Virus record (IMG/VR): IMGVR_UViG_3300021963_000030
Length of the DNA: 64,000 nucleotides
Origin: a virus
Direction: 5' to 3' (one strand)
Shown here: positions 1 to 64,000 of the stretch, in pieces
Layout of the letters: every line of letters starts with the position of its first letter
Position numbering within the stretch: position 1 is the first letter of the stretch
Translations under genes and position numbers: made by a program
The notes under the pieces: model-generated
What the model was told of the DNA's origin: nothing
Database searches by the model: none
What the model saw: only the letters and a program-made list of their open reading frames with translations

Positions 1-7
1 CCGACCA
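1..7 (+). tRNA. 3' end fragment of an upstream tRNA gene (window edge)
   Basis: CCG-A-CCA followed by an AT-rich spacer, the same pattern that ends every tRNA in the array. Confidence 0.5.
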
Positions 8-17
8 AATTTATAAT

Positions 18-95
18 GGCTACGTAGACCAATTGGGAGGAGTCGTCTATCTCAAAAATAGAATAGTGCTGGTTCGAATCCAGTCGTAGCTACCA
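18..95 (+). tRNA. tRNA-Leu(CAA), short variable loop
   Basis: Acceptor GGCTACG/CGTAGCT, anticodon arm TCTAT-CTCAAAA-ATAGA, T-loop TTCGAAT, A73, encoded CCA. Confidence 0.9.
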
Positions 96-103
96 ATTTT
101 AAC

Positions 104-188
104 GGGTGTGTGGATGAGGGAAACTGGAACAACCGCAATACTTAAAATATTGTATCCTCTGTAAGTTCGAATCTTACCACACCTACCA
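104..188 (+). tRNA. tRNA-Leu(TAA), long D-loop, no paired variable arm
   Basis: Acceptor GGGTGTG/CACACCT, anticodon arm CAATA-CTTAAAA-TATTG, T-arm GTAAG-TTCGAAT-CTTAC, CCA. Confidence 0.9.
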
Positions 189-194
189 ATTTAT

Positions 195-272
195 GGGCTG
201 GCATGTTCTAAGGCTAAGCGAGACTGATTTGCAATCAATCTGATGTGAGTTCGATTCTCACCTGGTCCACCA
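195..272 (+). tRNA. tRNA-Ala(TGC) copy 1
   Basis: Anticodon loop TT-TGC-AA, G3:U70 alanine identity pair in GGGCTGG/CTGGTCC, T-loop TTCGATT, A-CCA. Confidence 0.85.
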
Positions 273-281
273 ATTTCAAAA

Positions 282-346
282 GTGACTATAAAATCATATT
301 CGGTCGTATGATCATTGAGTGTAATTGACCTTTCGGGTGTAGTCAC
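282..346 (+). ncRNA. Candidate small cloverleaf-like structured RNA or tRNA remnant
   Basis: 9-bp closing stem GTGACTATA/TGTAGTCAC, inner hairpins ATCATA/TATGAT and ACC-TTTCG-GGT; no CCA and no clear anticodon loop. Confidence 0.4.
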
Positions 347-364
347 ACATACCCAGATTTTTAT

Positions 365-452
365 GGAAGTAGTCCGGTTGGTCGAGGAAAGCGTCTTGAA
401 AACGCCTGGGGCCTAAAAACCCTCGCAGGTTCGACTCCTGCTGCTTCCGCCA
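365..452 (+). tRNA. tRNA-Ser(TGA)
   Basis: Acceptor GGAAGTA/TGCTTCC, G73, loop CT-TGA-AA, long variable arm, T-loop TTCGACT, CCA. Confidence 0.95.
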
Positions 453-458
453 TTTTTT

Positions 459-551
459 GGAAGGTAGACGAATAGTTAGGTAGTCGTAGCAGTTTGCTAA
501 ACTGCCGGGGCCTAAAAACCCCTGAGGGGGCAGCACCCTCACCTTCCGCCA
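459..551 (+). tRNA. tRNA-Ser(GCT) with non-canonical T-loop GGCAGCA
   Basis: Anticodon arm GCAGT-TTGCTAA-ACTGC, long variable arm, T-stem GAGGG/CCCTC, G-CCA. Confidence 0.9.
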
Positions 552-557
552 CTTTAT

Positions 558-632
558 GGGCTCTTGGTGCTAGTGGTAACACGGCTGATTTGCATTCAGC
601 AGTCGCCAGTTCGACTCTGGCAGGGTCCACCA
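558..632 (+). tRNA. tRNA-Ala(TGC) copy 2
   Basis: Anticodon arm GCTGA-TTTGCAT-TCAGC, G3:U70, T-loop TTCGACT, A-CCA. Confidence 0.9.
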
Positions 633-642
633 ATTTAATGAC

Positions 643-716
643 GCGGGTGTGATGTAACGGTAGCCTACATCCTTGCCAAGGACGATGAGAGGGTTCGATT
701 CCCTCCACCCGCTCCA
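643..716 (+). tRNA. tRNA-Gly(GCC)
   Basis: Acceptor GCGGGTG/CACCCGC, U73, loop TT-GCC-AA, T-loop TTCGATT, CCA. Confidence 0.95.
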
Positions 717-731
717 ATTTAATAAAAATAT

Positions 732-854
732 ATGCCAAATAGAACATCGCATTATAGAAAGACGCATACTAGAAAAACAAAAAGTGGAAAAACCGTTAGG
801 GTTAATTCTACACAAGTAAAAGGTAGTTCAACAAAGCGTCGAAAGAAAAAGTAA
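732..854 (+). CDS. 40-aa highly basic peptide MPNRTSHYRKTHTRKTKSGKTVRVNSTQVKGSSTKRRKKK (not in the ORF track)
   Basis: ATG..TAA ORF that fills the spacer between tRNA-Gly and tRNA-Gln; similar to the peptide at 3769-3867. Confidence 0.7.
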   Translation: MPNRTSHYRKTHTRKTKSGKTVRVNSTQVKGSSTKRRKKK

Positions 855-863
855 GTTTTCAAC

Positions 864-937
864 TGGGGATTTGCATAATGGTAGTGCAGGAGACTTTGGA
901 TCTCTTAGTGAAGGTTCGATTCCTTCATCCCCTGCCA
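864..937 (+). tRNA. tRNA-Gln(TTG) copy 1, canonical elbow
   Basis: TGGGGAT/ATCCCCT, G73, loop CT-TTG-GA, D-loop AATGGTA, T-loop TTCGATT. Confidence 0.9.
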
Positions 938-944
938 ATTTTAT

Positions 945-1020
945 CGGGATGTAATGTCAAAAGTAGACGGCCTGTTTTGGAGACAGGAGGTTGAGATTGC
1001 AAAATTCTCCATCCCGACCA
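945..1020 (+). tRNA. tRNA-Pro(TGG) with A37 and non-canonical T-loop TGCAAAA
   Basis: Acceptor CGGGATG/CATCCCG, anticodon arm CCTGT-TTTGGAG-ACAGG, A-CCA. Confidence 0.9.
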
Positions 1021-1030
1021 TTTTATTAAC

Positions 1031-1105
1031 TGGGGATTGATTGTAATAGTAGCAAATCAGACTTTGAATCTGAGAGCATCGGAGCGTAACCGGTATCCCC
1101 TGCCA
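1031..1105 (+). tRNA. tRNA-Gln(TTG) copy 2 with non-canonical T-loop AGCGTAA
   Basis: TGGGGAT/ATCCCCT, anticodon arm TCAGA-CTTTGAA-TCTGA, T-stem ATCGG/CCGGT, G-CCA. Confidence 0.9.
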
Positions 1106-1108
1106 TTT

Positions 1109-1350
1109 TTTGACACAAGCGACTCTACGCTGGTGTAAATAACACTAGAGGAAGTTCGCTGCTGCACAGCAGATGATTGGGAGACTTAAACGTCGTTAAC
1201 ACCACAAATTAGCAGTAATCCTAAATAACCCGAGTGTAGTGCTGCACGTTGAAGGGTGAGGTTGGAGCAGTTGTTTTTAACGAACAACCAGTAGCAATAC
1301 TGAGAGAAATGTAGGGATAAAACAGAACAGCGGCTATGGCTGTGTCAAAA
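1109..1350 (+). ncRNA. rnpB: Compact RNase P RNA (phage-encoded)
   Basis: P1 TTTGACACA..TGTGTCAAA; P2 CTCTAC(1123-1128)/GTAGGG(1311-1316); P3 TGGTGT/ACACTA; CR-I GAGGAAGTTCGCTG pairs with CR-V ACAGAACAGCGGCT to form P4 with the bulged U; CR-IV-like AGAGAAAT; GCAA tetraloop hairpin. Confidence 0.85.
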
Positions 1351-1399
1351 CATCTTCTTAAAAAGAAAAATGTGACTACTTATTCTGTAGTAACATACT

Positions 1400-2116
1400 A
1401 TGAAATTAGCATATCAATACGACGAAGATTTCGTTCCGCTAAAAGATAACTTTTTAAAAAACATTCATGACGAATTTGAGTTTATAGAAAAAAAACTTGA
1501 AAAACCTAAATTTTCTCAGGGTGCTACACAATCAGACCAGTTTGGTGGTGGTATAGATTATTGGATTGGAAACACAAAATATCTATTGAACATAATAAAT
1601 TCATGTGAACCCAATGAATACTTTATGTTTTCCGACGTTGATATTGTATTTTTTAAACCAATATTGCCTACTATAAATAAACTAATTAGTGACAATAGTT
1701 ATGATGCTTTATTCTCCAGAGAGATTCCATATGGGGAAGTTCCATGGCAAGGTGGTGATGTTCCTGGAAATATCAACTTTGGTTTTTTTGTAATGAAGGC
1801 TTGTGATCGATCAAGAAGATTTTTGGAAGAGTTATTAATATCGATTGAAAAAAATAGAATACTAAATCAAGTTATAGTTAATAAGTTATTGTATGGTTCT
1901 CCTAAATATAATCTTAATTGGAATCTACTGCCGATAGAGTTTACCACTACAAATTTTTTTGGGCCCGTATTACCAACTGACTTTAATAAGGATCATGCTC
2001 TTGTTAATAAAAATTCTTTAACATTTCATGCAATCTATCCGATTGATCCGTATGAAAAAATGAAGTTATTGAAACTTGCAATTGATACTGTGAATAAAGA
2101 TGAAAATAGTAATTAA
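1400..2116 (+). CDS. Nucleotide-diphospho-sugar transferase (GT-A fold, GT77-like)
   Basis: FSDVDIVF DxD motif, INFGFFVMK strand and NQVIVN helix typical of this family. Confidence 0.7.
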   Translation: MKLAYQYDEDFVPLKDNFLKNIHDEFEFIEKKLEKPKFSQGATQSDQFGGGIDYWIGNTKYLLNIINSCEPNEYFMFSDVDIVFFKPILPTINKLISDNSYDALFSREIPYGEVPWQGGDVPGNINFGFFVMKACDRSRRFLEELLISIEKNRILNQVIVNKLLYGSPKYNLNWNLLPIEFTTTNFFGPVLPTDFNKDHALVNKNSLTFHAIYPIDPYEKMKLLKLAIDTVNKDENSN

Positions 2117-2807
2117 TTCAAATATAAGTTACAAATTACCATTAAAATTGCTTTTGGAGTCAATTTTAAAGTCTGATATTAAAAACATATCCGATGTTAT
2201 TGTAGTATTATCCGAGTCAGATCGAGAATCTACACCCGAATTAAAAGAAATAAATTCAATAACGGACATAGATTCATCAGAAAAAGTAGTAGTGATTGAG
2301 TCTGTCAGAAGAAATTATGATTATTGTGGGTTTGACGTATTATACAAATATTATGGTAATAAACTAATTGACTCAAATGAGTATTTGTATTTACACGATA
2401 CTTCCACGGTTGACTCTGATTTTTATAGTAAAATTACCAAGTTTGCAGACCTATCAGAAGATGTAATTATTTCGCCATTGAAGCAAAATTCAAATATTAT
2501 CATCTTTCAGAAGAACATCATCACAAAATACAAAGATAATTTTAGTGTTGATATGAACAAGTATCAAGCAACGTGGGCAGAAGTTTCCGATGGTGTTTTT
2601 GTAGATAATAAATGGGTGACAAATATTTTAAAATTCGGTGTTGTGAAATCTGTCGATGAACGTGTATTGACTGGAAATACGGATGTATACAATACGGGGT
2701 GTTATAGATCCATCTTATACTACAAAGATTTTGGTATAAGCAAGTATATATTCTGGAATAATGATGGTGATGTAAAAGGAAAATTAAGAGGGCCTACGTT
2801 ATCATAA
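2100..2807 (+). CDS. Glycosyltransferase-like protein
   Basis: GT-A-like N-terminus (KIVINSNISY), YLYLHDT motif; overlaps the upstream GT gene. Confidence 0.45.
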   Translation: MKIVINSNISYKLPLKLLLESILKSDIKNISDVIVVLSESDRESTPELKEINSITDIDSSEKVVVIESVRRNYDYCGFDVLYKYYGNKLIDSNEYLYLHDTSTVDSDFYSKITKFADLSEDVIISPLKQNSNIIIFQKNIITKYKDNFSVDMNKYQATWAEVSDGVFVDNKWVTNILKFGVVKSVDERVLTGNTDVYNTGCYRSILYYKDFGISKYIFWNNDGDVKGKLRGPTLS

Positions 2808-2810
2808 TCT

Positions 2811-2897
2811 TGTGGTGGTTTGGCCACAGCGTGAGGGACACGATACACCCCTGTATGTCTGACCCGGACGAATCTGATCCAGATAGGATAGGGTTGA
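2811..2897 (+). ncRNA. Candidate structured intergenic or leader RNA
   Basis: GC-richer than its flanks; hairpins TGTGGT/GCCACA, GGG/CCC, GTC/GAC and ATCTG/CAGAT. Confidence 0.3.
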
Positions 2898-2907
2898 ATT
2901 TAAAGTT

Positions 2908-3267
2908 ATGAATAATACAAATAGATTACATATTGTGCCCAAAGGATGGGGATTTGAAAAGTGGATTGTCAACAACGAAAAGTATTGCGGCAAGATTCTG
3001 TATCTTGTCAAAGACCGTAAGTGTAGTTGGCATTATCACAAGGTCAAAGATGAAACCTTTTATGTTCAAAGTGGTAAAATTGAATTACGTTATGGTAAAC
3101 ATGATGATATCAAAATGTCTACGTCTGTGATTTTAAACAAGGGTGACCATTTTCATATTCCAATTGGATTAAAGCATCAAATGTATGCTATTGAGGATAC
3201 TGAACTATTTGAGTTTAGCACCCAACATTTTGACGAAGATAGCATTCGTCTTGAAAAGGGAGATTAA
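2908..3267 (+). CDS. Cupin-fold sugar isomerase-like protein
   Basis: KGWGFEKWI..CSWHYHKVKDETFYV and HIPIGLKHQM cupin metal-binding motifs. Confidence 0.8.
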   Translation: MNNTNRLHIVPKGWGFEKWIVNNEKYCGKILYLVKDRKCSWHYHKVKDETFYVQSGKIELRYGKHDDIKMSTSVILNKGDHFHIPIGLKHQMYAIEDTELFEFSTQHFDEDSIRLEKGD

Positions 3268-3272
3268 AAATT

Positions 3273-3399
3273 TGATCATTGGTGTATAGAATTAACGCAC
3301 ACTACCTATTAGCTGGTAGAGGAGATGGAAGTTGACGGGTTAGACAGTAAGAGGAACGTTTCGTGAAATCCCCGTATATTCGCAAGTCATGGTCATCCA
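3273..3399 (+). ncRNA. 127-nt tRNA-like RNA with acceptor stem and CCA end but an expanded 3' half
   Basis: TGATCAT/ATGGTCA 7-bp stem followed by T-CCA, D-like arm GTGT/ACGC, CTACC/GGTAG arm, long insert closed by ACGGG/CCCGT. Confidence 0.55.
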
Positions 3400-3407
3400 A
3401 TTTGTAG

Positions 3408-3435
3408 TTGACAAAGTAAAAAAACGTGGTAAACT
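3408..3435 (+). promoter_or_regulatory. Sigma70-type promoter
   Basis: TTGACA-16 nt-TAAACT with TG upstream of the -10 box. Confidence 0.7.
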
Positions 3436-3441
3436 AGTGTT

Positions 3442-3669
3442 ATGAAAAAGATGATTGTGTCGTTGATTTTGATTGGCAACGTTCTAATTGCTAGTGAAGT
3501 TATCAAGGAAGTAAAGATCGAACCTATCACGGTTTACGTTGTCCGTAATGGTGATTCGGATCGATCAATTCATAAAGTTTTTTTGACAGAGAAGTCAGCT
3601 AAGAAGTATTGTGATACATACAAGGAAAGTCACAATTATGAATGTGAAGTTCTTGTGTTGACCGAATAA
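3442..3669 (+). CDS. Small protein with a signal-peptide-like N-terminus
   Basis: MKKMIVSLILIGNVLIA hydrophobic leader; directly downstream of a promoter. Confidence 0.7.
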   Translation: MKKMIVSLILIGNVLIASEVIKEVKIEPITVYVVRNGDSDRSIHKVFLTEKSAKKYCDTYKESHNYECEVLVLTE

Positions 3670-3682
3670 TACTTATTAGTGT

Positions 3683-3756
3683 GCGGGAGTGATGTAACGG
3701 TAGCCTGGGGCTCTTCCAAAGCCCACGAAAGGGTTCGATTCCCTTTTCCCGCTCCA
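3683..3756 (+). tRNA. tRNA-Gly(TCC)
   Basis: GCGGGAG/TTCCCGC, U73, anticodon arm GGGCT-CTTCCAA-AGCCC, T-loop TTCGATT, CCA. Confidence 0.95.
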
Positions 3757-3768
3757 CTTTTAAATATT

Positions 3769-3867
3769 ATGGCAACTAAAGGAATGAGACGACAACACTT
3801 ACGTAAAACCAAAAAAGGTTATTGCAATGTTAAAAGTTGTAGTGTAAAAAAGCGTAAGAAGAAGTAA
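3769..3867 (+). CDS. 32-aa highly basic peptide MATKGMRRQHLRKTKKGYCNVKSCSVKKRKKK
   Basis: ATG at 3769 after tRNA-Gly(TCC); the longer ORF-track call overlaps the tRNA; paralog of 732-854. Confidence 0.7.
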   Translation: MATKGMRRQHLRKTKKGYCNVKSCSVKKRKKK

Positions 3868-3873
3868 TTTAAT

Positions 3874-3945
3874 GGCTGGGGTTTCAGCAAACGACGAATC
3901 CTCATAAGGTTTGTTAAGTGGGGGCAGCACCCATACCAGCTACCA
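3874..3945 (+). tRNA. Atypical tRNA with CAT anticodon (Met or Ile2)
   Basis: Acceptor GGCTGG/CCAGCT, mini D-arm GTTT-CAGC-AAAC, 8-bp anticodon stem around CT-CAT-AA, T-loop GGCAGCA, A-CCA. Confidence 0.75.
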
Positions 3946-3968
3946 TTTTTTGTTCTTTAAAATTTAAT

Positions 3969-4353
3969 GGGCGTGTTCAGGTTTCGATTTAAGGATGCGT
4001 TCATGCTAGGCACGTAGAGGATGATAGTTGGCCTCTTTAAACGTCTATCAAAACATAACTGCTGAAGAAAACGTAGTTAGCTATGACTTCTCTTACGAGA
4101 ACACCGTAGCACTTGCAGCCTAATTAAAGGTCGCACATTTGATCAATGATTGTTCGATAGTTGATTGAATGTTATTATCGGACTATAATTGGAATGATTG
4201 ATTTGCTCATCCAATCTACCTACTTGTAAATCTTAAGAAACAAATTTTTGATGATTTAGATTTTGTTTCCTATCAAATACAAATCATACAAGCGTGTAGT
4301 CTGGTATGGATCACTTCTTAAAGACGCGAGTTCGATTCTCGCCACGTCCACCA
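3969..4353 (+). ncRNA. ssrA: tmRNA with tag peptide (A)AEENVVSYDFSYENTVALAA
   Basis: Acceptor GGGCGTG/CACGTCC with G3:U70, T-arm GCGAG-TTCGATT-CTCGC, ACCA end, resume context ATAACT-GCT at 4061, tag ORF ending ALAA-TAA at 4123. Confidence 0.95.
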
Positions 4354-4362
4354 TTTTTATTA

Positions 4363-4394
4363 AAAGACCCAAGCATAAACTTGGGTCTTTTTTT
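4363..4394. terminator. Intrinsic terminator after tmRNA, probably bidirectional
   Basis: AAGACCCAAG/CTTGGGTCTT hairpin with a T tract downstream and an A tract upstream. Confidence 0.85.
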
Positions 4395-4611
4395 ATGGTT
4401 CGAAGTCAATGTAGCTGTCAAACACAAGACAATGTTTGTTTGTAGGATCAATGTAACCTTCTTGTTCTAGGTATTTTATCATGTGTTCTCTACAATGATC
4501 GTCTTCATACAAATCACATTTTTCTGGGTGTCTTAAAACAACGAAGCGGTCATCCCATATGGTTATTTTGTGATTGTTGATTTCGATATCGTGAAAATTA
4601 ACCGTGTCCAT
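4393..4611 (-). CDS. Hypothetical protein, 72 aa
   Basis: ORF converging on the terminator; TACTTATA motif just upstream on the minus strand. Confidence 0.65.
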   Translation of the reverse strand: MDTVNFHDIEINNHKITIWDDRFVVLRHPEKCDLYEDDHCREHMIKYLEQEGYIDPTNKHCLVFDSYIDFEP

Positions 4612-4635
4612 ATCTATAAGTATATTTATAAACAG

Positions 4636-5049
4636 ATGAAATCCTACAGTTTGCTATACGAAGCTAGTATATATGATTATTTGGTTTGGGAGCCACAAGG
4701 CAAACTCAAACATATTGCCGATACACTTGATACCTATAATAGTTTTGGATCGGATGATTTGTTCAGAGGTATGTCCAAGAAGGAGTTGGATGTGTTACAA
4801 AAACACGGCAAAGTGACTTCCAAGGGTAAGGGTAACACACGTAACATCTACGGAAGTTATCTAGCGAGCGATTTTAAATTGAGTGCTAGATTTGCATTAG
4901 TAAACTATCGTGATAAAGGTGAGGGTGTAATAATTGTGGTAGATAAAAATAAGCTGCCAGACTTAAAAAGTGTTGATCCAGGCAATTTCGTTACTAGTTA
5001 TATACCGATAGAGGCAGTAAAACAAATTATAGATTTATCAAAGTTATGA
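4636..5049 (+). CDS. ADP-ribosyltransferase-fold protein, 137 aa (start revised to ATG 4636)
   Basis: LFRGMS..SYLASDFKLSARFA..GVIIVVD resembles the ART core strands; TATTTATA at 4623; N-terminus MKSYSLLYE. Confidence 0.5.
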   Translation: MKSYSLLYEASIYDYLVWEPQGKLKHIADTLDTYNSFGSDDLFRGMSKKELDVLQKHGKVTSKGKGNTRNIYGSYLASDFKLSARFALVNYRDKGEGVIIVVDKNKLPDLKSVDPGNFVTSYIPIEAVKQIIDLSKL

Positions 5050-5225
5050 GTCAAATTAAATTGAATAAAGCAGACGCACAAAAGAAAGTATATGAACTAA
5101 CCGAAAAGCTTCTTTATGTTAAGAAGGATTTTAAGGATGTAGCAGCCGGATATAAGGAAAAGATCAAAGAGATTGAGAACGAGATCAAGGCTGTTGTAGA
5201 AGAAGCTACTACCACAACGCCATAA
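5046..5225 (+). CDS. 59-aa coiled-coil hypothetical protein (not in the ORF track)
   Basis: ATGA overlap with the upstream stop; MSQIKLNKADAQKKVYELTEKLL...TTTTP. Confidence 0.7.
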   Translation: MSQIKLNKADAQKKVYELTEKLLYVKKDFKDVAAGYKEKIKEIENEIKAVVEEATTTTP

Positions 5226-5227
5226 CA

Positions 5228-5335
5228 TTACTTTTGTTTTTTACTTCGTTTCTTCTTGGGTTTATGATTCTTAGCAGGTGTCAAGCGGATGCTATTTATA
5301 AATTCTTCCGTCTTGACATTTAATTTTTTCTTCAT
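5228..5335 (-). CDS. Possible 35-aa basic peptide
   Basis: MKKKLNVKTEEFINSIRLTPAKNHKPKKKRSKKQK from ATG at 5335. Confidence 0.4.
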   Translation of the reverse strand: MKKKLNVKTEEFINSIRLTPAKNHKPKKKRSKKQK

Positions 5336-5340
5336 ATAAT
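5313..5340 (+). promoter_or_regulatory. Sigma70-type promoter
   Basis: TTGACA-16 nt-TATAAT. Confidence 0.8.
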
Positions 5341-5348
5341 TAAGTATT

Positions 5349-5741
5349 ATGGTAAAGACAAAAGAAAAAATCAAACGTAAGAAACGTATCAAAAAAGAAA
5401 TCGTTGTTGACCGTGAGATTTCCAAGCTAACAAAAGGTCTAGAAGTTATCAGTAGATCATACAGTCAAAACGGTAATCCATTTAAAATTTACAAAAACAT
5501 TCCAACCGAATTGACGGTGGATCATATGACTGAAAAGGGACGTAAAGTGTTGTCGTCTATATATCCAGACAGTCATGAAATTTATTTGGTCCAGTATTAT
5601 AGACCTGGTGAACCAACATATCCGCATGGCGGAGTAAAGATTTACAATAAAACCTTGGGTGAACAAAGGTGTGTTTATCCAGAAGCAGTAGTCAAACACA
5701 AAGACGTTGAGTATTATAACAAATCAATGGAAATAGATTGA
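5349..5741 (+). CDS. Hypothetical protein, 130 aa
   Basis: ORF directly downstream of a consensus promoter. Confidence 0.8.
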   Translation: MVKTKEKIKRKKRIKKEIVVDREISKLTKGLEVISRSYSQNGNPFKIYKNIPTELTVDHMTEKGRKVLSSIYPDSHEIYLVQYYRPGEPTYPHGGVKIYNKTLGEQRCVYPEAVVKHKDVEYYNKSMEID

Positions 5742-5766
5742 CATACAACTGTTTAGGTGATATTGT
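5738..5766 (+). promoter_or_regulatory. Sigma70-type promoter
   Basis: TTGACA-17 nt-TATTGT with TG extension. Confidence 0.65.
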
Positions 5767-5841
5767 AACGAGTCTGTAGGGACTGATAATCCATACAGTA
5801 AGTGATTATATCGATACCAAACATTAACATATAACATATAA

Positions 5842-6054
5842 ATGCAAACTAAGACTAAGAAGAACGAAAATACTACGAATACTGAGCCATCGCCTTGTTT
5901 TGTTGTATTGAGAAACGGTGCTCGTGTTTCAGATGAAGAATATACAAGCCGTGATGAAGCCAAGGCTGAATTCGATCACTGGAACAAGGTGATTACTCGC
6001 TGGCCTGATGGCAGTAAGTTAGAGATCGTTAACATTACAAAGAAAGGAAAGTAA
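5842..6054 (+). CDS. Hypothetical protein, 70 aa
   Basis: ORF with phage-like composition in a tightly packed operon. Confidence 0.75.
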   Translation: MQTKTKKNENTTNTEPSPCFVVLRNGARVSDEEYTSRDEAKAEFDHWNKVITRWPDGSKLEIVNITKKGK

Positions 6055-6057
6055 TAT

Positions 6058-6288
6058 ATGGGATTGCGTGAACAAATTAAGACTGCAAATTCTGAATCCG
6101 AAGTTTCTACTTTATTATCAAAGGGAAAGAGTTTTGAGTTTGCATCAGAACGAACCAAACAGTCTTGGAAGTCTACTGCAAGATTCAGACTTGCGCAATT
6201 GACTAACGGAGTTACAGCACAAACTCCAGAAAAGTCAGTTGAGTCCAAGAAGACCAAGAAGAAGTCTTCTAGTAAAAAGACGGATTAA
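6058..6288 (+). CDS. Hypothetical basic protein, 76 aa
   Basis: AAAGGAAA ribosome-binding site upstream; terminator downstream. Confidence 0.75.
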   Translation: MGLREQIKTANSESEVSTLLSKGKSFEFASERTKQSWKSTARFRLAQLTNGVTAQTPEKSVESKKTKKKSSSKKTD

Positions 6289-6318
6289 TAAATAGTAGTA
6301 ACAGTTAAGTTAAACGAC

Positions 6319-6353
6319 AAGGGCGCCAAAATAATGGCGCCCTTATTGTTTTT
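6319..6353 (+). terminator. Intrinsic terminator
   Basis: AAGGGCGCC/GGCGCCCTT hairpin with a T-rich tail. Confidence 0.8.
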
Positions 6354-6372
6354 GTAGCAGATATTTATTAAC

Positions 6373-6747
6373 ATGGCAAAGAGGTTTCAAACAAAAACGA
6401 TTCCATCGGAATTCAAAACGATGGATGAGTATGTTACAAAGCACAAATCGGAATTGACAGAACAAGTTATAACTGCAATAGAGTTTGCTTTAAAAAACAA
6501 TTTGACAAATGTTGAAGTGTTTGACTTCAGTGATACTGATTTTATAGTGGTTTTGAATACATCTACATTCAAAGAGAATTTGGAAAACATTTATGATTAC
6601 TATATCGACACAGAACAATATGAGTTCTGTGAGCGTGTTTTGAACTTAAAACAAATAATTAACCAAGAAAAACCTAATGAGCAAGAAAAAAGACACAAGT
6701 CCAAAAGTTCCACAAAATCCAAAAATAAGGGACTCAATCCAAATTAA
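6373..6747 (+). CDS. Hypothetical protein
   Basis: ORF preceded by TATTTATT; helical EQYEFCERV motif. Confidence 0.75.
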   Translation: MAKRFQTKTIPSEFKTMDEYVTKHKSELTEQVITAIEFALKNNLTNVEVFDFSDTDFIVVLNTSTFKENLENIYDYYIDTEQYEFCERVLNLKQIINQEKPNEQEKRHKSKSSTKSKNKGLNPN

Positions 6748-7387
6748 AAGTGTAGACTTAACTGAAAAACAAAAACAGCTCATAGAAATATTACGAGATA
6801 AAAACACAAAGTTAGTATTTGTTGCGGGACCAGCCGGAACCTCAAAAACATATACTGCTATTCTCGCAGGTTTACATTTGATTAATGATAAACGTGTTAG
6901 CGAGATGATTTATATCAGAACAGCTGTTGAAAGTAGTGATAGTAAACTTGGATTTTTGCCAGGTGAAATGGACGACAAAATGAGTCCATATATACAACCT
7001 TTGATTGATAAGTTAGAAGAGTTGTTACCAAAGTCTGATGTTGATAAATTAAAGAAGGAAGAACGTATTCATGGAGCACCAGTAAACTTTCTTCGTGGTT
7101 TGAATTGGAATGCTAAGTGTATTGTTGCAGACGAAGCACAAAATATGACCAAGAAAGAACTAACAACTCTTATTACGAGAGTTGGTGAGTTTAGTAAGTT
7201 GTATGTTTGTGGTGACCCAGACCAAAGTGATATCAATGGCAAAAGCGGTTTGACTGCAATAATGAATATATTTGACGATCAAGAAAGCCGTGACAACGGA
7301 ATTCATATATTTAAGTTTGACGAGGATGATGTGGTTAGAAGCGGGTTGGTCAAATTTATATTAAAAAAACTCAAAAAGTTTAATTGA
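6677..7387 (+). CDS. phoH: PhoH-like ATPase
   Basis: GPAGTSKT Walker A, LGFLPG, FLRGLNW, DEAQN and GDPDQSD motifs. Confidence 0.95.
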   Translation: MSKKKDTSPKVPQNPKIRDSIQIKSVDLTEKQKQLIEILRDKNTKLVFVAGPAGTSKTYTAILAGLHLINDKRVSEMIYIRTAVESSDSKLGFLPGEMDDKMSPYIQPLIDKLEELLPKSDVDKLKKEERIHGAPVNFLRGLNWNAKCIVADEAQNMTKKELTTLITRVGEFSKLYVCGDPDQSDINGKSGLTAIMNIFDDQESRDNGIHIFKFDEDDVVRSGLVKFILKKLKKFN

Positions 7388-7409
7388 TTGATAATTATAT
7401 TTATAACAT

Positions 7410-9995
7410 ATGGCAGTATTAACTAATAGAGGTAGACTTATTTCGTCATTGGCAGAATATGACATAAACACATATTCTCCCTCTGACTTACTCGTCATTC
7501 AAGACTTATCAGCAAACGTGACCGAAAAGATAACGGTAGCAAACCTATCTAATGTCCTTTTGCAAGCAGCTGTTAATACACAGCTCAATTTTGGTGACAT
7601 AGACAATAAGTTTACAGGCTCATTTTTTGTTCCCGAAGACAACAGCCTTGGCTTTCCAGGAACATTGACCGTATTAGGACGATCTAGGTTGGGTAAATAT
7701 AATTCAATAACACCCATAGTCGATATCAATAGTGATACTCAAGAGGTTGACATAACTTGTGCTAATTTTGTTTTATCGCAGGTGGGAGGCCCTGGCCAAG
7801 GTATAGTTTTAAACGGAAATACTAGCATTGCTGCTCAGTTAGAAGTAGATTCTGATATTCTTGTTGGCGGAAATATAGATGCATCTCTTGGATCTGTATT
7901 AGCTGCTGGATTTGTTGGAAAATTAACTGGACCTGTGACTGGTAGTATTCGTGGCGATGTATATTCTGATACCGGAGTTCAGGTTTTGGAAAATGGATCT
8001 GGTGGAGTCAATACAGCATTCTTTTATGGAACTGCTAGTCGTGCTGATTCAGTCAAAAGCGCATCACATGCTTTAGTTGCTGATACCACACTTACTTGTG
8101 TAAGTTCCGTCACCAGTGCTTCATATGCACTATCTTCATCATATACAGATATAGCTGAATTATCAAATACTTCAAGTTACTTAGACTATACGATTGGAGT
8201 AAATAATGGAACTGCATCTTATGCTGTAATTGCTGCAAGTGCTTTGACTTTAATCAACCCACCTACCAGCGCGGTCAGTTCAAGTTACTCAGTAAATTCT
8301 TCTACTACAGATGAAGTTGCTGGTGATGCAACCGGAACTGGTGTAGGAACATTTAATATTGCATTTTTCTCACAATCAAAAGTTGCTTCAAATAACGGAT
8401 TTTTTCGTATTACGAACGGTGCCGGATTGGGTAATTATCAACAAATTCGAATTTCTTCATCTAGATATAATAATGGTATTGTTATCGCATCTAGAGGATA
8501 TAGTAGTAATAATCAATCATATACAGCATACTACAATCTAAACAGTTCAAAAAATTTGGCAGACTATCCAAATGTTTCTGGATATACAGTTGGTTCATTC
8601 AATAGTGGTAGTTTAATTTTCGCAGCGCCACTTGGTAGTTTTGAATTTTCTTCATCAACAAGAGTTGCTGTAGGATCATCAACTGAAACATATGGTTTTG
8701 TAAGTAGAAGGTCAGGATATTATTTCTGGCCATATATGGGTTCCAATACTCCAAGTAGAGATGGTTCTATAGGTATAGGTGTTCAAGCCCCCAATTCCGC
8801 TGACACTACCTCTGCTTTGTTAGGTAAGTTCCACGTTAGATGCTTTAGTTCAAGTAAAGCACATGTTGGTAAAGTAACTGGTCAAGCTTTGACTGGCACT
8901 GTAAAGTTGCCTGAGTATGCTATTTATGTGGATTATGGCTCTAGCAGTTACAGTCCAATTTTTAGTGTAGGTGCGTCTGGTTCTAATGCTGGTGATGTTT
9001 ATGTTGGTGGCGATATGACTGTTGCTGGAACATTAAATGCAACGCTTGGTTATGGAACTCAAACTGCAAATGCTTTCGCAGTAAGATATCCACTAGGAGC
9101 AATAACTTACGGAGATTACATTTTCTATTGTCAGTCTAATTTTACAAACAGAGGATACTTGTTCAGATTAAACCAAGTCACAAATGAAGTAACTAAAATT
9201 TTTGACGGAAATAATACTTTTTCTCCAGCAAGACAATTTTATGCTGGTCACATGGCACTTCATAATTTTGACAATAATGGTGTCCCGGGAGATTATATAG
9301 TAGTCGCTGATAGTTCATACATATATGCAATCGGAGCTTTGACTTCTGGAGCGCCAACAATCACAGAATTTTACGCCGGTGGAGGTAATTTTTATCAATA
9401 TAAATGTGCATATGTAGATGCATCATCCGGTCTGCCTGGAACTGGGGCTGGAACACCAACACGACCTACTTTTTACTTATTACCTGATTCATATCAAGCT
9501 GGTGGAAATACTGCTAATGCACTAACAATGTATAAGGTTTATTGGAATGGATCTGCATATGCTTATGCTCCAGTAGGAACAGCATTGGATATATTGAATA
9601 ATTCTCTTATATTGGGTAACGCAAATTTGGTGAGTATAAATGGCACCGTTAACTACGCTACAATAACTAACATATATAATCCAGTTAAACGTAGATGGTA
9701 TTGTATTAATAACAACAGTGGTATGTGTGATATATTCAATATCAGTGCGTATAGTTCTAATGATATTGGAGCATGGTGGGCACAAGCAGCTGGAACTAGA
9801 GATCCACAGTTGCAATATGTAAAGACTATCGTTATTCCACAACAAGGTTCTAATTACTGGACAGATTCTAACTGGGAATCATATGGTTTGGAGTATGATA
9901 CAACCACGGGTCAAGAAAAGTTCTGGACATGGAATCGTGTCAACAATAGTTTATTGACTGGTATTGTTGGTAAATCTCCGTGGTATGGTAGTTAA
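7410..9995 (+). CDS. Tail fibre or virion appendage protein, 861 aa
   Basis: Ser/Gly/Thr-rich beta-type sequence with ASYA-type repeats; aromatic-rich C-terminal domain; late motif at 7398. Confidence 0.65.
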   Translation: MAVLTNRGRLISSLAEYDINTYSPSDLLVIQDLSANVTEKITVANLSNVLLQAAVNTQLNFGDIDNKFTGSFFVPEDNSLGFPGTLTVLGRSRLGKYNSITPIVDINSDTQEVDITCANFVLSQVGGPGQGIVLNGNTSIAAQLEVDSDILVGGNIDASLGSVLAAGFVGKLTGPVTGSIRGDVYSDTGVQVLENGSGGVNTAFFYGTASRADSVKSASHALVADTTLTCVSSVTSASYALSSSYTDIAELSNTSSYLDYTIGVNNGTASYAVIAASALTLINPPTSAVSSSYSVNSSTTDEVAGDATGTGVGTFNIAFFSQSKVASNNGFFRITNGAGLGNYQQIRISSSRYNNGIVIASRGYSSNNQSYTAYYNLNSSKNLADYPNVSGYTVGSFNSGSLIFAAPLGSFEFSSSTRVAVGSSTETYGFVSRRSGYYFWPYMGSNTPSRDGSIGIGVQAPNSADTTSALLGKFHVRCFSSSKAHVGKVTGQALTGTVKLPEYAIYVDYGSSSYSPIFSVGASGSNAGDVYVGGDMTVAGTLNATLGYGTQTANAFAVRYPLGAITYGDYIFYCQSNFTNRGYLFRLNQVTNEVTKIFDGNNTFSPARQFYAGHMALHNFDNNGVPGDYIVVADSSYIYAIGALTSGAPTITEFYAGGGNFYQYKCAYVDASSGLPGTGAGTPTRPTFYLLPDSYQAGGNTANALTMYKVYWNGSAYAYAPVGTALDILNNSLILGNANLVSINGTVNYATITNIYNPVKRRWYCINNNSGMCDIFNISAYSSNDIGAWWAQAAGTRDPQLQYVKTIVIPQQGSNYWTDSNWESYGLEYDTTTGQEKFWTWNRVNNSLLTGIVGKSPWYGS

Positions 9996-10023
9996 TTCTA
10001 AAAATTTCAATATTTATTAACAT

Positions 10024-11322
10024 ATGGCAAGTTCATGTAATAGTCTCAACGTTCAGACAATCAAAGTAAGTCAACTAGCTCCTCCTAGCCGAGACATCAT
10101 CAATAACGATTTCTTTTTGATGATCGAAAGCGGATCGTCTCTTTATTCTAGAAGAGCAACATTTGGAGATTTACTTACTTACATCAATACAGCTGACGGA
10201 AGTTACACAGGTAGTTTTACTGGTAGTTTTAAAGGAAACTTCACATCTGGAAAAGTTACTGGAAGTTTTCTTGGTAACCTCAAGGGTAATGTAACTGGAA
10301 CCGCAAGTTGGGCCAATAGTGCAAGTATTGCAAAAACTGCTTCATATGTTTCAGGTTATCCAAGTGGCGCTGGAACTACAGACTATACAACATATTGGGT
10401 TGACGGAGATACAGTTGGAGGTAACGACTATATACGTAGATCGTCTACAATGACATCTCTAGGCGGTTCATGGCCTGCTACAACGGGTAGAAGTATTTTG
10501 ATGAGACCACTATGTGTAGGAACGCAAGGTGCTCTTGGTAGTGGATTGATTGGTCAACACTTGATCCAATTTTCATCGTCTGCTACAGCTGGAGGATCAG
10601 TGTTTATGTATGACATGGGTCTACAAAACTCAAATAACTACATAAGAACAGGCGCAAACTTTGCAATTTTCTATTCGGGTTCGTTTGATGCTGGTGCTTA
10701 TTCTGGTGCTGGAATCGATGCAATTTGGAGACCAGATACTGCGACTAAGACTGGTAGATATGGATTTGTAAGTTTTGGTGTAAGACAACGTTTGGTTGGT
10801 GTAGGTCATTTCCCAGCATCGTCAGGTGTTAATGCACAGTTACACGTTCATTTAAGTGGATCGTATGGATGGCCAGCATTTTCATATTCGCCTGGGTATG
10901 CTACGTTTAATCCTAATGAAAATGTATTCTTGGTAACATCTGGCAGTTCTTATACCAAGTTGTTGAGAGTGAGTGGTAGTGGTCAGATGGATGTTCGTGG
11001 AGATATCGTTGCATATTCTACATTCGCAACATCAGATGCACGTCTTAAGGAGGACGTTGCTCCTATTGAAGATGCTTACACAAAACTATCATCATTGAAT
11101 CCAGTGTCATTCGTCTGGTCACATACTGATCAAGCTGATTTTGGTTTGATCGCTCAAGAAGTTGAAGAAATTTTCCCAGAGTTTGTCAAAGATAACATGG
11201 ATGGTTATAAGACCGTTAAATATACATCATTCATTCCTCTATTGATCAAGACAATTCAAGAACAACAACAACTTATTGAAAGTTTACAAGACAGAGTAGC
11301 TACATTAGAAGAGGATCGATAA
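10024..11322 (+). CDS. Tail fibre with C-terminal peptidase S74 intramolecular chaperone
   Basis: SDARLKEDVAPI..LNPVSFVW..GLIAQEVEEIFPEFV followed by a coiled coil. Confidence 0.9.
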   Translation: MASSCNSLNVQTIKVSQLAPPSRDIINNDFFLMIESGSSLYSRRATFGDLLTYINTADGSYTGSFTGSFKGNFTSGKVTGSFLGNLKGNVTGTASWANSASIAKTASYVSGYPSGAGTTDYTTYWVDGDTVGGNDYIRRSSTMTSLGGSWPATTGRSILMRPLCVGTQGALGSGLIGQHLIQFSSSATAGGSVFMYDMGLQNSNNYIRTGANFAIFYSGSFDAGAYSGAGIDAIWRPDTATKTGRYGFVSFGVRQRLVGVGHFPASSGVNAQLHVHLSGSYGWPAFSYSPGYATFNPNENVFLVTSGSSYTKLLRVSGSGQMDVRGDIVAYSTFATSDARLKEDVAPIEDAYTKLSSLNPVSFVWSHTDQADFGLIAQEVEEIFPEFVKDNMDGYKTVKYTSFIPLLIKTIQEQQQLIESLQDRVATLEEDR

Positions 11323-11325
11323 AAT

Positions 11326-13251
11326 ATGTCTGCGATAACTAGGTTGAACAGAACAGGCCCAATCGCATTCTCCCAAATGACAATTGGGACACCATATGGT
11401 GCGATCAATAATCTGATTGATAACGTTGTTGGCACACCAGCATCTCAAAATATTTCGTTATCTGCATCGTTGGGATTGTTGATCAAAAATACAGGAGATC
11501 CAACAACTGACACAAAAGATTCGTTGGGTCTTGGTATTGGATTGGTAACACTCAATCAGTCAGCCGATGCAAGAATGAGTGAGTTTTATGGTGGTAATTA
11601 TTTAAGTGCATCTATAACCAAGTCTGGTTCCGCAACGGGTGTATGGTTTACTGAGTTTTATCCAGATAGTGTAGTTCCAAATGCCAACTATTTGACAAGA
11701 GAAACTTCAAGTAGAGTTTATAGATACACGGTATATTCAAAGCCAAATCCTCCTGGTAGTTCAACATTTAGACTTCAATATTCATACATAAGACCAAACG
11801 ATTCGGACGAATATATTACTCAACTTACCGATAATAATATTTACAAAATTGTTTTGAAGGACACGGTGTCTAATGCGTTTACATCTAGTCTTTTTACTGG
11901 ATCGTGTGCTGCTGGGTCTACCACTAGTCAAACTACATTATTTGAATCTAATAATACTACAAATTTTCAAGCTACTGTAGATTCTACAAGATTTTTTATT
12001 AATGCAAGTAGCACAATAAGTTCTTTTCAACGAAGTGATTTGAATAGTATTTGTAGTTTTATAAATACACTGATCAATACACCAGAGACTTATGCTTTAA
12101 GCGGATACACAAGAACGATACCTGTCGTTGGTTCTTCAGGAACCAGAACATTTTCAGTGGAGGGATTCATAGCAAATGTTATAGGTGGTGGTCGATATTT
12201 TGCGGGATACATTTTAGCAACCGGTTGTCCAGGTTGGCCAAATCTATCATATGCAGTTTCAGATTCACGAACTACTGCTGGAAGTGCTATTTTTAACATT
12301 TCTACAATTTCCGATCCGACTGCTGCTGGTAGTTGCGGTTCTGCTCCTACACTTACTATATCAAACACAGCAGTAACTCAAAGATGTGGATTAACTGCTC
12401 AAGTCACTGCAACGCCAACTGGACCTACACAAGTAAGATTTAGTGGTAGTGCTATATTTACAAATCCAGTAACAAATGCGTATAATGCGTCATTTAATCT
12501 GAACGTTGCTGCTCCTCCATATACATCAGACTGGATCAACACAGCCAACGGTATGTCACTGTATGCTGCTCCTGGTGGTATCGCACAACTTTTACCAACC
12601 TTTAGTCCAACCACGTTTACATTAGCTCCAGGTGCGACACAAGTTGTTAACTATGGATTTGGATTGGCATTTTATAATCAATCATATCAAAGTTCAAGCT
12701 TCTCAGGCAAAGCTACCTTCACAGTGTCTTTCCCAACTGCTCCAGGCGCACCATCTTATACTGGCACTGTAACTGCTACCATGGATAAATCAGTATGTTA
12801 TGTCGCAGCACCTCCTCCAGCCGGTGGTGGTGGTGGATGTCCAGCAGCTTGGCAATTGATGGAAACTTTGGAGTGTGGATTTATACCAGCTAGAGAAATC
12901 GAAGTTGGTATGCACTTACGTGACTCTGAATCTGATAAGTGGAACAAGGTAACTGTAGCTCATATTGACAGAGCACCAATTTATAGAACTACTATTAATG
13001 GTAATGATTTTGATGTTGATGACAGTCATAAATGGTATGCTGGTAATGGAGTATGGAAGGTGGTTACAGATGTTAAAAAGGGAGATAAACTTGAAGGTAT
13101 TGGTGGCATGGAGTTACATGTAGATGATAACATCTTGTTGTTTGAAGAAGAAGATTTTATGCATTTAAATTGTGAAAATAGTAGATTTGTCATGGGAACA
13201 TACGTAATTGGTCATAACTTCCCAGTCAAAAATGCAATCATAAAGAACTAA
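11326..13251 (+). CDS. Virion protein with C-terminal Hint (intein-like autoprocessing) domain
   Basis: GGGGG-C505-PAAWQ start, SHKWY block-B-like motif, terminal GHN631 followed by Phe. Confidence 0.75.
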   Translation: MSAITRLNRTGPIAFSQMTIGTPYGAINNLIDNVVGTPASQNISLSASLGLLIKNTGDPTTDTKDSLGLGIGLVTLNQSADARMSEFYGGNYLSASITKSGSATGVWFTEFYPDSVVPNANYLTRETSSRVYRYTVYSKPNPPGSSTFRLQYSYIRPNDSDEYITQLTDNNIYKIVLKDTVSNAFTSSLFTGSCAAGSTTSQTTLFESNNTTNFQATVDSTRFFINASSTISSFQRSDLNSICSFINTLINTPETYALSGYTRTIPVVGSSGTRTFSVEGFIANVIGGGRYFAGYILATGCPGWPNLSYAVSDSRTTAGSAIFNISTISDPTAAGSCGSAPTLTISNTAVTQRCGLTAQVTATPTGPTQVRFSGSAIFTNPVTNAYNASFNLNVAAPPYTSDWINTANGMSLYAAPGGIAQLLPTFSPTTFTLAPGATQVVNYGFGLAFYNQSYQSSSFSGKATFTVSFPTAPGAPSYTGTVTATMDKSVCYVAAPPPAGGGGGCPAAWQLMETLECGFIPAREIEVGMHLRDSESDKWNKVTVAHIDRAPIYRTTINGNDFDVDDSHKWYAGNGVWKVVTDVKKGDKLEGIGGMELHVDDNILLFEEEDFMHLNCENSRFVMGTYVIGHNFPVKNAIIKN

Positions 13252-13262
13252 TTTTTGGTTTC

Positions 13263-13292
13263 TTGACACATATATATTCTTGATGGTATATT
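13263..13292 (+). promoter_or_regulatory. Sigma70-type promoter for hsp20
   Basis: TTGACA-18 nt-TATATT with TG extension. Confidence 0.6.
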
Positions 13293-13369
13293 ACCGTCAC
13301 GACAACGCTCGAGTGAGGTTGTTAAGATAATAAGTTCAAACGAATTATTATAAAAAAGAAAGGAAATAT

Positions 13370-13849
13370 ATGAGTATTGTTAGATATAAAGTGCCTGCAT
13401 TGCGTCCTACTGTTAAGGACGATTTCGTAACCCCATTCGATAAGTTATTCGATGAGGTTTTCACAAATACCTTCCCAGAACTTACTAAGGATTTTGGAGT
13501 TGGGTTTTTCGAAAAACAAAGTTATCCCCGTGTAGATGTAATTGATTATTCTGATCGGGTTGAAATTGTTGCGGAAATTCCAGGCCTTGAAAAGGAGGAA
13601 GTTTCTGTTGATGTTGAGGAGAATTTACTGATTATCAGTGGACAAAAGTCCAAGACAATTAGTGAGGACGACAAGAAGACTTACATTCGTAAAGAATTGA
13701 AACACAGTAGCTTTAAACGTGCTTTTGTGTTGAGTGACCTATTTGATAAGGACAATCCGTCTGCTAAGTTTGAAAATGGACTTTTGACGGTCACTGTTAA
13801 GAAGGTTAAACCTACTCCACCAACAAGTAAGCGAGTAAAAATTGTGTAA
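13370..13849 (+). CDS. Small heat-shock protein (Hsp20/alpha-crystallin family)
   Basis: YPRVDV..AEIPGL..FKRAF..AKFENGLLTV alpha-crystallin motifs; AAGGAA RBS. Confidence 0.95.
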   Translation: MSIVRYKVPALRPTVKDDFVTPFDKLFDEVFTNTFPELTKDFGVGFFEKQSYPRVDVIDYSDRVEIVAEIPGLEKEEVSVDVEENLLIISGQKSKTISEDDKKTYIRKELKHSSFKRAFVLSDLFDKDNPSAKFENGLLTVTVKKVKPTPPTSKRVKIV

Positions 13850-13873
13850 TCTTTAAATAAATTGGTTATGTTG

Positions 13874-13899
13874 CCCGCCATTTTATATGGCGGGTTTTT
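13874..13899 (+). terminator. Intrinsic terminator
   Basis: CCCGCCA/TGGCGGG hairpin followed by TTTTT. Confidence 0.85.
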
Positions 13900-13922
13900 C
13901 GTTTACATTGATATTTATATTT

Positions 13923-15053
13923 ATGATAAAATTCAAACATCTAGTAATGTTTACTTCCATGTTGATTGCAGGATGTGCTGCATTCTTCAGTGTGTATGGT
14001 ATCGGACTACTATTTTCTGGCGCGGTCGTTGCCGCTGCAATTATGGCTAGTTCTTTAGAGTTGGGCAAGTTGGTAACTACATCATGGCTATTTAGATATT
14101 GGAATATTGCCAACAAATTGATGAAAACATATATGGTGACAGCTGTCATTGTGTTGATGTGTATTACTTCGTTGGGTATTTTTGGTTATCTTACAGCTGC
14201 ATACCAAAAGAGTTCGTTGGAGACAGAGTTGGCAAACACTAAGATTGCAACTCTTGAAACTCAAAAGAAAGAAGAACTCAAGAAAATTGAAACGGTCAGA
14301 ACTACCATTGATAAGTTATTGGCGTTGAGAAGTAGTCAAGAAGGTAGATTGAGTGAAAGTATGACAAATGCTTTAATTGCAAGAAATCCTATTGCAATGC
14401 AAAATCTTCAAAATCAAATCAATGAACAAATTGACGGATTGAACAAACAAGTAGAAACTGAAAATTCAAAGTTGAAGGATGCTTCTGATAAGTCTTCCAA
14501 GATTGACGATGAAATTTTTAAGTTGAAGATCGACAACAGTCAAAAGAAAGATATTACAACATTTAAGTTTGTGGCACAAGAGTTTAACTCAGACATCAAT
14601 ACTGTGGTCAAGTGGTTTATTATAGTATTGATCACCGTATTTGATCCATTGGCGGTTGTATTGTTGTTAGCTTATAATATGTCTTCAAACTATCGTGAAA
14701 TTACAGATGATAGAGAGTATGAACTTTACAAAAAGAAAGATAAGGATGCCAAGAAACAATCTGTGTATCCAGACTCTACTGTAGAATCGTCTGAGCCACC
14801 CGTTAAGGAACCTTCAAATGTAATTGAAAAGATTGTAGAGGTTGAGAAGCCTGTCGAAAAAATTATTGAAAAGATTGTGGAAGTTGAAAAGCCTGTAGAG
14901 GTAATTAAGGAAGTTGAAAAACCCGTTGAAGTCATAAGAGAAGTAGAAAAACCAGTGGAAATTATAAAGGAAGTTGAAAAGCCTGTTGAAAAAATTGTAG
15001 AAAAGGTTAAGAGAGTAAACACCCACGGTATTAGAAGATTGTTCAGCTTCTAA
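13923..15053 (+). CDS. Multi-pass membrane protein with coiled coil and C-terminal VEKP repeats (start revised to ATG 13923)
   Basis: N-terminal hydrophobic helices, central coiled coil, a further TM segment (WFIIVLITVFDPLAVVLLLA); TATTTATA at 13912. Confidence 0.85.
   Translation: MIKFKHLVMFTSMLIAGCAAFFSVYGIGLLFSGAVVAAAIMASSLELGKLVTTSWLFRYWNIANKLMKTYMVTAVIVLMCITSLGIFGYLTAAYQKSSLETELANTKIATLETQKKEELKKIETVRTTIDKLLALRSSQEGRLSESMTNALIARNPIAMQNLQNQINEQIDGLNKQVETENSKLKDASDKSSKIDDEIFKLKIDNSQKKDITTFKFVAQEFNSDINTVVKWFIIVLITVFDPLAVVLLLAYNMSSNYREITDDREYELYKKKDKDAKKQSVYPDSTVESSEPPVKEPSNVIEKIVEVEKPVEKIIEKIVEVEKPVEVIKEVEKPVEVIREVEKPVEIIKEVEKPVEKIVEKVKRVNTHGIRRLFSF
14823..15008 (+). repeat. Coding tandem repeat IEKIVEVEKPV / VEVIKEVEKP
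   Basis: Repeated EKP units with synonymous codon variation. Confidence 0.9.
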
Positions 15054-15100
15054 AATAAAAATCCGTTTTTCATAACTGTAACTATATATTACTGTTAACT

Positions 15101-15238
15101 ATGAATAACGAAGAGCTTTTAGAACTGCGTCGAATTCTTCTTGATGCTAACGAAAATAACGATTGGTCTACTGTAGAAGAGGCCATTGACTTTATTAATG
15201 AGTTTGTAGATATAGAAGACGACCCAGATGAAATATGA
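15101..15238 (+). CDS. 45-aa acidic hypothetical protein (not in the ORF track)
   Basis: MNNEELLELRRILLDAN...DDPDEI; ATGA overlap with the next gene. Confidence 0.7.
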   Translation: MNNEELLELRRILLDANENNDWSTVEEAIDFINEFVDIEDDPDEI

Positions 15239-15579
15239 TTACAACTATATTAGTTATACTCCTTTTACTATCGGTTGGAGCTTCTATCTTTTTTTACATT
15301 AGTCTTAAAAAGGCTTTAGAACGTATAGATTTGTTAGAGTCTGAACTGGATACTGTCGAAAAATTGAATAATGATCTTGGTAAATGGGTCATTGATTTCA
15401 GAAAACTTGTATCTAATGTATACAAAAAGTTGAAAAGTGTTGACGAACGTGGTATATTTGAAAAAGATGATGACGTTGGCTTTCTTTTTCAAGAGATGTT
15501 AAGCATCATCGATGAATGCAACAAAAGGATAACAGATAATGACGACTATTTCAGTGATGAAGAACAAAACAAAAAGTAA
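15235..15579 (+). CDS. Membrane-anchored coiled-coil protein
   Basis: N-terminal hydrophobic helix followed by a coiled coil. Confidence 0.8.
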   Translation: MITTILVILLLLSVGASIFFYISLKKALERIDLLESELDTVEKLNNDLGKWVIDFRKLVSNVYKKLKSVDERGIFEKDDDVGFLFQEMLSIIDECNKRITDNDDYFSDEEQNKK

Positions 15580-16537
15580 AACTTTACCTTCCAAAAAGAA
15601 GAGTGATTCTGTTCTTTCTAAAAAAACAAAGAAACAGAAGCTTAAGGTTGTGTATGATGTAAAGATCAAAAAGCCAAAGTCTGTTACTAAACAAAAAAAG
15701 AACACATCGGGTCAAACAGATTTAAGTTCCCGTATCACTATTGAAGTGAAACGAGACTCAGATGTTGATATCATACCCAAATCAACTAATATAGACAACG
15801 TTGATGATGAAACCGTTACACTTGACGATGAACCAAAGAAGGTTCGTCGTCGTGGTAGAAACAAGAAGGAAAAGATATACTTCAGCAAAGCTACTGAAGA
15901 AGCCATTATCGAATACAACGAAGAAACAGACTTTGACATAAGAAATACTATCTACAACGAACGTATCAAGTTTAGCTTTGAAAAGTTGGTAGAAAACATC
16001 TACAATACGTTCAAGTTCACGTATTTTGACAATGGTCCACTTGAAGTTCAAAAAGAAACTGTGGCTCATCTTGTTGCCAACATACATAAGTTTCAAGCTG
16101 GTAAAGGTAAAGCATTTAGTTATTTCAGTATTGTTGCCAAGAACTATTTGATTTTCCACAATAATAACAACTATAAACGTTTTAACCAACACGTTGATAT
16201 TAGTGAAACTCCATCAGAAGATACCGTGTGTTTACAAACCGAAGATGCACACCACAAGGATGTTCAAACACAAGAGATGATGAAGTTGTTGATTGATTAT
16301 TGGGAAAAGAATATCACCAAGATCTTCAGCAAAGCCAAGGATCTAAACATAGCATATGCTGTGATTGAATTGTTCCGTAATTGTGATAGAATCGAAAGCT
16401 TCAATAAGAAAACTCTTTATTTGTATATTCGTGAAATAAGCAATTGTAAAACTCAACAGATTACCAAGGTATTGAATAAGATGAAGAGTTATCAAGTTGC
16501 AGTTATGAAAAATTACATGAACCGTGGAACGGTGTGA
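15557..16537 (+). CDS. Probable late-transcription sigma factor (gp55-like) with a basic N-terminal extension
   Basis: YFSKATEEAIIEYN..FEKLVENI..KAFSYFSIVAKNYLI resembles sigma region 2 of T4-like late sigma factors. Confidence 0.6.
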   Translation: MKNKTKSKTLPSKKKSDSVLSKKTKKQKLKVVYDVKIKKPKSVTKQKKNTSGQTDLSSRITIEVKRDSDVDIIPKSTNIDNVDDETVTLDDEPKKVRRRGRNKKEKIYFSKATEEAIIEYNEETDFDIRNTIYNERIKFSFEKLVENIYNTFKFTYFDNGPLEVQKETVAHLVANIHKFQAGKGKAFSYFSIVAKNYLIFHNNNNYKRFNQHVDISETPSEDTVCLQTEDAHHKDVQTQEMMKLLIDYWEKNITKIFSKAKDLNIAYAVIELFRNCDRIESFNKKTLYLYIREISNCKTQQITKVLNKMKSYQVAVMKNYMNRGTV

Positions 16538-16565
16538 TGTGACAGAATAAATAGTATAAAAACAA

Positions 16566-16593
16566 AACCAATCGACAAAACGGTTGGTTTTTT
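16566..16593 (+). terminator. Intrinsic terminator
   Basis: AACCAATCG/CGGTTGGTT hairpin with a T tract. Confidence 0.75.
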
Positions 16594-16606
16594 CTATTTA
16601 TTGAGT

Positions 16607-16951
16607 ATGGATACTAACTTTGAAATATACAAGGGAAAGAACTTTTCTAGTCTTTGTAAGGACATAGTAAAAAACTCAGAAAGTAAGAAGGATCAGATTG
16701 ATATTCTTATATCTGAACTACGTTCTTTGATCAAGACTGTGAATGACGCTGTTATAATTGTTCCGCTTATTAAGGATTATTATGATGTTGGTGTCAAGAA
16801 TGATGAACAACTTGTGAAATTAGCTTCGATCATTCAAAAGCTTGTGGCAAGAGGTGAAGCTAGTGGTGATGGTAATGCGATGATATTGACTGACGAAGAT
16901 AGAAAACAATTGATGGATGAAGTTGTATCTATTGCCAAAGTGTCTAAATAA
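16607..16951 (+). CDS. Conserved-looking hypothetical helical protein
   Basis: ORF after TATTTATT at 16595; ATG at 16607. Confidence 0.8.
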   Translation: MDTNFEIYKGKNFSSLCKDIVKNSESKKDQIDILISELRSLIKTVNDAVIIVPLIKDYYDVGVKNDEQLVKLASIIQKLVARGEASGDGNAMILTDEDRKQLMDEVVSIAKVSK

Positions 16952-16959
16952 AAATAATT

Positions 16960-18675
16960 ATGGCTGATTCATCAACAGACGTTTCAAGATATCTGGTAAA
17001 CAAAAATCCAGCTGGGCGAAATACAGATCCATCAAACCGAGTTGGAGACAATCCAAATTTTCAACTTGCTGTAGTGGTCGATGTTATTTTGAACGATCAA
17101 CATCCGTTCTTCAGCAAAAGTCCCGACGATCCAAGTTCTAGACCTGCGATTAATATCAATCCACAACAAATACCGGTAAACTATAAGAACGATGTTCCAA
17201 ATAGTAGAGATGTTGATTATAGTTTTATTGGTCGTGCTAAAGTTAGAATACTTGAGTTAGAGAAAAAGACTCCTTTGGAAAAGTTACCATGGGCAATACC
17301 GTTGGATAATACTATAACTCAATTCCCACTCTTGAATGAACAAGTTATGGTGATCAAGGTTGGTGGTAATTTTTATTATACAAAACCTTTCAATCGATTT
17401 AACTTTGTTGGAACCAATGTAGACTTTGTTACAGAACAAGGACTCAGTAATGACAACACTAGTGCTACTCCAGCAAATGCTGATCCATTAAGAAAAACCT
17501 ACATATCACATCCGTTTTTTAAAGCAATTACCAAGGTGGGATATTTGGGTGATTATTTTATATTGAATCCATTTGTTCGTAGTGTTAGAAAGTTTGAAGG
17601 CGACACCATTATCGAAAGTCGATTTGGACAATCAATCAGATTTACAGCTTATGACGACGTTAGAACACATGATAAGTCAATATATCCATCATACGCGATT
17701 AATTCTAACCTGTTTAGAGAATCTACTGCCGGTGGTTACGGTAATCCTCGCATAATTCTCAGAAACAGACAACGAAATATCGCTTTGGATAAACCACAAC
17801 AATTACATCCAAAGTTACCACCGATTCCCGTCATCACAGAACGTGAGAAAAATTATGGCGGTCAGATCGAAGAAGATATTAACAACGATGGAACCACGAT
17901 TGAAATAAACAGCGGAGTGCCAATAAGTAATTGGAAGACCACTGTTTATAAAAGCATGTTTGGTGTTACTAGAAATGATAGAAATCCAACTGAAGAACAA
18001 AAAAAGTTCAATCCGCCTGGATCTACCAATTTTGAGTTTCCAACATTAAATGGCGATCAACTAATATTGAACACTGATAGAATTGTTCTTAGTAGTCGAT
18101 TTGCCGAAACACTACATTTTAGTAAAAAGCGTTATGGCATTGCTACAGATGCGGAATATACCGTAGATGCAAATGATCAAATTGTTTTGACCACAAACAG
18201 AGTAGCTTGTGTAAACGCTCCACAGATATTTTTAGGACAATATGGAGAAACAAACGAACCCGCATTACTTGGACAAACTACTGTTGATTGGCTTTATGAT
18301 CTTTGCAATTGGCTTCTTGACCACGTTCATTGGTATCATCACGTTCATCCTCACCCTCACGGTCACGATGACGCTGGTCAAATCAGTCAAGAAAATACCA
18401 ACGATGCTGTTCCAGACCAAACACAGATCCCCGTTCAGCAAATAAAGTTGAGATTGTTACGTGACAATCTACACAAAGCTTTAAGTCGAAGGGTATATTT
18501 GACCGGTGGTGGATATGCGCCTGGATCAAATGGCGTTAAACCAACCAACAGTGGGGCAGAATGTGCTCCTCCTGTGATTATTAACACGGTGACGGGTGAA
18601 GGTGCTGTTGGCGACTTTAAGGGTAGAAACAGAAGAGAAGGACCAGTTCAAATTGAGTTTGAATTTACAAATTAA
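16960..18675 (+). CDS. Baseplate central spike or hub (gp5-like) with a His-rich tip motif
   Basis: N-terminal OB-like region, GDTIIESRFGQSIRF beta-repeat start, EPALLGQ and HVHWYHHVHPHPHGH; located next to gp25/gp6-like genes. Confidence 0.7.
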   Translation: MADSSTDVSRYLVNKNPAGRNTDPSNRVGDNPNFQLAVVVDVILNDQHPFFSKSPDDPSSRPAININPQQIPVNYKNDVPNSRDVDYSFIGRAKVRILELEKKTPLEKLPWAIPLDNTITQFPLLNEQVMVIKVGGNFYYTKPFNRFNFVGTNVDFVTEQGLSNDNTSATPANADPLRKTYISHPFFKAITKVGYLGDYFILNPFVRSVRKFEGDTIIESRFGQSIRFTAYDDVRTHDKSIYPSYAINSNLFRESTAGGYGNPRIILRNRQRNIALDKPQQLHPKLPPIPVITEREKNYGGQIEEDINNDGTTIEINSGVPISNWKTTVYKSMFGVTRNDRNPTEEQKKFNPPGSTNFEFPTLNGDQLILNTDRIVLSSRFAETLHFSKKRYGIATDAEYTVDANDQIVLTTNRVACVNAPQIFLGQYGETNEPALLGQTTVDWLYDLCNWLLDHVHWYHHVHPHPHGHDDAGQISQENTNDAVPDQTQIPVQQIKLRLLRDNLHKALSRRVYLTGGGYAPGSNGVKPTNSGAECAPPVIINTVTGEGAVGDFKGRNRREGPVQIEFEFTN

Positions 18676-18680
18676 ATACT

Positions 18681-20702
18681 ATGGCTGACAAACTTGTAGA
18701 TATTCTTGGATTTTTACAACCCGACTCTGGTAATAACTGGAGTGAAGGATTGTATTTGGACGGCAATGCTAAGATCATATTCGCATTTGAAGATGCGGTC
18801 CCATATGTAGGATCTGGGTTTGGATATTATTCTGCCGGTGAATCTTTGTATAGTGACAAATCATATACATACTCTCAATTATATGCATTTCTCAACGATA
18901 GAAAATTATTGCCTGACGTTCCAGACAAAACCAATCTACCTCCAGTTATAGTAGGATATTCTGGACCTAACACAAATAAACAGAATATCATCGTCAACAT
19001 GAACCAAAGACCTATTTTTAGAAAGGTCTATTATTCTAAATGGCCATGTTTGAAGGAACTGGAAAAGTCTGGATTACAAAGATACTTGCTTACAGTCCAA
19101 GATCACGTTGAGAGTTATGAAAGATTTCTTCTTCGTGGTAATGTTACAGAGGCTAATAAAAGAGAAGCTTCATACATTAGAGACATGAATCTGTTGGTGG
19201 AAAACATCAAGGAAGAAGTAGATGCTGGTAGTTGGGATAAAAAGAAAATACCGGCATGTTTTCTTCCAGATCCAGATCCAGCATTGGCTGGGCCACCATC
19301 ACAAACAATTTATGGAACATTAAACAAACCACCTTCGGTTGATGATCCAAATATAAAACTTCCATCTCAGACACCAAAACAATTAGATCCAAATAAGGCT
19401 CTCACCGAGATAAATAATAAAGAAGATGATTTGGATAAAATGATGGATAAAAGCAGTGCTGATCTTGACAAACAAATGGCAAAAAGCAGTGCTGATTTAG
19501 ACAAACAGATGTCTAGTTCTGGCGATCCTTTTGCCGGAACTTCATCCGATCCATTTGAATCCACAACAACATCTACAGACCCAAATGCTACATCTACTAG
19601 CACAGTTACATCGACGGTCAAAAGCACTACAACAGAAAAGGTTACTGGAGGTGGAGCTACTATAAGAAAAAGCTTTTCTTCGGATGATCCTAGATCGAGG
19701 ATGACACAAGCAGAATTGGATGCTTTACCAAATAATGCTGGTCAGACTGAATTTAAGATTCCAGGTAAAGATTCCGTAACTACGACTACTGATTCCCTAT
19801 CTTCGACTGTAAATCAAGTTAAAACTCCTAGTGGTTCTGAGGTTGTATCTAAACTAGAAACCGAGTCAAAGATAAAAGTTGAAACACCAAAACTACCAAA
19901 AGTAGAACAACCAAAATTTGTTAAAGATGGTCTTGGAGATAATTGGAGTCCAGACAAATACAAACCAGAAACAATTGCTGGCAATACTAAGTTTGTCGAT
20001 CCAGCAACGGGAGGAATTGGTTCTACGGAAAAAATAGCAGCCGTAGACAAGTTGAAAAGTTCAATTCCAGATGTTCCAAAGCCGAACCTACCATCTTTAC
20101 CAGCAAATCCAGTTCCCGAAACTGTGTCCAATGCTGATGCTGCTTTGTCTAAGTTGTCAAATACTGGTGTGGGATCGTTAAATGCAAATAATGCAATAAC
20201 TCCGCCAAACACATTGGTTCAAGCCGCAACTGGTGGATTAGTAGGAGGTGGGCTTGGTGCAGGAGTAGGTGCTTTAGCAGGTGGAGGACAAGGTGCATTA
20301 ATAGGAGGATTATCTGGTGCTGCTTTGGGTGGTGGTTTAGCCCTCGGCGGTATTGGTGGAGGTGCCTTAGCCGGCGCGGGATTAGGTGGTGGCATTGGTG
20401 CGTTAGCCGGAGGTGGTCGAGGTGCGTTGATTGGAGCAGCTGCTGGTGGGACATTAGGAGCAGCAGCGGCTAAACTTGCGTTGGTGAAGAAAGGTATGCC
20501 TAAACCAAAAATACCAAAACCACCAAGCGCACCCCGTTTAAAGAAGGTCAAGGTTAAAGCGCCTTCTAATACAAAGGGTGCTGAAGATCTATTAAATCTA
20601 CAAAAATCAAAACTAGCAGCTTCAAAAGCACAAGTTGATTCTCAAATAACTTCGAATATTAATACAAATCAATTAAATTCATCATTTGGAGGACTAGCAT
20701 AG
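18681..20702 (+). CDS. Baseplate-region protein with glycine-zipper repeats
   Basis: About 80-aa GxxxG/AxxxG segment near the C-terminus; KSSADLDKQM duplication. Confidence 0.75.
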   Translation: MADKLVDILGFLQPDSGNNWSEGLYLDGNAKIIFAFEDAVPYVGSGFGYYSAGESLYSDKSYTYSQLYAFLNDRKLLPDVPDKTNLPPVIVGYSGPNTNKQNIIVNMNQRPIFRKVYYSKWPCLKELEKSGLQRYLLTVQDHVESYERFLLRGNVTEANKREASYIRDMNLLVENIKEEVDAGSWDKKKIPACFLPDPDPALAGPPSQTIYGTLNKPPSVDDPNIKLPSQTPKQLDPNKALTEINNKEDDLDKMMDKSSADLDKQMAKSSADLDKQMSSSGDPFAGTSSDPFESTTTSTDPNATSTSTVTSTVKSTTTEKVTGGGATIRKSFSSDDPRSRMTQAELDALPNNAGQTEFKIPGKDSVTTTTDSLSSTVNQVKTPSGSEVVSKLETESKIKVETPKLPKVEQPKFVKDGLGDNWSPDKYKPETIAGNTKFVDPATGGIGSTEKIAAVDKLKSSIPDVPKPNLPSLPANPVPETVSNADAALSKLSNTGVGSLNANNAITPPNTLVQAATGGLVGGGLGAGVGALAGGGQGALIGGLSGAALGGGLALGGIGGGALAGAGLGGGIGALAGGGRGALIGAAAGGTLGAAAAKLALVKKGMPKPKIPKPPSAPRLKKVKVKAPSNTKGAEDLLNLQKSKLAASKAQVDSQITSNINTNQLNSSFGGLA

Positions 20703-20759
20703 TGATTGATACAAGATAAATTTTGTGAAATACCAAACAACCTAATAATTATATATAAT

Positions 20760-21212
20760 ATGAAACTAGATGCTCTAAAAGAATACATTAGACAAGAAGT
20801 AAGAAATGCGGTCAGAGAAGAAGTTAAAAACTGTTTATTTGAAGCATTTTCCAAAGAATCATCTTCAAAACTTGACCAACGTGTGTCTGCGTCTGAACCA
20901 ACTTCGTTTACATCATTGGTGGAAGAGGTAACAGAACAACCATCGGAACAACATCAGTCAAAGAAGAAATTTGTCAAATATACCAACAATCCAGTATTGA
21001 ATCAAATTTTGAATGAGACTACGGGTGGAGTTCCTCAAGAAGGTGGATTGGCTGGTATCATGGGTAGTGGAGAACCAAGTGTGGTTGACAAATTGAACGA
21101 ATCTGTTATTGAAAAAGCTCCAGAACCAGTAAAGGCTGTAGCACAGGCAGTCACCAGAGATTATAGAGCTTTATTGAAGGCTGTTGATAAGAAACGTGGT
21201 GAGAAAAAGTAA
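20760..21212 (+). CDS. Hypothetical virion protein (start revised to ATG 20760)
   Basis: MKLDALKEYIRQEVRNAVREEV N-terminus; LNQILNET motif. Confidence 0.75.
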   Translation: MKLDALKEYIRQEVRNAVREEVKNCLFEAFSKESSSKLDQRVSASEPTSFTSLVEEVTEQPSEQHQSKKKFVKYTNNPVLNQILNETTGGVPQEGGLAGIMGSGEPSVVDKLNESVIEKAPEPVKAVAQAVTRDYRALLKAVDKKRGEKK

Positions 21213-21218
21213 TAACAT

Positions 21219-21620
21219 ATGGCTAAACAAATACTTGGATTAAAGTTACCTATACGATTGGGTCAAGATGGATATTTTGAGACCAATACTGCTACTATTG
21301 ACCAAGTATCTTCCAACATAAAGAACTTGTTGTTGACCAAACCAGGCGAACGTAGGTTCAATAACGAGTTTGGGTCTGGTTTATATGAATTACTTTTTCA
21401 ACAAAATGAAGTTGAGGTAAATCCAAGTATCATCGTTGATGTAGTTCAACGTGATATTACAAAGTTTTTGAATGGTGTTATCGTGAATGATGTAAAGGTT
21501 CAAATAGCATCCACTCAAAACGAAAATACTGATGCAAATACAATATTTATAAGTGTGGTGTTCACTTATAACAAGATTACCTCTACTACTGAGGTGGAAC
21601 TTACTAATAACAGAATCTAA
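21219..21620 (+). CDS. Baseplate wedge subunit, gp25-like
   Basis: QVSSNIKNLLLTKPGERRFNNEFGSGLYELLF gp25/GPW signature. Confidence 0.9.
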   Translation: MAKQILGLKLPIRLGQDGYFETNTATIDQVSSNIKNLLLTKPGERRFNNEFGSGLYELLFQQNEVEVNPSIIVDVVQRDITKFLNGVIVNDVKVQIASTQNENTDANTIFISVVFTYNKITSTTEVELTNNRI

Positions 21621-23617
21621 TGGCACAAATAATTAACAAGACTTTTAGAGCAAATACTAAAGACGTAAATTACGTTAATAGAGATTTTGCATCTTTGAAG
21701 CAACAACTCATTGACTTTACTAAGCAATACTACCCACAAAGTTATAGAGATTTTAGTGAAAGTTCTCCAGGCCAAATTTTTATCGAACAAGCTGCTTATG
21801 TAGGTGACATATTGTCATACTACACTGATCAACAGTTCAAAGAAAGTTTTGTTCAATTTGCTACAGACAGAAGAAATTTGATCAACCAAGCTAGATACTT
21901 GGGATACAAACCAAAGGTTACATCGGCAGCAGCAACCGACCTGGAACTGTTTCAGTTGGTTCCAGCAAAAAGAATTGGTGAGGTAGATGCAGAATATGTC
22001 CCAGACGACACTTATTGTTTGATATTGAAACCATATACACAATTGTCAAGTGTGTCTGGCGTGCCATTTTTGATTGAAGAGAGTGTAGATTTTAGTCAAG
22101 ATACGGTATTCTCTCCAAGAGAAGTTTCTGTTTATAACCGTGATGAAACTGGAGCACCACTATTTTATTTGATTAAAAAGACAGCTAAATCATATGCTGG
22201 TAAGTTAGTTGTAAAACAAGTTAGTGTTGGAACTGCAACTCCATTCTTACAAATCAAATTGGATGCTACAGATGTATTAAAAGTAACAAGTGTAATTGAT
22301 AGTAATAATAACAACTATTACGAAGTTCAATATCTAGCACAAGAAACCATTCCTATCTCGGTTGATAATGTTCCTCTTACAAACCAAACATTGTCTAAAT
22401 ACAGAGGTGAAACACCAAAGTTGTTGAAGTATCTAAGAACCGAAAATCGTTTTATTACAACAATCGATGAAGATAACTTTACTTATATTCAATTTGGTGC
22501 TAACACGGAAAACTTTGATAATACAGTAATTATACCAAATCCGTCTAACGTAGGTGTATCTGTATCAAATCTAGGTAATCTTGATATAAGTTTGGATGGA
22601 ACCAATGTATTAAAGAGTAATTCATATGGTGTTTCTCCATCAAACACAACGTTGACAATTACTTACATTGTTGGTGGTGGTGTAAACTCAAACGTCAACT
22701 CTGGAGAAATCAATACGATTAGTGGAGTTAGTTTGATGAACGATATTACTGGACTAACTGACAGTCAAGTAACATTGTTCAATAATATTAGAAATTCTTT
22801 GAGGGTAAACAATCCACTATCAGCAACCGGTGGTGATGGTCCAGAGACCGATGAACAAATCAGACAAAATGCTATAGCAAACTTTTCGTCTCAAAACAGA
22901 ATTGTGACCGAAGAAGATATACTACTTCGTGTTTATTCGATGAGTCCACAATTTGGTAGTATAGCTAAAGCATATGTTCAGTCAAATGCTACGAGACAAA
23001 TAGCTTACACAGGTTTGATTAGTGGTGTGATAACTGGATCGTCAGCTCAAAATGAACTATTGAACTTGAATCCATTGAACCCACTTGATCGTAGAAAGTT
23101 CTTGGAATCAAACAATCCATTTACAAACAATTTGTATATTCTAGGATACAATATTGATAAAAAACTCACACCATGTAATGAAGCTACTTTGTTGAACTTG
23201 AAGAATTATTTGAGTCAATACAAGATTCTTACTGACCGTTTCAACGTGATTGACGGTTATGTAATCAACATTGGAGTTGAATTTAAAATTACAGTCTTTG
23301 CTGGATTCAATAAACGTGATGTGTTGAATGAATGTATTGCTTCAGTTCAAGCATTTTTTAATATCGATAACTGGGGATTCAATCAACCAATCAATTTGAG
23401 TCAATTAACATTCGAAATAATGAAGAACGAGGGAGTTCAATCTGTTACGGATGTCAGCATTAAGAATTTGACTTATGATATTGATGGATCTCAATATTCA
23501 CCTATAGCATATGATATTCAGATTGCTACACAAAACAACATCGTGTATCCTTCAAAAGATCCATCGATTTTTGAGGTTAAGTTTCCAGATACCGACATTA
23601 AAGGATTAGTAGTATAA
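21620..23617 (+). CDS. Baseplate wedge subunit, gp6-like
   Basis: YVNRDFASLKQQLIDF..YVGDILSYY; GGDGPETDEQIRQNA..QNRIVT BaseplateJ/gp6 motifs. Confidence 0.9.
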   Translation: MAQIINKTFRANTKDVNYVNRDFASLKQQLIDFTKQYYPQSYRDFSESSPGQIFIEQAAYVGDILSYYTDQQFKESFVQFATDRRNLINQARYLGYKPKVTSAAATDLELFQLVPAKRIGEVDAEYVPDDTYCLILKPYTQLSSVSGVPFLIEESVDFSQDTVFSPREVSVYNRDETGAPLFYLIKKTAKSYAGKLVVKQVSVGTATPFLQIKLDATDVLKVTSVIDSNNNNYYEVQYLAQETIPISVDNVPLTNQTLSKYRGETPKLLKYLRTENRFITTIDEDNFTYIQFGANTENFDNTVIIPNPSNVGVSVSNLGNLDISLDGTNVLKSNSYGVSPSNTTLTITYIVGGGVNSNVNSGEINTISGVSLMNDITGLTDSQVTLFNNIRNSLRVNNPLSATGGDGPETDEQIRQNAIANFSSQNRIVTEEDILLRVYSMSPQFGSIAKAYVQSNATRQIAYTGLISGVITGSSAQNELLNLNPLNPLDRRKFLESNNPFTNNLYILGYNIDKKLTPCNEATLLNLKNYLSQYKILTDRFNVIDGYVINIGVEFKITVFAGFNKRDVLNECIASVQAFFNIDNWGFNQPINLSQLTFEIMKNEGVQSVTDVSIKNLTYDIDGSQYSPIAYDIQIATQNNIVYPSKDPSIFEVKFPDTDIKGLVV

Positions 23618-23618
23618 T

Positions 23619-25484
23619 ATGCACACATTTATTTATCCATCACAAGATACCTACATCAATAACTCAAAGGTTTATAAAAACAGAAACTTTGGTATTGATG
23701 AAATATTGGAGGTGTATGCTAGTAACGATGGTAACAAGTTGGTATACACCGATCCAATTTGGAGAACACCTCCTCAAAACAGTTCGTCATATGGTAATGA
23801 AGGTTGGTTAGCTTATACAACTGCAAGTTTTTACGTGTATTCAGGTAGCCTTTGGAGAGAATTTCCTTTAGCCACATCTGTTGCTGAAACTGCTATCGCA
23901 ATTGCATCTTTCACAGGTAGATTTTCAAATGTAACTACAGCACCAAGAGTTGCACTATATGTTTCTGGTTCGTCTGATTACGCATCTGGATCATTTAGTG
24001 GAAGTTATTATTTTGTAAGCAACTTGACTATAAACGGTCAATTATCGACGGGTAGTTTTACAGGTGTTATTTATAGTGGTTCAACATTTGCAAACCTAGA
24101 TGTTAATGGTGTAAACTATACATCATCTCCATTGACACAATCTTTAACTGGCAGTGGTAGTGTTGGAGGATTTGATGGTAAGTTGTTTGGAACGTCTTGC
24201 ACTGGTTATGGTCCACTTTGTATGTTGGATGGAACATTTAGTGGAAGTGTAACTGGTTCAAACTTTGCGGGTGTGGTATCAACGATCACATCAAGCAACA
24301 GTTATTACTTGGATGTTGCTAATTTTGAGGGATATTTCAAGGGTGAATATAGTGGTTCTATAACACCACCAACTTATCTATATTATCTATTGAGACCAGA
24401 GTTTTCAAGAACTGTGGTTCAATTTGATATAACAAATATTAGTGCTTCGATTGCAAAGAATGAATTGTCAAGTTCAAATATCAGATTCACATTGAACTTA
24501 ACAGCATGTGGTCAAAGAAACTTGCCTTTAAATTATACGATTTATGCTTATCCAGTTAGTCAAAGTTGGGATAACGGAAATGGTCGTTGGGCTGATGGTG
24601 GGACAACGATGGGTGCAAGTTGGAATTTTAGAGACTATTCTGGTAGTAATGCGTGGTATGTTCCATTCACTGGTTCTTACCAACAAATTGATTATCTACT
24701 CACATCATCATATCAAACCGCAAGTTTTCAAAATGGTGGAGGAACTTGGTATTACGACGTTCCATCAACATATTCTGATGTAAATTTCTGGTTTTGTTCT
24801 TCATCAGCATTTCCACCATTGAGCGGATCTGGGTTGATTTGTAGTCAATCATATACTTTGGGTCAACAAGGTGATATTACAATGGATGTAACCCAAATCG
24901 TTCGTTCTTGGATATGTGGTTGTATTCCAAATAACGGAATTATACTTTTATCTTCGTTGGAGTTGACTGTGCCTCCGGTTGGTAAAACAAACGGATTACT
25001 ACAATTCTTCAGTAAAGAAACCAACACAATCTATAGTCCATATATTGATGTTGCGTGGGATGATACAAATTTCAACACGGGTAGTTTGGCACCTGTTACT
25101 GGTTCTATCCAGAACTTGATCACTCTACAACAGTTGAAAGATACATACAAAGCGGGTAGTTTGCCAAAAGTATTTGTGTTTGCAAGAGATCAATATCCCC
25201 TCAAGAACTTCCAAAAGGCATATCAACAACCTGTAATGATAACACCTAAGTATCTACCTACTTCATCGTATTATCAGATAACAGATGCTGAATCTGGTCA
25301 GGTTTTTATAGATTTCGATCAATATTCCAAACTCAGCTGTGATCCTAACCAAGGAAATTATTTTAAGTTTGATACCACTGGATTGCCACAAGAACGATAT
25401 TTCAAGATATTTATAAAGGCGGAGTATCCAGATGGAACGGTGGACATTGTGGACACCGAGAAGGTATTCCAAATTGTAAGATAA
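23619..25484 (+). CDS. Baseplate or tail-associated structural protein
   Basis: Location; SRTVVQFD..SQSWDNG..NNGIIL..FFSKETNTIYSPYI resembling carbohydrate-binding or DNRLRE-like domains. Confidence 0.6.
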   Translation: MHTFIYPSQDTYINNSKVYKNRNFGIDEILEVYASNDGNKLVYTDPIWRTPPQNSSSYGNEGWLAYTTASFYVYSGSLWREFPLATSVAETAIAIASFTGRFSNVTTAPRVALYVSGSSDYASGSFSGSYYFVSNLTINGQLSTGSFTGVIYSGSTFANLDVNGVNYTSSPLTQSLTGSGSVGGFDGKLFGTSCTGYGPLCMLDGTFSGSVTGSNFAGVVSTITSSNSYYLDVANFEGYFKGEYSGSITPPTYLYYLLRPEFSRTVVQFDITNISASIAKNELSSSNIRFTLNLTACGQRNLPLNYTIYAYPVSQSWDNGNGRWADGGTTMGASWNFRDYSGSNAWYVPFTGSYQQIDYLLTSSYQTASFQNGGGTWYYDVPSTYSDVNFWFCSSSAFPPLSGSGLICSQSYTLGQQGDITMDVTQIVRSWICGCIPNNGIILLSSLELTVPPVGKTNGLLQFFSKETNTIYSPYIDVAWDDTNFNTGSLAPVTGSIQNLITLQQLKDTYKAGSLPKVFVFARDQYPLKNFQKAYQQPVMITPKYLPTSSYYQITDAESGQVFIDFDQYSKLSCDPNQGNYFKFDTTGLPQERYFKIFIKAEYPDGTVDIVDTEKVFQIVR

Positions 25485-25485
25485 T

Positions 25486-25962
25486 ATGGCTGACATAGTA
25501 GTCGAATATACAGTAGGTCTTAAACAGTTACAGACTTTTAAGGATCTAGGTCAGTTTCCGAATAACATAGATTCATTCGGAAACTTTCAACTCATTTTTA
25601 ATGATAATAAGACTGACGATGGTAAGTTTTACTATACAGATATTTCGTTAAAAACCCTAGAATACAATTCTGATAAGATCTTGGATACCAATCCTACTGG
25701 ATTTAGCGAACTACAAAGCACTCAACAAGAAGAAGCACAAGATATCACTACTATTTTACAACAATATAATGAATCTATTGCTGAAAATAGAATCTTGAAT
25801 GAAACGGTCAACTCGTTGGTTGAGAAGTATGAAAACAACGATGACAAACAAGTTATTTCAGCTATGAAATCTGAAATTATTGACCTGAGAATCAAACTTG
25901 GTCAAGGAAATGTCCCGTCTGATTTCAGTGATGATTTTCCATTTTTACCATTAACATCATAA
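25486..25962 (+). CDS. Hypothetical structural-module protein with coiled coil
   Basis: ORF packed within the baseplate operon. Confidence 0.75.
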   Translation: MADIVVEYTVGLKQLQTFKDLGQFPNNIDSFGNFQLIFNDNKTDDGKFYYTDISLKTLEYNSDKILDTNPTGFSELQSTQQEEAQDITTILQQYNESIAENRILNETVNSLVEKYENNDDKQVISAMKSEIIDLRIKLGQGNVPSDFSDDFPFLPLTS

Positions 25963-25963
25963 T

Positions 25964-28900
25964 ATGCCATATAGTTATCTAAATTTTGATGAGACGACAC
26001 TAAACACTGGAATAGCTAGTGGTTCATATTTTGCTCCAAATTTGCAAGAGTTGTATGAACAACAGTATCTAAACCGTGAACGTTTTTTTGGAACTTCCGA
26101 TAGTGATATTATTGAATATAGTCTATACAATAGTTCACAAGAGAGTATTGCGTTCAATAGAGTTGTTCCTACAGTTTCGTTTTCGATTGTTCAAGGTTCA
26201 TATTATGATATCAACAATCGATTGACATTCTATAACTTCGCAAAACCATTTACAAACTATGCGAAGTTTAACAATAACATTTTGATTGATACCCAAGATG
26301 TTCTTAAAAAGACACAAATTGCGCCTGGTTTATATTACGTTTTATACAATTTTATTCGTAACGTAGCTGGTAATAATCAAAATAGACTAGTCATTAAAGA
26401 GATATCTCCAAGCAGAACAGAATTACGTTTATCGTTTGCATTTAATACAACTTTGACTCCACAAAATGCTTTGGATGCCACGAAGGTATCAGCATTTGCC
26501 GACAAGAAGTATTTGTTTCTACAAATTTCTACGTTCATAAATCAGATCATTGATAACAACCCAATATCTGAAACCTTTGTTCGTAATTCAGTAAACTATA
26601 ATTACAACGCAATTGCGCAAAGTCTTGGTCTTCAAAATGCGGCTGAGTTGCAAGAGTTTATTATTCAGACATATGTGGGGTTTGATAAGATCATTACATT
26701 GTCAAATGATGCTGATCAATCGATTCAACAAGCGTCAAAGTTTATTGGAATTGATGATCAAATCAAGAATTTTACATACACATACAATTCTACAGAGTTT
26801 AGTGCAGATGAAATTTTGTTGGCGTTCAAAACCATCGTTACCAAAGTATCTCAAGATAGAATTCTTCAAAAGACTTCGATCAACCAAATACAACTTCAAA
26901 GTATTTTGGACTTGTTCGTCAAGATTATTTATACCGATTGGTTGGAGCCACAAACAACATTGCTTTTGACCGAATATGCTAACAAATATTTTGGTTTGTT
27001 CAAGAACGCATTGAACTTTGACAATGGTAATTTGGTCAAGATTCTCAATCATACAAACTACTTCAATCCAATTGATGGTAGAGTAAACGTTCAAGTTAAA
27101 TTAGAAGATCCACTTCCACTAGAGTATGATATTAGAACCACATGTTGGATTTCTAACATCTCTATTGCTCCAATCTACTTCAAAGTTAATTTGTTTGCGG
27201 AGGCTATAAAACGAAACGTTTCTTTGAATGGAGTCAATTTTACAGTCAATGTAGATTCGGCAGATGCTACCAATCAAAAGTTTTCAGAACACGATGTCAA
27301 TACGTTGTTTTCTGCCAAGTCTAGGTTGAAACAAAGAATCAATGATCTTTTGATCGACTATGATAATTTTTATAACTTCATAGTATATTCTTCAGCTGAA
27401 CTTAGGACTAAAATTGCGAAGAACAAGATCTCTGACTACAATAAACTTGAGACTCAAAAGGGATTGGTTCAAACTGCAGCAAGTTCTTCGAATCAAACTA
27501 TACGTGCAACTTACACAACTGAAATTGATCGAATTGTTCAATCTCAAATTGACATATTGAATTCTCTTGATGACTATGAATCATATTTGTTTTTCAATAC
27601 ATCAAGCATCGATGATAAAATTGAAGACGGTATCGACTATGATCAAAACAACGTTGATAGTTTGATCAATCAGTTACCTGAATATCTTCGTGATGACAGT
27701 CAATCAGCGGATTACTTGAAATTCACTTCGATGGTTGGTCATTTCTTTGATAATATTTTGGTATACATCAAGAAGTTTCCAAAGACATATCCATTGGGAG
27801 TATCGGAGTTAAGTGACTATCCAAAGAATTTTCTCGATGAATTGTTGAATTCGTTTAGTTGGAATACCAACAACTTTAAATTCCAAAACAGCAACATTTC
27901 TCAATATTTGTTTAATAATAGTGAAATTTCTAGTTCACTATCAAGCTCTTATTTTGATTACGGTAAGAAAATCTTGAATCGATTTGCAAACAACTTACCT
28001 TATATCTACAAAACCAAGGGAACTGCAACATCATTAGATTTGATCAGATCTTTGTTTGGTATACCATCTGAATTGATTCAACTTCGTGAATATGGAAGCA
28101 CTGATGTAAATGTCAATCGTCAAAATTATTATGACTTTGAAGACATCATTTATTTAACAAGAATCAAAGATGATCGTTACATAAAGTTTGATTATGTCCA
28201 CGATGATTATACTTTCATAACTGGATCAACACTTGATTATAGTGGATCATCCGCTGGTATATTCACTTCGTCTAGAGAGCAAACTGAGATATTTACTGGA
28301 TACGATACTTTCGAAGCTTCGTTTAGATTTAAATCGACTAACTATAAATTCAACGACAAAATTCCAATCGTTAAAAAGATTAGAAATAACAAAATTGACT
28401 GGCAAGTATACATCAAAAAAACTCAACAAACTGAGTCTGGTATTTTGATATTCGATTTACATCCTCCAGAAAGTAGTTTTACATCAAGTATAGTCTTGGA
28501 TGAATTACCATATTTGAATGGTAATGTCTTTACATTCATGATTTCCCGTGATATCAAAGAAGGGTATCAATATGATAGTATAACACCAGAATTCAGTAGT
28601 AGTATTAGTAGTAGTGGACCAAACACTTGGTCTCTACAATTTACAACTTCATCTGCTGCCGAAAAATATGTTCCCAACACATATACATTTGTGGTGAATC
28701 AGTATGACGGATCGTTGAGAAATTTTCGTAGTATAAGAACCAAGCTTATTAAGTATTCTCAAAATAGATATTTTCCAAGTGGCAGTTACTACATTGGTAA
28801 TTATTATACGTCGTATGTTCCTCCAGTAAAGTTTGATGGAAACATTGATAAGATCAAAGTATTTCGTGATCCATTGAGTTTGGAAGATTTTGATGAACAT

Positions 28901-30469
28901 AGCTATAATATTGATTCTATTTCAATACCAGAAAAATCGGAGGTATATGAAAACTTGTTGTATTTGTGGAGCTTTGATACTCCATATGAATTGTGGCCAG
29001 CAAGTGCAAGTTTGAACACTCCATTTTCGTCATCTGTGAGTGGATCAATTGTGATATCATCAACACAATTGGGTATACCAAACCAAAACGTTTATTATTC
29101 ATCATATTTTACCGCATCTAACTTTGGTGGGGAGTCTGTAGTTCAACCATATCCATCATGTGCTCCCGCATTGGTATCTACGTTCCCATATCAATTTGAT
29201 AAAGTTGTGTTGAATCAAGCAATCAACTCAAATCGATTTGGTCCAAATTATAAGAACAATGTAAAGATCAATAAGATAGATGAATTCGCAACTTCAAACT
29301 TGGTTCCATACGACTATTCTACCAAAACAAATGATATAGTTGGTAGTGATAGTAACGTTGTAGGATTTTATATCAGTCCATACACATACTTGGAAAACAA
29401 GATAGAAAACTTTTTGGGTAAGGAAGGTATTACTGATGTAATTGGTGATCCTAGATACTTGACCAGTCAAAATTATCCAGAGTTAGACATCAGACTGAGA
29501 GAGTTTGCGTCTACTGGTAAAAAATATATCTACCCACAAGAGTTTTATACAACTTACAAACTTTACATAGACTTCTCAATATTCGATTACATCAAAAATG
29601 TAGTTCCAAATCGTGCGTCTATCAAACGTGGTTTGTTAATTGAGCCATCGATATTGGAGAGAAAGAAGTTTAACTATAAAGACATCACTTATAATGTAAG
29701 TGGGTTGTATACGTCAAGCATTTATTTTGATAATGCGGCTCATCTATCGCCAACGTTTACCACTGGTAGTCCGATGAACATTCGTGTTGAGTCATTGAAC
29801 ACGTATGATACTGATCGAAATCAGTATAATTATGAACGCTTTGAAATACCACCTTCAATCGACGATAGAGACTTTATTTACTCAAAGTATGGAAAGTATG
29901 TTAATGTTGATTCAAACGGTTATCATATAAGAAACACATACACTGTGTCTGACAACGAATATTATCAAATGTTGAATGATAATGGTGAGGTAGTCACCTT
30001 TACATCTAGTTTCAAACAAGTTCAGATAATTGGATCTGGATCTGTAACAGGGTCTACTGCGTTTACTGAAATATATCGTGGTGAAGGAAATACTGGTTAT
30101 TCTCCAAGACACTTGAGCAAAATAATGATGGCTGGATCTAGACAGACATATACAGCTGTTAGTGCTTCTCATTTTGTTATTAATAATGGTGTGAAAGTAT
30201 TTGCTCCCGCCCAAGTTACCTATTACACATACATTAAGGGTAAGAATGATTCAACCACAACGGTAAATCGTAAGGGTTTGCCAAATGGTTCTAGTCCAGT
30301 CACTACAATACCAGGCTATTTGAGTTTGGATATTAGTAGTAGTAATTTCCCAGTGTATGGAACCACAACCGGTTCTGCTGGTGATCCAAATGGTCTATTT
30401 GTTCAGTTACCATTGACTGCTTCTATGGAAACTAGCGCAAGTCTAGACAAATACATCATGAATTTATAA
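25964..30469 (+). CDS. Large baseplate wedge protein, 1501 aa
   Basis: LPEYL..MVGHFFDNI and YIYKTKGTATSL..LFGIP wedge (gp7-like) motifs. Confidence 0.65.
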   Translation: MPYSYLNFDETTLNTGIASGSYFAPNLQELYEQQYLNRERFFGTSDSDIIEYSLYNSSQESIAFNRVVPTVSFSIVQGSYYDINNRLTFYNFAKPFTNYAKFNNNILIDTQDVLKKTQIAPGLYYVLYNFIRNVAGNNQNRLVIKEISPSRTELRLSFAFNTTLTPQNALDATKVSAFADKKYLFLQISTFINQIIDNNPISETFVRNSVNYNYNAIAQSLGLQNAAELQEFIIQTYVGFDKIITLSNDADQSIQQASKFIGIDDQIKNFTYTYNSTEFSADEILLAFKTIVTKVSQDRILQKTSINQIQLQSILDLFVKIIYTDWLEPQTTLLLTEYANKYFGLFKNALNFDNGNLVKILNHTNYFNPIDGRVNVQVKLEDPLPLEYDIRTTCWISNISIAPIYFKVNLFAEAIKRNVSLNGVNFTVNVDSADATNQKFSEHDVNTLFSAKSRLKQRINDLLIDYDNFYNFIVYSSAELRTKIAKNKISDYNKLETQKGLVQTAASSSNQTIRATYTTEIDRIVQSQIDILNSLDDYESYLFFNTSSIDDKIEDGIDYDQNNVDSLINQLPEYLRDDSQSADYLKFTSMVGHFFDNILVYIKKFPKTYPLGVSELSDYPKNFLDELLNSFSWNTNNFKFQNSNISQYLFNNSEISSSLSSSYFDYGKKILNRFANNLPYIYKTKGTATSLDLIRSLFGIPSELIQLREYGSTDVNVNRQNYYDFEDIIYLTRIKDDRYIKFDYVHDDYTFITGSTLDYSGSSAGIFTSSREQTEIFTGYDTFEASFRFKSTNYKFNDKIPIVKKIRNNKIDWQVYIKKTQQTESGILIFDLHPPESSFTSSIVLDELPYLNGNVFTFMISRDIKEGYQYDSITPEFSSSISSSGPNTWSLQFTTSSAAEKYVPNTYTFVVNQYDGSLRNFRSIRTKLIKYSQNRYFPSGSYYIGNYYTSYVPPVKFDGNIDKIKVFRDPLSLEDFDEHSYNIDSISIPEKSEVYENLLYLWSFDTPYELWPASASLNTPFSSSVSGSIVISSTQLGIPNQNVYYSSYFTASNFGGESVVQPYPSCAPALVSTFPYQFDKVVLNQAINSNRFGPNYKNNVKINKIDEFATSNLVPYDYSTKTNDIVGSDSNVVGFYISPYTYLENKIENFLGKEGITDVIGDPRYLTSQNYPELDIRLREFASTGKKYIYPQEFYTTYKLYIDFSIFDYIKNVVPNRASIKRGLLIEPSILERKKFNYKDITYNVSGLYTSSIYFDNAAHLSPTFTTGSPMNIRVESLNTYDTDRNQYNYERFEIPPSIDDRDFIYSKYGKYVNVDSNGYHIRNTYTVSDNEYYQMLNDNGEVVTFTSSFKQVQIIGSGSVTGSTAFTEIYRGEGNTGYSPRHLSKIMMAGSRQTYTAVSASHFVINNGVKVFAPAQVTYYTYIKGKNDSTTTVNRKGLPNGSSPVTTIPGYLSLDISSSNFPVYGTTTGSAGDPNGLFVQLPLTASMETSASLDKYIMNL

Positions 30470-30515
30470 TATCAATTTTGATGTAAAACATAAAATCTCT
30501 GATAATTATTTATAT

Positions 30516-31157
30516 ATGGCATACTTAGACAACAATGTGATCACGATCAACGCGGTCTTGACCAAGAAGGGTCGTGAAATCCTAGCAAAAACAGGTGGAT
30601 TAAACATTACAGCATTTGCTTTGGCAGATGATGAGATTGACTATACACAGTTCAATCCAGACCATCCGATGGGAAGTGCTTATTACGATATTGCGATTCG
30701 TAATACACCAGTTATGGAACCTATCACTGATGAATCACAGTTGATGAAGTATAAGTTGGTTACACTTAATCAAGGTGTTACTGCGGTTCCTACAATCAGC
30801 GTAGCACAATCTGTTATTACGGTTGATAGAGATTATACAGGCGATATTAGTATTAGTCCAAGCACCAATCCAACTTACAACGTAACTTTGGGCTATACTG
30901 CAATTTTGGCAAACAAGAATGTAGGAACGTTAATTGTAACAGAAACCAACAGTTTGAACTCTACCACAGCAACCGTTCCATCGTTCTCTGGCGATTTAGC
31001 ATCTCAAACTTCTCAAGTTGTGGTAGGTAACAAGTTTAGATTCGTTCCAAATGCGTCTTTGGCAAAAACCACCACCACAAATATTACTATCATAGGTAAC
31101 GAAAGTGGTGGAAATACGTCAATTACGGTTACTGTAAGAGTCCCAACAACAACTTAA
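30516..31157 (+). CDS. Baseplate or tail structural protein
   Basis: AVLTKKGREILA..ITAFALADDEIDY, resembling tail-collar fibre N-terminal domains; late motif at 30507. Confidence 0.65.
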   Translation: MAYLDNNVITINAVLTKKGREILAKTGGLNITAFALADDEIDYTQFNPDHPMGSAYYDIAIRNTPVMEPITDESQLMKYKLVTLNQGVTAVPTISVAQSVITVDRDYTGDISISPSTNPTYNVTLGYTAILANKNVGTLIVTETNSLNSTTATVPSFSGDLASQTSQVVVGNKFRFVPNASLAKTTTTNITIIGNESGGNTSITVTVRVPTTT

Positions 31158-31165
31158 ACTGAATT

Positions 31166-32278
31166 ATGATATTTAGTCAATTTACAAGTGATGACATTGT
31201 AGTAGGTAGAATAAACCAAGTATCTTCTGGATTATTCGGAACTGGTAGTTTGTATGTAACTCAATCTAGATTTACTACATCTTCCGCACAAGCAAATAAT
31301 CTTACAGGATCTTCTCCATTCGATGTCAAAAATGGACAGTATTACTTGAACGTTTTATTGGACGGCGAAACATATTTTGCTATTGCTTACGGTGACTACG
31401 AAAATAGCGGTAGTTCTAAGTATGATAACGCATCGTTGTCAAATCCGCCAGTATTGACCAACGAATCCAAGGTAATTTATTCTCAATACAAAAACACATT
31501 GTTGCAACCAGGCGATCAATTGTTCTCGTTTGCTTCAGGCAGTATTACAACTCCAGTTGATAGTGAGAACATATTTGTAATGAATTATTCGTCTGATAAG
31601 ATCAAAGATCAATTGGACCCAGGTCAAATTCAAATCAATTTGTCTGGATCTAGCGGATCATATTCTTACATCGATGATTCGCAAGTAATCAATAAACAAC
31701 AAAACGTATATAATTTGATTTCTGGATCAGTTATCGCGGGTGTTGCTACTCCATATCTTGTGAATGGAAGTCCAGTATATGCTGGTATCGGATTGTTCTA
31801 TCCATCAAATGGTGTGGTTATTTTTAATGCTGAAAAGGTTGATAAACAAGTTGGTCTTACAAGAGGCAATGATATTTTGACTAGACTTGCAAATACTCCA
31901 TCAAATTATAATGGATTAAACTCTTATCAAAATGCGTATCGTTTGTGGCAAAGGTCATTCTTTAATGCTGTAAAGCTCAGTCGAAAGACAATGGCAGCCC
32001 GTAAGAGTGAGTTTGTTCCATCTACAAACTACTTCGTTCGTGTGAAGAACAAGGAGTTTAATTATAGTAACAATCCTACATTTGTATCTGATGGAACTGA
32101 TGGACTTACCAAGGGAACAATCATCTATCAAGATTTGATCAACAATCCAAGAACTTATATTACCAGTGTTGGTTTGTATAACTCTAACAATGAACTACTT
32201 GCTATCGGTAAGATCAGTAGACCAGTTCAAAAGAGTTTTGATAGTGAACTGTTGATAAAAGTCCGTATCGATTTCTAA
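31166..32278 (+). CDS. Baseplate or tail structural protein
   Basis: C-terminal YITSVGLYNSNNELLAIGKISRPVQK collar-type motif. Confidence 0.65.
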   Translation: MIFSQFTSDDIVVGRINQVSSGLFGTGSLYVTQSRFTTSSAQANNLTGSSPFDVKNGQYYLNVLLDGETYFAIAYGDYENSGSSKYDNASLSNPPVLTNESKVIYSQYKNTLLQPGDQLFSFASGSITTPVDSENIFVMNYSSDKIKDQLDPGQIQINLSGSSGSYSYIDDSQVINKQQNVYNLISGSVIAGVATPYLVNGSPVYAGIGLFYPSNGVVIFNAEKVDKQVGLTRGNDILTRLANTPSNYNGLNSYQNAYRLWQRSFFNAVKLSRKTMAARKSEFVPSTNYFVRVKNKEFNYSNNPTFVSDGTDGLTKGTIIYQDLINNPRTYITSVGLYNSNNELLAIGKISRPVQKSFDSELLIKVRIDF

Positions 32279-32299
32279 TACAATCCTATTTATATTAGG

Positions 32300-33943
32300 A
32301 TGATCAAGTTTTTTAGAAATCAAGATATTATTTTGACTCCATTCACTCTTGCGAAACCGCAGGAGATGAATAGTATTTTCAATGATCTAATTGCGGTGAA
32401 TGATGGAGACGAAGTTTATGCACTATCGACTCCAACTTTGGCATGTGATGATACGACTTCTGGTAGTTGTTATGAAACTACAGTTGAAGGATTTTTAGGA
32501 GTAAGTCAGTTTGATGATGGAATAGCTCTCCAGATAGGTATTTACGTTCCATCAAGTTCTGTATTTTACCCAAGTGGAAGTCCAGATTATAATGCTTCGA
32601 CAAATCCTCAAAATTTGGACGGAACTTATCAACGTCAAGTTTATAATACAGTCAAAAAGATGTATTATAACAACTACAATAACGCATACAACATGTTTGG
32701 TATTGATGGGTATGACAACTCGTTGATGACAAGCAGTCTTACAAACGATATATCTGTTTTTAGTTTGACCATCAGTCAAGCAGGCGACAAAATCAGACCA
32801 AATACGGTTGTAATAAGTAATCAAAGTGGTGACATCGTAGCAGACATAATTGATGATGGAAATTACAACTTGATACTTTCTGGAACTTACTTTATAAACA
32901 AATATCCATTAAGTTCCGATTCAAGAGATTTGACTACTCCTTTGAATATTTGTGGTTTGGGTGCATATTTGTCAGATCCATATAATATTGAACCATGTTG
33001 TAATATAACTCCAACTCCCACACCTACTCCAGCTCCCACATCAACGCCAACTCCTACGCCAACACCTACTGCTACAAGCACACCAACTCCTACTGCTACT
33101 GCAACTCCTACGCCTACTGGCGCGCCAACAAATACGCCTACACCAACTCCGACCAATACGCCTACGCCAACACCTACAAATACCCCTACAAACACTCCAA
33201 CGGCTACTCCAACTCCAACCCCTGAACCTCCGACTGCTACGCCAACACCTACCCCAACTGCTACACCAACACCAACACCTGGTGGACCAACTGCAACTCC
33301 AACTCCTACACCAACTCCCACACCTACAAACACTCCAACGCCTACACCAGAACCGCCTACACCTACTCCGGTTCCTACAAATACACCTACCCCAACTGTC
33401 ACACCTACTCCGACGCCTACGCCTACACCGGAACCACCAACTCCGACGCCTACTCCTACTCCAGCGCCTGGTGACTTTTTTTACGTTGAAGCACGTATCT
33501 TTGGATCTTGTTCATCTGAACCCAATTGTATTGAATATCCTTCGTGCGTCCCATGTTGGGATGGAACGGGTGTTCAAGATTTGTGTCCTCCAGGAAATAT
33601 TGCGGTGAGTGTTACTGTTACTACTTATAACCAAGGTGGCGCCATAATGGAAAGCGTAGGCGACGAACAATCAACAATTTCATGTGGTGTAGTCCCATCA
33701 CAAAAAGTTGTGACTATACGATATAATTCGGCATTCCTAGGAGTAACAAGTTCTAATACAGCAATACAAGTTGTAAAGACAGAACCAAGGCTCGATAATA
33801 TAACAGGTTGTTGCACAACAATAACATCTCCAGGCACACCTAATACAGTTGATGATATTATTGCAAAAATAAATTATGCTATAAATAATAGCCTTGGATC
33901 TGGAACAGTTGGCGATCCATATCGCATGGATGTTTTCACCTAA
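32300..33943 (+). CDS. Virion protein with a mucin-like Pro/Thr repeat and Cys-rich flanks
   Basis: About 150-aa (PT)n tract; late motif at 32287; last gene of the structural run before the GT cluster. Confidence 0.85.
33008..33469 (+). repeat. Coding low-complexity Pro-Thr repeat
   Basis: TPTPTP.. encoded with mixed ACN/CCN codons. Confidence 0.95.
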
Positions 33944-33988
33944 TTATATCTAATTTCAAGATTGATGTAAGTCTATGTATAATGAGTT

Positions 33989-35236
33989 ATGTCTAAAATA
34001 TTTGTTCAAATTGCCAGTTATAGAGATCCTGAGTTAGTTCCTACAATTAGAGATTTAATTGCTAAAGCCAAATATCCAGAAAATTTGACATTTGGTATAT
34101 GTTGGCAACGTGATGATACCGAGTCACTAGAAGAGTTTACTAATGACCCACGGTTCAGAGTGATGGATGTTCAGTATCAAAAAAGTGAGGGTTTGGGTTG
34201 GGCTAGAAATATAACACAAAAGCTTTGGAAAGACGAAGAATTTACATTACAAATTGATTCACATCATCGATTTGTTCAAGATTGGGATGCGATGTGTATT
34301 GAAGATTATAATCAAGCGTTAGAACTTAGTAAGAAACCAATCATTACAACATACTGCACCCCATTTAATCCAAAAGATGATCCGTCTACTTGGAATCCAG
34401 TTCCTTGTTTGATGAGTCAGTATGAGTTTTCATATGATAAATTGTTGATGAGTATGCCTTGGTTTATTCAAGACTATAAATCAAGAACTAAGGTAATTCG
34501 TGCCAGAACATTATCTGGACATTTTATTTTTACACAAGGAAAGTTCTGTGAGGAGGTTCAGTATGACCCAAGAGTATACTTTGGTGGATACACAGAAGAA
34601 ACGTCTATGAGTTTGAGAGCATACAGCCACGGGTATGATTTCTTCTCACCATACAGAATGATTATGTGGCATGAGTATACCAGAAACTATCGTGTCAAAC
34701 ATTGGGATGATCATGGTCATAAGACAGAACAAATTAAAGTCACCAGCGGAGAACGTGATGTTTTATCTCGTAACCTAGTCAGACAGTTGTTTGGTCAAGA
34801 AAATCATAATATACCATTTGGAGTTTATGGTTTAGGAACTGAACGGACTTTGCGTGACTATGAAGTTGCGTTTGGATTTGATTTTAAGAAGTGTAGAATT
34901 CAAGGTTATACCCTTAAGGTTAATGAACCACCTAATCCAGGCGTGTGGGAAGAAGAGTTTAAACTTGAAAACTACAATATGGTCGTAAATTGGGATGTTG
35001 AGTTTTTCAAAAACAATCAGTTGGATGGATATGAGTTCATAACATTTGGAATATTGGATAAGTTCAGTAATAACTTATATCGTCAAGATTTCAACCCGAA
35101 AGAACATCCCAATATTTTCAATTATACACAAAATACTCACACTGCGAAGTTTGCTAGTGAGAACAAACCGGATAAACTGGTTATGTATGGTCATACAAAA
35201 GCTGGATGGTCTCCTCGATATGAAAAGAGTATATGA
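33989..35236 (+). CDS. GT60-like polypeptide GlcNAc-transferase (Pfam GlcNAc-type)
   Basis: IFVQIASYRDPELVPTIRDL, GLGWARN, LQIDSHHRFVQDWD and EETSMSLRAYSHGYD motifs. Confidence 0.85.
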   Translation: MSKIFVQIASYRDPELVPTIRDLIAKAKYPENLTFGICWQRDDTESLEEFTNDPRFRVMDVQYQKSEGLGWARNITQKLWKDEEFTLQIDSHHRFVQDWDAMCIEDYNQALELSKKPIITTYCTPFNPKDDPSTWNPVPCLMSQYEFSYDKLLMSMPWFIQDYKSRTKVIRARTLSGHFIFTQGKFCEEVQYDPRVYFGGYTEETSMSLRAYSHGYDFFSPYRMIMWHEYTRNYRVKHWDDHGHKTEQIKVTSGERDVLSRNLVRQLFGQENHNIPFGVYGLGTERTLRDYEVAFGFDFKKCRIQGYTLKVNEPPNPGVWEEEFKLENYNMVVNWDVEFFKNNQLDGYEFITFGILDKFSNNLYRQDFNPKEHPNIFNYTQNTHTAKFASENKPDKLVMYGHTKAGWSPRYEKSI

Positions 35237-36327
35237 GAATCGCATTTCTCGTCATAGGAAACACAAGTAGGAGTGGTGTTATCACCGGTAAAAATATAAG
35301 ATACGGCGGATCTAGTTGCTCTGGAACCGAGAGTAGTGTAATTTATGTTGCGGAGTATCTAAAAAAGATTGGACATGACGTAACTATAGCACTTGAGGTT
35401 TGCGATAAAGCTGAAGTCTGTGGTGGCGTCTTATACACAGATTTTTCTTTTAAAGGTGATGATACAAAAGAATATGATGTGTTGGTATCATGTTTGTGGT
35501 TTAATAAATATGATGAATTACCGATCAAAGTAACCAAGGCGGTTGTATATTGGTATCACTTGGCATGGGGATATGCTATGAACGATATGGTTAAGTTTGC
35601 CAAAGATAATAACTTAATCATCGGCACTATATCCGTATCGAATTGGGCAAAAAAAGAAAACGAATCATACAATGTTCCATTTAAGAATTACTCGGATAGA
35701 TATATTGAAGAGGTAATTCCAAATTCGTTAGATGTCCATCTGATCAATTCAGTTTGGAACAAAAAAATTCAAAGAAAAAAACATAAAATCATTCATTTTG
35801 GTCAATGGTCCAGAGGTGGAGACATCGCAAAAAATACCGCATATGAATTAGGGTGGGATGATTTGGTATTTGAGAGTTTTGATTATTTGGATTCGGAACG
35901 GGGGCTTGATAAGACTACACTATATACAAAACTCGCCGAGAGTGATTACTATATATTTCCACTTTTGACTCATGGAAAACTTGTTTATCAAGATACATTT
36001 TCTGTGTCAGTCGCTGAAGCATTAGCTATGGGTGTGACCGTAGTAACATATCCGTTGGGAGCAATACCAGAATATTTTGGTGACTATTGTAAATTTATTG
36101 ACTTTCCAAATGGCGTAAATATGGATGTGTTGTCTAAACTGCGTGTATTTGAAGAACCTAGATTTTCAGACACAACTAACATAATTAAACTGATTAATAC
36201 GATTGAACAAAGTGATGTCAGTGAGTATGACAGAATTTCACAACGTGAGTATATCTGTAATTCATTCAACGTTGAATTTGTAGGTAGTAAATGGAACAAT
36301 TTTCTGAACAACTTATGTATGATTTGA
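35233..36327 (+). CDS. GT-B fold glycosyltransferase (GT4-like)
   Basis: SGTESS..GHDVT; DTFSVSVAEALAMGVTVV donor-binding motif. Confidence 0.85.
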   Translation: MRIAFLVIGNTSRSGVITGKNIRYGGSSCSGTESSVIYVAEYLKKIGHDVTIALEVCDKAEVCGGVLYTDFSFKGDDTKEYDVLVSCLWFNKYDELPIKVTKAVVYWYHLAWGYAMNDMVKFAKDNNLIIGTISVSNWAKKENESYNVPFKNYSDRYIEEVIPNSLDVHLINSVWNKKIQRKKHKIIHFGQWSRGGDIAKNTAYELGWDDLVFESFDYLDSERGLDKTTLYTKLAESDYYIFPLLTHGKLVYQDTFSVSVAEALAMGVTVVTYPLGAIPEYFGDYCKFIDFPNGVNMDVLSKLRVFEEPRFSDTTNIIKLINTIEQSDVSEYDRISQREYICNSFNVEFVGSKWNNFLNNLCMI

Positions 36328-36421
36328 TAGCATTAAAAGATCGTATTTACACAACAATCATAGACCATGAAGATGTTTTTTGTGTGAGTAATGAATACTT
36401 AAAACAACTGGGTAATAATTT

Positions 36422-37081
36422 ATGAATAAAATCGGAGTAGATGTGTATGAAAATTTCAGCCCCATGTATCCATTAGATATGCATGGGTGGATGGCAAATT
36501 CTGAGATATTTGAAAAGTTAATAACAAAATGTAGACCAGATACCATCATAGAAGTTGGAACTTGGAAAGGTAGATCTGCAATAACAATGTCAGAGATTGT
36601 AAAAAAACTAGGACTGGATTGTAAAATATATTGTATAGATACTTGGCTTGGCGCTTTAGAATTTTGGGGCAACGATATTCCTGTAGAAAAGAATTTGTTT
36701 TTGAAGAATGGATATCCACAGATATATTATCAATTTTTGTCCAACGTTGTTCATACAAACAATCAAGATATTATTACACCCGTGCCTCTTCCATCAAATT
36801 TAGCGGCTAAATTGTTGAAAAATAATCAAATAAAATCTCAACTTATTTATATAGATGGTTCACATGAAACCGATGATGTATATGCGGACATGACTAACTA
36901 CAGTAAATTATTAACCCCAGGCGGAATAATGTTTGGTGATGATTATACTTGGTATACCGTAAAAGACGGAGTTCGTAAATTTGTTGATGAAAATAAATGT
37001 GGACAAAATATGACTTATGAGTTTGATCCAAATCCAGAAGCAGGTCCTATAAATTGGATATATGAAAAACCCAAATTATGA
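36422..37081 (+). CDS. Class I SAM-dependent methyltransferase (Methyltransf_24-like)
   Basis: IEVGTWKGRS, LIYIDGSH and GGIMFGDDY motifs. Confidence 0.9.
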   Translation: MNKIGVDVYENFSPMYPLDMHGWMANSEIFEKLITKCRPDTIIEVGTWKGRSAITMSEIVKKLGLDCKIYCIDTWLGALEFWGNDIPVEKNLFLKNGYPQIYYQFLSNVVHTNNQDIITPVPLPSNLAAKLLKNNQIKSQLIYIDGSHETDDVYADMTNYSKLLTPGGIMFGDDYTWYTVKDGVRKFVDENKCGQNMTYEFDPNPEAGPINWIYEKPKL

Positions 37082-37851
37082 AATTAGGATTATTTTACCA
37101 ATCGGGACATAAAATCGAAGCGTGTTATTTTGCGCTAGAACAGTTTAGAAAATTTTATCCATCTGAACCTATAGCTCTGTGGGAAGATAATACTAATATA
37201 TTGGTTCCTGTTTCTAGGAAATTTAACTGTGATTATAAAAAAACAACTATTCCAGGATTAAACACGACGACTTTGGGAAGGCCTGTATATAATTTAGAAA
37301 CATTGTTGTCTTGGTATGATAGAGTTTATGAATCATGTTTGACGACATTGAGTTCCGCAGATTGGGTTATGAATTTTGAAGACGATGTTTGGTTTAAAAA
37401 AAGAATTGAAGGAGAACCACCTTTTGATTTATCTGGAATTCTTGGCAGAGGTTGGCATGACGATTTGTATAATCACCTACAAACGTCTGTTAAAGGGTGT
37501 TTTGGATGTGGCGGGTCTATATTTAACCGATTGAAGTTTATAGAAGCATATAATAAACTAAAAAATGTAGATTGGCAATTGATAGATAATTTAGCTAAAG
37601 ATCCAAAACCGACCGAGTGGACTGATTCTGGTTTAACATTTCTATTTTATTATTCTAAGTTTAGTGTTGGTGGTTGGGTGGAGTTATCGCAATATAGATC
37701 TCAAAAAATACATGCTTTACATGATCTCGACTGTTGGTGGGAATCTATTAATAATAACAATGGATCTGTCATTCATGGGTTCAAACCATACTATTTTCCC
37801 ACTTTAGATCAAACAGATTACGTAAAAACTAATTTACTTCAATATTTATAG
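37078..37851 (+). CDS. Glycosyltransferase-like protein (GT-A)
   Basis: WVMNFEDDVW acidic motif, GCGGSIFN; overlaps the methyltransferase stop. Confidence 0.55.
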   Translation: MKLGLFYQSGHKIEACYFALEQFRKFYPSEPIALWEDNTNILVPVSRKFNCDYKKTTIPGLNTTTLGRPVYNLETLLSWYDRVYESCLTTLSSADWVMNFEDDVWFKKRIEGEPPFDLSGILGRGWHDDLYNHLQTSVKGCFGCGGSIFNRLKFIEAYNKLKNVDWQLIDNLAKDPKPTEWTDSGLTFLFYYSKFSVGGWVELSQYRSQKIHALHDLDCWWESINNNNGSVIHGFKPYYFPTLDQTDYVKTNLLQYL

Positions 37852-37854
37852 TAA

Positions 37855-40440
37855 ATGTCGAATCTGTTAAACATCTATAACGAGAACTTTGGACAACATG
37901 TAGTCACGAATGGTGCTTACATAGCTGTGTCAAACACCAACTCAAAGCCATACTCTTGTGAGGAGGGATTTGCTAGAATTGGCGAAGTGGTAATTTATCA
38001 AAAAAATAGATTTTCTACGAACTATTCTTTTGCAAAGACGTATAGAAACGAAGTCGAGAGTCGAGGCGACATTTTGTCATACTACACAGAACAAAGTGCG
38101 AGTGTCGATTTTACGGCTTCTTTGAGATACGAAAGTGGATCTTACACTGACAACTCATTAGCATGTGACTTTTTGGTATTGGAAGATGGAACGGTAATTT
38201 CTAAACAAACTTCGTTTGGATCTGCATTAGCTATGTGTGATCGATTCTTAGCAATATCAGATATTGCATTTAGTCAAAGCATAGCAAATATTGATCAAAA
38301 TTATGCATCCGTGTATATCTACAAGTTCTTTGACGAAAATATTACGGGATCATGTTCTGTAGAAAATAATGATTTGTTTACTTTGCCAGATCTTCCAATT
38401 TGTGGAATAACAGGTTCAGCCGCTGAAGGATTTGGTAGATCAGTAGCAATTTCTGACAACTTCTTAGCAATAGGATCACCATTCAAAAATTCAAACAGTG
38501 GGTCAGTTGACATTTATTTGTATACTGGATCTGGTTGTGGATATTATTTGTATTATCAAACTATAACTTCTTCAAATAACGCTGATGCGTATTTTGGAAC
38601 ATCTTTGTATATCGATAAATTTGATGAAAACAAATTGGTAATATCATCTGGACCACAAACAGATAGTAAAGTATTTGTTTACTTCAGAGAAGGAGATATA
38701 AAAACTGGAACGTGGGAATTGACTCAAACAATTTCTCAAGATACTTCATCAAAGTGGTTAAGAATAGAAGGAGATCAAGATCTTGAGTGGTTTCCCATCA
38801 GTCAAACGAATACTAGGTATGGTTATTCAGTAGCAGTTGCTAAAAATAATTTGATCGTAGGTGCTCCTAACGATCTTATTTACTACGAGTATAGTAGTTC
38901 ATTGGCACTTACTGGGTCACAACCTTTAAGACAAAGAGGCGCTATTTACTATTACAGTTTGCCTGTGACCGGATCAAAAGAATTTGCACTAGTAGAGAAA
39001 ATCTACGGTGATACAAATACATTCAAAGACAACATGTTTGGATATAGTGTTGATATAAACAACCAATATGTTCTTGCTGGATCTCCAAAACGATATTTTC
39101 CATTTTCTAGTTTGTATTTGTCCGCATCTGTTGATAGATACAATACAAATTTTGAGGTAAATGATTTTGGTGCTAGCACATTTAACGGACAAGCCATGTT
39201 GTATAAGATATCGACTGACGTTTGTCCAGATCAATTGACTTTGAAGATGGCAACAACCACACCTATAGGATACAGAAAGAAGGTGGGTGAGTCTTTCACA
39301 GCGTTTGGTGCATCTGTTGCATTGTCCGAACAAAACTTGGTTATAGGTTCACCAGCACCATTGAATAATGACATGTATTTGGCGGAACCATATGCGGTAG
39401 AACAAAGTGGTAGTGGTGAGTTTAATTGTAATGGTGATGACCCAACTGATGTAGTTTATCTTAGAATGGAAGATGAGATTTGTGATTGTAGTGGATATGA
39501 TTTGAATTCTGCTCAAAGTGGTTCGATTGTGTTTATTGAAGAGACAGATGCAAATGTTGTTGCAAGTTTATATGGTAGAGCTTTTATCTATGATTTTAGT
39601 GATCTACAAACCAATCCAAACGTAGGTAACATATTCTATAGTTACAATAAGTTTGTGGTAAACAACACAGGCAGTATATTTGCGGATATTTTAAAGAACC
39701 CACTACAACCTCTTGATGATTACATTTATGGTGAATATCAAAGTCAAATAACCCTCCATGAAAAACAATATATCTGCACTGTAGAACCAGGCGAGTTCAA
39801 CATCTCTACCAATCCTACAGCTGTTACTTCTTCGTTGGTAGGACCATACTGTGTTATCAACAAAGATACATTTGACTTTAGTAACTTGGATATCATATTG
39901 AGGTATATCAACTATAAATTGACTTCTACACACGTTGAATCTTGGTGGGATGTGTTGGTATCTGGCGATGTTCAAGAAAGTATATTTGGATTCTTCACAT
40001 CATCCGTAGTTGATTACACAGACAATCGATTGACACCAGAGTTGTTATGTGAATTAGGAACCAAAAATTTTGACGTAAATAAAGATGGTATGATCAATTA
40101 TGCAGATGCGTATATGATCTGGAACTACTTTATACAAAATTTGACAATTGAAAATTATCAACAGTATGTTGGTCCTACTTCAAAGAGAAAGAACTATGAC
40201 GATATTATTGCGTTTCTGGATGAACAAACTGGCAAAGGTAATCAGAATACAGTAAAAGCTGAGTTCTTTGATTATAACTTCAGTTCGTCTGTGGACCCAA
40301 CCGGTTCTTATTTGGCACCGTATATTACTGAGGTTGGTTTGTATGCTGGTGCAGATCTTGTAGCGGTTGCTAAGTTAGCAAGTCCTATCAAAAACAACGG
40401 TCAAATTCCAATAAATATTGTTGTTAAATGGGACACATAA
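37855..40440 (+). CDS. Virion protein with FG-GAP-like propeller repeats, a dockerin/EF-hand-like loop and a collar-type C-terminus
   Basis: FGRSVAISDNFLAIGSP, YGYSVAV..LIVGAP, FGYSVDI, FGASVAL; FDVNKDGMINYADA; PYITEVGLY..VAKLASPIK. Confidence 0.75.
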   Translation: MSNLLNIYNENFGQHVVTNGAYIAVSNTNSKPYSCEEGFARIGEVVIYQKNRFSTNYSFAKTYRNEVESRGDILSYYTEQSASVDFTASLRYESGSYTDNSLACDFLVLEDGTVISKQTSFGSALAMCDRFLAISDIAFSQSIANIDQNYASVYIYKFFDENITGSCSVENNDLFTLPDLPICGITGSAAEGFGRSVAISDNFLAIGSPFKNSNSGSVDIYLYTGSGCGYYLYYQTITSSNNADAYFGTSLYIDKFDENKLVISSGPQTDSKVFVYFREGDIKTGTWELTQTISQDTSSKWLRIEGDQDLEWFPISQTNTRYGYSVAVAKNNLIVGAPNDLIYYEYSSSLALTGSQPLRQRGAIYYYSLPVTGSKEFALVEKIYGDTNTFKDNMFGYSVDINNQYVLAGSPKRYFPFSSLYLSASVDRYNTNFEVNDFGASTFNGQAMLYKISTDVCPDQLTLKMATTTPIGYRKKVGESFTAFGASVALSEQNLVIGSPAPLNNDMYLAEPYAVEQSGSGEFNCNGDDPTDVVYLRMEDEICDCSGYDLNSAQSGSIVFIEETDANVVASLYGRAFIYDFSDLQTNPNVGNIFYSYNKFVVNNTGSIFADILKNPLQPLDDYIYGEYQSQITLHEKQYICTVEPGEFNISTNPTAVTSSLVGPYCVINKDTFDFSNLDIILRYINYKLTSTHVESWWDVLVSGDVQESIFGFFTSSVVDYTDNRLTPELLCELGTKNFDVNKDGMINYADAYMIWNYFIQNLTIENYQQYVGPTSKRKNYDDIIAFLDEQTGKGNQNTVKAEFFDYNFSSSVDPTGSYLAPYITEVGLYAGADLVAVAKLASPIKNNGQIPINIVVKWDT

Positions 40441-40469
40441 CCATATTTATTATAAAGCGATAAAAACAT

Positions 40470-40958
40470 ATGGCTACTCTATCAGACAGCAAAATAATTG
40501 ACCGTGAATCATCAAACAAGAGTTTGGCAGACAGATATTTGTCTGGTCAAGCCGCTGGTGGTGCTTATCAACCAGTTCAAAAGAATGTCAAGACACAAGG
40601 TTCAAATGAGTTGTCACTTGGTGGAAGCACAGCTGATAGAGACTGGACTGTTTCCAAGGGGTTCTTGACAAAGGTCACTACTGGAACTGAGAATTTTAAT
40701 AAAAGCGCACTCAATTATAGTGATAATACCAGAAACGGTCCAGTTATTACCACGGGTATAAACAAAATTGCTACTAACTGGAATGGAGGATCTTCAATCA
40801 AAGATACTTTGTATACCGTTGATCCAGGCTTTAGAACTAATACTCCTACTGGTGCTACACAATTCAAGGATGCTATAGGAAATCAATCCAAGCAACTTTC
40901 TATATACTTAAAGGGTTTCAATTCAAACAAATATATTAATGGCGGGTTTACTCGTTAA
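40470..40958 (+). CDS. Hypothetical protein, probably virion-associated
   Basis: Late motif at 40444; weak internal duplication (GFLTKVTTGTENF / GFRTNTPTGATQF). Confidence 0.7.
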   Translation: MATLSDSKIIDRESSNKSLADRYLSGQAAGGAYQPVQKNVKTQGSNELSLGGSTADRDWTVSKGFLTKVTTGTENFNKSALNYSDNTRNGPVITTGINKIATNWNGGSSIKDTLYTVDPGFRTNTPTGATQFKDAIGNQSKQLSIYLKGFNSNKYINGGFTR

Positions 40959-40972
40959 TATATCTATTTGTA

Positions 40973-41485
40973 ATGGTTATATTAGGTTTAGATTCATCAA
41001 CATCGGTTACTGGATGGGCATTTAACGTCGATGGTAAAATCGAACAAGCGGGTTTTATTGACACCAAAAAGTTCGAAACGACTAAAGAAAAAACGTTTCA
41101 TGTAATCTCAGAATTGGAAAAGATTCCACTCATTAAAAAAGTGGACCATATAAATCTTGAAGCAGCCCTCAGTGGTTTTGCTGGCGGATTTACATCACAA
41201 CAAGTTATTATAACTTTGGCACGACACAATGCTGTATTTGCTTATATCATTGAAGAACACTTCAAATGTAAAGTAAATCTTCTATCGGTTACTACAATGC
41301 GTAAACATCTTTTTGGAAAATGTCGTGTCAAGGGTATCAAACCAAAAGAGTTTGTGAAAGAAGAGTTGGAAAAAATGATGCCCACTGTTACTAAGTTTAC
41401 CGTTAAGAATAAAAAAGGAAATTGGGACGAGCGAAATAGCGACATGTATGACGGAATTGTATGCGCCATGTATGTCGAAAAATAA
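40973..41485 (+). CDS. RuvC-like Holliday junction resolvase
   Basis: ILGLDSSTSVTGWA, INLEAA and DMYDGI catalytic acidic residues. Confidence 0.85.
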   Translation: MVILGLDSSTSVTGWAFNVDGKIEQAGFIDTKKFETTKEKTFHVISELEKIPLIKKVDHINLEAALSGFAGGFTSQQVIITLARHNAVFAYIIEEHFKCKVNLLSVTTMRKHLFGKCRVKGIKPKEFVKEELEKMMPTVTKFTVKNKKGNWDERNSDMYDGIVCAMYVEK

Positions 41486-41489
41486 AAAG

Positions 41490-41517
41490 TTGATTCTGCT
41501 AATTCGTCGTGTAGAAT
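41490..41517 (+). promoter_or_regulatory. Sigma70-type promoter for the primase operon
   Basis: TTGATT-16 nt-TAGAAT. Confidence 0.55.
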
Positions 41518-41528
41518 GAGAATGACGT

Positions 41529-42440
41529 ATGGTAGAAACTTCGGTTATAGATACACTTACAAGACTTTTTAAACACAAACCGTCTGTCCAAAAGGGCGGA
41601 ACGGAGTTGATGTTTTTTTGTCCCAATTGTAATCACTATAAAAGGAAGTTGAACGTAAACACAACTACAGGTTATTATCACTGTTGGGTTTGTAATTTTA
41701 GTGGAAAAGGATTCAAGAGTCTTCTTAACAAAATCAAAGCTCCCGCAGAGTATTATGAATCTTTGTGCAAGATCAAGGCTCCTAGATCAATTAAGAGTGA
41801 TGTAAAGAAACTACATCTACCGTGGGAATTCAAACCGTTGTATCTTCACGATCATGATGTGATGTATAAACACGCTTTGAACTATTGTTTGAAACGTGGA
41901 TTGAGTGTGTATGACATAGTTCGTTACAACATAGGTTACTGTCCTTGTGGTCAGTTTAAGAACCGTGTTGTAGTTCCTTCATATTCTGCAACGGGTGAAC
42001 TAAACTTTTTTTGTGGTAGAGATATCTATGAAAGTAAGATGAAATATAGATTGTGTGAATCTACCAAAGATGTAATTGGATTTGAAATGTTCACAGACTT
42101 TAGTAAGCCTGTGACCCTAGTTGAAGGTGTATTTGACGCATTTTCTGTAAAATACAACGTGGTTCCGTTGTTTGGAAAAACCATGTCCAATAAACTCAAG
42201 GCTAAGATGACTACACAAAGGCCTCCTAGAGTAAATGTATTGTTGGACAACGATGCAATCAAGAGTAGTTTGGACATATGTCAATTTTTGGTATACAACG
42301 GCATCGATACACATCTTGTATTATTGGATGGTAAAGATCCAAATGAACTTGGACATAAAAATACTTGGAAAGCCATAGATGCCAGTGTTAAGATCTCCGA
42401 AAGCGATTTATTCAAATTGAAAATTAAACACAAGTTATGA
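41529..42440 (+). CDS. DNA primase
   Basis: CPNC..HCWVC zinc finger; RVVVPSY, LVEGVFDA and LLDND TOPRIM motifs. Confidence 0.9.
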   Translation: MVETSVIDTLTRLFKHKPSVQKGGTELMFFCPNCNHYKRKLNVNTTTGYYHCWVCNFSGKGFKSLLNKIKAPAEYYESLCKIKAPRSIKSDVKKLHLPWEFKPLYLHDHDVMYKHALNYCLKRGLSVYDIVRYNIGYCPCGQFKNRVVVPSYSATGELNFFCGRDIYESKMKYRLCESTKDVIGFEMFTDFSKPVTLVEGVFDAFSVKYNVVPLFGKTMSNKLKAKMTTQRPPRVNVLLDNDAIKSSLDICQFLVYNGIDTHLVLLDGKDPNELGHKNTWKAIDASVKISESDLFKLKIKHKL

Positions 42441-45400
42441 TAGTATTAAAAAACACAGATAGTAAGATCGACAATGTGATTCAGGTGTCTGATATTCATA
42501 TTCGTCTGACAAAGCGCCATGAAGAATATACTTCTGTATTCGAACGTTTTTATACTGTCTTGGACAAAATCAAGAAGAATACAAACTTGGTGTGCGTTAT
42601 CACGGGTGACGTATTTCACAACAAGAGTGATCTAAGTCCCGAGTGTGTCAAAATTGGTAGTGACTTTTTGAAGAACTGTGCGGATCGTGTTCCTACCATC
42701 TTGATTGCTGGTAACCACGATGCTACACTAGCTAATAAAAGCAGACTCGATTGTTTGACTCCGATTGTTGATGCTCTTCAACACCCCAACCTTTATTATC
42801 TCAAGCAAAGCGAAGTGTTTCGTTACGAAAACATTTTGTTCAATCACTTTAGTGTGTTTGATGAATGTGATAAGTATATCAAGTATGATTCTATCCCAGA
42901 TAAGCACAAACTATCAACGGATCATCACGTTGCGTTGTTTCACGGGCCAGTAAATGATGCGGTTACAGATGTTGGTTATACTGTGAGTAACAGAACCATC
43001 GTGAACGATCTGTTTGATGGTCATCATATTGCGATGTTAGGTGATATTCATAAACATCAGATTCTTCAAGAGTATAATGAAGATGAAAACAAGCCTGTGA
43101 TTGTTTATGCTGGATCGATGATTCAACAGAACCATGGTGAGGAACTCAAGGGTCATGGATTCTTGTTGTGGGATCTAAAGCGTAAGTTGTTTAAACACTA
43201 TGAACTTCCCAATGATTATGGTTTCTATACCATTGAAATCAACAAGGGTAAGTTGATCACCGATATTGCGGATATTCCCAAGAAGGCTCGTATCAGAACC
43301 AAGTGTTTTGAATCGATTCCATCACAAGTAAAAGAAGTGATTAATGAGATCAAGGACAAGTGTGAAATTCTTGAGTCAACATTTATTCGTATTGATGAAT
43401 TTGACAATAATACAACTAAGATCAATCAGGTTCTTGATATCCATAACATCTTTAATGTTGATTATCAAAACAAATTGATTGAAGATACGTTGGTGTCTAA
43501 GAAGACCAACAAGACTTTGATTGATAAAGTAAAGGAACTAAACAAGAATATTAATCTTCAAATTCCTAAAGATAAAACTCCAAAGAACATTCGATGGAAG
43601 CCTAAGACTTTTGAGTTTGACAATATGTTCAGTTATGGTGAAAGTAACTACATTGACTTTACCAAACTAAAGGGAACCATTGGTTTGTTTGCTCCTAATG
43701 CTAGTGGTAAATCTAGCATCATGGACGCACTTGCATTTTGTGTATTCGACAAGTTCAGTAAGGGATATAAAGCGGTTCATGTTCTCAACACACAAAAGAT
43801 GAGCTTCAAGTGTAAGTTCAATTTTGAAGTCAGTGGTGTTGATTACTTCATTGAACGTGAAGGTAAAGCCGATAAGAAGGGTGCAGTCAAGGTTGATGTC
43901 AAGTTCTATAAGATCGACAAGGATGGTCAAGAGGTGCCTTTGAATGGTGAAGCACGTAGATCAACCAACGATATTATTAGAGACTATGTTGGAACCTATG
44001 ATGACTTTATCTTGACGGTGTTGAGTATTCAGAACAGTAAGGCTGGGTCATTTATTGATCTTGGTCAGACTGAACGTAAGGATTTGTTGTGTCAATTTAT
44101 GGGTCTTAATATCTTTGATCAACTCTATAATATTGCGAATGAAAACTTCAAAGAGACCAATACATTGTTGAAGAATATCAGTAAAGACCAACTTGAATCG
44201 GATCTTACTAATATCTCTGGTAGTATTGATATTAATTTGACAAACATTGCCACATTCAATTCCGAGTTAAAGACACTAGAGTCCCAGAAAGAAGAACATA
44301 ACAATCACTTACTTCAACTCAGCAAGAATATTGTTAAGTTGGATTCTATTAAGTCTGTCGATATTACCGATCTGGAAAAAGATAAGATTGAACATGGAAA
44401 AAACATTGGTAAGTTCGAATCTTCAATTGCGGATAATAAGACCAAGTTAGAAGAAGTTGAATCTCAAATCACTTCATTGAGTTCGTCATTGAAGTTGTGT
44501 GAGAACATTGAGACTACTTATCAAGAATATAAGACTGTGAAGAAAGAACAAGAAACAAAACAGTCTCAGATTGATCAATTGAAGTTTGTCATAAAGACCA
44601 AGGTTGATAAACTCAAGAAACTTGAAGAACATAAGTATGATCCTAATTGTGAATACTGTGTTAATAACGTATTCGTGAAGGATGCTATTGCAACAAAACA
44701 AGACCTTGAAAATGAAAAGATCAATGCTTCTAACATCATTGCTGAGTTTAACAAAATAAAAGCAAAGGTAGAAGAATTTGGTGATATTGAGACAAGGTAT
44801 CAAAATTGTCAAAGCACCAATAACGATAGAATCAAATTGGAAAAACGTCGTGAAATATTGACCACATCAATTCTGCGTGATGAAAATTATTTGATTACGT
44901 TGAAAAACAAATTAAAGGAGACTATTGATAGTATTGATGCGTTCTATAAGAACAAAGATACTATTGAAAATAATCAGAAATTGTTGAATGAGATTGAAGA
45001 ACACAAGGGTCTGATCAAAGATATTGAATTGGAAATTAAGTCTGTAAATTCCAAGTTGTTTAACATTTCTACTGAGAAAGGTAGATTGGAGTTGCAGTAT
45101 AAGAATACTACTGATCAGTTGAATAAAGTAAAGGAGTTGGAAGATTCCTACGAAGCATACAAACTGTATACGTCAATTATAAGCCGTGACGGTATTCCAT
45201 ATGATGTTATTACCAAGACTTTGCCTGAGATCGAAAAGGAAGTTAACAATATTCTTCATCAAATTGTGGAGTTTAGTGTAACTCTTCAGACTGACGGTAA
45301 GAACATTATGACCAACATTGTTTATGATGACAAACGTTGGCCGCTTGAAATGGCTAGTGGTATGGAGAAGTTCATTAGTGGACTAGCTATCAGAGTCGCT

Positions 45401-45628
45401 TTGATTAATATTAGCAATTTGCCGAGACCCAATATTATATGTATTGATGAAGGTTTTGGTTGTGCTGATAGTGATCACTTGGGTCAAATGGGATCGTTAT
45501 TTACATATTTAAAACACCAATTTGAATTTATCTGGGTTATTAGCCATCTTGATCAAATGAGAGACATGGTTGATCAACAGTTGGAGATAAAGAAAGAAAA
45601 TGGGTATAGCAAGATCGATTTTCGGTGA
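42437..45628 (+). CDS. Fused SbcD/Mre11 nuclease and SbcC/Rad50 ATPase (gp47-gp46-like)
   Basis: SDIH, TGDVFH, AGNHD and GDIH phosphoesterase motifs; NASGKSS Walker A; CEYC zinc hook; ASGME signature; IDEGFG Walker B. Confidence 0.95.
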   Translation: MIVLKNTDSKIDNVIQVSDIHIRLTKRHEEYTSVFERFYTVLDKIKKNTNLVCVITGDVFHNKSDLSPECVKIGSDFLKNCADRVPTILIAGNHDATLANKSRLDCLTPIVDALQHPNLYYLKQSEVFRYENILFNHFSVFDECDKYIKYDSIPDKHKLSTDHHVALFHGPVNDAVTDVGYTVSNRTIVNDLFDGHHIAMLGDIHKHQILQEYNEDENKPVIVYAGSMIQQNHGEELKGHGFLLWDLKRKLFKHYELPNDYGFYTIEINKGKLITDIADIPKKARIRTKCFESIPSQVKEVINEIKDKCEILESTFIRIDEFDNNTTKINQVLDIHNIFNVDYQNKLIEDTLVSKKTNKTLIDKVKELNKNINLQIPKDKTPKNIRWKPKTFEFDNMFSYGESNYIDFTKLKGTIGLFAPNASGKSSIMDALAFCVFDKFSKGYKAVHVLNTQKMSFKCKFNFEVSGVDYFIEREGKADKKGAVKVDVKFYKIDKDGQEVPLNGEARRSTNDIIRDYVGTYDDFILTVLSIQNSKAGSFIDLGQTERKDLLCQFMGLNIFDQLYNIANENFKETNTLLKNISKDQLESDLTNISGSIDINLTNIATFNSELKTLESQKEEHNNHLLQLSKNIVKLDSIKSVDITDLEKDKIEHGKNIGKFESSIADNKTKLEEVESQITSLSSSLKLCENIETTYQEYKTVKKEQETKQSQIDQLKFVIKTKVDKLKKLEEHKYDPNCEYCVNNVFVKDAIATKQDLENEKINASNIIAEFNKIKAKVEEFGDIETRYQNCQSTNNDRIKLEKRREILTTSILRDENYLITLKNKLKETIDSIDAFYKNKDTIENNQKLLNEIEEHKGLIKDIELEIKSVNSKLFNISTEKGRLELQYKNTTDQLNKVKELEDSYEAYKLYTSIISRDGIPYDVITKTLPEIEKEVNNILHQIVEFSVTLQTDGKNIMTNIVYDDKRWPLEMASGMEKFISGLAIRVALINISNLPRPNIICIDEGFGCADSDHLGQMGSLFTYLKHQFEFIWVISHLDQMRDMVDQQLEIKKENGYSKIDFR

Positions 45629-45739
45629 AAAAAGTTAAAAGTGTATATAAATAGTTAGGTGTTCCACTTTTTTGGCAATATTTATAAAGTAAACATAACT
45701 TTTTGTAAAGTTAAGTTGACCCTGAAAGGAATATAAATT

Positions 45740-48700
45740 ATGCCAATTCAAGAAGGTGGACGATGGAGTCCAACACAAAATATAGTAAGTCCTGGTGTTT
45801 TCACCAGAGAAAATGACTTATCGGGGCTAGCCCAAGGCGTAGCCAACATAGGTGGTGCAATCGTGGCTCCGTTCGCCGACGGACCTGCGTTTTTCCCAAG
45901 CGTGATCACAGACGTAGCAACACTAGAACAAAGATTCGGTATTGCTGACGGTGTATACTACGGTCCCTACACTGCAAAAGAATACCTCTTACAACAAGGT
46001 ATCGTAACCATAGTTCGTGTCGGCGGATTGACTGGTTACTGGCAAAAGAACCCATTGGTGGTTTATGCTGAACCAGGTCAATGGCTTAGAACTTGGGATA
46101 TTGGTGCTTTGACTACCGCTTCGTTTATGTATTTGAATAGTGGTGACTACACTGCTAATCTTCAATACGTTCACAGTGCTTCATCATGGGAAATCGAACC
46201 AAGTGCTTTAGTAAGAACCAATCCGCTTGCAGGTATCTGGATCACTGGTTCTAATACAACAAACCAACAAATTGCTGATTTCGTTGGTGCAAATTCAAGT
46301 TTGGAATACATCAATGATTTGTCTGCTTCTCTCGTAGCATTGAAAGATGCTGGTAAGTTGGTAAGTTTGACTACTTACAATGCTTATTCAGCATTTAGTG
46401 CCTCGGTTGTCGCAGCTGGACTTAAAGTCACCCCATCAGGTGGTGGTTCAGATCACGCTTTGGCATGGTTTGACGTAACTCAATGGGCACCATATGGTTA
46501 TGTTTACAAGTCTGGTTCTGGTGCATGGAGCACATTCCAAATTGATGATAACATTACTGGCAACATAGTCAACGGATTCCCAACTAACTCTGGATCTTAT
46601 TTGACTGCTTCTATCATCAAGGTTAACAATCAACAAGTTACCTTCCCATTCGTAGCATTGTCAACAAGTGTAGGTTCGAACGCTACAGTTTGTTCTCACA
46701 AAGAAACTGGTGCTAATACTACTTCTTCTCCATATTTCTATCCAACCTTTGATTGTTCTTACTTGACAATCAGTGGTAGCATTAATGCAAGATTTGGTAG
46801 TGCTGCTTTGACCAGTGGATTCCCATCCAACTACAATGGAACTGGTAATTTGAGTGGTAGTAAGTTGTATGCTGGTAAGCAAGTAAGTCTTGGAACTGTC
46901 GAGACTGCTCAGCTCAGCAGACGTTTCTACGGTGCTACTCACTTGGCTCCGTCTGGATCTGCTGGATTGTATTTCTACTTGAGTTCTAGTGCTCAAGGAA
47001 GTAGCACCGCTACAACAGAGACTCAAATTGCTACAGCAATTGCAGAAAGCACCGAAGTATCATTCTTGTTGACTTCAAGTTTGTTGAACCTTGGTTCTAC
47101 AACTTCTAACATCGCATTGGAATATGACCAAGATACGTTTGATGCTACAAGCGACTTGTATATTAAGAGTGGTAGCTTTGCTACTGTTCGTAGTGCCGCA
47201 ACTTGCGGTGCCGCATTGAGATTCTTGGGTCTTGTAAGTGGTTCTTACGGAGCATTTACAGGCAACTTCGAAGCTGATGGTTCGGGTGGTTCAGATCCAT
47301 GTAATCCATCTACAACAGGTCGTCAACCAGTTGTGCTCGCAGTATTGGCTAACACCCAAAATGCTTCGACACAATTCAGTAGCGATTATGAAGTATACGG
47401 ATTTGACACTTCTACTGTAAGTCAATTGACCAGTTCAGTATATCCATATCAAGGTATTGTCAATCCAAACGACAACGTTTATCAACTTATCTTGAGATAC
47501 AACTGGACTGATACAAACGGTGTGGTTTCTGACGGAACCTACGGTTATTATGACTTCAGCTTGAATGAAGATGACAACAACTATATCAAGGACGTATTCG
47601 GAATTGATCCAACTGTTGGTAATCCATCTAAGCAAATTGCTGGTCAAAAGGTAGAGGCTGCATATAACTACATCCTCTTCGAAGACACCATCAAGAAGTT
47701 TATTGCTGAAAAGACTCGTCCAAATGCTGAGGGTGGTGGTTGGAGATTGTTGGTAGCAACTGCTCCATCTGCTTCGTTTAGTGTTGGTGAGTCTATGAAG
47801 TTCTTGGATCAATACTCACTAGATCCTAACAGTGGTGATTCACAATTTGCTATCACAAATGCGAAGACCCCATGGTTCTATAGTCAACAAATTGCTCCAT
47901 TCAAGGGAAGTGCTGATGAAGCAGCTGTTCCTACCAAGTTCAAGTTGTTCAAGGTTCACACTCTCAGTGACGGTAGCTTGAGTAACAAGAAGTATAAGAT
48001 CGAAATTAGCAACGTTAAGTTGGCTGGAACTGTTCCAGGCAGCAATTGGGGTTCATTCACTCTTGCTGTTCGTGCTTACAGTGATACCGACAAACGTCCT
48101 AAGTATCTTGAAATCTTCCAAAACTTGAACCTCGACCCAGACAGTGCAAACTTCATTGCACGTCGTATTGGTGATCGTTACGCATACATTACCTTCGCTG
48201 GTAAGATTGTAGAATACGGAACTTACGTTAACTTGAGTCAGTTTATCAGAATCGAAATGACCGACATTGCTTATCCAGAAGTAGTCGTTCCTTACGGTTT
48301 CGAATCATACTCTGCTCCAGTAAACGGAACTCTAAGCAACATGTTGCCAGCAGTTCGTTACAGTAAGGCAAGTATCTATGGTCTCGCACCTGGTAAGTAT
48401 CCATCTGGAACTGTGTTTGGTGATGTTCCAGAAAGTGGTGCTCAAATCGCTGCTTTGTATCCTACCGCTTCGTTTGGAGTAGGTGTCGCAAATGATACAA
48501 AACAATACTTCAAGCCTCTTCCATCCTACGGTGGTTCAGATCAAAACGGTGAAAACATCGACTTTGATTTGGAAGCAAAGGTATGGGGAACAGCAGACTG
48601 TTCTTACTATGCTCAAGGCGTATCGGCAAGCACCGGTTCGTTACTTGCTCCAAGTTTGAGTGGTAGTATTCCATCGGTATACGATCCAGTCAATGAATCT

Positions 48701-49711
48701 ACTTACGTAAGACTTCGTAAGTTTATCGTAGGTTTCCAAGGTGGATTTGAAGGTCAATGGCCAGCAATTCCAATCAACGTTGGATCTGATATTACTGCTG
48801 GTAATACTCAAGGTTTGGATTGCACAAACATTACAAGCCCAGGTAGTATCGCATACAAACAATGTATCGCTGCTCTCGGTAATGCCGATGAGTTTGATAT
48901 CAACTTGATCGTGTTGCCAGGTATCTTCCGTGAACAACACAGCTATGTCACCGAGATCACCATTGATATGTGTGAAGCTCGTGGAGATTGTTTCTACATC
49001 ATGGATAACGTGGTCTTCCCAGCAAGTAACCAAAGCGTAGGTTTGATCAATGCCGCAATCAACACGGTTGCTACAATTGATAGTAACTACGTCGCAACTT
49101 ACTATCCATGGGTCAAGATCCTCGACACAAACTTGAACAAGATCATCAGTGTTCCACCTTCGGTAGTGTTGCCAGCAGTTTACGCTGCTAACGACAATGC
49201 AGCTGCCGAATGGTATGCTCCAGCCGGTTTGAACCGTGGTGGAATCCCACAAGCAGTTCAAGTTCTTGACAGATTGACTCACGCAGAACGTGATCAACTC
49301 TATGAGAATCGTGTGAACCCAATCGCAGCATTCCCAGGCCAAGGTATCGTAGTGTGGGGTCAAAAGACTCTTCAAATTCAACCAAGTGCTTTGGATCGTG
49401 TGAACGTCCGTCGCTTGTTGATCAACTTGAAGAAGTTTATTGCAAGTTCAAGCAACTACTTGGTCTTCGAACAAAACGTTGCTGCAACTCGTAACCGCTT
49501 CTTGAGTATCGTAAATCCATACTTGGAGAGTGTCCAACAACGTAACGGTATCTATGCTTACCAAGTTAAGATGGATGCTGAGAACAATACTCCAGACTTG
49601 ATCGATAGAAACATCCTCTACGGTCAAATCTATATCCAACCAACCAGAACTGCTGAATTCATCTTGCTTGATTTCAACATTCTGCCAACTGGTGCTTCTT
49701 TCGGTGAATAA
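45740..49711 (+). CDS. Contractile tail sheath protein (gp18-like), 1323 aa
   Basis: SPGVFTRENDLS; YYPWVKI..VPPS; WYAPAGLNRG; ALDRVNVRRLLI; IQPTRTAEFILLDF. Confidence 0.95.
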   Translation: MPIQEGGRWSPTQNIVSPGVFTRENDLSGLAQGVANIGGAIVAPFADGPAFFPSVITDVATLEQRFGIADGVYYGPYTAKEYLLQQGIVTIVRVGGLTGYWQKNPLVVYAEPGQWLRTWDIGALTTASFMYLNSGDYTANLQYVHSASSWEIEPSALVRTNPLAGIWITGSNTTNQQIADFVGANSSLEYINDLSASLVALKDAGKLVSLTTYNAYSAFSASVVAAGLKVTPSGGGSDHALAWFDVTQWAPYGYVYKSGSGAWSTFQIDDNITGNIVNGFPTNSGSYLTASIIKVNNQQVTFPFVALSTSVGSNATVCSHKETGANTTSSPYFYPTFDCSYLTISGSINARFGSAALTSGFPSNYNGTGNLSGSKLYAGKQVSLGTVETAQLSRRFYGATHLAPSGSAGLYFYLSSSAQGSSTATTETQIATAIAESTEVSFLLTSSLLNLGSTTSNIALEYDQDTFDATSDLYIKSGSFATVRSAATCGAALRFLGLVSGSYGAFTGNFEADGSGGSDPCNPSTTGRQPVVLAVLANTQNASTQFSSDYEVYGFDTSTVSQLTSSVYPYQGIVNPNDNVYQLILRYNWTDTNGVVSDGTYGYYDFSLNEDDNNYIKDVFGIDPTVGNPSKQIAGQKVEAAYNYILFEDTIKKFIAEKTRPNAEGGGWRLLVATAPSASFSVGESMKFLDQYSLDPNSGDSQFAITNAKTPWFYSQQIAPFKGSADEAAVPTKFKLFKVHTLSDGSLSNKKYKIEISNVKLAGTVPGSNWGSFTLAVRAYSDTDKRPKYLEIFQNLNLDPDSANFIARRIGDRYAYITFAGKIVEYGTYVNLSQFIRIEMTDIAYPEVVVPYGFESYSAPVNGTLSNMLPAVRYSKASIYGLAPGKYPSGTVFGDVPESGAQIAALYPTASFGVGVANDTKQYFKPLPSYGGSDQNGENIDFDLEAKVWGTADCSYYAQGVSASTGSLLAPSLSGSIPSVYDPVNESTYVRLRKFIVGFQGGFEGQWPAIPINVGSDITAGNTQGLDCTNITSPGSIAYKQCIAALGNADEFDINLIVLPGIFREQHSYVTEITIDMCEARGDCFYIMDNVVFPASNQSVGLINAAINTVATIDSNYVATYYPWVKILDTNLNKIISVPPSVVLPAVYAANDNAAAEWYAPAGLNRGGIPQAVQVLDRLTHAERDQLYENRVNPIAAFPGQGIVVWGQKTLQIQPSALDRVNVRRLLINLKKFIASSSNYLVFEQNVAATRNRFLSIVNPYLESVQQRNGIYAYQVKMDAENNTPDLIDRNILYGQIYIQPTRTAEFILLDFNILPTGASFGE

Positions 49712-49731
49712 CCCAAAGTAACCTAAACAAG

Positions 49732-49760
49732 ACCCCGGCCCTAAAAAGCCGGGGTTTTTT
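49732..49760 (+). terminator. Intrinsic terminator after the sheath gene
   Basis: ACCCCGGC/GCCGGGGT hairpin with a T tract. Confidence 0.9.
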
Positions 49761-49798
49761 GTTTTGTATTTTTACTATAATCTGTATATTTATATGAG

Positions 49799-50581
49799 AT
49801 GATTAGTCTATCAGACCTTTTACTAGAAGCTAAGTTACCTATTAGCGAACAAGATATGGACTTGTATGCAAAAAAATACAAGAAGACCATTGATTATTTG
49901 CGTAACAAAAACAAAGTTTTATTATTGACAACCAGTAATAGATGGGTCAAACACAAAGAAGATGTTCCAAAAAGCAGTCAATTAGCTATCAAAATTCAAG
50001 ACTTGTTGGGAAAAGAAAAGGTAACATTGATCGACACAACAAAATTGAATATAGTTCCATGTGAAGGTAACGTGAGTAGTAACAAAGAGTTTGGCGGTAA
50101 TCATTGTGGAACTGCTGGCGCTTTATTAAAGAACAAAGATCAAAATCCAAGTGGATATCATCGTTGTTGGGCAAGTGTGAATGAAAAGGGAGACGAACTT
50201 TGGAAGATAAGCAAAGAATTGTTTGAAAGCGACTGTGTATTATTTTTTGCAAGCATTCGTTGGGGCCAAACAAATAGTTACTATCAAAAATTGATTGAAC
50301 GTCTAACTTGGATTGAAAACAGACACAGCACTTTGGGTGAGTCTAACATTGTTAAAGATATTGATGCTGGATTTATTGCTGTCGGTCAAAATTGGAATGG
50401 TAAACATGTAGTTGATACTCAAAAGAGCGTTCTTGAGTTTTATGGATTCAAGACACCAGATCCTTTGTTTTGGAATTGGCAATTTACAGATGATTCACTT
50501 GATGAGACTAAACGTTCATATTTAAAGGGCGTAACTACATTCGAAAATACTTTTATTAAACCATATGATAAAGCTAAGTAA
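49799..50581 (+). CDS. Flavodoxin-fold NAD(P)H:FMN reductase or iron-sulfur-flavoprotein-like protein
   Basis: VLLLTTSNR, IVPCEG..HC..HRCW, ESDCVLFFASIRWGQTNSYYQKLIERL. Confidence 0.75.
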   Translation: MISLSDLLLEAKLPISEQDMDLYAKKYKKTIDYLRNKNKVLLLTTSNRWVKHKEDVPKSSQLAIKIQDLLGKEKVTLIDTTKLNIVPCEGNVSSNKEFGGNHCGTAGALLKNKDQNPSGYHRCWASVNEKGDELWKISKELFESDCVLFFASIRWGQTNSYYQKLIERLTWIENRHSTLGESNIVKDIDAGFIAVGQNWNGKHVVDTQKSVLEFYGFKTPDPLFWNWQFTDDSLDETKRSYLKGVTTFENTFIKPYDKAK

Positions 50582-51617
50582 TATTTTGTCGGAAGTTCTT
50601 AAAGAAGGTGGAGCCGGTGGCCACATGGAACATCCATTTGACTTTACCTCGAGCGGAAAACAACTCGTAGATGTATTTCAAAAAGCAATCAATTCACTAG
50701 AAAAAGGAACTGGTAGTGTAAAGATTGACGGTGTAAACGCAAGTATCCGTTTGGTCAATGGTGAATTCGTAATGGATCGTGGTAGTGCAAAACCATTAGA
50801 CATCAAGGGAATGCGCCCTCAAGACTTGTCTGCTAGATTTTTGCCAGATCCACAATCTGGTGCCGAACATGGATTTATCAAGATTGGTTCCAAGGTAATT
50901 CAGATATTTGATGAAGCTATACCATCTACCCGACAAGAATTAAAGACGTTGGGCTTATTAAACAATCCAAATATTTTGTTAAACGTTGAATACGTCGAAG
51001 GTCAAACAAACGTTCTTGGATACGAAAACATTGGTAACTTTCTAGCAATCCACGGTCTAAAAGAAATCAAGCCAAAGACATTTGGTAAAGATGGTAGTGT
51101 CAAGTCAAGAGTAGCTACTGAGATTCCTTATGATAAGACTGCAATGCAATCTTATATCAATAAGTTGAATATGGTTGCTAAGAAACATGGATTCAAGGTG
51201 TTAGGAAGCGTGGATACCAAGTTCAAGTCTAGACCAAACCTTTCAAAACCTTTGAGTGAGAAAGTCACTTTATATCCTCAAGGTAATCCAGTGACCAAGA
51301 GTTTAAGAGATTGGTTGAAGGATGTTACTATTCAAACTCCTTTAATCACCCGTGAACAATTCCAAAAGGCATCTGCAAGTAAAAATATTGCGATGGACTT
51401 TGAAGGACAAGATATTGATAAGATTGTCAACGATTGTATTGTGTATATTGCTACAATCAAGTTGGGTGACGAAATATTAAAGAATGCTACTAGTGAAATT
51501 GGTGACCTTGAAAAACATGAAGGAATTGTTGTTAGAGATCCAAGTATACACAGTAATCCATTTAAAATAACTGGTAGTTTCATTATTAAGGGACTACAAA
51601 GTGGTTTTGGTAAATAA
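50565..51617 (+). CDS. Ligase-fold nucleotidyltransferase-like protein
   Basis: VKIDG (motif I), NVEYV (III), HEGIVVR (IV) and FKITG (V); GGAGGHMEH N-terminus. Confidence 0.55.
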   Translation: MIKLSNILSEVLKEGGAGGHMEHPFDFTSSGKQLVDVFQKAINSLEKGTGSVKIDGVNASIRLVNGEFVMDRGSAKPLDIKGMRPQDLSARFLPDPQSGAEHGFIKIGSKVIQIFDEAIPSTRQELKTLGLLNNPNILLNVEYVEGQTNVLGYENIGNFLAIHGLKEIKPKTFGKDGSVKSRVATEIPYDKTAMQSYINKLNMVAKKHGFKVLGSVDTKFKSRPNLSKPLSEKVTLYPQGNPVTKSLRDWLKDVTIQTPLITREQFQKASASKNIAMDFEGQDIDKIVNDCIVYIATIKLGDEILKNATSEIGDLEKHEGIVVRDPSIHSNPFKITGSFIIKGLQSGFGK

Positions 51618-51635
51618 AAAAAATAAGTATTGGTT

Positions 51636-52283
51636 ATGAAAAGAGCACAAGGTAAAAGCAATCTAGAGATTGTTCAAGATTATCTGGATGGTAATAGACC
51701 ATTTATTCAAGTTGGTTATACCGACGATATTAATAACGCCACTCGTAAAGAAGGTGAAGAGTGGGAGGATAGTCAAGGACGTAAATGGATTTGGAAGAAT
51801 GGCAGCAAACGTCGTGTTCCAAAAAAGGTTATTATTGACAACAAGTGTATCTGTAAACATTGTAATGCAGATATTCGTTGGGGTAATTACCTAGACAACC
51901 AAGTTTGGCCAAAGACACATTTGTGTTATGACTGTTTTACCAAGAATGAAACACAAATGAAGTTGGAAGGAACTTGGGAGTTTTATGATCAGATCCGTGA
52001 ACTCAAGAATGAACGATCTGTTTTGACCGATTACAAAACCAAGTTTGATGAAACATTAAAGTGGTGTATAGAGAAGGAGAACAAACCACTAGAGTTTATT
52101 AATGAAGATGGTTCTATCGAAAAGTGGGAAGGTGAGAATGGTATTGAAAAAATTAAACAAGACGTTGAAAAGGATCTTGAGTTTATAAATGCTAGGTTAT
52201 TGGAAATCGACAAGTCCATTAGTAATCTAGAAAAAGACTATGAGTCAGCAAAATCTAAGAGAAATAATAAAACAAGAGTATAA
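51636..52283 (+). CDS. Hypothetical protein with CxxC..CxxC, upstream of terminase
   Basis: CKHC..CYDC; C-terminal coiled coil. Confidence 0.75.
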   Translation: MKRAQGKSNLEIVQDYLDGNRPFIQVGYTDDINNATRKEGEEWEDSQGRKWIWKNGSKRRVPKKVIIDNKCICKHCNADIRWGNYLDNQVWPKTHLCYDCFTKNETQMKLEGTWEFYDQIRELKNERSVLTDYKTKFDETLKWCIEKENKPLEFINEDGSIEKWEGENGIEKIKQDVEKDLEFINARLLEIDKSISNLEKDYESAKSKRNNKTRV

Positions 52284-53853
52284 GAAGTGTCTTGAAAATC
52301 CTATATACTTCATGAAGAAGTATGTGAAGATTCAACACCCAGTTCGTGGAACAGTAAACTTTGATTTGTTTGAGTTCCAAGAACACGCTTTGGAAGATAT
52401 GGTTGAGCACAAACTCAATATTATCTTAAAGAGTCGTCAAATGGGTATTTCTACTCTAACATCCGCATATAGTCTGTGGTTGATGACTTTTCACAGTGAT
52501 AAGAACATCTTGATCATCAGTATCACTCAAGAGACTGCAAAAGAAATTGTCACCAAAGTTAGATTTGCTAATGATAGTCTTCCAGCATGGTTAAAAGTTC
52601 CATGTGTAGAAGACAATCGTCTATCACTACGTCTTAAGAATGGATCTCAAATTAAGGCTGTATCTAGTGCTGGAACCGCAGGTCGTTCGGCAGCTTTGTC
52701 ACTTCTAATCATTGACGAAGCAGCATTCATCGATGGTATTGAAGAAATTTGGTTGTCTGCTCAATATACGTTGTCAACCGGTGGTCGAGCCATATTATTG
52801 TCTACTCCAAACGGTGTTGGTAACTTCTTTCACAAGACATGGGTTGCTGCGGAGGCTGGTGAAAATGGTTTCAATACAATCAGATTGCCATGGCATTTAC
52901 ATCCAGAACGTGATCAAGCATGGAGAGATAAACAAACAGAATTGTCTGGTGTCAAAGGTGCTGCACAAGAATGTGATTGTGACTTTTCTACATCGGGTAA
53001 TCAAGTTGTGTCTGTTGAGACCATTGAGTTTTATAAACAAACACATATCAAAGATCCAGTAGAAAAACGAGGTGCTCAACAAGATCTTTGGATATGGGAC
53101 AGACCAGATTATAGTAAGAACTACATTGTATCAGCTGACTGTGCTCGTGGTGACGGCGCCGATTATAGTGCGTTTCATATATTTGACGTTGATACACTTA
53201 CACAAGTTGCTGAATATAAGGGTCAGTTGACTACAAAAGATTACGGTAATTTGTTGGTAGCTATTGCAACAGAATACAATAATGCGATGCTTGTGGTAGA
53301 AAACAACAACATAGGTTGGGGAACTCTACAACAGATTATTGATAGAGATTACCAAAATACTTTCTACAGCACTCCAGACTTGAATGTAGTTGATGTGGAA
53401 CACAATTACACTAACAAACTAAATGCGCAAGATAGAAAGTTAGTGCCTGGATTTACAACTACAAACAAGAACAGACCTTTGATGGTATCCAATATGGAAT
53501 CATGCTTCAGGGATAAATCGGTCACTATAAGGTCTATAAGACTGTATGAGGAGTTGAACGTGTTTATTTGGAATGGACCTAAGGCTGAGGCAATGAGAGG
53601 ATACAACGACGATTTGGTGATGGCATTGAGTATTGGTTTATGGGTTCGTGGAACAGCATTGAAGTTAAGAACAGAACAAATGGCTTATACCCGAACCATG
53701 TTGGGTGGTATTACAAAAATAACAAACACAACGCCTGGTCCGTCATCACAATATAAAATCATACAATCTCCTCAAGAAACGTGGAAATTCGATACAGGAG
53801 CTAATGGTGCTCCAGGCTCAGGTAAAAAAGAATCACTAACTTGGTTGTTGTAA
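52240..53853 (+). CDS. Terminase large subunit (gp17-like)
   Basis: LKSRQMGIST, IIDEAAF, STPNG, DCARGDGADYS and NDDLVMAL motifs. Confidence 0.97.
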   Translation: MSQQNLREIIKQEYKKCLENPIYFMKKYVKIQHPVRGTVNFDLFEFQEHALEDMVEHKLNIILKSRQMGISTLTSAYSLWLMTFHSDKNILIISITQETAKEIVTKVRFANDSLPAWLKVPCVEDNRLSLRLKNGSQIKAVSSAGTAGRSAALSLLIIDEAAFIDGIEEIWLSAQYTLSTGGRAILLSTPNGVGNFFHKTWVAAEAGENGFNTIRLPWHLHPERDQAWRDKQTELSGVKGAAQECDCDFSTSGNQVVSVETIEFYKQTHIKDPVEKRGAQQDLWIWDRPDYSKNYIVSADCARGDGADYSAFHIFDVDTLTQVAEYKGQLTTKDYGNLLVAIATEYNNAMLVVENNNIGWGTLQQIIDRDYQNTFYSTPDLNVVDVEHNYTNKLNAQDRKLVPGFTTTNKNRPLMVSNMESCFRDKSVTIRSIRLYEELNVFIWNGPKAEAMRGYNDDLVMALSIGLWVRGTALKLRTEQMAYTRTMLGGITKITNTTPGPSSQYKIIQSPQETWKFDTGANGAPGSGKKESLTWLL

Positions 53854-53877
53854 TACTTATATATAAGATAGCATTTT

Positions 53878-55854
53878 ATGGATGACAAATCATTTCAAGA
53901 GTTAAAAAATAGGTCACTTTACGCTAGGCTGAAGAGGCTTTTTAGCAACGACGTAATCGTTCGTAACGTGGGTGGCAAAAAGCTCAAGGTCATCGATACA
54001 GATGAAATTCAGTATGCTACAGACCGTAACAGTCTAAGAGATCGTTTCAATCGTCTTAGAACTACTGCTTACAATTCGTATACCCGTGACTTTAATTTAT
54101 CATATCAAAGCAGCCGTGTAGAATTGTTTCGTGATTATGATACAATGGACATGGACCCAATTCTTGCATCAGCATTGGACATCTATGCGGATGAATGCAC
54201 AACCCGAAATGAATTGGGAGACATTATTACTGTCCGAAGCACCAACGATGACATCAAGAGTATATTAAACAATTTGTTCTATGACATCTTGAACATCGAA
54301 TTCAATCTTTGGTCTTGGACTCGTAGCATGGTCAAGTATGGCGATTTTTATTTAAGACTGCACATCAGTCCAGAATATGGTGTATACATGGTTGAGCCAC
54401 TTAGTTCATATTATGTTACCCGTGTAGAAAACGCACATTTACAAAATAAGAGCTTTGTAAAGTTCCAAGTTAATCTTCCATATGGTAATAAGATTGAAGA
54501 TCTTGAGAACTATCAAATGGCACATTTTCGTTTGTTGAGTGATAGTAACTTCTTGCCATATGGTAAGAGTATGTTGGAGGGTGCTCGTCGTGTTTGGAAG
54601 CAATTGAGTTTGATGGAAGACGCAATGTTGATTCACCGTATCATGCGTGCTCCAGAAAAACGTATTTTCAAAATTGATATTGGTAACATTCCTCCAAACG
54701 AAGTTGATAACCATATGGAGAGAATTATTCAACAGATGAAGAAGACTCCATATTTGGACCAAGCTACTGGTGATTACAATCTTCGTTTCAATCTACAAAA
54801 CATGGTTGAAGACTTTTTCTTGCCAGTTCGTGGTGGTGATAGTGGAACTGCTATTGACAATTTGCCTGGGCTTGAGTGGACTGGAACCGATGATATCGAA
54901 TATCTTCGTAACAAAATGATGGCAGCACTTAAGATTCCTAAGGCATTCTTGGGTTATGATGAATCATTGTCTGGTAAGGCTACATTAGCTGCCGAAGACA
55001 TTCGTTTTGCTAGAACAATTCAACGTATTCAACGTATTATTGTCAGTGAATTGAACAAGATTGCTGTTGTTCATTTGTATAGTCAAGGATACAGAGATGA
55101 ATCATTGGTTGATTTTAGTCTTGAACTCACCAATCCATCTACAATTTTTGAGAAAGAAAAGATTGATGTTTGGAAGAGCAAGGTTGAAGTCAGCAAAGAC
55201 ATGCAAGAACAAAAGTTGTTTAGCAAAAAGTGGATTTATGAAAAAGTGTTTGGTATGAGCGACCAAGACATGATCATGTTGCAAAAACAACTTATTGATG
55301 ATGCTAAGGGCATGTATAGATTTAAGCAGATCGAAGAAGAAGGTAACGATCCTGCATTGAACTTCCTAAAGACCAAAGGCTCAGAGGGAGGAGAAGGCGG
55401 CGGAGAAGGTGGAGCCGGCGGTGCGGAAGGGGGTAGCGCTGGTGGAGGCGAAGTAGGTGGAGGAGAAACAGGAGGTGCTGAAGCCAGCGCTACTGCTCCC
55501 GCAACTGGTGGTGCCGAAGCGGGTGGAGAAGCTCCAAAATTGACCGAAAAAGTTAAATTGTCTGCGCATGAACGAGAAGAAGCTGCTCGTAAAAAAGAAG
55601 AAGAACGTGATAGAGATCAGACTGGTAGAAAAGATGCTAGAAAATATCCATTTGGTGAAGATCCACTTGGAACACAAGAAAACAATAGAGACAGTGATTT
55701 GTCACCATCTCATAAGTATAAAAAGCGTTCGCCACTGTCTTTGGAATCAATGGAGTCGTTGTCAACAATTTTACAAGGATTAGATAAGTCCAAAGAAATT
55801 TTAAGAGAGGGAGTTTCTGGGTCTTATATGGATGAAACAAACATCAAAGAATGA
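53878..55854 (+). CDS. Portal protein (gp20-like) with a Gly/Glu-rich C-terminal extension
   Basis: LMEDAMLIHRIMRAPEKRIFKIDIGN; EDFFLPVRG; DIEYLRNK..ALKIPKAFL. Confidence 0.97.
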   Translation: MDDKSFQELKNRSLYARLKRLFSNDVIVRNVGGKKLKVIDTDEIQYATDRNSLRDRFNRLRTTAYNSYTRDFNLSYQSSRVELFRDYDTMDMDPILASALDIYADECTTRNELGDIITVRSTNDDIKSILNNLFYDILNIEFNLWSWTRSMVKYGDFYLRLHISPEYGVYMVEPLSSYYVTRVENAHLQNKSFVKFQVNLPYGNKIEDLENYQMAHFRLLSDSNFLPYGKSMLEGARRVWKQLSLMEDAMLIHRIMRAPEKRIFKIDIGNIPPNEVDNHMERIIQQMKKTPYLDQATGDYNLRFNLQNMVEDFFLPVRGGDSGTAIDNLPGLEWTGTDDIEYLRNKMMAALKIPKAFLGYDESLSGKATLAAEDIRFARTIQRIQRIIVSELNKIAVVHLYSQGYRDESLVDFSLELTNPSTIFEKEKIDVWKSKVEVSKDMQEQKLFSKKWIYEKVFGMSDQDMIMLQKQLIDDAKGMYRFKQIEEEGNDPALNFLKTKGSEGGEGGGEGGAGGAEGGSAGGGEVGGGETGGAEASATAPATGGAEAGGEAPKLTEKVKLSAHEREEAARKKEEERDRDQTGRKDARKYPFGEDPLGTQENNRDSDLSPSHKYKKRSPLSLESMESLSTILQGLDKSKEILREGVSGSYMDETNIKE

Positions 55855-55909
55855 TATAAATCCGATGATTTTCCAAATTTCAATATATTTATAATTATTA
55901 GAGAACTAT

Positions 55910-56782
55910 ATGCGCAAAAAAGCTAAACATTCTAAGTTTAAGAATAGCGGAGTATTGTTTGAGTTGCTCACGCGACAGATTACCGCAGATATATTGGCAG
56001 GTCGTGACGAATCATTCACCAAGAACTTGATGTTCAAATATTTTAACGAAAGCACTGCGCTCGGAAAAGAATTTCAATTGTATAACTTCATCGTAAGTCA
56101 ATCTTCTAAGAATTCCGAGTCTGCTGATCGTATTTTGAATGTAGTATTGCAAACACGTTCAAAGTTAAATGAACGTGAATTAACTTCGCAAAAGTATAAT
56201 CTCGTTAAGGAGATCAAAGAGAAGTTTAACATCGACGAATTTCTAAAGAACAAGATTCCAAACTATAAACTTTACGCATCGATATATAAGTTGTTTGAAA
56301 ATCAAGGTGGTGATGAAGTTAAGTTTGATGTAGAAGAGATTTTGGAAGCCAGAGAGTTTGTAACAGAAAATTTGACAAAGGAAAGAAAGAACGAAGAACA
56401 AGCTTTGGATGTATATAGTTCTCAACCAGCCGAAGTGAAGTTACTCGCATATAAGTTCTTGATCGAAAACTTCAACAAAAAGTATTCGTCTTTGTTGCCT
56501 TCTCAAAAGGCTTTGTTAAAAGAATATATTACAAACGTTTCCAACACCAACAAGTTCACTGAATTTGTCAACAAGGAATATAAGAAGGTGTCTGATCTTC
56601 TTAAGGAAAGATCTATTTTGGTTAAGCATGATGTTATCAAGATCAAACTTAACGAAACGATTGCTCAGCTTTCAAACAAAACTCTCACAGGTATTGTGAA
56701 AGAGAATCAATTGACTGCTCTTTTGAGTGCGTATGAATTGATCGAAGAATTAAATAAACTTGCTGATGAAAAAGCTTCTTAA
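55910..56782 (+). CDS. Head-module hypothetical protein
   Basis: KHSKFKNSGVLFELL N-terminus; late motif at 55886; located between portal and protease. Confidence 0.8.
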   Translation: MRKKAKHSKFKNSGVLFELLTRQITADILAGRDESFTKNLMFKYFNESTALGKEFQLYNFIVSQSSKNSESADRILNVVLQTRSKLNERELTSQKYNLVKEIKEKFNIDEFLKNKIPNYKLYASIYKLFENQGGDEVKFDVEEILEAREFVTENLTKERKNEEQALDVYSSQPAEVKLLAYKFLIENFNKKYSSLLPSQKALLKEYITNVSNTNKFTEFVNKEYKKVSDLLKERSILVKHDVIKIKLNETIAQLSNKTLTGIVKENQLTALLSAYELIEELNKLADEKAS

Positions 56783-57878
56783 AGAATCAGGCGATCCGTT
56801 TAGAGATATTGTTAAAAAATATGCTCAATTGTATCGTGATAGTGAATTAGCCCGCATTGATAAATCTCAATACAATGCATGGTTGCAAGCTCATGCTGGC
56901 AAGATCTCGCCATCTGTAAAAGCAGACATCGAAAAAAAAGTAAATGCCAAGTTGAAAAAGAAAGATGAAGCATCAACCAGTAGTGCTGCTGGTGCTTACA
57001 TGACTCCATTTGCTTTTTCTCGTAGAGGACCAGGCAATGTTAGAGCAGCTACTCAACTTGGATTTAAGTTAGCAAAACCCGTAAAAAAGAGTCCAGGCTA
57101 TGCTTTGGAAAACCAAATGTATAGTGAACCAGCTTATGTAACTCCAGCACAAAACATCGAACCAGTATCAACTTACACAGATCAATTTGGATTGGTTCAA
57201 CACGGTGATCCAGAGTTGGACCCAGGCCTTGCTGGTAAGACACAAACAACTCTTCCTACTACAGAACAACGTAAATCTGTCAAAAAAATCATCGAAGGAT
57301 ATCGTGCCAACAGATTTTTGACAAAGGAAGCAGACGGCGGTCAACAACCAGCACCGGCACAACCTCAACAAGCACCACAGGCAGATCCAACTGTAAATGT
57401 TCAATCATATGACATTCAACCAGACTTTACTGCTTTTGATACCAAGTTAAAGGATGCTACTGAACAGACCAAATTAGAACTTCAAAAGAAGATTCAAGAT
57501 CAAATTTTAAACAAAAAGATCGTTGTTCGTGCTAGTAAAGGATATAAGCAACCAGAAACAGATTATACAATCAACGTGACTGGTGTTCAAATTGATTACT
57601 ATTATGATCGATATGTTATCATCATAATTGGTCGTGAAGAAAGTAAACAAAAAGCAGCCAAGTTCTTTGTAAAACCTGGTTTCAAGATCAAGATTTTGGG
57701 TCCAGCCGATGTTAAACAAAGAGACAAGTATCAAATTGCCAAATCAAAAGCATTGGTTGATCCATCACAACAAACTTCAGCTGGAGCTTCAAATGTTGTA
57801 ACTTCAAAACAACAACCAGCACCAGCTAAACCAGAGGAAACACCAGAAGCTCCAGCAGCACAACCACCACCAGCTTAA
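56766..57878 (+). CDS. Probable prohead core or internal protein
   Basis: MKKLLKES N-terminus, EASTSSAAGAYMTPFAF, Pro/Gln linkers. Confidence 0.7.
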   Translation: MKKLLKESGDPFRDIVKKYAQLYRDSELARIDKSQYNAWLQAHAGKISPSVKADIEKKVNAKLKKKDEASTSSAAGAYMTPFAFSRRGPGNVRAATQLGFKLAKPVKKSPGYALENQMYSEPAYVTPAQNIEPVSTYTDQFGLVQHGDPELDPGLAGKTQTTLPTTEQRKSVKKIIEGYRANRFLTKEADGGQQPAPAQPQQAPQADPTVNVQSYDIQPDFTAFDTKLKDATEQTKLELQKKIQDQILNKKIVVRASKGYKQPETDYTINVTGVQIDYYYDRYVIIIIGREESKQKAAKFFVKPGFKIKILGPADVKQRDKYQIAKSKALVDPSQQTSAGASNVVTSKQQPAPAKPEETPEAPAAQPPPA

Positions 57879-57879
57879 T

Positions 57880-58488
57880 ATGAAAACAGTATTAATTGAC
57901 GTATTACCATTTGAGTTCAAGAAGACCGCACTTAACGAATCGTTGAGTGATGGTAAACTTCTTGTAACTGGCACACTACAACGTGCTGAAGCTAAGAATC
58001 AAAATGGTAGAATCTATCCAAAGGAAATTCTTCAACGTGAAGCCACAAAATACATGGATAATTTTGTTAAACAACGTCGTGCTATGGGTGAATTGGATCA
58101 TCCAGAATCGTCTGTTGTTAACTTAAAAAATGTTAGTCACAACATCGTAGACATGGGTTGGGATGGTGATGATTTGGTTGGAACTGTAGAAATTTTACCA
58201 ACACCAAGTGGTAACATTTTGAAAGATCTTCTCAAGGCTGGTATTCTTTTGGGTATCAGTAGTCGTGGTTTGGGTAGTGTAAAGAAGGATATGAGAGAAG
58301 GTGCTGATGTGGTTCAAGATGATTTTGACTTGATCGCATTTGACTTTGTAAGCAATCCTTCAACACAAGGTGCGTTCATGTATCCTCAAGGAAAGATCAC
58401 CGAAAGTGTCAATCCTAATGGCAACAGAATCATCAATCCTTACTCAAATATTGAAAAAATTATTCATGATATTATATCAGAATTATAA
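57880..58488 (+). CDS. Prohead protease (gp21-like)
   Basis: NQNGRIYP, GELDHP, GISSRGLGS and DFVSNPS motifs. Confidence 0.97.
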   Translation: MKTVLIDVLPFEFKKTALNESLSDGKLLVTGTLQRAEAKNQNGRIYPKEILQREATKYMDNFVKQRRAMGELDHPESSVVNLKNVSHNIVDMGWDGDDLVGTVEILPTPSGNILKDLLKAGILLGISSRGLGSVKKDMREGADVVQDDFDLIAFDFVSNPSTQGAFMYPQGKITESVNPNGNRIINPYSNIEKIIHDIISEL

Positions 58489-58509
58489 TTTGAACCCTAT
58501 TTATAGCAT

Positions 58510-59025
58510 ATGATTAAGCTAAGACATTTAGTAGAAAATTCCACAGAAACCTCTTACGTTCCTCTTACCAAAGAAGAGAAAGTCAAGTTACGTGAGACAG
58601 TAAAGGCTTATAACGAATATCGTAAGAGTCTTAAAGCTGAAAGTGTTTATTCTACTGCTTCAAAAATTATGGAGGCAGTTAACTTGGCAGAACGTTATGC
58701 TATCAAGGAATGTGGTGAGTGGATGGAAGCAAAGATGGTTGAGCGTGACATGAAAGAAGTTAAGAAACTCGCTCACAAGTTGTATGAAGAAGCAAATAAG
58801 ATCAAGGGTGTAGAACACACACTTGAGATGATTTATGAAGAAATTGGTTTGAAGTTGGAACGTTATTTTGAGATTGCTGATCCAATTACTGAGACCCCAC
58901 AAGCATATCAAGTTCAAGGTCGTCCTGATTCAGTGAGTATCAACGCATTGGAAAACTCTGAACTTCCAGGTGCTCAACCAGTTACTCAACCTCATCAACA
59001 ACCACCTTACCAATCACAAAAGTAA
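58510..59025 (+). CDS. Probable internal head protein
   Basis: MIKLRHLVEN N-terminus; late motif at 58498. Confidence 0.75.
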   Translation: MIKLRHLVENSTETSYVPLTKEEKVKLRETVKAYNEYRKSLKAESVYSTASKIMEAVNLAERYAIKECGEWMEAKMVERDMKEVKKLAHKLYEEANKIKGVEHTLEMIYEEIGLKLERYFEIADPITETPQAYQVQGRPDSVSINALENSELPGAQPVTQPHQQPPYQSQK

Positions 59026-59027
59026 GG

Positions 59028-59387
59028 TTACTTGTTCTTAAATTTAGGGTCTGATGGGATTGAATCAATAAACTCAATCATCTTACTAAAAGATTCAAAC
59101 ACATAACGACGGGATGTTTCAAGAACATACCCGTCTTCGTTTTTATATACACGAACTGGCACCTTTTCGTCCATCATTTCTAGTGTAGGCACTTCAATTT
59201 CGCACACCATATCGGAGTCATTGTCGATTTTGAAGCCCATATCACCGAGTGTGTCAATTTCATTGAAGTTCCAACCATTTGGGTGGTCGATATCAATCAA
59301 CTTGAATTTTGGAGAATCGGTATCTTCTCCGCCTTTGTTTAGAAAGTTGCCCAATTTTACTTGAGCGTATAGATTCTTATAGTCCAT
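59028..59387 (-). CDS. Hypothetical acidic protein (start revised to MDYKNLY)
   Basis: Overlaps the stop of the upstream minus-strand gene. Confidence 0.7.
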   Translation of the reverse strand: MDYKNLYAQVKLGNFLNKGGEDTDSPKFKLIDIDHPNGWNFNEIDTLGDMGFKIDNDSDMVCEIEVPTLEMMDEKVPVRVYKNEDGYVLETSRRYVFESFSKMIEFIDSIPSDPKFKNK

Positions 59388-59961
59388 ATGAGTTAATTCT
59401 ATCAATGAAATCTGCTAAAACTTTGGTTTTTTCTTCACCGTCGTTATCAAAAATGCTACTCAAAACATACACAACCTTTTCTTTGTTTTCTTCTGGATCT
59501 TCACTTTGTTTAGCAGGTGATATTCCAATGAAACAAGCGTAGTTGTATAAGCCTGGGTTTTGGTTATTTACCAACTTTTTGAAAACATAGTTCTTATTTG
59601 ACTCGTTACTGGTAATGTTTGCTGAAATTTCGTTGGTGCTCTTTTTGTGAACGAAGTTTGCTTTGCCAAATCCGCCAAATCCGTTTTGTTTGTTTTGAAA
59701 TGTAAGAAGTTCTTTTTTGTCAAACTTTACACCAGAGTTTTCTCTCAACACATCATCGAGAGTTTTATCTGGAACCTCTTGCATTTTAGCAGAACTGAAC
59801 TCTGCTTCTGTCAATTCGTCCTTACGTTTGTCAACAATTGCTAATGCTGCATAATACTTTTTGAGACTTTCTTTGTCTCCTTTTGTGCAGCCAACTTTCT
59901 TGTTGTTCGACTTTTTAAACACACAATATTTGTCGTTTACTTTTTTATGATAATATGGCAT
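59377..59961 (-). CDS. Hypothetical protein (start revised to MPYYHKK at 59961)
   Basis: TATTTATA on the minus strand (plus-strand 59967-59974) 5 nt upstream of the ATG. Confidence 0.75.
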   Translation of the reverse strand: MPYYHKKVNDKYCVFKKSNNKKVGCTKGDKESLKKYYAALAIVDKRKDELTEAEFSSAKMQEVPDKTLDDVLRENSGVKFDKKELLTFQNKQNGFGGFGKANFVHKKSTNEISANITSNESNKNYVFKKLVNNQNPGLYNYACFIGISPAKQSEDPEENKEKVVYVLSSIFDNDGEEKTKVLADFIDRINSYGL

Positions 59962-60110
59962 ACAACTATAAATATCAAAAAAATTGTGATTTTCCAATTT
60001 TATATCATATTTATTATCAAATGCGTCAACGTCTTTGATGCCACTATAATTCAATCTTCTTTGGAGTTCTCCAATAACTTCACAACAACAATAGGAAAGG
60101 TAAAATTAAT

Positions 60111-61202
60111 ATGAGCGATCTATTAAAGGAAAGCATCGCAGACGCAAAGGCAGTTCGTGAAACTGCAATTGCTAATGCAAAAACCTTTCTTGAGGAAAAC
60201 TTCGCAAAGAGCATGAAAGAAATGTTCGCAGAGAAGCTCAAGGAAGAGTCAGAAGAAGCAGGTGAGGAAAAGAAGGAAGAAGGAAAGATCGAAGAGAAGC
60301 TTTCTTCTTCAGGCATTGGTAAGGACGATGGTAACTTCGTATCAGACCAAAAGCCAGTCCAACCTTCTACATCTGCCAAGAAGAACACAACTCCAGCCGG
60401 TAAGCAAGAGTTCGACGCAACTCTTGAAGAAGGCGAAGAAATCACCAGCGAAGAGTTGGATGAGATTCTTGCTGAGTTGGAACAAGAAGGTAAGAAGGAA
60501 GACGGTGAAAAGGAAGAAAAGCACGAAGTAGTTGCTGAAGAGGAAGAGGCTTCTGAAGAAGAAGTTGTTGATCTTGATGAACTACTCGCTGAGTTGGAAG
60601 TTGACGAACAAGCTCCAGCTGCTCCAGTTGCTCCAGCACCAGCTGCTGTTGACCCAACCATGGCAGCCGCAGCACCAGCTGTTCCAGCCGCACCAGTTGC
60701 TCCAGCACCTGGACAAGTTCCTTCCCCAATGGAAGAAGACACCTACGAAGAAGAAGTGACTGCTGAAGAAATGGCAGAGGCACTCGTTGCTATTAATGAA
60801 GAAAACGAAGCATTGAAGAATTCTTTGAAGGAACACCAAGATACTGTTAAGTATTTGAAGGGTGTTCTTGAAGAAACCAATCTCTTGAATGCTAAGTTGC
60901 TCTATACCAACAAGATCTTCAAGGGTAAGAATTTGACCGAAGACCAAAAGTTGAAGGTCATCAACACATTTGATCTCACCAAGACATTGCGTGAAATCAA
61001 GTTGGCATATACAGTTTTGGCCGAATCATTTAATGCCGGTGGATCAGTCGCCAAGAAAAAGACAAATGCGACTGTCTCAACTATCACCGAAGGTTTGGCA
61101 AGCAAACCAGTATCCAGCACAAAGCCTGACTCTACGATTGTAGAACCTCAAGCTGATGTAATGGCTTCAAGATTCCAAAAGCTCGCAGGAATCAAGAAGT
61201 AA
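60111..61202 (+). CDS. Prohead scaffolding protein (gp22-like)
   Basis: Very acidic coiled coil, MSDLLKES start, LNAKLLYTNK, C-terminal RFQKLAGI; directly before the MCP; AGGAAAGG RBS. Confidence 0.85.
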   Translation: MSDLLKESIADAKAVRETAIANAKTFLEENFAKSMKEMFAEKLKEESEEAGEEKKEEGKIEEKLSSSGIGKDDGNFVSDQKPVQPSTSAKKNTTPAGKQEFDATLEEGEEITSEELDEILAELEQEGKKEDGEKEEKHEVVAEEEEASEEEVVDLDELLAELEVDEQAPAAPVAPAPAAVDPTMAAAAPAVPAAPVAPAPGQVPSPMEEDTYEEEVTAEEMAEALVAINEENEALKNSLKEHQDTVKYLKGVLEETNLLNAKLLYTNKIFKGKNLTEDQKLKVINTFDLTKTLREIKLAYTVLAESFNAGGSVAKKKTNATVSTITEGLASKPVSSTKPDSTIVEPQADVMASRFQKLAGIKK

Positions 61203-61245
61203 TTAGTTTGCGAGTAATTAACAAACCAAAAGATAGGAAAATATT

Positions 61246-62976
61246 ATGGACGTAAAGAGTCTACTAACAAATAATATGAATCCACAGGCAAAGCTTATGG
61301 CTGAAACCCGTGGTCTTCAAAGCAAGTGGGAAAAGACGGGTCTTCTAGAAAACACCACAGGTGTTGAGAAGGCACACATGTCAATCCTCTTGGAAAACCA
61401 AGCAAAGCAATTGTTGGACGAAGCTTCAACAACCGGCACAAGCGCAAACAGTGAACAATGGGCAGGCGTTGCTCTTCCATTGGTCCGTCGTGTATTTGCT
61501 GAGATCGCTGCTAAGGAATTCGTATCGGTTCAACCAATGAATCTCCCAAGCGGTCTTATCTTCTACTTAGACTTCAAGTATGGTTCCGGCACTCAATTGG
61601 GTCACACTGCAGGCGAAAGCTTGTTCGGTGGTAACCAAAAGAAGCTCGGTTCGACTGATGCTCCTGTGAACGGTCTCTATGGCCAAGGACGTTACGCTTA
61701 TTCTGAGCGCACCGTTTCTAGCTCAAACGCAACTGTTCTCGTAGCTACTGCAAGCTGGAACGATCTCCAATTCGATTCTGCTTTCAGTGCTTCCGTAAAC
61801 GGTTCTGGTAACGTTCCAGGTATCTACAAGATCACCTTTAACCTCGACGACAACACTGAAGCAAAGCCAGGTTCCGGTAACCTCTGGAACGTTGACTTGA
61901 ATGCAGTTCGTTCGTTCGGTGTTCAAAGTTCCGCAGGTGTAGCTCGCACTGTATTGAACACTTACGCAACCGCAGTTAACACTGGTAGCTTGGCAAACCC
62001 ATACTATCAAATTAACTTGTTCGTAAGTCAATCTGCTGGTGCTGCTGCTCCAACTACTACCCAACGTTTGAACTACACTGTTCAACCTTCGGACAACCTC
62101 CGTGGTGACTTCGAAGATGGTAAGACCGCTGGTGAAGGTTCTGGTGTTGCTAACAACGTCTATACCCAATCTATCGGAACTGACATCAAGATCCCAGAAG
62201 TCAACCTTGAGTTGAAGAGCGAACCAATCGTTGCTAAGACTCGTAAGTTGAAGGCAGTCTGGACCCCAGAACTCGCTCAAGACTTGAACGCATACCACTC
62301 TATTGATGCAGAAGCAGAACTTACTGCTCTCTTGAGTGAATATGTTTCGATGGAAATCGACCTCGAAATCCTCGACATGTTGAACGAGTCTGTAACTGGT
62401 CAAACCACTGAAGCTTGGTCCGCCCAAATCGGAACTGAATTCAGCAAGACCATCAATAACACTACCGATGTGGCTTCGTTCACACGTAATGTTAATGCTT
62501 CACCAAACAGAACCGCTTACGTAAAGAGCACTTGGTTCCAAACTCTTGGTAACAAGATCCAAAAGGTCTCTAACAAGATTCACCAATTGACTCTCCGTGG
62601 TGGTGCTAACTTCTTGGTCTGCTCCCCAGACGTTGCAACAATCTTGGAGTCTATCCCAGGTTACGTTGTAAACACTGATGGTGACCAAGCTAAGTTCGCA
62701 ATGGGTGTAAGCCGTGTTGGTAGCTTCGCAAGTCGCTTCCAAGTGTATAAGAACCCATACATGACCGATAACGCTATCCTCGTTGGTTTCCGTGGTAGCA
62801 ACTTCTTGGAGACTGGTGCTGTGTATGCCCCATACATCCCACTCATCCAAACTCCATTGGTCTATGATCCAACCAACTTCACTCCACGTAGAGGTGTAAT
62901 GACCCGCTACGCTAAGAAGGTTGTTCGTCCTGAGTTCTACGGTAAGGTCTTGATCGCTGATCTCGACACCGTATAA
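61246..62976 (+). CDS. Major capsid protein (gp23-like)
   Basis: LPLVRR..VSVQPMNLPSGLIFYLDFKY; AKTRKLKAVWTPELAQDLNAYH; YAPYIPL; GVMTRYA. Confidence 0.98.
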   Translation: MDVKSLLTNNMNPQAKLMAETRGLQSKWEKTGLLENTTGVEKAHMSILLENQAKQLLDEASTTGTSANSEQWAGVALPLVRRVFAEIAAKEFVSVQPMNLPSGLIFYLDFKYGSGTQLGHTAGESLFGGNQKKLGSTDAPVNGLYGQGRYAYSERTVSSSNATVLVATASWNDLQFDSAFSASVNGSGNVPGIYKITFNLDDNTEAKPGSGNLWNVDLNAVRSFGVQSSAGVARTVLNTYATAVNTGSLANPYYQINLFVSQSAGAAAPTTTQRLNYTVQPSDNLRGDFEDGKTAGEGSGVANNVYTQSIGTDIKIPEVNLELKSEPIVAKTRKLKAVWTPELAQDLNAYHSIDAEAELTALLSEYVSMEIDLEILDMLNESVTGQTTEAWSAQIGTEFSKTINNTTDVASFTRNVNASPNRTAYVKSTWFQTLGNKIQKVSNKIHQLTLRGGANFLVCSPDVATILESIPGYVVNTDGDQAKFAMGVSRVGSFASRFQVYKNPYMTDNAILVGFRGSNFLETGAVYAPYIPLIQTPLVYDPTNFTPRRGVMTRYAKKVVRPEFYGKVLIADLDTV

Positions 62977-63005
62977 TTTGGATCGGGTCTAAATTATTAA
63001 CAACG

Positions 63006-63037
63006 AACCCATCAGTCGAAAGGCTGGTGGGTTTTTT
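63006..63037 (+). terminator. Intrinsic terminator after the MCP gene
   Basis: AACCCATCAGTC/GGCTGGTGGGTT hairpin with a T tract. Confidence 0.9.
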
Positions 63038-63054
63038 CTTTGATATGTATAGTT

Positions 63055-63819
63055 ATGAATTTTGTTACATACATAAACTATACTGATGTTTACGACGATT
63101 CAGATTATTTGTCTTATTGTATAAGAACTAGTAAAGTATTGGTTATTAAGAATCATAGATCTATTACATCAGTAATAGATGATACTACCAGATCTGTGTC
63201 TAAATTTGGTCGTATGGTAAACATAGACGAAGATTTGAAGTCTGGTAAAACAACAGACCAATTATTTATGGAGATTAGTTTTGACCCAGAACAACAGTTT
63301 CAATATCGAACTGCTAAATCCCATCAACCGTTACATACAGACTTTAGTTATTTGCCTGTGAACAATACAATTCAATTTTTAATGTGTATGAAACAGGCTC
63401 CGATTGGTGGCGCAACTACATTTATAGACACACGTAGATTGGTAGAATTAATGAATATGGACGGTGAAACTAAAATGTATGAAGATTTGTTGACTATACC
63501 AGTTTCACATTCAAAAGGCGATTTAATCAAGACACAGCCTATATTGGAAGTAATTGAAGATGATTATAAAATAAATTGGAATTATCAACCCGCAATACGT
63601 GCTAAAAATACCGATCAGGCAAAAACATTAATTCAGTATTTCAAAGATTGGTTGGATAATCGTATTGAAAAATCTGGATTATTGACACCAGTATTGTTAG
63701 AAACAAACGATACTGTGTTTTTTCACGACTACCGTGTGTTGCATGGTAGAAATAGTTATTTTGCTAATGTCAAAGGAGATAGACGTTTGGTTAAAGGAAC
63801 GCTAGTATTTAATCAGTAA
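63055..63819 (+). CDS. TauD/clavaminate-synthase-like Fe(II)/2-oxoglutarate dioxygenase
   Basis: LHTD facial-triad motif, GGATTFID, FFHDYRVLHGR. Confidence 0.85.
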   Translation: MNFVTYINYTDVYDDSDYLSYCIRTSKVLVIKNHRSITSVIDDTTRSVSKFGRMVNIDEDLKSGKTTDQLFMEISFDPEQQFQYRTAKSHQPLHTDFSYLPVNNTIQFLMCMKQAPIGGATTFIDTRRLVELMNMDGETKMYEDLLTIPVSHSKGDLIKTQPILEVIEDDYKINWNYQPAIRAKNTDQAKTLIQYFKDWLDNRIEKSGLLTPVLLETNDTVFFHDYRVLHGRNSYFANVKGDRRLVKGTLVFNQ

Positions 63820-64000
63820 AAAATTCGTTACTATTATCGACAATAACTTCTTGTATTTGTTCTTTGAACGACGTTGTTTTTGGATAAGGTAATAGTTTGT
63901 GTATGAGAGATTTGGTCAACTTCTTATTCTCAATCTTATTACTAATGAACTTGATGTAACGGTGTTTGCCACTCTCACGTTTGCGCCAGAACGTCTTTCC
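63809..64000 (-). CDS. C-terminal fragment (partial) of a Mom-like DNA-modification protein
   Basis: KHRYIKFI..KLTKSL..LLPYPK resembles Mom-family C-termini; open to the window edge; ends in TAA. Confidence 0.45.
   Translation of the reverse strand, partial: GKTFWRKRESGKHRYIKFISNKIENKKLTKSLIHKLLPYPKTTSFKEQIQEVIVDNSNEFFTD

Follow-up and report, generated by a model that had tools for sequence, protein, structure and literature searches.

A miniature RNase P-like RNA in a phage island of tRNA and tmRNA genes

Results

Organization of the RNA island

The window analysed here is a 64,000-nucleotide stretch of viral DNA (IMG/VR record IMGVR_UViG_3300021963_000030) from a T4-like large phage. At positions 18–4353, tRNA genes, a tmRNA gene and the gene of a shrunken RNase P-like ribozyme lie together in one island. 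The features are:

18–95, +, tRNA-Leu(CAA), canonical T-loop, encoded CCA (ARAGORN; Rfam, 54 bits)
104–188, +, tRNA-Leu(UAA)-like, canonical T-loop UUCGAAU, encoded CCA (Rfam tRNA, 41.7 bits at 104–185; not in ARAGORN)
195–272, +, tRNA-Ala(UGC)-like, G3-U70, weak D and anticodon arms, canonical T-arm (ARAGORN only; kept in L036)
365–452, +, tRNA-Ser(UGA), canonical elbow (ARAGORN)
459–551, +, tRNA-Ser(GCU), variant T-loop GGCAGCA with G54, G55 and C56 (cloverleaf score 21; MFE cloverleaf, z = -3.5)
558–632, +, tRNA-Ala(UGC), canonical (ARAGORN, Rfam)
643–716, +, tRNA-Gly(GCC), canonical (ARAGORN, Rfam)
864–937, +, tRNA-Gln(UUG), canonical elbow, D-loop AAUGGUA, T-loop UUCGAUU (ARAGORN, Rfam, cloverleaf scanner)
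945–1020, +, tRNA-Pro(UGG), A18/G55 elbow, D-loop AAAAGUA, T-loop UGCAAAA (cloverleaf by scanner and fold)
1031–1105, +, second tRNA-Gln(UUG), A18/G55 elbow plus A54-U58 swap, D-loop AAUAGUA, T-loop AGCGUAA (Rfam, 36.8 bits; cloverleaf)
1112–1346, +, candidate miniature RNase P RNA, 235 nt (family of 23 viral contigs; covariation; alignment to E. coli rnpB at CR-I, J5/15 and CR-IV/V)
1400–2807, +, two ORFs (238 and 235 aa) inserted between RNA genes, the first a nucleotide-diphospho-sugar transferase (Pfam PF03407)
2806–2904, +, conserved small RNA-like element, no assigned family (90–95% identity in L046 and L380; nhmmer matches in L049 and L053)
3273–3399, +, 127-nt tRNA-like RNA, 7-bp acceptor-like stem and CCA, not a standard tRNA (compensatory A-U to G-C change in relatives)
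3683–3756, +, tRNA-Gly(UCC), canonical (ARAGORN, Rfam)
3874–3945, +, atypical 72-nt tRNA(CAU), 4-nt D-loop, 8-bp anticodon stem, T-loop GGCAGCA (hand parse; cloverleaf fold)
3969–4353, +, tmRNA, tag AEENVVSYDFSYENTVALAA (ARAGORN; Rfam RF00023, 122.6 bits)
4362–4391, +, intrinsic terminator at the island end, 12-bp stem followed by a T run

The tRNA set comprises 13 CCA-ending genes: nine were recognized as tRNAs by the covariance model (RF00005) or ARAGORN, three by their cloverleaf only, and one is the 127-nt tRNA-like RNA. An encoded CCA terminates all 13 and the tmRNA. ARAGORN reported seven tRNAs and the tmRNA, Rfam added those at 104–185 and 1032–1102, and a cloverleaf scanner combined with MFE folds recovered 459–551, 945–1020 and 1031–1105. 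The genes at 459–551, 945–1020 and 3874–3945 were overlooked by both ARAGORN and Rfam, yet they fold as cloverleaves, and two of the three show compensatory changes in relatives (in the variable arm of tRNA-Ser(GCU) in L036, and at two acceptor pairs of tRNA-Pro(UGG) in L036 and L380); the third, tRNA(CAU), is 100% identical in L036, L046 and L142, compared to 79–90% for its flanks. The MFE structure of the tRNA-Ala(UGC)-like gene at 195–272 is not a cloverleaf, and the top match of tRNA-Ser(UGA) within the Rfam clan was tRNA-Sec (41.6 bits, under its cut-off). The two tRNA-Gln genes share anticodon and acceptor stem and are located just upstream of the ribozyme gene. The tmRNA was matched over its full length, well over the 47-bit cut-off, and has a tRNA-like domain with G3-U70 and CCA and a tag reading frame ending in ALAA. 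Homologs of the 127-nt tRNA-like RNA were present in L027, L036, L045, L060, L085 and L134. These data confirm the description, in an earlier note on this DNA, of an island of 13 CCA-encoding tRNAs (several of them deviant), a reduced RNase P RNA and a tmRNA, with the qualification that one of the 13 is not a standard tRNA.

The island is broken up by about 2.2 kb of protein genes (1400–2807, 2908–3267 and 3442–3669). The blocks at 1400–2807 and 2908–3267 are absent at these positions in close relatives; in L046 and L380 the 2806–2904 element directly follows the RNase P gene on its 3' side, which is the basis for calling 1400–2807 an insertion. The small ORFs adjoining the island gave no Pfam match.

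Structure of the miniature RNase P-like RNA

The RNA at 1112–1346 can be folded into P1–P5, including the P4 pseudoknot with a bulged U (U1155), and P15/P16 with a G-rich J16/15. It also has two hairpins; the second is P18-like, with a GCAA loop. The earlier note had described a reduced RNase P RNA in which only a stub is left of the S-domain, and this part stands, but its P5 (1161–1167/1234–1240) and its stub of about 66 nt were wrong. P5 is formed by CUGC/GCAG at 1162–1165/1212–1215, and the stub is thus 46 nt long (1166–1211; 42–85 nt across the family).

The fold was assessed on 21 distinct sequences. Overall, 84.5% of the cells pair, as opposed to 34–47% with slid partners, and none of 500 shuffles reached the observed values; double changes occurred in 49 of the 62 pairs, and the covariation score was 0.475 versus about 0.09 for the slid controls. 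Pairing was 92% in P2, 95% in P3 (both with many double changes), 100% in P4, 100% in P5 and 98% in P15. P1 is perfect in the window; its value of 44% comes from a poor MAFFT alignment of this helix. The P4 pseudoknot (CR-I/CR-V, with the bulged U) has 8 pairs, of which the two left free by the search pattern covary fully; covariation was also seen at pattern-fixed positions, as in CGAUG/CAUCG of L036 and CGGGA/UCCCG of L296. P15 covaries as CCAAA/UUGG, CCUAA/UUAGG and CUCAA/UUGAG, and a GGG (GAGG in the window) is conserved 5' of it. In bacterial RNase P, the GGU of the P RNA pairs with the RCCA end of the substrate (PMC11143913), and by analogy the G-rich strand beside P15 would pair with the substrate 3' RCCA.

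The invariant core nucleotides of the family, GAGGAAGUUCGC and ACAGAA..GCGGCUA, align to positions 61–82 and 328–373 of E. coli rnpB, and the J5/15 strand aligns to 243–258. CR-I is one A short of the universal GAGGAAAGUCC. P4 also has one A-U pair fewer than its E. coli counterpart, and the chemistry could therefore differ. The stub carries strongly conserved single-stranded nucleotides (GAGA and GUUAnnA), which could touch the substrate. The family consensus contains no motif corresponding to CR-II/CR-III, that is, to the interdigitated T-loops of J11/12–J12/13 with which the S-domain docks the elbow. A 306-nt query gave no RNase P family in Rfam even at E≤10, and the RNA is thus below the gathering threshold of RF00010.

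The RNA resembles E. coli M1 RNA (rnpB, type A, RF00010) in its P1–P2–P3 helices, the CR-I/CR-V P4 pseudoknot with bulged U, P5, a P15/P16 G-rich strand at the position of G292-G293-U294, a P18-like GNRA hairpin, and the J18/2 and J2/4 joiners. It differs in its length (235 versus 377 nt), in the 46-nt stub that takes the place of the roughly 155-nt S-domain and its CR-II, CR-III and interdigitated T-loops, in the shortened CR-I and P4, and in its lack of an Rfam match. Judged from conservation and covariation, the RNA at 1112–1346 belongs to a family of miniature RNase P RNAs that is specific to phages and keeps the whole bacterial-type catalytic domain.

Distribution, gene context and protein partner

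A CR-I/CR-V pattern with 24 specified bases matched 23 viral contigs. Among 185,579 cellular species genomes there was one match, on a 3-kb MAG contig. Searches with nhmmer and the CR-V motif added five viral loci (L036, L046, L101, L296 and L380), and a sixth, partial match (L074) has neither the CR-I nor the CR-V motif. Across the 26 distinct loci examined, the gene is co-stranded with the flanking tRNAs in all 22 that hold tRNAs, often no more than 20 nt from one; in the window, P1 begins 7 nt past the CCA of the second tRNA-Gln. Precursors of tRNA and tmRNA are the classical substrates of RNase P. This relation, together with the gene order, supports the view that the three RNA classes (tRNAs, tmRNA and RNase P-like RNA) functionally belong together. 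The encoded CCA is missing in several of the RNase P-bearing arrays, so pairing with the CCA end is not the sole anchor.

Unlike in bacteria with type A RNase P, the phage gene is found inside tRNA arrays and rnpA is not in the same genome. A search for the protein (RnpA, PF00825) was negative in all 10 phage records with the RNase P gene, of which three have a completeness of 94% or more, and positive in 10 control bacteria. With no phage-encoded RnpA in these records, the system is not the self-contained one that had been proposed as a candidate.

The A18/G55 elbow

The "recoded elbow" of the earlier note is a real covariation. Out of 416 G55 tRNAs, 83% have AG and no GG in the D-loop, whereas 93% of the T55 tRNAs have a GG D-loop; in the RNase P loci, D-loop position 18 against T-loop position 55 gave counts of 23 to 4 against 2 to 162. 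C56 is kept in 93% of the G55 tRNAs and G19 is retained, which leaves the outer G19-C56 face of the elbow intact. RNase P reads this outer face by stacking and not in a sequence-specific manner (PMC4919913). The A18/G55 elbow is widespread in phage arrays.

Co-distribution of the ribozyme and the A18/G55 tRNAs

It had been proposed that an elbow-blind miniature RNase P and the A18/G55 tRNAs are a matched, orthogonal pair, which would keep phage translation going under attack on the tRNAs or the RNase P of the host. Both traits occur in the window, where they adjoin, and there is a precedent and logical template in mitochondria, where elbow-less tRNAs co-occur with an RNase P that has lost the interdigitated T-loops serving as its ruler (PMC4919913). 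In the phages, however, the tRNAs still have an elbow with G19-C56, and co-distribution of the two traits is not seen. A18/G55 tRNAs were present in 7 of 21 RNase P loci; the other 14 have none, and one of the loci (L005) has 37 tRNA-like genes and not a single G55. Conversely, 4 of 105 verified A18/G55 loci hold the RNase P gene, compared to 1 of 116 control loci (p=0.19), leaving 101 without it in the locus. When 19 G55-rich records were searched over their whole length, the gene was found in one, a close relative of the window phage, and the CR-V motif was missing in the other 18. These include five records that are 92–100% complete (G011, G012, G019, G021 and G027), each with at least five A18/G55 tRNAs in the fetched locus, and one of the five was also negative by nhmmer at E≤10.

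Some association is nevertheless seen. G55 tRNAs make up 27 of 206 tRNAs (13%) in RNase P loci versus 16 of 558 (2.9%), and loci with such tRNAs number 7 of 21 versus 10 of 116 (p=0.005). Of the 22 G55-richest loci, three include an RNase P-like gene (a partial match in one case); for a fourth, such a gene lies on the same contig outside the locus. The enrichment is confounded by relatedness and array size, and among arrays of at least five tRNAs it is not significant (6 of 14 versus 9 of 41, p=0.17); only a weak residual enrichment is left. Overall, each trait is common without the other across phages, and the proposal of a matched pair is thus contradicted by the very co-distribution test that was put forward with it.

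Discussion

RNase P is seen as a housekeeping ribozyme common to all cells. If viruses carry a conserved form of about half the usual size within their tRNA arrays, this would be a natural architecture of a new kind, in which a bacterial catalytic core is combined with hardly any specificity domain, and a catalytic RNA would join the translation parts that phages carry. Published phage modules with tRNAs and tmRNA are similar in that a large phage has a long same-strand array and a tmRNA, as in the megaphage with 74 tRNAs and one tmRNA (PMC8172020); searchable published descriptions of such arrays mention neither A18/G55 tRNAs nor a gene for RNase P RNA. The archaeal T-type RNase P of Thermoproteaceae (Lai et al. 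2010, summarised in PMC7191817) has an archaeal C-domain and multi-protein partners, whereas the core of the phage RNA is of bacterial type A and includes an L15-type CCA-binding strand; the Rfam T-type model did not match it. A functional model is provided by engineered mini and micro bacterial P RNAs consisting of the C-domain, which still cleave pre-tRNA without the S-domain, albeit with lower affinity (PMC11143913). These are laboratory deletions, whereas the phage RNA represents a conserved lineage that occurs in nature and has a conserved stub of its own.

From the fold, the family, the gene context and the absence of co-distribution, which are direct observations, we consider it reasonably probable that the locus is a translation-support RNA island made up of independently travelling modules, in which the miniature RNase P cuts the leaders of phage tRNAs and tmRNA and is not specialised for A18/G55. 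The modules would be a mixed set of canonical and A18/G55 tRNAs, the tmRNA and the miniature RNA with P1–P5, the P4 pseudoknot and bulged U, P15/P16 with the CCA-pairing G-rich strand, and the J18/2 and J2/4 joiners. The RNA would be co-transcribed with the tRNA array, and since the phages encode no RnpA, we infer that the host protein is probably loaded onto it. The complex may then free the phage's tRNA and tmRNA precursors, which lie close together, of their 5' leaders, recognizing acceptor stem, leader and 3' end without reading the elbow. During infection, the phage could gain in processing capacity or become independent of the host ribozyme. The A18/G55 tRNAs would have to be managed by ordinary cellular RNase P. 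The window offers a convenient test bed, with a canonical and an A18/G55 tRNA-Gln beside the ribozyme gene.

An enzyme acting mainly on non-standard substrates (the tmRNA, the 127-nt tRNA-like RNA, the 72-nt tRNA(CAU) and other small RNAs), with standard tRNAs left to the host enzyme, appears unlikely. Such RNAs would be tolerated since the distance from acceptor to elbow is no longer measured, and the odd RNAs at 3273–3399, 2806–2904 and 3874–3945 are conserved, with compensatory changes or perfect identity; two odd RNAs directly follow the ribozyme gene in L046 and L380. Many family members, however, lie in ordinary tRNA arrays, a tmRNA is present in 5 of the 26 RNase P loci and absent from the locus in the other 21, and homologs of two of the odd RNAs occur in few loci only. 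It is similarly doubtful that loss of the S-domain produced an RNase P of relaxed specificity, which would permit but not require odd substrates. Its carriers would then accumulate tRNA-shaped RNAs that do not fit the ruler, such as the A18/G55 tRNAs, the 72-nt tRNA(CAU) with its 8-bp anticodon stem and the 127-nt RNA; if true, this would explain why G55 tRNAs remain 3- to 5-fold enriched in the vicinity of the ribozyme gene.

We regard as very unlikely that the RNA is a decoy or regulator that soaks up host RnpA or binds precursors, thereby re-programming host RNA processing. It would have to compete for the host protein if one is used, its CR-I is altered and its P4 shortened, and S-domain loss lowers substrate affinity (PMC11143913). 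Yet even very divergent phages share the catalytic-core nucleotides, the bulged U and the CCA-binding strand without variation, and a mere protein sponge could do without them. The gene is also consistently found inside same-strand tRNA arrays. The matched pair is likewise very unlikely: besides the distribution of the two traits and the intact G19-C56 face, stub length (42–85 nt) bears no relation to G55 content, and close relatives with a stub longer by 75–100 nt have the same variant tRNAs. The widespread rewired elbow thus needs no dedicated processing enzyme, and its explanation therefore lies elsewhere, for instance in modification enzymes or nucleases that read U54-U55.

The RNA island and its variant tRNAs

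The window comes from a T4-like myophage and encodes a large terminase, major head protein, baseplate wedge, tail-fibre proteins and PhoH. The region 18-4353 is a real, unusually rich phage RNA island. It combines tRNAs with two kinds of elbow, a miniature RNase P RNA and a tmRNA, which are best regarded as mutually independent modules for phage translation. ARAGORN called seven tRNAs and the tmRNA in this region; the latter, already proposed from the sequence, was confirmed by Rfam with 122.6 bits (cut-off 47 bits). Relaxed Rfam thresholds added tRNAs at 104-185 and 1032-1102, and the remaining CCA-ending genes were obtained by sequence reading, a simple cloverleaf scanner and MFE folds. Together, these methods confirmed the count of 13 CCA-ending tRNA or tRNA-like genes made in an earlier note. 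The variant genes are listed below with the RNase P gene.

Variant tRNA and tRNA-like genes of the island, and the RNase P gene (window coordinates).
459-551: tRNA Ser-GCU; T-loop GGCAGCA; CCA end
945-1020: tRNA Pro-UGG; T-loop UGCAAAA, D-loop AAAAGUA; CCA end
1031-1105: second tRNA Gln-UUG; T-loop AGCGUAA, D-loop AAUAGUA; CCA end
1112-1346: RNase P RNA gene
3273-3399: tRNA-like RNA of 127 nt; 7-bp acceptor-like stem and CCA
3874-3945: CAU tRNA of 72 nt; 4-nt D-loop, 8-bp anticodon stem, T-loop GGCAGCA; CCA end

Close relatives of the phage (loci L036, L046 and L380/L142) are 75–98% identical to the window over the island, and the CCA-ending genes outside the standard calls are, to judge from these comparisons, under selection in them. 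The Pro-like tRNA has two compensatory acceptor pairs in the close relatives, the acceptor stem of the 127-nt RNA shows a compensatory change from A-U to G-C, and the CAU tRNA is unchanged (100% identity) in three relatives, in which its flanks have 79–90% identity. The CAU tRNA has no 8-9 linker and a variable region of 2 nt, and may be an initiator, elongator Met or Ile2 tRNA. Homologs of the 127-nt RNA, with a variable middle part, occur in six other loci (L027, L036, L045, L060, L085 and L134).

An element of ∼100 nt at 2806-2904 is probably a conserved small RNA; it matched no Rfam family, folds into three hairpins and is 90–95% identical in L046 and L380, where it directly follows the RNase P gene. 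A search by nhmmer found homologs in L053 and, as two copies, in L049. RNA genes that are contiguous in L046 and L380 are separated in the window by two glycosyltransferase-like ORFs and one cupin ORF (1400-3267), which look like insertions into the island. The cupin ORF has ∼70% nucleotide identity to genes of T4-like cyanophages. When the island was compared with 50,697 phage records by blastn, the cupin gene, in cyanophages, was the only match apart from weak ones, and a search with the adjoining glycosyltransferase returned one relative, which was without tRNAs.

Fold and family of the miniature RNase P RNA

Rfam listed no RNase P family, either at the gathering threshold or at E≤10, for queries of 5 kb and 306 nt (none at 1095-1400). 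However, GAGGAAGUUCGCUG (1148-1161) and ACAGAACAGCGGCU (1323-1336) can pair as the P4 helix, bulged U included, and this helix can be surrounded by P1, P2 and P3. The window RNA could be aligned to E. coli rnpB (from NC_000913.3) over rnpB CR-I (61-82), the J5/15-P15 strand (243-258) and J18/2-CR-V-P1 (328-373). Relative to E. coli, CR-I has one A fewer and CR-V one U fewer, and P4 is thus one pair shorter.

A pattern with 24 bases fixed in the two P4 motifs and a gap of 140–170 nt matched 23 IMG/VR contigs and, among 185,579 cellular species genomes, a single 3-kb contig. This contig (L379; JAAXWV010000224.1, 3053 nt) is binned to a Candidatus Roizmanbacteria MAG and may be a mis-binned phage fragment. 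For the analysis of the family, motif patterns were combined with an nhmmer profile and with pairs assigned by hand. In an alignment of 21 distinct sequences the CR-I, J18/2 and CR-V blocks are invariant. In the hand-drawn structure 84.5% of the cells were paired, compared to 34–47% when the 3' partners were slid, and the covariation score was 0.475 versus ∼0.09; none of 500 shuffles equalled any observed measure. The paired share was 92% for P2, 95% for P3, 100% for P4 and P5, and 98% for P15. Two P4 pairs outside the fixed bases of the pattern covary completely, and members found later by nhmmer carry compensatory changes at the pattern-fixed positions (CGAUG/CAUCG and CGGGA/UCCCG).

P5 is formed by CUGC/GCAG (1162-1165/1212-1215), which leaves a stub of only 46 nt (1166-1211) in place of the ∼155-nt specificity domain of E. 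coli. The stub has conserved GAGA and GUUAnnA nucleotides, and the window RNA has no CR-II/CR-III motif. The P5/P7 pairing suggested previously (1161-1167 with 1234-1240) was rejected, since CUGC/GCAG is 100% paired and all four of its pairs covary. The segment AAGGGUGAGG at ∼1252, which resembles the S-domain motif CR-II of E. coli, was not counted as S-domain, since the family consensus and the covariation of P15 place it in P16/J16/15.

Over the family the stub is 42–85 nt long. The RNase P RNA of close relatives (L036:9061-9363, L046:10321-10573 and L380:1493-1795) is longer by 75–100 nt in the stub hairpin, which is an insertion hot spot. In the L046 RNA the P18 region also contains an insertion of ∼90 nt.

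The recoded tRNA elbow

In the RNase P loci the base at T-loop position 55 was compared with the D-loop motif, as tabulated below.

Numbers of tRNA-like genes in RNase P loci by T-loop position 55 and D-loop motif.
T55: 162 with GG D-loop; 2 with AG and no GG
G55: 4 with GG D-loop; 23 with AG and no GG

All fetched loci together contain at least 416 G55 tRNAs, with an AG-only D-loop in 83% of them and C56 in 93%; the T55 tRNAs of these loci have a GG D-loop in 93% of the cases. A18/G55 is thus a true covariation, and the outer G19-C56 pair is kept. The recurrent G55 T-loop classes are GGCAGCA, UGCRANN and AGCGUWA. Further recurrent T-loop variants, with U55 and a GG D-loop, were seen in the arrays of L002, L003, L005, L007 and L011; these are of the A54-U58 (AUCGUUA) and G54...G58 (GUCGGAA) types, the latter in Glu and His tRNAs. 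No paper describing a phage RNase P RNA or A18/G55 tRNAs was found in the full-text literature, the coverage of which excludes most subscription journals.

Distribution of the RNase P gene and A18/G55 tRNAs

The earlier note suggested that the miniature RNase P and the A18/G55 tRNAs may be a matched, orthogonal processing pair and named their co-distribution as a check. Three matched scans of viral contigs were performed, two for G55 T-arms (at least 120 matches each) and one for a canonical T-arm; position 55 is the sole difference between this control and the second G55 pattern. Of the 21 RNase P loci, 7 had A18/G55 tRNAs, compared with 10 of the 116 controls (p=0.005), and G55 tRNAs accounted for 27/206 and 16/558 of the tRNAs, respectively. 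When only loci with at least five tRNAs were considered, the numbers were 6/14 and 9/41 (p=0.17). Conversely, an RNase P-like gene was found in 4 of the 105 verified A18/G55 loci among the matches listed, while the 116 control loci contained one (p=0.19). Locus L005 has 37 tRNA-like genes beside its RNase P gene, none with G55.

The CR-V motif, present in all members with an inspected 3' part except the partial match L074, was used to probe 19 whole G55-rich viral records; one matched, a close relative of the window phage. The motif was absent from G011, G012, G019, G021 and G027, which are 92–100% complete and have 5–8 A18/G55 tRNAs each in the fetched locus, and the whole G012 record gave no nhmmer match to the RNase P profile at E≤10. 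Stub length showed no visible relation to G55 content, and relatives of the window phage retain the same variant tRNAs with a much longer stub. To read the elbow, RNase P stacks on the flat outer face without sequence specificity (PMC4919913), and this face is intact in the variant tRNAs, which counts against strict pairing. Judged by the co-distribution that the note itself named (7/21, 4/105 and 1/19), a strict matched pair is refuted. The remaining enrichment of A18/G55 tRNAs near the RNase P gene is weak and confounded by array size and relatedness, and "facilitation" is an improbable reading of it.

Gene context and protein partner

tRNAs were present in 22 of the 26 distinct RNase P loci examined; in all 22 the flanking tRNAs share the strand of the RNase P gene and are often within 20 nt of it, with arrays of up to 36 tRNAs; a tmRNA was found in five of the 26. 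RnpA was encoded in none of 10 RNase P-bearing viral records, three of which are at least 94% complete, whereas the same search was positive in 10 control bacteria. The island is therefore not self-contained, contrary to the proposal in the earlier note. C-domains without an S-domain still cleave pre-tRNA, albeit with reduced affinity, and the GGU of RNase P RNA pairs with the RCCA end of the substrate (PMC11143913). We therefore take the window RNA for a putatively active, miniaturized RNase P RNA of the bacterial type, which most likely borrows the host protein. Such an enzyme would probably trim the phage's own dense precursor transcripts. In locus L006, from another phage, the RNase P gene is followed after 19 nt by a tRNA with anticodon CUA (3197-3272; an amber suppressor, labelled Pyl by ARAGORN), which may reflect stop-codon recoding in that phage.

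What the first reader, a model, noticed from the sequence alone, without database searches (positions are those of the whole stretch)
459..3945. Four tRNAs share a recoded elbow: G55 in the T-loop co-varies with A18 in the D-loop
Seen in sequence: Ser(GCT) 459-551 and the CAT tRNA 3874-3945 have T-loop GGCAGCA, Pro(TGG) 945-1020 has TGCAAAA and Gln(TTG) 1031-1105 has AGCGTAA. All replace U55 with G and keep C56. Their D-loops read AG where GG is universal: Pro AAAAGTA, Gln2 AATAGTA, CAT CAGC (Ser-GCT contains both AG and GG). The tRNAs with canonical TTCG T-loops (Gln1 AATGGTA, Gly AACGGTA, Ala TAGTGGTA) keep GG. Gln2 also swaps U54-A58 to A54-U58. Established: G18-psi55 and G19-C56 form the elbow read by TruB/TrmA, the RNase P S-domain, T-boxes and the L1 stalk. 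Inference: this is a compensated A18-G55 elbow rather than decay, giving functional tRNAs that elbow-reading host enzymes or defence nucleases may not recognise.
Basis: partly seen in the sequence, partly recalled or inferred. Interest (0 to 1): 0.82.

Follow-up and report, generated by a model that had tools for sequence, protein, structure and literature searches.

The report
Phage tRNAs with a rewired elbow
Four tRNA genes in this T4-like phage replace tRNA's near-universal G18–U55 corner contact with a matched A18–G55, and they look like working tRNAs that lack the U54-U55 site used by modifying enzymes and by at least one anti-phage nuclease.

Summary
Ser-GCT (459-551), Pro-TGG (945-1020), Gln-TTG copy 2 (1031-1105) and a CAT RNA (3874-3945) have G55-C56 T-loops and AG in the D-loop. 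All eight canonical tRNAs in the window keep GG and TTC.

These are not decaying genes. Relatives in IMG/VR keep them through compensatory stem changes, and their discriminator bases fit each amino acid.

I analysed 591 distinct CCA-ending phage tRNAs with 7-nt T-loops.
- U55-C56 goes with a GG D-loop in 346 of 353.
- G55-C56 goes with AG in 195 of 198; 174 of these have no GG (Fisher p about 1e-105).
- Where C56 is replaced, position 19 is the Watson-Crick partner in 32 of 37.
- At least 10 same-anticodon lineages switched state independently.

The best reading is a compensated alternative elbow in translation-competent tRNAs. It removes U55, and often U54. Escape from T-loop-cutting defence nucleases is the likeliest driver, but that step is inferred, not shown.

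Standard tools miss about half of these genes. I found no description of this in the searchable literature. This scan has already reported the same A18/G55 rewiring on other DNA at least seven times, in phage tRNA arrays and bacterial accessory tRNAs.

The parts
459..551 (+). tRNA-Ser(GCT), type II, recoded elbow. D-loop 472-483, T-loop GGCAGCA 529-535 (G54, G55 = 530, C56 = 531, G58), discriminator G, CCA encoded.
   Evidence: Orthologues in L004, L029, L008 and L080 have compensatory changes in the acceptor, anticodon, variable and T stems and an invariant T-loop.
945..1020 (+). tRNA-Pro(TGG), recoded elbow. D-loop AAAAGTA 959-965 (A18 = 962, G19 = 963), T-loop TGCAAAA 998-1004 (G55 = 999, C56 = 1000), 3-nt connector TAA, A73, CCA.
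   Evidence: In family alignment A3, 97% of cells are paired and 6 pairs are compensated. The canonical orthologue in Ralstonia phage RsoM2USA has AATCTGGTA/TTCGAAT.
1031..1105 (+). tRNA-Gln(TTG) copy 2, recoded elbow. D-loop AATAGTA 1045-1051 (A18 = 1048, G19 = 1049), T-loop AGCGTAA 1083-1089 (A54, G55 = 1084, C56, U58), U1 and U72 mismatched, G73, CCA.
   Evidence: (RF00005, 36.8 bits). Nearly identical in L026 and L029. Other Gln variants appear.
3874..3945 (+). 72-nt CAT-anticodon tRNA-like RNA. No 8-9 connector, D-arm GTTT-CAGC-AAAC (A = 3886, G = 3887), 8-bp anticodon stem, 2-nt variable region, T-loop GGCAGCA 3923-3929 (G55 = 3924).
   Evidence: Identical over all 72 nt in 15 IMG/VR loci, plus 3 loci that differ by one base. 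The only two variant sites turn the outermost G-U pair of the long stem into A-U or G-C. The divergent homologue L078 c6106 keeps all helices through compensation. A 21-mer from its T-arm and acceptor found only one chance coding match among 185,579 prokaryote genomes.
864..937 (+). tRNA-Gln(TTG) copy 1, canonical elbow (D-loop AATGGTA, T-loop TTCGATT). Internal control with the same anticodon.
   Evidence: 59.5 bits.
18..716 (+). Tight tRNA array with spacers of about 6-12 nt. It holds canonical Leu-CAA, Leu-TAA (104-188), Ala-TGC, Ser-TGA, Ala-TGC and Gly-GCC, with Ser-GCT embedded, so the variant is necessarily co-transcribed with canonical neighbours.
3683..3756 (+). tRNA-Gly(TCC), canonical elbow.
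1109..1350 (+). Context only: RNase P-like RNA directly after Gln copy 2. CR-I-like GAGGAAGTTCGCTG at 1148-1161 and CR-V-like ACAGAACAGCGGCT at 1322-1335 can form a P4-like pairing with a bulged U.
   Evidence: the P4-like pairing co-varies across phage lineages (CGCTG/CAGCG, CGATG/CATCG, CGCGT/ACGCG). There is no Rfam RNase P hit.
3969..4353 (+). Context only: phage tmRNA with a canonical TTCGATT T-loop.
   Evidence: RF00023, 122.6 bits.

Best explanation
The four genes are genuine, selectively maintained tRNAs. The CAT one has an aberrant body. Their L-shape is locked by an alternative set of elbow contacts.

- A18-G55 replaces G18-Psi55.
- G19-C56 is kept. In relatives it is swapped to other Watson-Crick pairs.
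- The intraloop 54-58 pair is U-A, A-U or G-G.

Two point changes (G18 to A, U55 to G) convert a canonical phage tRNA to this form, and the conversion has happened many times in phage tRNA arrays. Acceptor, anticodon, T-stem and discriminator features stay as in canonical isoacceptors. I therefore infer that these tRNAs are charged, bound by EF-Tu and used by the ribosome.

The recoding removes U55, and often U54. TruB and TrmA cannot modify these tRNAs. Enzymes that need the U54-U55-C56 motif, notably T-loop-cleaving defence tRNases of the Schlafen/Cash type, should not cut them. I take escape from such T-loop-directed nucleases to be the most likely selective driver.

Shown: the sequences, their conservation, the compensation in stems, and the 18:55 and 19:56 covariation. 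Inferred: direct A18-G55 pairing geometry, charging and decoding, and nuclease resistance.
For: Structure and conservation
- Cloverleaves at the stated coordinates.
- Compensatory stem changes in the Ser-GCT and Pro-TGG families (97% of cells paired, 6 pairs compensated, 0 of 500 shuffles as high).
- The CAT RNA is identical in 15 loci and has a compensated divergent homologue.

Covariation
- 591 distinct CCA-ending tRNAs have 7-nt T-loops.
- U55C56 goes with GG in 346 of 353.
- G55C56 goes with AG in 195 of 198, and 174 of those lack GG (Fisher p = 5.6e-106).
- Shuffled D-loops contain AG only 68% of the time.
- 32 of 37 tRNAs with C56 replaced have the Watson-Crick partner at 19, in both 18:55 states.

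Independence
- 10 same-anticodon clusters that are at least 80% identical outside the loops contain both states.
- Variants are not closer to variants of other anticodons.

Orthologue pairs differ only at position 18 and the T-loop.

Signs of translational use
- Discriminator bases of variants match canonical tRNAs of the same amino acid.
- Recently switched Leu variants keep identical T-stems, which carry the EF-Tu determinants.
- In jumbo-phage arrays, variants are the only phage copy for many anticodons.

Nuclease link: the CbCash defence nuclease cuts 5' of U55, U54 or U55 single mutants abolish cleavage, and the status of phage tRNAs is left open (PMC13462974).

Directionality: loss of U55 (214 tRNAs) is far commoner than replacement of C56 (37), and 54/58 recoding is concentrated in G55 tRNAs.

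Yeast deep mutational scanning shows that single changes at G18, U55, G19, C56, U54 and A58 are not tolerated. This explains the near absence of intermediates (PMC4117946).
Against: - There are no expression, processing, charging or structural data, and the host is unknown.
- The phages keep many canonical-elbow tRNAs, so any nuclease escape would be partial.
- The nuclease link is by analogy to one enzyme characterised heterologously.
- The A18-G55 geometry is unverified. The yeast scan reported rescue of G18A by U20G only, and did not mention U55G.
- Loci were fetched with variant-specific patterns, so frequencies (though not the covariation) are biased.
- tRNA calls rest on ARAGORN's permissive mode plus a CCA filter.
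- About 4 of 198 G55 tRNAs lack A18, and 24 have AGG-type loops where the register is ambiguous.
- The CAT RNA's 4-nt D-loop may not reach the T-loop at all.
Confidence: 0.55

Rival explanations
1. Neutral compensated drift. A18-G55 is simply an acceptable alternative elbow. Phage tRNAs reach it because they are under relaxed constraint: redundant with host tRNAs, short-lived, with no need for TruB/TrmA modification, T-box sensing or quality control. No specific advantage is involved.
For: - Phages keep both canonical and recoded copies of the same anticodon: Gln-TTG in the window, Pro-TGG in L029, Asn and Glu in G001.
- Rare intermediates exist, such as G18G19 with G55 in L093 and L098.
- Other elbow pairs (19:56, 54:58) also drift.
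Against: - The change is strongly directional and recurrent: at least 10 independent switches, and 214 G55 against 37 non-C56 tRNAs. Yet 19:56 swaps are ordinary Watson-Crick compensations and should be easier.
- 54/58 recoding clusters with G55.
- The same state is fixed in 44 anticodon families.
- Single mutants at these sites are non-functional in yeast, so valley crossing without selection should be rare.
Confidence: 0.25
2. Adaptation to phage-specific tRNA maturation. The recoded elbows co-evolved with phage-encoded processing machinery, for example the RNase P-like RNA at 1109-1350 that lacks room for a normal specificity domain. Together they form a partly orthogonal processing route.
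For: An RNase P-like CR-I/CR-V pair with compensatory P4 changes sits inside the tRNA arrays of the window, L004, L006, L026, L029, G001 and G002. All of these carry recoded tRNAs.
Against: - No Rfam RNase P hit.
- The L037/L030/L045 contig has recoded tRNAs but no such motif in the part held.
- Streptomyces phage TunaTartare has a single recoded tRNA-Phe among canonical ones.
- G19-C56, the face RNase P stacks on, is retained, so host RNase P may work anyway.
Confidence: 0.1
3. Non-translational tRNAs. As with staphylococcal non-proteogenic tRNA-Gly, the G55 tRNAs are kept away from the ribosome and serve another purpose, such as amino-acid donor, decoy for tRNA-binding defence proteins, primer or regulator.
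For: - The only characterised bacterial tRNAs with TGC/TGT in the T-loop are non-proteogenic (PMC7826273).
- The CAT RNA has a very aberrant body and is ultraconserved.
- Several variants duplicate a canonical isoacceptor.
Against: - Variants span 44 anticodon families.
- They are the sole phage copy for many codons.
- They keep canonical anticodon loops, discriminators and GC-rich T-stems, identical to canonical orthologues in recent switches.
- Unlike the staphylococcal tRNAs, they keep a covarying 19:56 pair and a specific A18.
Confidence: 0.07
4. Decaying tRNA pseudogenes or gene-finder artefacts.
For: Default ARAGORN misses all four, and Rfam scores three of them below threshold.
Against: Conservation across many contigs, compensatory stem changes, encoded CCA, embedding in tight arrays, and precise two-site covariation.
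Confidence: 0.02

Closest known systems
Canonical bacterial and phage elongator tRNA elbow (G18-Psi55, G19-C56, T54-A58; Rfam RF00005)
   Same: Cloverleaf, 5-bp T-stem with 7-nt loop, purine 57, G19-C56 outer pair, identity elements, encoded CCA, and placement in phage tRNA arrays.
   Different: G18 becomes A and U55 becomes G, always together. U54-A58 is often replaced by A-U or G-G. U55 cannot be pseudouridylated, and A54 or G54 cannot be methylated. Half of these genes escape standard ARAGORN.
Staphylococcal non-proteogenic tRNA-Gly (PMC7826273)
   Same: The T-loop reads TGC/TGT instead of TTC, so there is no Psi55.
   Different: Those are Gly-only tRNAs tied to Fem transferases, tuned away from EF-Tu, with U rather than G19 in the D-loop. 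Here there are 44 anticodon families, a conserved A18, a covarying Watson-Crick 19:56 pair and ordinary T-stems.
Phage tRNAs that evade anticodon nucleases through anticodon-loop changes or overexpression (van den Berg et al., PMC10264068; Azam et al., PMC11555353)
   Same: The principle is the same: a phage-encoded tRNA altered at the site a tRNA-targeting defence reads, while staying functional.
   Different: The altered site is the T-loop/D-loop elbow, not the anticodon loop. It needs a second compensating change. No nuclease has been tested against these tRNAs.
tRNAPyl and metazoan mitochondrial tRNAs with non-canonical elbows (PMC7609411)
   Same: They lack G18G19 and T-Psi-C. The CAT RNA shares the small D-loop, long anticodon stem and short variable region.
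   Different: In those tRNAs the D/T-loop contact is lost or idiosyncratic. Here it is retained in recoded form, as the 19:56 covariation shows.
Prokaryotic Schlafen (Cash) T-loop tRNase of type III CRISPR systems (PMC13462974)
   Same: It reads exactly the motif these tRNAs have lost: UUC, cleaved 5' of U55. U54 or U55 mutants are resistant.
   Different: This is the candidate selective agent, not a relative. No link to these phages or their hosts has been shown.

Membership tests
Elongator tRNA (Rfam RF00005) | Cloverleaf with 7-bp acceptor, 5-bp anticodon stem, and 7-nt anticodon loop with U33 and purine 37 | tested here: met
   for Ser-GCT, Pro-TGG and Gln copy 2. The CAT RNA deviates: 8-bp anticodon stem, 4-nt D-loop, no 8-9 connector.
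Elongator tRNA (Rfam RF00005) | Score at or above the family gathering threshold (29 bits) | tested here: inconclusive
   Gln copy 2 scores 36.8 bits. Ser-GCT, Pro-TGG and CAT are not reported even at E up to 10. The model penalises exactly the recoded positions.
Elongator tRNA (Rfam RF00005) | G18-G19 in the D-loop and U54-U55-C56 in the T-loop | tested here: not met
   AG in the D-loop and N-G-C in the T-loop in all four. This is the finding itself.
Elongator tRNA (Rfam RF00005) | Identity elements appropriate to the anticodon (discriminator base and others) | tested here: met
   G73 for Ser and Gln (Gln also with U1 and U72 mismatched), A73 for Pro. Across the data set, variant discriminators match canonical ones per amino acid.
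Elongator tRNA (Rfam RF00005) | Aminoacylation, EF-Tu binding and ribosomal decoding | not testable with these tools
   Needs tRNA-seq with a charging assay, or in vitro assays.
Staphylococcal-type non-proteogenic tRNA | T-loop TGC/TGT instead of TTC | tested here: met
   Definition; sequences.
Staphylococcal-type non-proteogenic tRNA | Restricted to one amino acid (Gly) used by a non-ribosomal transferase, with T-stem pairs that weaken EF-Tu binding | tested here: not met
   44 anticodon families. Recently switched Leu variants have T-stems identical to their canonical orthologues. The EF-Tu determinants are the first three T-stem pairs.
tRNA pseudogene | No purifying selection: broken stems, no compensatory change, no conservation | tested here: not met
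Mitochondrial-type or tRNAPyl-type tRNA without D/T-loop pairing | Loss of the 19-56 tertiary pair, with no covariation between the loops | tested here: not met
   G19-C56 is kept in all four. In relatives, 32 of 37 C56 replacements have the complementary base at 19.

The most novel reading that the evidence does not exclude
Large phages run a partly orthogonal tRNA subsystem. Its tRNAs have an elbow systematically recoded (A18-G55, alternative 54-58 and 19-56 pairs), which makes them immune to T-loop-directed defence tRNases and independent of host T-loop modification. In some lineages these tRNAs are processed by a phage-encoded RNase P RNA without a specificity domain, embedded in the same array.
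Probability: 0.3. Interest if true: 0.9.

Novelty: new variant of a known kind. Interest (0 to 1): 0.78.

Why it matters
G18-Psi55, G19-C56 and T54-A58 are among the most conserved contacts in biology and are usually treated as invariant. These phage tRNAs supply a natural covariation record showing a second workable solution, A18-G55, with free Watson-Crick choice at 19:56.

This has three consequences.
- It gives structural biologists a defined alternative elbow to solve and to use in orthogonal tRNA design.
- It reveals an annotation blind spot: about half of such genes are missed by a standard tRNA finder, so phage tRNA repertoires are under-counted.
- It makes an open question testable. 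A 2026 study of T-loop-cutting Schlafen defence nucleases left open whether phage tRNAs are targeted. These tRNAs lack precisely the U54/U55 determinants that enzyme needs.

Tried and rejected
- Pseudogene or artefact reading: rejected on conservation, compensation and covariation.
- One ancestral variant tRNA spread by anticodon remoulding: rejected. Variants are closer to canonical tRNAs of the same anticodon (0.77-0.94 identity outside the loops) than to variants of other anticodons (0.63-0.75, apart from closely related isoacceptor pairs such as Lys-TTT/Lys-CTT at about 0.8).
- The CAT RNA as a captured host gene: a 21-mer scan of 185,579 prokaryote genomes gave one chance coding match in Oceanobacillus.
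- Close cultured relatives as a test bed: the nearest by portal protein are Microcystis phage Mel-JY01 and Flavobacterium phage immuto. RF00005 finds only 1 and 3 tRNAs in them.
- The tRNA arrays of Listeria phage A511, Cronobacter phage Pet-CM3-4 and Xanthomonas phage BUDD have no G55 T-loops. BUDD does have a few 54/56 variants that keep U55.
- The only cultured-phage example I found is tRNA-Phe of Streptomyces phages TunaTartare and Faust.
- Rfam support for the neighbouring RNase P-like RNA: none.
- The count of structure pairs cannot score A-G as a pair, so the 18:55 statistics come from my own scripts.
- Literature searches for A18/G55, U55G/G18A, phage T-loop variants and L-arrays found no prior description.

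Full report
**What is in the window.** The window is an AT-rich (about 36% GC) segment of a distant T4-like myovirus. It carries a portal protein, baseplate wedge proteins and PhoH. The nearest cultured relatives by portal protein are Microcystis phage Mel-JY01 (55%) and Flavobacterium phage immuto (52%). No whole genome is held. Positions 18-1105 and 3683-3945 hold a tRNA array, followed by a tmRNA gene.

Default ARAGORN and Rfam find eight ordinary tRNAs: Leu-CAA, Leu-TAA, two Ala-TGC, Ser-TGA, Gly-GCC, Gly-TCC and Gln-TTG. Each of the four ends in an encoded CCA. They sit a few bases from canonical neighbours, so they must be transcribed with them.

**The observation.**
- Ser-GCT and the CAT RNA have T-loop GGCAGCA.
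- Pro-TGG has TGCAAAA.
- Gln copy 2 has AGCGTAA (A54, G55, C56, U58).
- The D-loops read AAAAGTA, AATAGTA, CAGC and, for Ser, ATAGTTAGGTAG.
- All eight canonical tRNAs of the window have TTC and GG.

Rfam scores only Gln copy 2 above threshold, at 36.8 bits.

**Are they real genes?** Two pattern scans of IMG/VR brought in about 100 loci from related and unrelated large phages.
- Ser-GCT orthologues (L004, L029, L008, L080) differ by compensated pairs in the acceptor, anticodon, variable-arm and T stems. The T-loop stays invariant. The window's GG in the D-loop is not conserved in L004, L029 and L008.
- The Pro-TGG family keeps 97% of cells paired, with six doubly changed pairs, and 0 of 500 shuffles reach that value. 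This family includes a canonical orthologue in Ralstonia phage RsoM2USA.
- The CAT RNA is identical over all 72 nt in 15 loci. Its only two polymorphisms both convert the outermost G-U of an 8-bp anticodon stem into a Watson-Crick pair. A divergent homologue (L078) keeps every helix through compensation. A 21-mer from the CAT RNA found only a chance coding match among 185,579 prokaryote genomes.

Decay is therefore excluded.

**The covariation.** I ran ARAGORN in permissive mode on all loci and kept only predictions followed by discriminator plus CCA. That left 634 distinct tRNAs, of which 591 have 7-nt T-loops.

| T-loop 55-56 | Total | D-loop with GG | D-loop without GG |
|---|---|---|---|
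| U55-C56 | 353 | 346 | 7 |
| G55-C56 | 198 | 24 | 174 |

- The association gives Fisher p = 5.6e-106.
- Of the 198 G55-C56 tRNAs, 195 contain AG. Of the 24 that have GG, 22 also contain AG, typically as AGG.
- Shuffled D-loops contain AG only 68% of the time.
- The outer elbow pair also co-varies. Of 37 tRNAs in which C56 is replaced, 32 have the Watson-Crick partner at 19. Examples are U55-U56 with GA, U55-A56 with GT, G55-A56 with AT, G55-U56 with AA, G55-G56 with AC and U55-G56 with GC.
- The intraloop 54/58 pair occurs as U-A, A-U, G-G or C-A. The non-U-A forms are concentrated among G55 tRNAs. Loops such as ATCGTTA or GTCAGCA keep U55 and also keep GG, so 18:55 tracks independently of 54:58.

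**Independence.** With both loops masked, ten same-anticodon clusters at 80% identity or more contain both states. They are Leu-TAG 0.94, Leu-CAA 0.91, Pro-TGG twice, Lys-TTT, Ile-GAT, Met, Ser-GCT, Arg-TCT and Lys-CTT. Variants are no closer to variants of other anticodons than to canonical tRNAs of their own.

Orthologues with D-loops of equal length pin the change to the first G of GG.
- Glu: ATCGGCTA against ATCAGCTA.
- Phe: AGATGGAT (Listeria phage A511, a Karamvirus, Xanthomonas phage BUDD) against AGATAGAT (Streptomyces phage TunaTartare, IMG/VR G002).
- Thr: TAACGCTAT with TTGAACT against TAAAAGTAT with AGCATTA.

**Signs of translational function.**
- Variant discriminators match canonical ones for the same amino acid: Gly U, Cys U, Gln G, Thr U, Asn G, Asp G, Lys A.
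- Recently switched Leu variants have T-stems identical to their canonical orthologues. The first three T-stem pairs set EF-Tu affinity.
- In jumbo-phage arrays (G001, G002, G004), 30-50% of tRNAs are recoded, and for many anticodons the recoded gene is the phage's only copy.

**Mechanism and driver.** Established knowledge:
- G18 contacts Psi55, G19 pairs with C56, and T54 pairs with A58.
- Single mutations at any of these positions kill a yeast suppressor tRNA.

Inference:
- G55 can present O6 and N1-H where U presents O4 and N3-H, and A18 can pair with it, for example as an imino A-G pair. This keeps the mutual intercalation of the loops.
- The consequence is loss of U55, and often U54. TruB and TrmA then have no substrate.
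- CbCash, a Schlafen-family effector of type III CRISPR systems, cleaves tRNAs 5' of U55 at the UUC motif and is blocked by single U54 or U55 mutations. Its authors leave open whether phage tRNAs are targeted.
- Loss of U55 is strongly directional and recurrent, while ordinary 19:56 swaps are much rarer. I therefore favour selection for escape from T-loop-directed nucleases over neutral drift. This step is not shown.

**Context.** Directly after Gln copy 2 lies an RNA with RNase P CR-I-like and CR-V-like motifs. Their P4-like pairing co-varies across phage lineages, and the spacing between them is only 151-345 nt. Rfam gives no RNase P hit. A processing enzyme without a specificity domain would fit the recoded elbows, but co-occurrence is not strict.

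**Known or new.** I found no paper describing A18-G55. The nearest precedents are:
- staphylococcal non-proteogenic tRNA-Gly, with TGC/TGT T-loops;
- tRNAPyl and mitochondrial tRNAs;
- phage tRNAs that evade anticodon nucleases.

After I had reached these results, a look-up of this scan's notes showed that the same A18/G55 rewiring has been reported on at least seven other stretches of DNA, in phage tRNA arrays, bacterial accessory tRNAs and a Parcubacteria tRNA-Pro. Those are unchecked notes that agree with mine. I did not test their bacterial examples.

**Practical point.** Default ARAGORN detects 96% of the canonical tRNAs in the set but only 48% of the G55 tRNAs.

Noticed in passing
window 1109-1350; also L004, L006, L026, L029, L055 (G001), L062 (G002) 4878-5042: RNase P-like RNA inside the tRNA arrays. 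CR-I-like GAGGAAGTTCG... and CR-V-like ACAGAA...CGGCT motifs can form a P4-like pairing that shows compensatory changes in three lineages. The two motifs lie only 151-345 nt apart. No Rfam RNase P hit.
   Followed up: partly
window 3874-3945; L078 c6106-6177: The CAT RNA has an unusual body: no 8-9 connector, 4-bp D-stem with 4-nt loop, 8-bp anticodon stem and 2-nt variable region. It is identical in 15 contigs. A divergent homologue supports every helix through compensation. Its function (Met, Ile2 or non-translational) is unknown.
   Followed up: partly
window 104-188: tRNA-Leu(TAA) with a canonical elbow is missed by default ARAGORN but found by Rfam at 41.7 bits.
   Followed up: yes
window 1350-2807 and 2908-3267: Two ORFs (one a nucleotide-diphospho-sugar transferase) and a cupin gene are insertions relative to close relatives (L006, L026, L029). 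In those relatives the flanking non-coding stretches 1197-1349, 2807-2907 and 3268-3400 are contiguous, with 1197-1349 and 2807-2907 90-95% conserved. They may form one or more structured RNAs.
   Followed up: no
L008 661-736; L055 c14348-14423 (same phage group, not the window): A canonical-elbow tRNA with anticodon CTA (an amber reader) sits in a related jumbo-phage array. It may be a suppressor or a sign of stop-codon recoding.
   Followed up: no
L053 5994-6066 (Streptomyces phage TunaTartare, NC_070784 77322-77393); Faust NC_070783 75858-75930: A cultured-phage example of the recoded elbow: tRNA-Phe with D-loop AGATAGAT and T-loop TGCGTTA. It is annotated in TunaTartare, but the identical gene is unannotated in Faust.
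   Followed up: yes
all loci: Possible intermediates: a few tRNAs have G55 with an intact GG and no AG (L093 1557 Met, L098 4354 Tyr), and one has U55 with AG only (L020 1292). This hints that the U55-to-G change may come first.
   Followed up: no
window 3969-4353: Phage-encoded tmRNA (RF00023, 122.6 bits; tag AEENVVSYDFSYENTVALAA) lies immediately after the CAT RNA.
   Followed up: no

Follow-up and report, generated by a model that had tools for sequence, protein, structure and literature searches.

A miniature RNase P RNA of bacterial type A in a phage tRNA array, a member of an apparently undescribed family

RNase P RNA is one of two universal ribozymes and is regarded as a cellular gene. 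The stretch of DNA analysed in this work (64,000 nucleotides of IMG/VR record IMGVR_UViG_3300021963_000030, hereafter the window) raises the question of whether a phage can carry such an RNA of its own. The window is phage DNA, with genes for a large terminase (52240-53853), a portal (53878-55854), a major head protein (61246-62976), baseplate wedge and gp25 proteins, tail fibres, a primase and an SbcCD-like nuclease. A first-pass annotation, made from the letters alone, had proposed that this phage genome encodes an RNase P RNA with a drastically reduced specificity domain, and that proposal holds. Judged by homology and structure together, positions 1108 to 1350 of the + strand (the strand of all elements of this RNA given below) are a genuine RNase P RNA homologue, a whole miniature gene running from P1 to P1. 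The earlier reading of an RNA of about 242 nt closed by P1 was right as to the closing helix, but the gene starts at 1108 and is 243 nt long. We consider it probable that this is a phage RNase P RNA derived from bacterial type A, which would mature phage pre-tRNAs, likely with the RnpA protein of the host.

Standard RNA libraries do not recognise it. None of the Rfam RNase P families (clan CL00002) matches the window at gathering thresholds, and a search of positions 1000-1500 (501 nt) at E≤10 also returned zero matches, an outcome that the first-pass annotation had itself named as speaking against its proposal. This failure is outweighed by evidence at the level of the family. Instead of a full-length covariance model, we used a sub-model of 128 positions, from the 5′ strand of P4 to the 3′ strand of P15 (R1), trained on 48 relatives with the window left out. 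R1 finds the window RNA at 1149-1269 (+) with 76.8 bits and E~7e-19, its sole match in the 64 kb; since a model that had never included the window points exactly here at such an E-value, the resemblance is beyond chance. The relatives themselves score 26-41 bits against Rfam RNase P models whose gathering thresholds are 60-84. One of them (L065) aligns end to end with the archaeal model RNaseP_arch (RF00373; 40.7 bits, E 1.6e-10) through P1, P2, P3, CR-I, P5, GCAA, P15/16, GGU, J15/2, ACAGAA and CR-V, the specificity domain of the model being skipped. Two others have sub-threshold Rfam RNase P matches placed exactly at the element (L021, E 1.1e-7; L029, E 1e-3), and one reaches 30.9 bits with RNaseP-T (L045; E 0.008, gathering threshold 60). 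The minimum-free-energy fold of the window RNA is no better than that of shuffled sequences (z = -1.25), and folding it as a single sequence gives P1, P3 and two small hairpins with no pseudoknots; such weak fold energy is as expected of a pseudoknotted RNA.

The relatives were collected from IMG/VR with a pattern that consisted only of the two P4 motifs, 150-180 nt apart. Among the 72 loci so obtained, and before any filtering, the four free P4 bases on each side are fully complementary in 60, in pairs as varied as GGGA/UCCC, AUGA/UCAU, GAUA/UAUC, GCCG/CGGC and AAGG/CCUU. Two further scans, allowing shorter and longer gaps, brought the total of the three to 143 distinct sequences, in 128 of which the variable half of P4 is fully complementary, again with many different sequences; the conservation of P4 pairing across relatives, a check put forward with the original proposal, is thereby borne out. 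R1 recognises 66 of the 72 pattern loci and gives 68 matches overall, including the window, a locus from a 735-kb phage (L074) and a second copy in one of the genomes (L031). Identity to the window RNA ranges from 75% in the nearest relative to 45% in the most distant member aligned, and the distance from P4 to P4 from 150 to 234 nt, that of the window being 188. There is, then, a phage RNase P RNA family of more than 100 members in large phages, missed by standard RNA libraries and apparently undescribed, of which the window RNA is a genuine member of roughly typical size.

Two alignments carry the structural argument: a full-length one of 49 sequences (A1) and a model-based one of 55 distinct sequences (A3). 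Covariation scores in these are 0.48-0.54, as opposed to 0.16-0.17 after shuffling, with 0 of 500 shuffles as high. In A1 the score of 0.481 (0.160 when shuffled) falls to 0.08-0.20 if pairing partners are slid by 1-3 columns, and across alignments such slides bring it down to 0.06-0.22. Helices P1-P6 and P15-P17, as predicted from these alignments, are thus supported by compensatory changes among relatives. P1, P2 and P3 surround the core in canonical order and with the canonical pseudoknot topology. P1 (1108-1117/1341-1350) has 10 bp in the window, and a terminal helix of unrelated sequence occupies the same place in about 42 of 49 relatives. P2 (1123-1128, CUCUAC; 1311-1316, GUAGGG), for which the first-pass annotation had given the same positions, is paired in 95.5% of alignment cells with compensatory changes in all six pairs (A1), and the basal four pairs of the P3 hairpin (1130-1136/1142-1148) are 94% paired, also with compensatory changes (A1).

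CR-I (GAGGAAGUUCGCUG, 1148-1161) holds the 5′ strand of P4 at 1153-1161, which pairs with CAGCGGCU at 1328-1335 in 8 bp with one bulged U (1155 or 1156). Together with J2/4 and its ACAGAA (1322-1327), the 3′ strand makes up CR-IV/CR-V, so that the universal core, a P4 formed by CR-I and CR-V with its bulged U, is present (GAGGAAGUUC at 1148; ACAGAA....GGCU at 1322). The motifs GAGGAAGTTCGCTG (1148-1161) and ACAGAACAGCGGCT, and the bulged U, had all been picked out at the start; only the end of the 3′ motif, then put at 1336, needs moving, as it lies at 1322-1335. P4 is 100% paired in A1, a figure to which pre-selection of the inner four pairs contributes; unbiased evidence for this helix comes only from the unfiltered counts given above. 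The first ten bases of CR-I, ACAGAA and GGCU were likewise set by the search pattern. Two details count against a wholly canonical P4. It is one A short of the bacterial consensus (GAGGAAGUUC as opposed to GAGGAAAGUCC), and at A1152 the A-U pair of bacteria gives way in the phage RNAs to an invariant A on the opposite side.

Inside P4, P5 (1162-1165, CUGC; 1212-1215, GCAG) is 98-100% paired (98.5% in A1, 100% in A3), with compensatory changes in four of four pairs. The P6 pseudoknot joins 1167-1171 (CAGCA) to 1240-1244 (UGCUG) in the L17 loop, in more than 15 different sequence pairs among relatives. It is 79% paired in A1, and column-wise counts for P6 and P17 in A3 are only 48-52%. These low counts result from a register that differs between subgroups, and a register-free test was therefore used for P6: the mean length of the longest Watson-Crick helix that the two regions can form is 5.5 bp, compared to 3.70 ± 0.13 when partners are swapped between relatives (maximum 4.0 in 200 permutations). 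J5/15 (UAA, 1216-1218) has the invariant AA in A1, its A1217 and A1218 corresponding to E. coli A248/A249 by numbering checked against E. coli rnpB. It leads into a P15-P16-P17 arm (1219-1266) identified by comparative pairing, which comprises P15 (1219-1221/1264-1266; 96.6% paired in A1 and 99.4% in A3, with three of three pairs compensatory), P16 (1228-1231/1254-1257; 90.3% paired in A3) and P17 (1234-1236/1245-1247), present in a register that differs between sequences. The GGU of L15, which the annotation had seen as a GGT in a P15-like stem, is at 1260-1262, with G1260 invariant and G1261 and U1262 at least 90% conserved (A1). At the position of P18 there are two hairpins (1270-1275/1283-1288 and 1290-1293/1298-1301), the second being the GCAA-tetraloop hairpin reported earlier and confirmed here at 1290-1301. 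They seem optional, being found in about 34 of 49 relatives and missing from the rest, and are 74% and 86-87% paired, with compensatory changes. J18/2 follows (GAGAGAAAUG, 1302-1311), its AG invariant in A1; this too had been noted, as the conserved motif GAGAGAAATG. All in all, direct reading and comparison with relatives place P1, P2, P3, P4, the GGT stem, the GCAA hairpin and AGAGAAAT within one base of where they had been put.

One helix of the earlier proposal does not survive. Its P5/P7-like pairing of GCTGCAC (1161-1167) with GTGTAGT (1234-1240) is paired in 51% of cells in 48 relatives, which equals the shuffled baseline; it can be drawn in the window alone and conflicts with the well-supported P4, P5, P6 and P17. 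The estimate of about 66 nt for the specificity domain has to be revised with it. P5 encloses 46 nt (1166-1211), near the modal class of the family, where 40-49 nt is commonest, and the remnant of the specificity domain proper is a stub of 39 nt (1172-1210) that consists of an interrupted helix, an internal loop and a small hairpin. This stub stands in place of a full domain of about 155 nt.

The helix of the stub is P7-like (1172-1174/1208-1210 and 1178-1180/1202-1204, the latter pairs 90.1% paired in A3), and is followed by a conserved GAG (1181-1183), an apical hairpin (1183-1185/1192-1194) and the 3′ junction GUUAACA (1195-1201). Compared by eye with E. coli M1 RNA, it lies at the position of P7, immediately 5′ of the 3′ strand of P5, and its 3′ junction GUUAACA-CC resembles GUAAACUCC of M1 RNA. 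Its conserved bases are G1180, A1182 and G1183 (54 of 54 sequences each), G1181 (49/54), U1197 (45/52), A1201 (46/53) and C1202 (47/54). Conservation of unpaired bases indicates that the stub is under selection, and on this comparative evidence it is not a random linker. One could speculate that the spacing of U and A in the junction makes a T-loop-like motif, and that the whole internal loop, GAG with G-U-U-N-N-N-A, could be a single module of that kind. Efficient recognition of tRNA by this RNA is not guaranteed, since most of the part that reads the tRNA elbow is lost.

The catalytic domain, as read from these elements, is that of bacterial type A (RF00010; E. coli M1 RNA, the product of rnpB). 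The assignment is made on the P6 pseudoknot, P16, P17 and the GGU of L15, which are hallmarks of bacterial type A, and on a module order identical to that of M1 RNA. P6 and the P16/P17 arm are absent in type B RNase P RNA, and the L15 GGU pairs with the 3′-RCCA of tRNA. Shared with M1 RNA are P1-P5 with the bulged U in P4, the P6 pseudoknot between L17 and the strand 3′ of P5, the P15-P16-P17 arm with GGU in L15, the AA of J5/15, a J18/2 motif of the AGAnAAAUG type and ACAGAA; the landmarks A248/A249, G292-U294 and the bulged U69 all have their counterparts. The differences are no less clear. The phage RNA is 243 nt long and M1 RNA 377 nt; it has no P8, P9, P13 or P14, a single short hairpin is what remains of the P10-P12 region, and of the full specificity domain, with its P7-P10 cruciform, P11-P14 and CR-II/CR-III module, only the 39-nt stub is kept. 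CR-I has one A fewer, U-G replaces C-G beside the bulged U, two small hairpins with no P8 receptor stand in for P18, and the gene is encoded by a virus. RF00010 itself matches neither the window nor the records of its relatives.

Loss of nearly the whole specificity domain with retention of the catalytic one is also known from type T of the Thermoproteaceae (RF02357, about 200 nt), and RF02357 does not match the window. Type T RNAs come from archaea, whose proteins they work with, and have no bacterial P6/P16/P17 arrangement, whereas the phage RNAs keep a conserved 39-nt specificity stub and a catalytic domain with P6, P16 and P17. A further parallel is offered by bacteria of the CPR, whose RNase P RNAs fall below Rfam thresholds and are without P12, P13, P14 and P18; these are the cells' own essential genes, and some of them are also without the GGU motif (Lui et al. 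2021, PMC8172020). In megaphages the same study detected only tRNAs and a tmRNA (PMC8172020), which means that the RNase P RNA of phages escaped notice there. Our search of full-text literature turned up no publication on an RNase P RNA encoded by a phage. The only viral precedent it gave is an RNase P-like RNA of camelpox and other orthopoxviruses, which has only a loose structural similarity and was inactive in pre-tRNA processing in vitro (cited in PMC3001073). That RNA belongs to a eukaryotic virus, whereas the phage family has a full bacterial catalytic core supported by covariation.

The spread of the family is that of a phage gene. BLASTN with the window RNA against GenBank phages gave only weak matches, to LR756501/LR756503 (735 kb), to our knowledge the largest published phage genome, where a family member is present; with a more consensus-like member as the query, it led to the cultured Stenotrophomonas phage vB_SmaS-DLP_6. 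The DLP_6 member (KU682439.2, about 105,776-106,020) scores 70.1 bits with R1 (E 1.3e-18) and is unannotated and intergenic, ending 8 nt upstream of a tRNA-Arg. In one genome per prokaryotic species, the P4 pattern finds mostly chance matches and DPANN archaeal RNAs of another kind; members of the phage family account for 2 of the 120 matches, and one of these two is on a contig of 3 kb that has 13 tRNA genes. A family member is also found on a 546-kb contig binned into a Bacteriovoracaceae MAG (L081, 5645-5763), with no tRNA in the 8 kb examined, and this contig may represent a prophage or else a huge phage that was mis-binned. The DPANN loci (Aenigmatarchaeota and Micrarchaeota; L077, L083, L087, L089, L091, L096, L099 and others) have a fully complementary P4 with only 186-204 nt between its strands and no match to the phage model; they look like compact archaeal RNase P RNAs. 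A record related to the window through a neighbouring glycosyltransferase-like gene (L001) lacks the RNA as far as 4 kb to either side.

The surroundings of the RNA in the window suggest what it may be for. Upstream of it are six tRNA genes (18-937) and a weak tRNA-like element, all on the + strand, so that its earlier placement in a tRNA operon is right insofar as it sits at the end of a tRNA array; the ribozyme role proposed along with this we infer. The tRNA-like element (1032-1105, +; Rfam tRNA 36.8 bits, CCA at 1103-1105) is a degenerate tRNA-Gln(UUG), the second of this kind, with a non-canonical T-loop (AGCGUAA) and two mismatches in its acceptor stem, and ARAGORN calls no tRNA there. 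It ends 2-3 nt upstream of P1, and likely punctuates the transcript for processing at the 5′ end of the RNase P RNA. All eight tRNA or tRNA-like genes of the window, as well as its tmRNA, encode their CCA, which fits the retention of the CCA-binding GGU. The tmRNA (3969-4353, +; Rfam 122.6 bits, tag peptide AEENVVSYDFSYENTVALAA) is preceded by a tRNA-Gly (3683-3756) and lies 2.6 kb downstream of the RNase P RNA; after it comes an intrinsic terminator (4362-4391), the sole strong one in the first 4.6 kb. No promoter-like site is predicted directly upstream of the RNase P RNA and no terminator between it and the tmRNA. With neither a promoter-like site nor a terminator of its own, the RNA is likely co-transcribed with the tRNA array. 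In the family at large, a tRNA lies within 1.5 kb in 94 of 129 members, and the other 35 have none that near; 27 abut an upstream tRNA and 33 a downstream one. The member in LR756501.1 (L074, 1480-1760) is among those with no tRNA within 1.5 kb, and an intrinsic terminator of its own, a stem-loop with a U-run, comes after it; taken together, these suggest that an independent transcription unit is possible there.

The partner protein is a separate matter. As the first-pass annotation had stated, no rnpA is to be seen in the window, and none was found among its small ORFs. A search for RnpA (PF00825) drew a blank in two complete genomes, that of DLP_6 (168 kb) and one of 488 kb with terminal repeats, as well as in LR756501 (735 kb) and in a 501-kb contig, whilst it found the protein in 10 control genomes. 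Full-size rnpB (RF00010) also has no match in LR756501, the 501-kb contig or the complete 488-kb genome. Use of the host's RnpA by the phage RNA would be a reasonable and economical reading of these searches. In such a scheme the catalytic domain would be kept whole (P1-P5, the P4 and P6 pseudoknots, the J5/15 adenosines, the P15-P17 arm with GGU, J18/2 and ACAGAA); the RNA would be transcribed jointly with the phage tRNA array, its 5′ end being set by 3′ processing of the abutting tRNA-like element. Most likely as a holoenzyme with host RnpA, it would then cleave the 5′ leaders of pre-tRNAs during infection, and probably of the phage tmRNA precursor too. The likely benefit would be an extra or host-independent capacity for tRNA maturation in a phage that brings its own tRNAs.

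A bolder version of this scheme is conceivable, though we regard it as doubtful. Large phages would carry their own RNase P, whereby their tRNA arrays would mature with no need of the host ribozyme, or more quickly than it would permit; the 39-nt stub would be the smallest natural reader of the tRNA elbow, with its specificity tuned to phage tRNAs, tmRNA and tRNA-like punctuation; and the partner would be a phage protein of no known family, or none at all, rather than host RnpA.

Less probable again is that the ribozyme is active but has been turned to non-canonical main substrates, such as the tmRNA precursor, tRNA-like punctuation or polycistronic phage mRNAs, the shrunken specificity domain relaxing the requirement for an elbow. 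The odd element with the non-canonical T-loop that abuts the RNA would fit such a role, as would a tmRNA 2.6 kb downstream with no predicted terminator in between and the 35 of 129 members, LR756501 among them, that have no tRNA within 1.5 kb. Most members, however, are inside tRNA arrays and often touch tRNAs, the CCA-binding GGU is kept, and all tRNAs of the window encode CCA; in any case, such retargeting overlaps with the maturation of phage tRNAs and does not exclude it.

We find it more improbable still that the RNA is a decoy or sponge, an RNase P-like fold that is catalytically dead and sequesters host RnpA or pre-tRNAs so as to stop tRNA maturation in the host. The failure to find RnpA in four relatives' records, the loss of most of the elbow reader and a P4 one nucleotide off consensus are what a decoy might show, and the camelpox RNA, inactive in vitro (PMC3001073), would be its precedent. 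But the residues for chemistry and docking are all conserved (the bulged U, the AA of J5/15, the L15 GGU, ACAGAA and J18/2), a decoy for RnpA has no need of GGU, P6 or P15-17, and the many tRNAs of the phage itself need the very activity that a decoy would block. As for a decaying relic of a captured host rnpB or a functionless chance look-alike, to which the want of an Rfam match in the window and the degenerate second copy in one genome (L031, 1880-2060) might point, it is effectively refuted by covariation and has next to no probability, given at least 128 distinct members with identities to the window RNA down to 45%, compensatory changes that keep the pairing, invariant single-stranded core bases and the E of 7e-19 from a model free of the window.

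If maturation of phage pre-tRNAs is indeed the role of this conserved, virus-encoded lineage, then phages import, besides tRNAs, tmRNA and synthetases, a ribozyme that matures tRNA. Genome annotation has missed the family, Rfam drawing a blank in the window and in the relatives' records tested, including that of the 735-kb phage. Its members combine a type-A catalytic core with specificity domains that nature has shortened to varying extents, a deletion series useful for asking what minimal RNA can recognise and cleave tRNA, and DLP_6 with S. maltophilia D1571, a cultured phage-host pair carrying a member, makes direct testing possible.

Some of the genomes hold further peculiarities. In the complete 488-kb phage genome L031, about 300 nt downstream of the intact RNA, there is a second, aberrant copy (about 1880-2060, - strand) in which the specificity stub, P15-17, J18/2 and ACAGGA are present and the upstream CR-I is absent; a GGGAAGUUC motif comes after the 3′ strand of P4, right before a tRNA. 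This second copy may be a paralogue, either rearranged or in decay. Another record (L028) has a permuted tmRNA (3628-3819; RF04321, 53.7 bits, above the gathering score) in a phage tRNA array that also holds a mini RNase P RNA. The window, for its part, has auxiliary genes for a cupin (2908-3267), PhoH (6677-7387) and an Hsp20/alpha-crystallin protein (13370-13849); the DNA of the cupin gene resembles cyanophage genes, with 67-72% identity to P-TIM68, S-T4 and P-SSM2, and these auxiliary genes hint at a marine T4-like lineage.

Follow-up and report, generated by a model that had tools for sequence, protein, structure and literature searches.

An elongated anticodon stem of 6 bp has been described for tRNA-Pyl and for mitochondrial tRNA-Ser(UCN) (PMC7609411). 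In the same review of non-canonical tRNAs, in which phages are not mentioned, a 0-nt connector together with a 4-nt D-loop is given only for the tRNA-Pyl of M. alvus, and the CUA anticodon, G73, and G1:C72 are listed as universal identity elements of tRNA-Pyl (PMC7609411). The 8/4 and 9/3 tRNAs of bacteria and phages represent a different design (PMC5389517). In the literature that we searched (full text in a limited library, including work on phage initiator and CAU tRNAs), we found no account of a phage tRNA of the compact CAU kind.

We analyzed a 64,000-nt stretch of viral DNA (IMG/VR record IMGVR_UViG_3300021963_000030; hereafter, the window), in which inspection of the sequence identified a 72-nt gene for a tRNA with a CAU anticodon, including an encoded CCA, at 3874-3945 on the + strand. 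From 5' to 3', the gene reads GGCTGGG / GTTT-CAGC-AAAC / GACGAATC-CTCATAA-GGTTTGTT / AA / GTGGG-GGCAGCA-CCCAT / ACCAGCT / A / CCA. The gene and its surroundings comprise the following features.

3583-3612, + strand: promoter-like site TTGACA-18-TATTGT (from a consensus scan only), upstream of the tRNA-Gly, CAU tRNA, and tmRNA genes
3683-3756, + strand: tRNA-Gly(TCC), detected with ARAGORN and, at 49.6 bits, with Rfam; upstream neighbour, putatively transcribed together with the CAU tRNA
3769-3867: basic ORF of 32 aa between the tRNA-Gly and the CAU tRNA
3874-3880, + strand: 5' acceptor strand GGCTGGG, pairing with ACCAGCT at 3935-3941 through G1.U72 and five Watson-Crick pairs, with a G7xA66 mismatch (6/7 paired)
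3880/3881, + strand: connector 8-9 of 0 nt, the D stem abutting the acceptor in the sequence
3881-3892, + strand: D arm GTTT-CAGC-AAAC, a 4-bp stem with the tetraloop CAGC (proposed A18 G19)
3893-3915, + strand: anticodon arm, an 8-bp stem of GACGAATC (3893-3900) with GGTTTGTT (3908-3915), including three G.U pairs
3901-3907, + strand: anticodon loop CTCATAA, with the anticodon CAT at 3903-3905
3916-3917, + strand: variable region AA, 2 nt
3918-3934, + strand: T arm GTGGG-GGCAGCA-CCCAT, a 5-bp stem with the loop G54 G55 C56 A57 G58 C59 A60
3935-3945, + strand: 3' acceptor strand ACCAGCT, then A73, then the encoded CCA (3943-3945), read from the sequence
3969-4353, + strand: tmRNA with the tag AEENVVSYDFSYENTVALAA, 23 nt downstream of the CAU tRNA, found by ARAGORN and Rfam (RF00023, 122.6 bits)
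4362-4391, + strand: intrinsic-terminator-like hairpin, a 12-bp stem followed by a T run

The cloverleaf has four arms, a discriminator, and CCA, and its D, anticodon, and T stems are backed by covariation. The gene has strong stems and a G+C content of 50%, and its anticodon loop, CUCAUAA, has 7 nt with U33 and A37. Several features of the canonical core are missing, namely a 2-nt connector, a D-loop of at least 7 nt with G18G19, position 26, a 5-bp anticodon stem, a variable region of at least 4 nt, and T54-Psi55-C56. A preliminary description of the locus had proposed a tRNA-shaped CAU gene with a compact core, made up of six acceptor pairs with a G7-A66 mismatch, essentially no 8-9 connector, a 4-bp D stem with a 4-nt loop, an 8-bp anticodon stem, a 2-nt variable region, and a GGCAGCA T-loop. 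All of these elements were seen again in the features listed above, the anticodon stem is additionally backed by pairing in homologues, and the overall proposal is borne out by the sequence and the comparative data. The minimum free energy structure of 3874-3945 predicted by RNAfold is the cloverleaf, with an ordinary energy (z = -1.32, single sequence). Because the folding energy of the lone sequence is not significant, the case against chance rests on comparison.

T4-like genes for baseplate, portal, and terminase proteins are present in the window, as expected of a large tailed phage, and its terminase is 52-53% identical to those of the Microcystis phage Mel-JY01 and the Flavobacterium 'immuto' phages. 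These phage relatives suggest a freshwater origin of the carriers. In the lineage of the window (the window itself, L001, L002, and L011-L013), the tRNA island is made up of roughly a dozen genes, whose tRNAs serve Leu, Ala, Ser, Gly, Gln, Pro, and Val. In the window and the fetched parts of the contigs of this lineage, the gene at 3874-3945 was the sole CAU tRNA found, and no UAU tRNA was found. In related phages, several odd CAU tRNAs lie side by side, with up to three or four per array. One carrier (G001) is an estimated-complete phage of 295 kb with 31 Rfam tRNA matches, and another contig (L003) carries a GOLLD RNA. Additionally, the neighbouring ORF of 861 aa had no tblastn match in phages, and the stretch at 1109-1350 of the window, which had been claimed as a minimal RNase P RNA, was not matched by the RNase P models of Rfam when 311 nt were searched at E<=10.

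Detection and conservation of the gene

ARAGORN in bacterial mode reported seven tRNAs and the tmRNA in the window and missed 3874-3945, also at 80% thresholds, and Rfam RF00005 gave no match for the CAU gene at the gathering threshold, nor at E<=10 in a 6-kb search. The check by ARAGORN that had been suggested for this locus therefore came out differently by mode: the standard mode missed the gene, and the mammalian-mitochondrial mode (-mtmam) called mtRNA-Met(cat) at exactly 3874-3945. A covariance model constructed in this analysis (R1) scored the gene at 85.4 bits and found exactly one strong copy per contig (75-91 bits), together with weaker paralogues (25-37 bits), most of which were other compact CAU tRNAs directly adjoining the gene. 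These results suggest that surveys built on ARAGORN, tRNAscan-SE, or Rfam overlook whole gene classes. In the phage of the window, the only CAU tRNA found in the island is invisible to the standard finders, which would skew inferences on codon supply and defence evasion.

The exact 23-mer of the anticodon arm was present in 15 IMG/VR contigs (L001-L015), where all 72 nt were 100% identical. In these 15 contigs the identity starts exactly at G1 and stops exactly at the CCA, and both flanks are unrelated. The identical 72 nt occur in at least six unrelated flanking contexts, and the 300-nt flanks of five contexts had an identity of about 50%, no more than unalignable sequences show. Between the same contigs the neighbouring genes have diverged, with identities of 76-92% for the tmRNA, 68-80% for the tRNA-Gly, 70-84% for the fMet-like tRNA, and 55-76% for the UAU tRNA. 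Near-identical variants (L016, L017, L018, and L046) differ solely by changes of G.U to G-C, G.U to A-U, and C-G to U.G, all of which preserve pairing. The gene always lies within phage tRNA arrays, mostly behind a 7-10-nt AT-rich spacer after the CCA of another tRNA, and the neighbouring tRNAs likewise end in ACCA. The identical allele across unrelated tRNA arrays points to a gene-sized cassette that has recently moved laterally from phage to phage. Its position beside other odd CAU tRNAs suggests exchange of, and selection on, Met/fMet-type tRNAs among freshwater-type large phages.

A search for homologues in phages, which had been called for at the outset, thus yielded the 15 contigs with the identical gene, the variants, and more divergent relatives. 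Beyond these, blastn of the 72 nt against 50,697 GenBank phage records returned chance fragments only. A pattern running from the D-loop through the T arm was scanned against 185,579 prokaryote species, each represented by one genome, and gave two matches, both without a cloverleaf and attributable to chance; a pattern scan of metagenomes added only two further members (L045 and L046). Patterns free of the anticodon recovered the same loci, every one of them with CAT, and a weak scaffold-like copy with a different anticodon loop was seen at 10822-10895 of L024. As the collections were scanned with fixed patterns only, these figures may underestimate the size of the family, other anticodons, and cellular members. 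By these comparisons, the family is a conserved tRNA gene found only in large uncultured phages.

The same data bear on the idea that the locus is a tRNA pseudogene in decay, a cloverleaf that arose by chance, or a host tRNA copied as an attP-type site. Rejection by the standard tRNA finders and the non-significant folding energy would fit a pseudogene or a chance fold, and against them stand the perfect conservation with gene-exact boundaries in unrelated contexts and the compensatory changes in three helices. No such tRNA was found in the 185,579 prokaryote species, each represented by one genome, and the neighbours are tRNA genes, the tmRNA, and short ORFs, with no integrase-like gene among the flanking ORFs scanned with Pfam. 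We therefore give this group of explanations hardly any credence. The attP copy in particular was rejected, since the whole gene is conserved, lies within tRNA arrays, and had no cellular counterpart in our searches. A constraint from a protein-coding or overlapping ORF was likewise discarded, since the conserved stretch does not reach beyond G1 on one side and the CCA on the other.

Covariation and the D-loop/T-loop elbow

Divergent relatives were recovered with degenerate patterns in which the loops and spacing were fixed and every stem position was N, so pairing was not selected for; the invariance of the loops is partly imposed by these patterns, in which the anticodon loop and the variable AA were fixed. 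The relatives comprise L024, a second subfamily (L020, L026-L034, and L037; subfamily 2), the more distant L036 and L038, and L045 from the metagenome scan. Six further pattern matches (L019, L021-L023, L025, and L035) were dropped as chance hits without a cloverleaf. In a gap-free alignment of 13 distinct sequences, the D stem was 98% paired with 3/4 pairs changed on both sides, the 8-bp anticodon stem was 90% paired with 6/8 pairs changed on both sides, and the T stem was 100% paired with 5/5 pairs changed on both sides. Together, the three helices were 95% paired, compared with 68% in shuffles, and 14 of the 17 pairs had changed on both sides. The covariation score was reached by none of 500 shuffles, slid registers were 35-48% paired, and RNAalifold independently predicted the same arms. 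The top pair of the anticodon stem varies among G.U, G-C, A-U, C-G, and unpaired, the D-loop is CAG[C/T] in 13/13 members, and T-loop positions 54/58 are either G/G or A/U within the family. The preliminary description had named loss of the extended anticodon stem in homologues as grounds for abandoning its claim; the stem is kept in them, at 7-8 bp and with covariation.

The acceptor occurs in two forms, and a single register for the whole family was rejected, since subfamily 2, L036, and L045 are shifted by 3 nt towards the 5' end. In the first form (the window type and L024), alignment columns 5-11 pair with 66-72 and there is no connector nucleotide; L024 forms a perfect 7-bp acceptor, TGGAGGT/ACCTCCA, in the register of the window. 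In the second form (subfamily 2, L036, and L045), the pairing lies 3 nt further 5' (U1 GCGGGU7) and is followed by a GG connector, a 5-bp D stem (GAGGU/AUCUC), and a 7-bp anticodon stem, mostly with one bulged nucleotide in the 3' strand. The D and anticodon stems thus add up to 12 bp in both forms (4+8 or 5+7). One member of subfamily 2 (L030) has a compensatory change from G:C to A:U, and the 1:72 pair of the relatives is U.G, UxU, or U-A, never G-C, being U.G or UxU in subfamily 2. The 5' half of subfamily 2, (U)GCGGGU GG GAGG, closely resembles that of bacterial tRNA-fMet (CGCGGGG UG GAGC), including A11:U24 and G12:C23, which are complete discriminators of fMet genes (PMC1635315). On this resemblance, the sister subfamily clearly derives from the initiator tRNA-fMet.

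For the elbow, we took a census of all cloverleaves with an encoded CCA, both in the window and in the fetched loci, and obtained 176 distinct tRNAs with C56 and either U55 or G55. Among the tRNAs with U55 (n=113), the D-loop had GG in 110, AG without GG in 2, and another form in 1. Among those with G55 (n=63), it had GG in 7, AG without GG in 55, and another form in 1. About one-third of the tRNAs of these phages share an A18/G55 elbow. Among the tRNAs that have a T-loop with G55, GGCAGCA included, are those for Asp, Ser, Thr, Glu, Gln, Lys, Phe, Val, Tyr, Leu, and others. A56 or U56 is rare in the T-loop and accompanies D-loops without the G18-G19 motif.

In the CAU gene, the CAGC tetraloop offers A18 G19 and the T-loop offers G55 C56. 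Since many tRNA species of these phages carry the A18/G55 elbow, the contact is probably retained in the CAU gene, and its D-loop/T-loop elbow is probably rewired and kept rather than lost. The compact core had been called Pyl/mitochondrial-like in the preliminary description. This label fits the secondary structure and probably does not extend to the tertiary logic, and the GGCAGCA T-loop is common to many tRNAs of these phages. Like the compact family, the other A18/G55 tRNAs have an N-G55-C56 T-loop and AG in place of GG; unlike it, they have a D-loop of 7-9 nt, a 5-bp anticodon stem, and a variable region of 4-5 nt, and they are often detected by Rfam or ARAGORN. Additionally, a compact CAU paralogue at 12198-12273 of L006, with the D-loop UAUU and the T-loop UGAAAUU, suggests a U19:A56 swap.

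Amino-acid identity and possible roles

The identity of the tRNA had been held indeterminable from sequence. We depart from this view in part: the acceptor marks and the other CAU tRNAs of the same phages favour methionine over isoleucine, and we lean towards 3874-3945 being a Met-accepting tRNA that works in translation. Methionyl-tRNA synthetase (MetRS) recognizes chiefly the CAU anticodon, plus A73, G2:C71, and C3:G70. The acceptor end of the gene consists of G1.U72, G2:C71, C3:G70, U4:A69, G5:C68, and A73. According to published rules, C3:G70 is typical of Met and fMet genes, and Ile(CAT) genes are marked by G3/A3 or C70/T70, with C4:G69 and C5:G68 frequent (PMC1635315). By these rules, the gene carries the elongator tRNA-Met marks (CAU, A73, G2:C71, and C3:G70) and none of the Ile-type marks at 3:70, 4:69, and 5:68.

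The main competing assignment is a tRNA-Ile2 type, in which the host TilS would make lysidine at C34, IleRS would charge the tRNA, and AUA would be read, a codon that is common in the AT-rich phage and probably rare in the host. In 28 long ORFs, AUA was slightly more frequent than AUG (239 vs 211 codons; 15.4 vs 13.6 per 1000) and made up 23% of the Ile codons, and the other tRNAs of the island mostly read A-ending or phage-preferred codons. Codon usage and this bias of the island count against methionine and would suit an Ile2 role, as would the lack of a UAU tRNA or another CAU tRNA among those found in the lineage of the window. The tRNA-Ile2 of E. coli has a G27.U43 wobble, and a conserved G27.U43 is found here as well. 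The homologue L024, furthermore, has G3:C70, an Ile(CAT) mark (PMC1635315). Against these points, the window gene itself lacks the Ile-type marks, and larger phages with the identical gene already have UAU tRNAs or canonical Ile2-like CAU tRNAs. Among related phages with a member of the family, canonical Ile2-like CAU tRNAs with G3 are located at 13616-13691 of L006 and 26-101 of L026, and others have UAU tRNAs. The derivation of the sister subfamily from tRNA-fMet and the lack of a phage TilS in four records also speak against isoleucine, and we regard this assignment as unlikely.

In these four phage records (G001-G004), no family match was found for TilS (PF01171), MetRS, formyltransferase, or peptide deformylase genes, so host enzymes must serve the tRNA. 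The fetched tRNA clusters of G001 hold three kinds of CAU tRNA, namely the candidate, a second compact tRNA, and an 87-nt fMet-like tRNA, and these clusters yielded no canonical elongator tRNA-Met and no Ile2-like CAU tRNA. G003 (92% complete) has a canonical elongator-like tRNA-Met and a UAU tRNA, and its sole initiator-like gene is the fMet-derived compact tRNA.

Whether the methionine tRNA would be an elongator or an initiator is less clear-cut. At the acceptor end, the window has a G1.U72 wobble with G2:C71 and C3:G70, and the weak or mismatched 1:72 pair of the family would fit an initiator better than an elongator, which counts against the Met-elongator reading. The initiator D-stem marks A11:U24 and G12:C23 are absent from the window (GUUU/AAAC) and present in subfamily 2, and instead of the initiator R29 G30 G31 / Y39 C40 Y41 the window has A29 U30 C31 / G39 G40 U41.

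The extreme core, with 12 stacked pairs, no connector, and a 2-nt variable region, also invites the idea of a tRNA mimic that delivers no amino acid. Such a mimic would serve as a decoy or sponge that binds a host factor directed against tRNA-Met/fMet, which could be a nuclease that cuts the anticodon loop or a toxin that attacks Met-tRNAfMet; or else it would take part in the regulation or processing of the tRNA/tmRNA operon. The accumulation of up to three or four odd CAU tRNAs per array resembles the outcome of an arms race more than a means of supplying codons, and it is known that tRNAs of phages can counteract defences directed at tRNAs (PMC10264068), a role into which a mimic would fit. 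However, the features required for decoding and charging are strictly kept (the 7-nt loop, U33, CAU, A37, A73, and the encoded CCA), no defence system targeting tRNA-Met was identified in this analysis, and the gene is the sole CAU tRNA found in the lineage of the window. We consider a mimic to be quite improbable.

Proposed mode of action and comparison with known tRNAs

Returning to the methionine reading, we propose that the CAU gene is probably co-transcribed with the tRNA-Gly(TCC) and the tmRNA from the promoter-like site at 3583-3612, and that transcription would stop at the terminator at 4362-4391. The tRNA would then be cut out at G1, its CCA already being encoded. In the predicted fold, the acceptor stem of 6-7 bp runs directly into the 4-bp D stem capped by CAGC, and the D stem would stack on the 8-bp anticodon stem without position 26, giving 12 stacked pairs. 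The D/anticodon limb of a canonical tRNA has about 10 layers. The T arm is of normal size and the variable region spans 2 nt, and the elbow would probably be held by A18 with G55 and G19 with C56. The acceptor end (G1.U72, G2:C71, C3:G70, and U4:A69) resembles that of elongator tRNA-Met, and the host methionyl-tRNA synthetase would charge the tRNA, which would read AUG during infection.

A further step, which we put forward tentatively and regard as rather unlikely as a whole, would make the gene a phage-exclusive, laterally mobile compact-core tRNA-Met, in which the 12-bp D/anticodon helix, the tetraloop, and the A18:G55 elbow shield the tRNA from host factors that read the core, with MetRS and the ribosome still using it. 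The factors evaded could be tRNA-directed defence nucleases or toxins, modification enzymes, and quality control. Such a tRNA might serve in initiation as well as elongation, as does the single mitochondrial tRNA-Met. If this is true, the gene would have, to our knowledge, the longest natural anticodon stem functional in translation.

We are not aware of any tRNA, structurally solved or functionally tested, that works with 8 bp in its anticodon stem and without a connector, and the distance from the anticodon to the CCA could be too long for the ribosome. The 7/5 acceptor/T branch is the same as in tRNA-Pyl, and on this ground the normal translation machinery would use the compact tRNA. If it works in translation, the bacterial ribosome, EF-Tu, RNase P, and an aminoacyl-tRNA synthetase tolerate this shrunken core, which would be a candidate natural scaffold for orthogonal tRNA engineering. 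The design would then go beyond tRNA-Pyl and mt-tRNA-Ser(UCN) and bear on how much of the tRNA core is required.

Compared with Met/fMet-type tRNAs, the compact tRNA shares the CAU in a CUCAUAA loop, A73, G2:C71, and C3:G70. The acceptor of E. coli elongator tRNA-Met starts with GGCU, and that of the window gene starts in the same way. The compact tRNA departs from this type in lacking the 8-9 connector, position 26, and the G:C pairs at 29-31/39-41, in having a D-loop of only 4 nt, 8 bp in the anticodon stem, and 2 nt in the variable region, and in G55 replacing Psi55.

Among published tRNAs, the closest analogues are tRNA-Pyl, above all that of the M. alvus type, and mt-tRNA-Ser(UCN); the preliminary description had pointed to tRNA-Pyl and some mitochondrial tRNA-Ser. 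Membership in these families does not hold, since the anticodon, the discriminator, and the 1:72 pair differ. As in M. alvus tRNA-Pyl, no connector separates the acceptor from the D stem (PMC7609411), and as in tRNA-Pyl, there is a 4-nt D-loop, a lengthened anticodon stem, and a very short variable region, without G18G19 or T-Psi-C. In contrast to tRNA-Pyl, the anticodon stem has 8 rather than 6 bp, the variable region has 2 rather than 3 nt, the loop sequences are unrelated, and the family is found in phages only. Assignment to tRNA-Pyl was rejected, as the gene has CAU, A73, and G1.U72 where CUA, G73, and G1:C72 are required.

Like mammalian mt-tRNA-Ser(UCN) (type I) and metazoan mt-tRNA-Met, the compact tRNA combines an extended anticodon stem with a reduced connector, D-loop, and variable region. 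However, G18G19 and T-Psi-C are retained in mt-tRNA-Ser(UCN), whose anticodon stem has 6 bp (PMC7609411), whereas the compact tRNA has A18 G19, G55 C56, and 8 bp, and, unlike mitochondrial tRNAs, it is neither organellar nor AT-eroded. Taken together, these comparisons suggest that the kind of tRNA is a known one and that the new part would be its phage-specific compact core with a rewired elbow.

Probable rewired elbow across the phage tRNAs

About one-third of the tRNAs in these phages had both a T-loop with G55 and a D-loop in which AG replaces GG, a rewired elbow (probable contacts A18/G55 and G19/C56). Among the distinct tRNAs with C56 in the window and the fetched loci, AG without GG was found in the D-loop of 55 of the 63 G55 tRNAs, and GG in that of nearly all U55 tRNAs (110 of 113). 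Examples of G55 tRNAs in the window are:

459-551, tRNA-Ser(GCT), T-loop GGCAGCA
1031-1105, tRNA-Gln(UUG), T-loop AGCGTAA

G55/AG tRNAs were also found at many other loci. The rewired elbow is a trait of the whole phage lineage, and because of it several of these tRNAs escape ARAGORN or Rfam.

Surroundings of the compact CAU tRNA

The compact CAU tRNA gene (window 3874-3945, +) lies between two further features:

3769-3867, Lys/Arg-rich ORF of 32 aa, between tRNA-Gly(TCC) and the CAU tRNA
3969-4353, phage tmRNA, 23 nt 3' of the CAU tRNA

The tmRNA is placed likewise in related loci L001, L002, and L011-L013. Its tag in the window comprises 20 residues (AEENVVSYDFSYENTVALAA); tag and RNA differ among relatives (76-92% identity), whereas the CAU tRNA is identical. 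At least the 3' end of the ORF is retained in L012 and L013, immediately 5' of the CAU tRNA.

Additional odd CAU tRNAs adjoin the compact gene in relatives, with up to three to four different CAU tRNAs in a row per phage:

L003 4212-4294
L004 9526-9603
L006 12198-12273
L016 near 13033-13106, reverse strand
L036 11759-11835

Among these neighbours is a second compact type, characterised by a D stem of 5 bp, a D-loop of 3-4 nt, and A1xA72 or A1xG72. In its L006 version, T-loop UGAAAUU accompanies D-loop UAUU, an apparent U19:A56 swap.

A stretch with the compact CAU scaffold (D-loop CAGU, variable region AA, T-loop GGCAGCA) was identified at L024 10822-10895, scoring 37 bits under R1, the covariance model of the compact family. 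The anticodon stem is irregular, and CUUGUAG occupies the anticodon region; the stretch is possibly a paralogue that has a different anticodon, or else a copy in decay.

Isoleucine tRNAs and other RNAs in the arrays

CAU tRNAs directly precede tRNA-Ile(UAU) genes, an arrangement recurrent in otherwise divergent phages. ARAGORN identified the latter at:

L003 4858-4951
L004 10062-10153
L006 12460-12553
L008 14424-14517
L024 10649-10740
L042 2591-2682 and 4230-4322
L043 2455-2546

With 92-94 nt and a hairpin variable arm of about 24 nt, these tRNAs combine a class II shape with an anticodon for AUA; their Rfam scores reach 62 bits.

Related arrays also contained:

L003 661-736, amber-suppressor-like tRNA(CUA)
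L003 1359-1821, GOLLD RNA (212 bits), within the tRNA array
L004 9969-10055, fMet-like tRNA of 87 nt, variable region 14 nt
L041 10502-10577 and L043 1336-1408, tRNAs with 4-nt anticodons (ctct, gacg) per ARAGORN

Putative RNase P RNA

A putative minimal RNase P RNA at window 1109-1350 gave no Rfam RNase P match in a 311-nt search (E<=10). If real, this RNA would bear on the maturation of the rewired-elbow tRNAs and would lie beyond known models.
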